Shown: positions 1-10,934 of the stretch, one piece after another
How the letters are laid out: every line of letters begins with the position of its first letter
How positions within the stretch are numbered: position 1 is the stretch's first letter
Source of the DNA: Bacteriovoracaceae bacterium
GTDB lineage: Bacteria > Bdellovibrionota > Bacteriovoracia > Bacteriovoracales > Bacteriovoracaceae
Assembly: GCA_049599895.1 (NCBI GenBank)
Contig: JBMYPC010000105.1
Span: forward strand, 1-10,934
Length of the DNA: 10,934 bases
Direction of reading: 5' to 3'
Notes under the pieces: model-generated
Told to the model about the DNA's origin: nothing
The model's database searches: none
The model's input: only the letters and a program-made list of their open reading frames with translations
Position numbers and translations under genes: made by a program

Positions 1-1
1 A

Positions 2-133
2 GTCTACCGCGGCCTCAGTGTGTCCGGTTCGGCGCAACACGCCGCCATCTTTTGCCTTGAGCGGAAAAATATGACCCGGCTTACTCAAATCATGAGACTG
101 CGTATCAGGATCGATAATGGCTTTGATTGTTTT
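2..133 (-). pseudogene. ribB: Internal fragment of 3,4-dihydroxy-2-butanone 4-phosphate synthase (RibB/RibBA); N-terminal part missing, continues off the window edge
   Basis: Not in the ORF track. Manual translation of the minus strand 133->2 gives [44 protein letters not shown], containing the RibB signatures PGHIFPL and GGVLRRxGHTEA. Similarity ends at about 135, and an in-frame TAA lies at 187-185. Confidence 0.88.
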
Positions 134-1247
134 GGTGCCATTTAATACCGTCTTCAAGTTGCTCAAATAAAACATGGACTTGTTTTAGAAAGAAAATGTT
201 TGAATCAAGGGGGAAGGCTCTAAACTTTTCTTGTCCTTTTATTTCATAATAGAGTTTTTTTCCCTGTTTGCTTAGGATGACCCTCTGTTTACTTTGAGGA
301 AGTTCGTAAGTTCCTTCAGTAAATTTTATGTGATCTAATTCTGTGTTTTCTTGGTAGAAGTAATGTTCTCCTCGACCTTTTTGAACAATTGCAGCCAAGC
401 AACGGAGAAGCCCAAAGTTAAGAGCGTATTCATTATTGGTGCAAACGAGTATTTCGAGCTCTTCTTTCATAAAGTAGAGATAGAAGCATTTAAACCCAGG
501 GTAACTTCCTGAAAGTAAACTCACTCCCTCCTCAAAAGCGCCCATATAGTTGCTTGAATCCGTTTTTCTAAAGAATGAACACCAGTTCATAATATCTTCA
601 ACGGGTGCACAGAAGCCGCCTGAAAGCAGGGCAAGGTGCGAGGTGTGCTCGACTTGGATTACTTCAAGGTCTTGATTAAGGGAATAGTGGTCCATGATAT
701 TCGTGCAATTTTCAACGGCTTCAAAACAAGATAAATCAACATATTGACCGCTAATTTCTTTCACCGCTTGAAATGAATCTTTTTTAGTGAACTTCTCCAA
801 AACCAAGCTGAGGTAAATGTAGTTGGAATTTGAATATACTGGTTGTCTTAATTTTTCTAAAGATTCGATGTGCTGTTGCAGTTCCTCTTTCGTTTGAAAC
901 CTTTTTTTTAAGTCTAAGTTCAGGGGAGCTTCTATGTAATTAGGGATGAGCGTTTGGTGATCAAGAAGCTCTTTTAAGGTATGACTTCTCCATTTTGTTT
1001 TAAAGAAGTCACCAAGAGGCTGTTGGGGATTCAGAGATTTCTTTTTAAATAGTTCTTTAAAGGTGTGATAAGCGAGTGATTTGCTGATTGAGCCCATCGG
1101 AAAATTTCCCTGCAAGAAAGAGGGGTTTAGAAGATTAAACTTGTCGTCTTTTTTTGTCGCAATGATTCCCGAGAAGAAATGATTTTGATTGAAGAATTCA
1201 TACAATTCATTGAAATTGTTTAATATAACTTTGGCGTTGTTTTTCAT
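105..1247 (-). CDS. Serine hydrolase of the beta-lactamase class C / penicillin-binding-protein-like family
   Basis: SxxK motif (FPMGSISK), LLxH motif (LKELLDHQ), YxN motif (YSNSNY), third motif region LSGSYPGF, and a C-terminal beta domain (GTYEL...LYYEIKGQ...WHQN). No obvious signal peptide. The last ~8 codons lie in ribB-derived sequence. Confidence 0.85.
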
Positions 1248-1259
1248 GGGCAGACTATA

Positions 1260-1472
1260 ATGGTTTTTAAACTGATTGTATTACTTTTTGGCTCTTTTGT
1301 AACCTCATCTGCTTTTGCTTTAAGTGTTAGTAAGTTAGAAAAACAAATTAAAGATGGCGAGTCTTGGTGTAAGGTAAAGGCTTATCGAAAGAGTTTTTCT
1401 CGCTGTATGTTGGAGTTAAAGAATCTAAAAAAAGATTGGATAATGCAAAGAGGAGAGAAAAACAAAAACTAA
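1260..1472 (+). CDS. Small hypothetical exported protein
   Basis: Signal-peptide-like N-terminus ending in AFA and two Cys. However, the start is only 12 bp from the divergent hydrolase start and there is no clear RBS. Confidence 0.45.
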   Translation: MVFKLIVLLFGSFVTSSAFALSVSKLEKQIKDGESWCKVKAYRKSFSRCMLELKNLKKDWIMQRGEKNKN

Positions 1473-1574
1473 CAAAGCAAGCAGAAAGAGCAAATAAAAA
1501 GAAAAGAGAATAAGAGCTAGCTGCTCCAAATAAGGAAAGGAGAGATCCCAAAAGCGAAGATATATAATGATGAG

Positions 1575-1688
1575 TCAGATAAAACTAAGAGTATTGTTGA
1601 GAATTCGGAGTTGTTTAATTCGCTTCGCTCATTTCGGCATTCACTCGGCACTAACGTTTCTCGCTTATGCCTATACGCTCTCGCGTCA
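1575..1688. repeat. Copy 1 of a 114-bp direct repeat with internal hairpins
   Basis: 1575-1632 matches 1759-1816 at 54/58 positions. 1674-1688 (TACGCTCTCGCGTCA) is identical to 1858-1872. Confidence 0.92.
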
Positions 1689-1758
1689 CCGGTCTGCAGC
1701 AAAGGTTGCCAGTGGCAAGCTTTGAAGCATCGAGCGGACAGATGATTTCGTTCAGAAA

Positions 1759-1872
1759 TCAGATAAAACTAAGAGTGTTGTTAAGAATTCAGAGCTGTTT
1801 AATTCGCTTCGCTCATACCGGTTGCTTTACGTGCGCTAACGCTTACTCGCAACCTTGTACGCTCTCGCGTCA
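1759..1872. repeat. Copy 2 of the 114-bp direct repeat (period 184 bp)
   Basis: Same length and same conserved end blocks as copy 1, with a diverged 41-nt middle. Confidence 0.92.
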
Positions 1873-1894
1873 AAATTGTCCGCAGGACATTTTT
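1872..1894. repeat. Short inverted repeat (REP-like or terminator-like hairpin)
   Basis: AAAA-T-TGTCC-GCA-GGACA-T-TTTT. Confidence 0.55.
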
Positions 1895-2288
1895 GCCCGC
1901 GGAGCGTGGTGGTCTATCCAAGGGCTTAAACGAATCATTTTTCCTCACCACTGAAGTCTCTGAAATCATTAAATTTAAAGAACCTAAACCTTGGGATGAC
2001 AGCAGTTTCCTCACTCATTTATACGTCAAAAAGCAGTGGAGCCTTCGACGAATTTCCAAAGAGTTAGGTTGTCATAAATCAGTAGTGAGGAAAAAGTTAA
2101 AACAAGCTGGGGTTGATGATTTTGAGTTTGTTGTTGAGCAGGACAAGCTTCTGCTTAAAAAGGTTGAGTCGATGAGAGAGCGGGGCTTGAGTTATCAACG
2201 AATTGCTGATCTTTTAAACATTTGGAATATTAAAACGAGGTCCGGAGATGGGAAATGGCACGCTAAAACAGTACGTGAGATGGAGTGA
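1893..2288 (+). CDS. Small DNA-binding protein: HTH plus a large-serine-recombinase-type DNA-binding (Recombinase) domain, without a catalytic domain; start uncertain
   Basis: HTH WSLRRISKELGCHKSVVRKKL. C-terminal GLSYQRIADLLN..NIKTRSG.GKWHAKTV matches the Recombinase-domain pattern GxSxxxIAxxLNxxxIxTxxGxxWxxxxV. Confidence 0.72.
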   Translation: MPAERGGLSKGLNESFFLTTEVSEIIKFKEPKPWDDSSFLTHLYVKKQWSLRRISKELGCHKSVVRKKLKQAGVDDFEFVVEQDKLLLKKVESMRERGLSYQRIADLLNIWNIKTRSGDGKWHAKTVREME

Positions 2289-2296
2289 ATAGTGGC

Positions 2297-2614
2297 TTAA
2301 CTCTTTTTAAAATAGCTAAGAGCACTTTCTATGGCTGCCCAGAGCATAGAAATAATACCAATCGCTACAAATTTGTATACATGGTCGATGCGGACAAGTC
2401 TTTGTGTACAATTTACGAATGAAAGAAAAACTCCAGATGCTTCCTGAATCGCAAACAGAGCAAGAAGGATAAAGATATAACTCTTATAGCGTATTTTGAA
2501 TTTTGGTTTAAATGCTTTCACAAGCAGAAGATAAAACAGAAGTGAAAGAACTATTGTTATCGTATATGAAAGGGGTGACGACAAAGGGTTACTTGTCGGG
2601 TTGCAGTAGTTCAT
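2297..2614 (-). CDS. Hypothetical membrane protein, about 3 TM helices
   Basis: Three hydrophobic segments. Its ATG overlaps the upstream gene's TGA (ATGA at 2614-2611). Confidence 0.7.
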   Translation of the reverse strand: MNYCNPTSNPLSSPLSYTITIVLSLLFYLLLVKAFKPKFKIRYKSYIFILLALFAIQEASGVFLSFVNCTQRLVRIDHVYKFVAIGIISMLWAAIESALSYFKKS

Positions 2615-3465
2615 CGCAAGACCTCTCTATATTCAGTATGGGTTGTGCGATAGATTTTGTCTTTCAGTGATTTAATTGCTCTCGAAGATGAGGATCGGTT
2701 TTTTCCTGCACTGTTTGCAATACTGGAAAGATTGATTTTTCCAGAAGTGAAGCAGTTATCAGTCTCATCTTTAAGAAACAGTGACAACCATTTTTTTTGG
2801 GGTTTTGAGGCTGACTTTATTGCTTGTTGAATTACAATGCCTTCGATGTCTTCTCTTTCTTTTTGTATCAGCATCTCTTCTGGGGAGATAGCTCTGCTTG
2901 GGAGTTGGGAAAAGATGAAGAGGTTATTATTCTCTTTGTTTTTTCTATACCTTCCTTTTATTCGATCTTTTTCTTTCAATAGGAAAACAAAGGTGGCTTC
3001 TTTTCCAACCCGAGAATATTGTTCTAAAACGTCTTCTCTGATAGCTTCAATGAGTTTAAGGATGAGCTTTGCGGTAAGGTCTCTCTTTTCAAGGTCGGGT
3101 AGTATGAACCTTTTGTTGCTGGTCATCTGCTCAATTCTCTTACTCCAGTACTGACAATATTGAACCAGTATATCTTCACAATTAGCGGCCCTATCTCTGA
3201 ACTTTTCATCTTCATATTCTCGCTTTAGATCTTCTTTTTTGTGATGCTCTCTAAATCGAAGTAGTTCTTGAAAAAATTGTGAGTTTAAAAACAGGTGAAA
3301 ATCACCTCTTTTGCTTTCATGGTTTTTAAGGCACCAGTTGTATCTTGATATTAGACTCTCTCTGAGCTGGTCCAAGGAGGCCCTGCCTAGTCCTTTGCAT
3401 TTTTCAACTATGAAGCTGTTGATAAACTTGTCTCTAATTTTATATTTCGATTTTTGGCACACCAT
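2611..3465 (-). CDS. Divergent sigma-70-family (SigH/ECF-like) factor with an N-terminal extension
   Basis: Region-2-like AANCEDILVQY...LEKRDLTAKLILKLIEAIRE, linker SPEEMLIQKE, region-4-like ASKPQKKWLSLFL...NLSSIANSAGKNRSSSSRAIKSLKDKI. AGGAG RBS upstream. Confidence 0.62.
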   Translation of the reverse strand: MVCQKSKYKIRDKFINSFIVEKCKGLGRASLDQLRESLISRYNWCLKNHESKRGDFHLFLNSQFFQELLRFREHHKKEDLKREYEDEKFRDRAANCEDILVQYCQYWSKRIEQMTSNKRFILPDLEKRDLTAKLILKLIEAIREDVLEQYSRVGKEATFVFLLKEKDRIKGRYRKNKENNNLFIFSQLPSRAISPEEMLIQKEREDIEGIVIQQAIKSASKPQKKWLSLFLKDETDNCFTSGKINLSSIANSAGKNRSSSSRAIKSLKDKIYRTTHTEYREVLR

Positions 3466-3466
3466 T

Positions 3467-3490
3467 CCCTTACTCCTACATTAGTAAGGG
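3467..3490 (-). promoter_or_regulatory. Hairpin over the ribosome-binding site of the sigma-like gene
   Basis: Perfect 8-bp inverted repeat CCCTTACT (3467-3474) / AGTAAGGG (3483-3490), 1 nt from the ATG. Confidence 0.55.
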
Positions 3491-3557
3491 CTAATTTTCT
3501 AAAATTTGTTGCATTTTATTTTAAAAAAAGATGTGCGTCGTGTTGCTTGTTGGATTG

Positions 3558-3575
3558 CATTGTATAAATACAATG
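3558..3575. promoter_or_regulatory. Palindromic operator 1
   Basis: CATTGTAT-AA-ATACAATG, perfect 8-bp arms. Confidence 0.72.
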
Positions 3576-3593
3576 TAAAATATGTACTAATAG

Positions 3594-3622
3594 TTGTAAT
3601 TTTTTTAAATATATATTACATT
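3594..3622 (+). promoter_or_regulatory. Putative sigma-70 promoter of the RHH-kinase-STAS-PIN operon
   Basis: TTGTAA (3594-3599), 17-bp spacer, TACATT (3617-3622). The region is AT-rich, so chance matches are possible. Confidence 0.45.
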
Positions 3623-3636
3623 GTATCTATGCAATG
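3619..3636. promoter_or_regulatory. Palindromic operator 2
   Basis: CATTGTAT-CT-ATGCAATG, 7/8 arm match and the same motif as operator 1, 61 bp downstream. Confidence 0.7.
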
Positions 3637-3656
3637 CATACGTGGACGATTCATAA

Positions 3657-3845
3657 GTGAAAATTAAAAGATATGAGATAGTTAAAGAGTTAAAAGAGGA
3701 GGATCTTAAAGATAAAAAGATCAACGTCACCTACAGGCTTAATAAGATGTTAGTGGATGAGTTTAAAGAAAAGTGCAAGCAAGACAATGTTGGTGCAGGA
3801 AGAGTTTTAGAGAAGATGATTGCAATTTACCTGGAGGAGAAATGA
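3657..3845 (+). CDS. Ribbon-helix-helix (CopG/ParG-like) DNA-binding protein
   Basis: 62 aa. Alternating beta strand KINVTYRL followed by two helices (KMLVDEFKEKCKQD; AGRVLEKMIAIYL). Its stop overlaps the next start (ATGA). Confidence 0.78.
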   Translation: MKIKRYEIVKELKEEDLKDKKINVTYRLNKMLVDEFKEKCKQDNVGAGRVLEKMIAIYLEEK

Positions 3846-4720
3846 CAGTAAATTTTTCTTTCGTAAACTCGGTTAGGAATGATTTTTATGGCTTCGGAGA
3901 GCTTGCGAGTCTTCAGCAGCAAGCATCAAACCTAATGTTTGATGACTTATATTTAGATTTTTCATCTTGCTCGTGGTTTGAAGCTAATTTAAGTGCTCCC
4001 CTTGGGGCTATCTTGAACAAGGCTACAAGGGATGTTGTGACAATACATTTCAACTCACTTCCTCCTGGAGTGGAAACAATTTTGCGGAAAAATGAATTTT
4101 TAACTTATTATGGGTACGGGCCTTGCATAGATACTTATGGAACTTGTGTAAAGTATTCGATGTTTAATCCAAATGACTCGATAGGCTTCAAAGATTATAT
4201 AGAGAAAGAGTTGTTTGCAAAGCACTCGCTCCCCAACATGTCAGATGGTCTAACAAAAAAAATCAAAGAAACTATAATTGAGGTGTTCACAAATACCGGG
4301 GCGCATGGTGGAACTGATCGAGTATTTTGCTGTGGTCAAATTTTTCCACAAAGCGGAAGACTTGACTTTACAATCGCAAATCTTGGTCGAACTTTTAACG
4401 ACAACATTTCTAACTACCTTGGACAAAGTCTATCAGACGTAGATGCTATTGATTGGGGTACTCAAAAGGATAACTCCACAAGGGTTGGGGCAATTCCTGG
4501 GGGACTTGGCCTGTATACTTTACTTTCATTTTTGAGTTTGAATAATGGAAAAGTTCAAATTATATCTGGGGACGGTTGCTGGACTTCTTCTGCATCGGGT
4601 GTAACGAAGAATAGAATGGCATCGAAGTTTCAGGGATCAATAGTTAACATCGAATTTAATATTAATGATCGAACTAACTATGTTTTATCAACAGAGCTTG
4701 AACAAAAAGATATTTTTTAA
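3842..4720 (+). CDS. STAS-like N-terminal domain plus GHKL/HATPase_c domain; anti-sigma-factor-type Ser/Thr kinase candidate (292 aa)
   Basis: Start reassigned to ATG 3842 (GGAGGAG RBS, ATGA coupling). N-terminal LDFSSCSWFEANLSAPLGAIL is STAS-like. N-box EVFTNTGAHG, G1 region IANLGRT, G2 box GGLGL, terminal GSIVNIEF. No TM segment or recognisable H-box. Confidence 0.85.
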   Translation: MTVNFSFVNSVRNDFYGFGELASLQQQASNLMFDDLYLDFSSCSWFEANLSAPLGAILNKATRDVVTIHFNSLPPGVETILRKNEFLTYYGYGPCIDTYGTCVKYSMFNPNDSIGFKDYIEKELFAKHSLPNMSDGLTKKIKETIIEVFTNTGAHGGTDRVFCCGQIFPQSGRLDFTIANLGRTFNDNISNYLGQSLSDVDAIDWGTQKDNSTRVGAIPGGLGLYTLLSFLSLNNGKVQIISGDGCWTSSASGVTKNRMASKFQGSIVNIEFNINDRTNYVLSTELEQKDIF

Positions 4721-4735
4721 TATAGAGGACAGTAT

Positions 4736-5083
4736 ATGACAGCAAAAGAAGTGACAATAATGGTAAAAGACGTAATCGGGGGAGATTCAGCTCTTTCTAC
4801 GGATGCTGGTATTGTTCTTTTCGATACTATGGTCAAGGCATTTAAAAATAATGCAAAAGTCAGCTTGAGTTTTAAAAACATTAAACTCATGACCTCCGCA
4901 TTTTTAAATGCAGCTATAGGGCAGCTGTACAGTAAGTACACTAGTGAGTACTTAAATCAAAAATTGATAATCAAAGATATTCAGACCTCTGACCTTGATA
5001 CCTTGAAGCTCGTCATAGAAAGAGCGAAGGACTATTTCAAAGACGAAGAAAAGGTTTCAAAGATAATAGATGAGGAAATATAA
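4736..5083 (+). CDS. STAS-like domain protein (DUF4325-type)
   Basis: AGAGGA RBS. VSLSFKNIKLMTSAFLNAAIGQLY matches the DUF4325/STAS pattern, and T53/S54 align with the phospho-acceptor motif of anti-anti-sigma STAS proteins. Confidence 0.85.
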   Translation: MTAKEVTIMVKDVIGGDSALSTDAGIVLFDTMVKAFKNNAKVSLSFKNIKLMTSAFLNAAIGQLYSKYTSEYLNQKLIIKDIQTSDLDTLKLVIERAKDYFKDEEKVSKIIDEEI

Positions 5084-5086
5084 AAG

Positions 5087-5641
5087 ATGATTCAAGATAT
5101 TCAGTCTTATACACCCACTTCAAGCGATAAGTTTTTGATAGATACCAATGTCCTCTTGTTTCTTTATTGCCCTCTAGGTAATTATCAGCAATTTATTATT
5201 CAAAAATATAGTTCATTTTTTAACGATATGGTTAACGCAGGATCAACTCTTTATATTTCTTCACAAATCTTGTCTGAATTTATAAATGTGTACCTCCGCT
5301 TAGACTTTAAAATTTTTCAAAACCAATCAGGAAATAGCGGAGCTATTTACAAGAGAGATTATAGGTCATCAGCAAGGTTTGGTCCTACCGTCGCAGCTCT
5401 TGTAAACACTTTAAACAATCAAGTGTTCAATGTTGTTCAGAAGCTTGATGATAATTTTGCAAACATTTCCGCTTCAAATATTCTTAGCAATATAGATAAA
5501 ATTGATCATAATGATGCTTATTATGCTGAGCTTGTCGCAGGAACAGGTATAAAAGTACTAACGGATGACAAGGACTATGAAATTTATAAAACAACCCACG
5601 AGATCTTTACGGGCAATCCAAGGTTAATTTCAGCTCGTTGA
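5087..5641 (+). CDS. PIN-domain (VapC-like) nuclease
   Basis: FLIDTNVLL, ILSEFIN, DHNDAYY and LTDDKDY supply the four acidic PIN catalytic positions. Starts 3 bp after the STAS stop. Confidence 0.9.
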   Translation: MIQDIQSYTPTSSDKFLIDTNVLLFLYCPLGNYQQFIIQKYSSFFNDMVNAGSTLYISSQILSEFINVYLRLDFKIFQNQSGNSGAIYKRDYRSSARFGPTVAALVNTLNNQVFNVVQKLDDNFANISASNILSNIDKIDHNDAYYAELVAGTGIKVLTDDKDYEIYKTTHEIFTGNPRLISAR

Positions 5642-5653
5642 TAGGAAAAGCAA

Positions 5654-5911
5654 ATGAAAGAGTTTTGGCTTGATTTAGAGCAACAGTTGAGATTAAAGCA
5701 GTTGAGAGAGTCTCTGTCAGAGATACATGACAAACACATAGAATTTATTAAAAAGCAGAAAGATGGAACCCTCAGAAAAGAAGATATGGAGGAGTGGAGG
5801 CAGCAAAATATTGAGCATCAAAAACTAAATAAAGAAATAAAAGAAATTTTAAATACTAATCCACTTCTTCCCGAAAATATTGCAAAAGTTTTTAAAGATT
5901 GGAAGCCTTAA
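5654..5911 (+). CDS. Small charged helical/coiled-coil hypothetical protein
   Basis: AGGA RBS, 12 bp after the PIN stop. E/K/Q/L-rich 85 aa. Confidence 0.7.
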   Translation: MKEFWLDLEQQLRLKQLRESLSEIHDKHIEFIKKQKDGTLRKEDMEEWRQQNIEHQKLNKEIKEILNTNPLLPENIAKVFKDWKP

Positions 5912-5970
5912 TGTTTTCAGTTTGATCATAAGAATATGCTTAATTCGTCCTCAGTCTCGGGTAAGACCTG

Positions 5971-5989
5971 AGCAATATCGGATATTGCT
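5971..5989. promoter_or_regulatory. Palindromic operator upstream of the XRE gene
   Basis: AGCAATATC-G-GATATTGCT: perfect 9-bp arms with a 1-bp spacer, 33 bp before the ATG. Confidence 0.65.
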
Positions 5990-6022
5990 TTAGTCATTCA
6001 TGTTTCAGTCGATAACAAATAC

Positions 6023-6316
6023 ATGAGTGATATTTTTGCACAAAAACTTAAAACCGCCCTTGAGGGTCATAATCTAACTAAGTTGGCCAATGAACTGGAT
6101 ATTCCATCCAGTGTTCTTCATGATTGGTGCAAAGGCTCTCGTAAGCCATCTATGAAAAATCTAAAACTAGTTAAAAAATTAGCTGACCATGTTGGCTTTA
6201 ACTTTGAGGAGCTAGTTCTTGGTGACTCTTATAAAGAAGAAAAGACATTAACAACAGTTACTTTCAGTGATGGTGGCAATAGATATTCTGTTTCTATAAC
6301 AAAACTTAAAGATTAA
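6023..6316 (+). CDS. XRE/Cro-family HTH transcriptional regulator
   Basis: NLTKLANELDIPSSVLHDWCKGSRKPS...KKLADHVGFNFEELVLG. Confidence 0.85.
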   Translation: MSDIFAQKLKTALEGHNLTKLANELDIPSSVLHDWCKGSRKPSMKNLKLVKKLADHVGFNFEELVLGDSYKEEKTLTTVTFSDGGNRYSVSITKLKD

Positions 6317-6327
6317 ATGGGGGAATT

Positions 6328-6930
6328 ATGAGAAACATTATGCGATGGCTAGTATTAATCATTTTGACTTCTTGTAATTCAAGTGAGGGAGAAGGACTGC
6401 CTGAGATTAGTTATATCGGGCGATCTTTTGAAGATGCGACCTCTAAGTTTGGTCAGTTCTTTAATGGCAATAGCTGTTCAGCAAAGCTGATTGCTAGCTA
6501 TGAAAAAAAATATGGACCAAATATAAAATGCTTTCTAACGAAGCATAAAAAAATCAATGGCCAATTAATGATTCAAATAACGACAAGTAACGAGACTATT
6601 GTTGAAAGCCGTTTTACTTGGGTTGATACAACAGCAAGGAGATCCAACATTCAAATCTTTCCGAGGCTCTCAGATTACTTTGACTCTGAGCCACTCTACG
6701 TAAGAAAGCTTGATGATACTTACGGAAGGCTTAGCGCTTATATGGCAATCTGGGATAACAGTTCTGGAAGAGCTTATGTGACGGCGATTTGTCCTTTGAT
6801 ACCAAAGGGCGAGAGGGAAGTGACAGAGGTTTCAAAGCTTAGAAACTGTTATCTTCAACGAATGGCATTTCATAAGAAAATTAATGAAGAGATATCAAAA
6901 AAGCATCGGAAAAAAGACAAATCATTCTAA
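6328..6930 (+). CDS. Hypothetical lipoprotein
   Basis: Basic N-terminus, hydrophobic stretch and lipobox LTSC. GGGGGA RBS. Confidence 0.72.
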   Translation: MRNIMRWLVLIILTSCNSSEGEGLPEISYIGRSFEDATSKFGQFFNGNSCSAKLIASYEKKYGPNIKCFLTKHKKINGQLMIQITTSNETIVESRFTWVDTTARRSNIQIFPRLSDYFDSEPLYVRKLDDTYGRLSAYMAIWDNSSGRAYVTAICPLIPKGEREVTEVSKLRNCYLQRMAFHKKINEEISKKHRKKDKSF

Positions 6931-6939
6931 GGGGGAGCG

Positions 6940-7479
6940 ATGAGCTTTATTAAAGGTCTTTATTATTTCAACTTTGGAACAACAGGAGCCTCATTTTTTT
7001 CATGGACCACAATCATTGCTGGTGGTGCTTTTGGGTTTTACACAAAAAGCTGGGGATGGAGAATTATTTGGAGCGGTTTGAATATTCTGATAGCACTTGG
7101 CATGTATGCTTCTCATGGAAGGCCAATGGAGGCCTTGATTGGCTCAATTAGTACTCTTATTTTCTTTCAGCTTCCATTTTGGACTTCTGTATACCTTCAA
7201 GAGGCTGAAGAAGACGAGAGGATCGAAAAGCTAAAGAACCGTATCTCAGGCATGAGTGAGATTGGAGTTGTTCAATATATTGAAAATTATTTTAATTGTT
7301 TGATTGCAACTAATAGCGGTTGGCTAATTCAAAATTGGCATAATCTTTCAGATGATCAAAAGTGTAATTGGGTTAAGTCACATCGAAAACAAATCAATGA
7401 AAAACTTTATATGGCCCAAAATGCACTTGAATTGATTCAGTTAATGCAACAGTGGTCACGGTTTAAAAAAGCAAGTTGA
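6940..7479 (+). CDS. Hypothetical membrane protein (about 3 N-terminal TM helices, soluble C-terminus)
   Basis: GGGGGAG RBS, 9 bp after the previous stop. Hydrophobic N-terminal half. Confidence 0.75.
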   Translation: MSFIKGLYYFNFGTTGASFFSWTTIIAGGAFGFYTKSWGWRIIWSGLNILIALGMYASHGRPMEALIGSISTLIFFQLPFWTSVYLQEAEEDERIEKLKNRISGMSEIGVVQYIENYFNCLIATNSGWLIQNWHNLSDDQKCNWVKSHRKQINEKLYMAQNALELIQLMQQWSRFKKAS

Positions 7480-7734
7480 AATTGCTCGAAATTCATCGAT
7501 TTACTTAAATGTAACCATTGATGCTCGATTGATTTTTAAGTCGTTTAAATCGACGGTTTTGGGCGTATCCCGATGTGTTGAAACCACGATTAATACAAGT
7601 GTTTTGAATGTTTTTAGGTGGCGTTGCGACAATTGATTGAAAATAACTGCTGAAACGACGCCTCGTGTCTTAATGAGATTTTAGACATATAATTTCAACA
7701 CAAATGAAACGAACGACTTAACAAAAGGAGAGTT

Positions 7735-7950
7735 ATGACTGCAAAAAGACAAGTCTTAAATTCTTTGGTTGGTGAGCGCGTAAGCGTCTTATGCCTAGAC
7801 AGAGAAGAAACTGAGATTGTTGGTGAGCTGCTAGAAATTGATGAATATGGGGTTACTCTAAAATACAGTAGCCATTCGCGGGAGTTCATTGATTGGATTC
7901 CTGTTCAGAATCTCAGCATGCTTAGTTACAAAGTTTTAGACGTTAAGTAG
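7735..7950 (+). CDS. Small Sm/LSm/Hfq-like fold protein (putative)
   Basis: AAAGGAG RBS. Pattern LNSLVGERVSV...IVGELLEIDEYGVTL...WIPVQNLSML resembles the Sm1 and Sm2 motifs. Confidence 0.6.
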   Translation: MTAKRQVLNSLVGERVSVLCLDREETEIVGELLEIDEYGVTLKYSSHSREFIDWIPVQNLSMLSYKVLDVK

Positions 7951-7977
7951 TTAAACTTTTAGGTGGCGCCACCTTCT

Positions 7978-8562
7978 ATGAAAAGCAATCGTGTTGCTCT
8001 CTATCTGAGAGTAAGTACAACCCATCAAAATACAGAACTCCAAGAGAGAGACCTAAAGCAGTTCTGTGAATATAAAAATCTCAATATAACCCATATCTAT
8101 AAAGAGACCTGTTCTGGCTCAAAGCAATCACGACCAGAGCTAAAAAAACTAATGAATGATGCCCGTAAAAGAAAGTTTGATATTGTTCTTTGCTGGAAAT
8201 TTGACCGCTACAGTAGAAGTACAAAGCACCTTGTTGAATCCCTGGAGGAGTTTGATGAGCTTGGTATTGCCTTTATTTCATATCAAGAGAACTTGGATAC
8301 AAGCTCTAGCATGGGCAGGGCCATGTTCAGTATTATCTCTGCCATTGCTCAATTAGAACGGGATTTAATCCGTGAAAGAGTGATAAGCGGGTTAAATAAT
8401 GCTCGTGAAAAAGGGCGGAAGTTAGGTAGACTGAAAAAGCGTTCGGATCAAAAAATACGTCTGCTAAGATCAAAAGGCCTGAGCTACAGGGCAATAGCAA
8501 AAGAGCTTTCGATTAGTGTAAGTTCAGTTCAGGCAGCCTTAAAGGGACTGTCTAAGAGCTAA
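7978..8562 (+). CDS. Serine recombinase, resolvase/invertase type
   Basis: ALYLRVST (catalytic Ser), SGSKQSRPEL, DRYSRS, AQLERDLIRER and C-terminal HTH GLSYRAIAKELSISVSSV. ATG 7978 preferred; GTG 7963 possible. Confidence 0.95.
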   Translation: MKSNRVALYLRVSTTHQNTELQERDLKQFCEYKNLNITHIYKETCSGSKQSRPELKKLMNDARKRKFDIVLCWKFDRYSRSTKHLVESLEEFDELGIAFISYQENLDTSSSMGRAMFSIISAIAQLERDLIRERVISGLNNAREKGRKLGRLKKRSDQKIRLLRSKGLSYRAIAKELSISVSSVQAALKGLSKS

Positions 8563-8832
8563 TTTATAAGCTAGTTTAAGCCTGTCTATAAAATTAAGCT
8601 TTGGCTTTACCATCTTCCTTGTTAGCACCAAAAAATCACTCCCAATAATCCGATGGACCTTTAAAAAGTGAATATTATTACTGTTATCAGTTACTTTCAC
8701 AGTATGATTTCTTTCAATTCTTTTCCCATTATCACCTTTGAAAAATGGAGAATCTATTGATGCGATTGCAATTTCTATTTTAGACGGAAGAAAAGCTGTC
8801 TCACCAAGCTTGAGATTGTTGATTTCGTTCAT
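8539..8832 (-). CDS. Hypothetical protein
   Basis: AAAGGA RBS before the ATG. Its 3' end overlaps the convergent recombinase by 24 bp. Confidence 0.6.
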   Translation of the reverse strand: MNEINNLKLGETAFLPSKIEIAIASIDSPFFKGDNGKRIERNHTVKVTDNSNNIHFLKVHRIIGSDFLVLTRKMVKPKLNFIDRLKLAYKLALRQSL

Positions 8833-8940
8833 TTATATTCCTTTGAAATGATGTATTCATTTCTCAAATTAATATAAACGGAGAATTTTTAGGTATTCAT
8901 GGCAGTTTCTTAGAGTTAAATTCTTAGAAAAAGGGTTTAG

Positions 8941-9777
8941 ATGAAGAATAAAAAAACAAGAATACTTATTTTGATGTCACTCTATTTCGCAAACATTGTT
9001 CTGTTTGCGTTCTTTTACAGTAAAATTCCAAATGGTTTCTATCATAGCTATGTTGCTCATGATCAAACATATAAAGAAAAACTGAAGGAGTTTATTAGTT
9101 CGAATGTGATTTGTGAGTTCATCGCCCAAGAAGTGATCGACAAAGTTAAGCTAGAAAACGATGGGGAAGATTGCTTGATTATTTTTGAGGATGAATTGAG
9201 GAAAGAGTATCCTATTCTAAAAAATTATAGACGAATTCGAATAGGTAACCCATTTTTTCGCAAAGGAAAATTAAGCTTTCCTGCTACCGTGGATACTGAC
9301 ATGAAAGTAAAGGGGCAATTGTTGAATTTTGTCAGTTACGATGGCCTTGTCTTAACAAACTATATAAATGAATTTATACAGTTTTCGACTGTAAACTCAG
9401 TACCAGCTTTTGCCATTTTTAACCTGAAAGAATATGCTGAAGCTCAACTTAACGAACAGGAATCATATCAAGCCTATGTAAGTCCATATAAAAACGCCAA
9501 GCTTTTTAACTTGCTAAGAAGTTTGATTAATTATTGGCAAAGAGGAACTGTTGAAAACGAAGTTCTTTTTGAGAGAATGTTGTATTTTAGTTTTGTAACA
9601 GCTTCCAGTATCGGTTATGGAGACATTGTCCCTGTTTCGACTGTTGCAAGATGGCTAATCGTTTTAGAATCCATCATTAGTTTTATCCTTGTCGGTCTTT
9701 TAGTTCATGCAATAACTTCCCAAGGGATAAAGCTAAATGTGCTCAAGGAAAATGACGAGCGTACTAAAAACCCATAA
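8941..9777 (+). CDS. Potassium-channel-family (two-TM pore, Ion_trans_2-like) protein
   Basis: LYFSFVTASSIGYGDIVPVSTVARWLIVLESIISFILVG (pore helix, GYG filter, inner helix). N-terminal TM LYFANIVLFAFFY. Confidence 0.88.
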   Translation: MKNKKTRILILMSLYFANIVLFAFFYSKIPNGFYHSYVAHDQTYKEKLKEFISSNVICEFIAQEVIDKVKLENDGEDCLIIFEDELRKEYPILKNYRRIRIGNPFFRKGKLSFPATVDTDMKVKGQLLNFVSYDGLVLTNYINEFIQFSTVNSVPAFAIFNLKEYAEAQLNEQESYQAYVSPYKNAKLFNLLRSLINYWQRGTVENEVLFERMLYFSFVTASSIGYGDIVPVSTVARWLIVLESIISFILVGLLVHAITSQGIKLNVLKENDERTKNP

Positions 9778-9809
9778 AGTTTCTATTTATGAGCTATCTA
9801 AAATACAGC

Positions 9810-9864
9810 AAAAAAGTAGTGTGTTTGGCTGGAATTGACCCTGCCAGTGACACACCACTGAGGG
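9810..9864 (-). terminator. Structured intergenic element between convergent genes, probable terminator
   Basis: GTGTGT (9819-9824) / ACACAC (9850-9855) and CTGG/CCAG stems, followed on the minus strand by a T-run. Alternative stem CAGTG/CACTG at 9845-9860. Confidence 0.45.
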
Positions 9865-9897
9865 TATTAAAAACATTAATTTTAAAGACCTTGTTCA

Positions 9898-10934
9898 TTA
9901 TAGTTTGGTTATACTTTTAACCCACCTCCAATCAACTTTGTAGTAACCTCTTTTAGGTGATCGAATAAAAGATTTTTGTCTTTCGACTTTTCTTACCAAT
10001 GGTATTAGTGGCTTGGGGGTCTGGCTTCCTTTGTTGGTGCAAATTTGAGCATTTTTACTTGTTAATAGACGATAAGCGGAAGGCCAATGTTTGCCAAAGA
10101 AGGATTTACAGTACCCTTTAATTACTTTTTTTCTGCCCTTGATTCTTAATGGAGGAGTCTTGGAAAGTGCTTCAATCCCTAGTTCAAATGTTACTTCTGC
10201 TAGTGTCGACATTATTTCTTTCAGATCATACTTTGTGTCAAAAGCATTACTTCCACAGTATTTAGTAATATTATCTTTTTTAAATTTCTGCTCTAATCTG
10301 TTTTGATGTCCATTTGAGGCGCATTCCTTTGTGTAGAGGATAAAGTCTGTTCCATCTAGAGAAAAGCCCTCGATAGAGTTACCGTAGTCATTGAGTGAGA
10401 ATTTTATTGATTTAGGTAAAGGGGAGTATGAAATACTGTTGCCCTGTGAATCTAAGTAACTTTTTGACGAGGATTTCAGTGCAAGATCGTCAAGGTTTTC
10501 TTTTATTGAGCTGACCTCGCTGAGTTTAATGCCTAAAGGGGTTATTATGTCATATGAAATCTCAGAGTGAAGCACTGAATATTTAAAACCATCTGCTGAA
10601 ATACTTATTTCTAGAAAGTCATTTAGGTATTCGATCAGTAATTTAATATCGCTATCAATTGACTTTAAAATGTCCTCATAAAAAAGGTCTCTTAACATTG
10701 AGTGAGTGACATCATTCTTCTTCATTACTTTTCGGTAATGAATTGGAATATAATTATCCTTGGGGGCATTTATAGAATAAGTTCGTTTGAGACCAAATCT
10801 TTCTTTTATATATTCTCTTGCGAATCTATTTCCATTACTTTCAACCTGGAAAGAAATAATACTGAATCCATTTTTTAAGATGGATTTAACTTTTAGTTTT
10901 TTGCCAGTGCGAGGATTTGAAATTTTCAAAAATT
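9898..10934 (-). CDS. Putative Rep_trans-like rolling-circle initiator/relaxase; 5' end probably outside the window
   Basis: The frame is open to the window edge. Ordered motifs HSEISYD, FILYTK and NRLE resemble the RxDxAxD, YxK and RxE motifs of the Rep_trans fold. Confidence 0.5.
   Translation of the reverse strand, partial: FLKISNPRTGKKLKVKSILKNGFSIISFQVESNGNRFAREYIKERFGLKRTYSINAPKDNYIPIHYRKVMKKNDVTHSMLRDLFYEDILKSIDSDIKLLIEYLNDFLEISISADGFKYSVLHSEISYDIITPLGIKLSEVSSIKENLDDLALKSSSKSYLDSQGNSISYSPLPKSIKFSLNDYGNSIEGFSLDGTDFILYTKECASNGHQNRLEQKFKKDNITKYCGSNAFDTKYDLKEIMSTLAEVTFELGIEALSKTPPLRIKGRKKVIKGYCKSFFGKHWPSAYRLLTSKNAQICTNKGSQTPKPLIPLVRKVERQKSFIRSPKRGYYKVDWRWVKSITKL

Follow-up and report, generated by a model that had tools for sequence, protein, structure and literature searches.

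A probable VapKSC operon preceded by a ribbon-helix-helix gene in a Bacteriovoracaceae bacterium

The window (the whole stretch of 10,934 nucleotides that was analysed) carries three closely packed genes, vapK, vapS and vapC, preceded by a small gene and an inverted repeat (Table 1). The open reading frames bear out the co-oriented unit described by the first-pass annotation, with gaps of 15 bp between vapK and vapS and of 3 bp between vapS and vapC. Nevertheless, a fourth coupled gene had been overlooked: it encodes a putative ribbon-helix-helix (RHH) protein and its stop codon overlaps the start of vapK in an ATGA. Although the listed reading frame of vapK begins at a GTG (3773), a GGAGGAG ribosome-binding site goes with the ATG at 3842, which also agrees with the start of the closest homologues (282-296 aa). 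A promoter scan returned 12 sites against 9.7 +/- 2.5 in shuffled sequences, so that no promoter could be called, and the Rfam search of the window gave no match. The 85-aa ORF at 5654-5911 has no relative among the fetched loci and was left out of the system. A comparison with known defence systems, proposed at first pass, was made with PADLOC 2023, and the 14 window proteins scanned gave no convincing hit to a defence gene. No model of PADLOC 2023 or NCBIfam picks up vapK, vapS or vapC, and standard annotation therefore misses them.

Table 1. Features of the locus, with positions counted within the window
Feature	Position	Strand	Description
Candidate operator, 28-nt inverted repeat	3556..3638	no strand	arms 3556-3583 and 3611-3638, 89% complementary
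RHH (CopG/Arc/ParG-like) protein gene	3657..3845	+	62 aa; predicted operon repressor
vapK	3842..4720	+	292 aa; STAS (1-92) and SpoIIAB-type GHKL kinase (99-277)
vapS	4736..5083	+	115 aa; stand-alone STAS (DUF4325), predicted antitoxin
vapC	5087..5641	+	184 aa; PIN RNase toxin (predicted)

VapK is identified only by its fold and its family profile, plus one unnamed PHROG match; it gave no match in Pfam, NCBIfam, PADLOC or a single-sequence PDB search. Its AlphaFold model (pLDDT 90.9, pTM 0.90, from a 30-sequence alignment) opens directly with the STAS domain and has no N-terminal HTH. In this model, the first domain resembles STAS/anti-anti-sigma folds (Z about 10-11), among them RsbV (Z 11.3, rmsd 1.9, 89 aligned residues), and the best fold match of the second is SpoIIAB (Z 12.9, rmsd 2.8, 135 aligned). 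The DHp/H-box hairpin is absent and the highest 19-residue hydropathy, 1.54, lies within the Gly-rich lid. Neither the H-box/DHp nor the sensor/TM region of two-component sensors was thus found, in agreement with the earlier description of a STAS and GHKL protein devoid of both TM segment and H-box. The recognizable motifs are W45, the N-box (E147/N151/H155), a G1 box N180-x-G182 with Asn for Asp, and the G2 box G220-G223. E147, N151 and H155 are present in 118/118 homologues, and the W45 column is W/F in 113/118. VapK departs from the consensus at 5/50 highly conserved columns, which 10/118 homologues equal or exceed.

VapS belongs to DUF4325 (PF14213, E 8e-16) and bears at residues 52-57 the MTSAFL motif noticed at first pass in this stand-alone STAS protein. 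Its best PDB sequence match is the VapS of 9Z7O (E 6e-11; family profile E 4e-23), which covers the protein end to end. A C-terminal helix spans residues 99-115, wHTH is absent, and the tail past F101 comprises 14 residues (homologue median 17, range 12-21). Two residues, T53 and S54, had been put forward as phospho-acceptors. S54 aligns with S48 of 9Z7O VapS and its position is S/T in 113/113 homologues, whereas position 53 is non-hydroxyl in 37/113; from this conservation, S54 and not T53 is predicted to be the acceptor. VapC matches the PIN family PF01850 with an E-value slightly short of the cut-off (2e-4), and its best PDB sequence match is the VapC of 9Z7O (E 1e-7), also the sole match of the family profile at E<=0.1 (E 1.4e-15). 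Its acidic residues are intact, as had been claimed: D19, which aligns with D28 of 9Z7O VapC, E64, D143, D161 and D163 are each found in 92/92 distinct full-length homologues. VapC is off consensus at 4/18 highly conserved columns (W23L, I113V, F141H, V158L), and only 1/92 homologues equals that. The predicted STAS-PIN complex scored 0.92 in three runs vs 0.00 in three controls, a result that may echo the solved 9Z7O; the mark used for this score is reached by 116/157 solved pairs and 2/215 mismatched pairs. The runs share at least 97% of their contacts and the partner pLDDT is at least 92. The closest contacts of the predicted interface involve T53-A55, including S54, and residues 99-115 also touch the PIN protein. 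This geometry is the one described for 9Z7O, and the pass may reflect likeness to the solved complex.

The structure 9Z7O belongs to a system published as VapKSC, a three-gene operon with 289 instances (Chambers, Rani, Min, Villa, Corbett, EMBO J 2026, PMC13373217). According to that paper, VapS and VapC of Escherichia assemble as a 2:2 complex in the crystal, VapC is toxic and the toxicity is gone in D28A; VapS rescues it, S48E or a deletion of 94-116 do not, and S48E loses binding. The operon provides about 2-log protection against Bas42, the one phage concerned, and this protection is gone in D28A, S48A and VapK F54A. VapK was insoluble, and AlphaFold 3 models together with phage assays of mutants are the basis for its kinase activity and its sensing of ssDNA. 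Finally, only 36% of the published loci lie near other defence genes (PMC13373217). A search of the literature on VapKSC and on the CapK-CapS kinase antitoxin returned nothing beyond this paper and its preprint. The first-pass annotation had mentioned a CapK/CapS kinase-STAS module with a VapC-linked variant, which corresponds to PMC13373217. The precedent being real, the implied novelty of the mechanism does not hold, as it is already in print.

The kinase served as the sole query for fetching homologous loci, which came from genomes (61), metagenomes (the best 80 of 117) and viral contigs (6). Where at least 1 kb was available past the kinase, the kinase-STAS-PIN (K-S-C) order was found in 57/57 genome loci, 51/52 metagenome loci (among the best 80 of 117 fetched) and 5/5 viral loci; 4 genome, 28 metagenome and 1 viral loci were shorter and were set aside. 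The kinase of the single miss (L124) is truncated. Some PIN genes scored as present are split (L009, L060, L080, L127, L143). The sets are not independent, since several of the metagenome loci are duplicates of genome loci. The kinase and PIN profiles, searched separately, pointed to the same 3/401 genomes of the window's phylum. The clustering of the three genes is not chance, and the association that the earlier reading expected in other genomes is there. The kinase family comprises 831 clusters at 50% identity (E<=1e-30), and the closest named loci belong to one Bacteriovoracaceae and one Bdellovibrionales MAG (L008, L009; 45-47%), which points to a probable host among the Bdellovibrionota. 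A first genome scan with a single kinase gave 108 pattern matches, none of them confirmed as a relative. Five of the fetched loci come from strains of Dataset EV3 of PMC13373217 (Deinococcus gobiensis I-0, Domibacillus mangrovi SAOS 44, Roseivirga pacifica CGMCC 1.12402, R. ehrenbergii KMM 6017 and Gramella/Christiangramia oceanisediminis GC03-9), paired by strain name and not by gene id. All three window proteins match their genes, with identities of 32-36% for the kinase, 27-42% for VapS and 23-34% for VapC. The dataset includes one Bdellovibrio and no entry matching Bacteriovora-.

The surroundings of the operon resemble a mobile element. The window also encodes a serine resolvase (PF00239, E 2e-43), an XRE-type HTH protein and small unknown genes, and another contig of the same genome (C125) has a paralogous backbone (HTH 91%, resolvase 53%, 71-aa and 97-aa genes). 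Left of the HTH gene, that contig carries a DUF5131 gene and a GMT-wHTH-like gene in place of vapKSC, which suggests that this position is a variable cargo slot. Within the phylum, the system occurs in 2/400 other genomes, a distribution in keeping with mobile cargo for defence or addiction. Elsewhere, the copy of genome G395 adjoins a resolvase-like gene (read by eye), and in phage Javan172 K-S-C lies between an integrase and a regulator gene. In contigs of related strains, 20/27 coding differences are synonymous vs 21% expected for random changes, an expectation that ignores transition bias (12/15 in vapK, 4/5 in vapS, 3/6 in vapC and 1/1 in the RHH gene). These contigs are of low depth and stem from runs X3 and X4 of one study; errors may account for single differences at a depth below 5. 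The share of non-synonymous differences in vapC, 3/6, counts against an intact copy, and the off-consensus columns of VapC and VapK and the short VapS tail count against full activity.

Because the best PDB matches of two of its proteins are VapS and VapC of 9Z7O, because the genes follow the K-S-C order and because the key residues are kept, the locus is assigned to VapKSC, and it is very probably an intact member that works as published. Its gene content and order, predicted domain folds, key-residue conservation, VapS/VapC homology, co-occurrence and mostly synonymous variation are all features of this copy. VapS would bind VapC and block its RNase. VapK would likely be switched on by the single-stranded DNA that arises when DNA is damaged or a phage infects, and active VapK would phosphorylate Ser54 of VapS; the freed VapC would then cut RNA and growth would halt. 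The RHH protein encoded upstream is likely a repressor of the operon. In this scheme, the 2:2 complex, the toxicity, its neutralisation, the binding loss of S48E and the ~2-log protection would carry over from the Escherichia orthologues (PMC13373217). The kinase activity of VapK, its ssDNA trigger and the RNA target are inferred in that paper, and we infer them likewise for this copy. The first-pass annotation had proposed a STAS antitoxin and an anti-phage system in which kinase activation releases the PIN nuclease. This interpretation is supported: it is the model that has experimental backing for Escherichia vapKSC (PMC13373217), and the locus fits it at the sequence level save for the G1 Asp and the groove lysines; the searches with structures and profiles that it had recommended also placed 9Z7O VapS and VapC first, and RsbV and SpoIIAB as folds of the kinase.

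The two departures concern the kinase. At position 180, where the window has N180-L-G, the 118 homologues from the loci have Asp (103), Glu (8) or Asn (7). Asn is also found in 27/150 best family representatives, which keep the N-box Asn, a figure that leans high given an Asn-rich query. In a 145-tip FastTree phylogeny, the clade that includes the window VapK numbers 13 proteins (support 0.994), 12 of them with Asn and one (L008) with Asp; Asn recurs elsewhere in the tree, with 8 changes among D/N/E. A private loss of function and an assembly error were considered for N180 and dropped, as relatives share the Asn. A preprint on VanS describes the G1 Asp-to-Asn change as rare but isosteric, and reports it in VanS and in ThkA, the latter with an Asn-adenine hydrogen bond (10.1101/2022.12.12.520123). 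The replacement is a recurrent one and is probably tolerated. The second departure involves two lysines, K180/K181, that PMC13373217 names at the predicted ssDNA groove of VapK; the paper defines neither these nor the G1 Asp as required. Escherichia VapK was returned by no search and was compared by eye only, from the Appendix sequence, whose printed numbering is 5 below that of the main text; W45 would correspond to F54, N151 to N160 and Q170/S171 to K180/K181. K occupies position 171 in 90/118 homologues.

Several scenarios may explain these departures. One possibility is that the kinase arm is weakened or dead and that the locus acts as a plain VapS-VapC addiction module stabilising a mobile element. 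The replacement of the adenine-binding Asp by N180, the absence of lysines at Q170/S171 and the location on a resolvase element go in this direction. Yet, Asn is found in 12/13 members of the window's clade and reappears in other parts of the tree, the representatives that have it keep the N-box Asn, VanS and ThkA, the latter with its adenine contact, also have a G1 Asn (10.1101/2022.12.12.520123), and vapK differs among strains mostly at synonymous sites, with S54 kept; we therefore regard a weakened or dead kinase arm as very unlikely. Alternatively, the wiring could be the same and the Asn-G1 clade could use GTP or respond to a trigger other than ssDNA. Asn likewise replaces Asp in one histidine kinase that reportedly prefers GTP (cited in 10.1101/2022.12.12.520123), the groove lysines are not kept, and the ssDNA trigger of VapK was beyond direct test in PMC13373217. 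Nevertheless, VanS, also with Asn, binds GTP less well than ATP (10.1101/2022.12.12.520123), L008 has Asp inside the same clade, the ssDNA-stacking W45 is conserved and there is an arginine, R173, two positions away from the lost lysine, all of which makes a change of nucleotide or input very unlikely. The preferred reading is still that of a VapK working as published.

Several tests, each weak but all in agreement, point to a ribbon-helix-helix fold for the 62-aa protein encoded upstream of vapK. It has an Arc-like PHROG match (E 0.003), its family profile finds 2KEL (E 5e-4), then ParG and CopG, the top Foldseek rows are mostly RHH proteins (none at E<=0.001), and one member of the family reaches Pfam RHH_1 (E 1e-8). 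When the window protein was the only query, L008 and L069 proved to carry this gene too, likewise overlapping the kinase start in an ATGA; L157 (genome G395), which was outside the input of the profile, also has it (E 5e-17). It is absent from L009, so that it occurs in 4/5 loci of the window's clade; the G288 locus, which encodes the same proteins as L008, was counted once with it. This five-locus clade is supported by the kinase (0.998), PIN (0.96) and joint (1.0) trees; the STAS tree alone does not recover it and places L157 outside. Among the 147 fetched loci, 132 of which had at least 230 nt upstream, only 2 have the RHH family, and the idea of a general fourth VapKSC component was dropped on that count. 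This count covers the RHH family alone, and regulators of other families are possible elsewhere; an HTH gene is annotated 44 bp upstream in L006. Relatives of the RHH protein were found in 10/200 genomes of the window's family, mostly ahead of other genes (a DprA-like gene, a cytosine methylase), which suggests a general mobile-element regulator recruited here.

The inverted repeat ahead of the RHH gene reaches a score attained by 0/1000 dinucleotide shuffles. It holds four T[AG]CA[AT]TG[TC]A nonamers, a pattern chosen post hoc that occurs 24 times in the whole 3.27-Mb genome. L008 and L157 also have significant inverted repeats (0/300 and 1/300 shuffles) but of another sequence, and a common operator sequence was sought across the RHH clade and not found. 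Moreover, one X3 contig has 65 other letters in place of 3578-3641, and both observations count against a fixed operator. The repeat is thus a candidate RHH operator to which the protein may bind; it could instead serve the divergent gene at 2611-3465. Taken alone, autorepression of the operon by the RHH protein is the option towards which we lean, and one that we infer for this locus only.

Another interpretation would make the RHH protein a VapB-like antitoxin of the PIN toxin and the kinase-STAS pair a separate partner switch. RHH is a common DNA-binding fold among antitoxins (PMC4803016), and the relatives L002-L004 have kinase-STAS pairs with no PIN gene nearby. Contrary to this, the RHH family is confined to 2/147 fetched loci, STAS always lies between kinase and PIN, and a VapS-VapC complex has been solved (9Z7O) and is also predicted for the window proteins. 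The absence of a VapB-type partner beside the PIN gene, remarked at first pass, also stands: the gene directly upstream encodes the DUF4325 STAS protein, and the RHH gene lies two genes further upstream. VapB has a C-terminal toxin-binding tail; the RHH protein ends three residues past its last predicted helix, without a tail of this type. An antitoxin role of the RHH protein is thus extremely improbable, and VapS is kept as the predicted antitoxin. Little credence is also given to a four-gene VapKSC subtype of Bdellovibrionota mobile elements that would combine a dedicated RHH repressor, in charge of the transcriptional control missing from VapS, with an Asn-G1 kinase using GTP or a non-ssDNA signal.

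The system is already known, and the locus extends the range of VapKSC with another orthologue. Published VapK being insoluble, a divergent orthologue may express better. How vapKSC is transcribed is not addressed in the main text of PMC13373217, which contains no mention of 'ribbon', 'RHH', 'GTP' or 'G1 box'; for one branch, the clade with RHH gene and inverted repeat offers an answer that can be tested. Since the G1 box naturally alternates between Asp and Asn, and an Asp relative exists in the same clade, the two provide a ready pair for the study of nucleotide choice in GHKL kinases. With respect to that main text, the upstream RHH gene with its inverted repeat and the Asn G1 box are new, a modest regulatory twist.

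Compared to published VapKSC, the window has the same K-S-C order, a STAS and GHKL kinase without N-terminal HTH, a PIN toxin and a stand-alone STAS protein with the conserved Ser and a short C-terminal helix. The residues mutated in the paper have counterparts here (S54 for S48, D19 for D28, W45 for F54 and N151 for the kinase Asn). In contrast, the proteins are distant in sequence from those of Escherichia, the VapS tail is shorter, the G1 box has Asn instead of Asp, K180/K181 are not kept, and a coupled RHH gene with an inverted repeat is added upstream. The PIN.4 cluster, compared by description only, couples PIN genes to DUF4325 genes and its function is listed as unknown (Matelska et al. 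2017, PMC5499597). The omega-epsilon-zeta system of pSM19035 offers a working analogy only: its toxin-antitoxin operon opens with a gene for a distinct RHH protein, which gives the transcriptional control that the antitoxin lacks (PMC4803016), but toxin and antitoxin are unrelated and there is no kinase. Classical VapBC differs in that the window vapC has a DUF4325 STAS gene, and not a vapB gene, directly upstream. SpoIIAB-SpoIIAA and RsbW-RsbV provide the best fold matches of both VapK domains and share the phosphorylation of a STAS protein on Ser; VapKSC would free a nuclease rather than a sigma factor, and VapK carries its own STAS domain. Lastly, CapK-CapS shares the STAS and GHKL kinase with its ssDNA-stacking Trp (W68, equated with W45 via VapK F54; PMC13373217), as well as a substrate of the STAS type in which the Ser is conserved. 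Its proteins bear an N-terminal HTH on the kinase and a wHTH on the STAS protein, both absent from the window, the STAS profile matches CapS (9Z72) with an E-value of only 0.4, and the output of CapK-CapS is de-repression, whereas that of VapKSC is the release of a toxin.

Several loci of related kinases fetched for comparison have notable features in or near the kinase, STAS (DUF4325) antitoxin and PIN toxin genes, vapK, vapS and vapC. In L009, which lacks the ribbon-helix-helix (RHH) gene, vapC is broken into two ORFs of 109 and 62 aa, and an additional small DUF4325-like gene, the second in this locus, lies downstream (coordinates given for these features: 7248-7792 and 7951-8229). In phage Javan172 (L007, 3956-5748), a prophage-borne vapK-vapS-vapC adjoins the phage integrase, and its PIN gene (5218-5748) is missing from the annotation of the record.

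Kinase and STAS genes also occur as pairs. Distant pairs are found in genomes of the family to which the window belongs (L002, 1061-2283; L003, 1223-2364; L004, 1181-2298), none of them with a PIN gene beside it in the 3.4 kb that were fetched; the kinase and STAS genes of L002 point towards each other. In L057 a second, divergent pair (4003-5252) lies on the opposite strand, directly upstream of the vapKSC operon. Finally, one protein of the VapK-like family (P0036, 568 aa) carries two VapK-like units in tandem.

In the window, an intergenic inverted repeat is common to the RHH gene and a divergent 284-aa gene, for which the family search of the window proteins gave no match.

Features flanking the operon in the window
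Feature	Position	Strand	Evidence
284-aa gene, divergent from RHH	2611-3465	-	weak C-terminal HTH
Membrane protein, C-terminal potassium-channel pore domain	8941-9777		PF07885, E 2e-12
Beta-lactamase/serine-hydrolase-fold gene	within 2-1247	-	PF00144, E 2e-7
Start of ribB/ribBA-like gene (presumed)	within 2-1247	-	motif

The small resolvase element of the window has a second copy in the same genome (L170, contig C125), whose counterpart is window 5972-8832 plus 1306-1582. This copy includes an MCM-like ATPase, and its cargo is a DUF5131 gene and a GMT-wHTH-like gene. Window ORF 1260-1472 aligns with the beginning of a 349-aa gene in L170 and may be a fragment. The element also carries the potassium-channel-domain membrane protein.

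The two leftmost genes, one of which resembles ribB/ribBA in a motif, are probably host genes at the left edge of the element. The intergenic repeat at 1575-1910 contains an internal duplication, and sequences matching it occur on over 15 further contigs in this genome; it gave no match in Rfam and looks like a dispersed element, putatively of the REP/MITE type.
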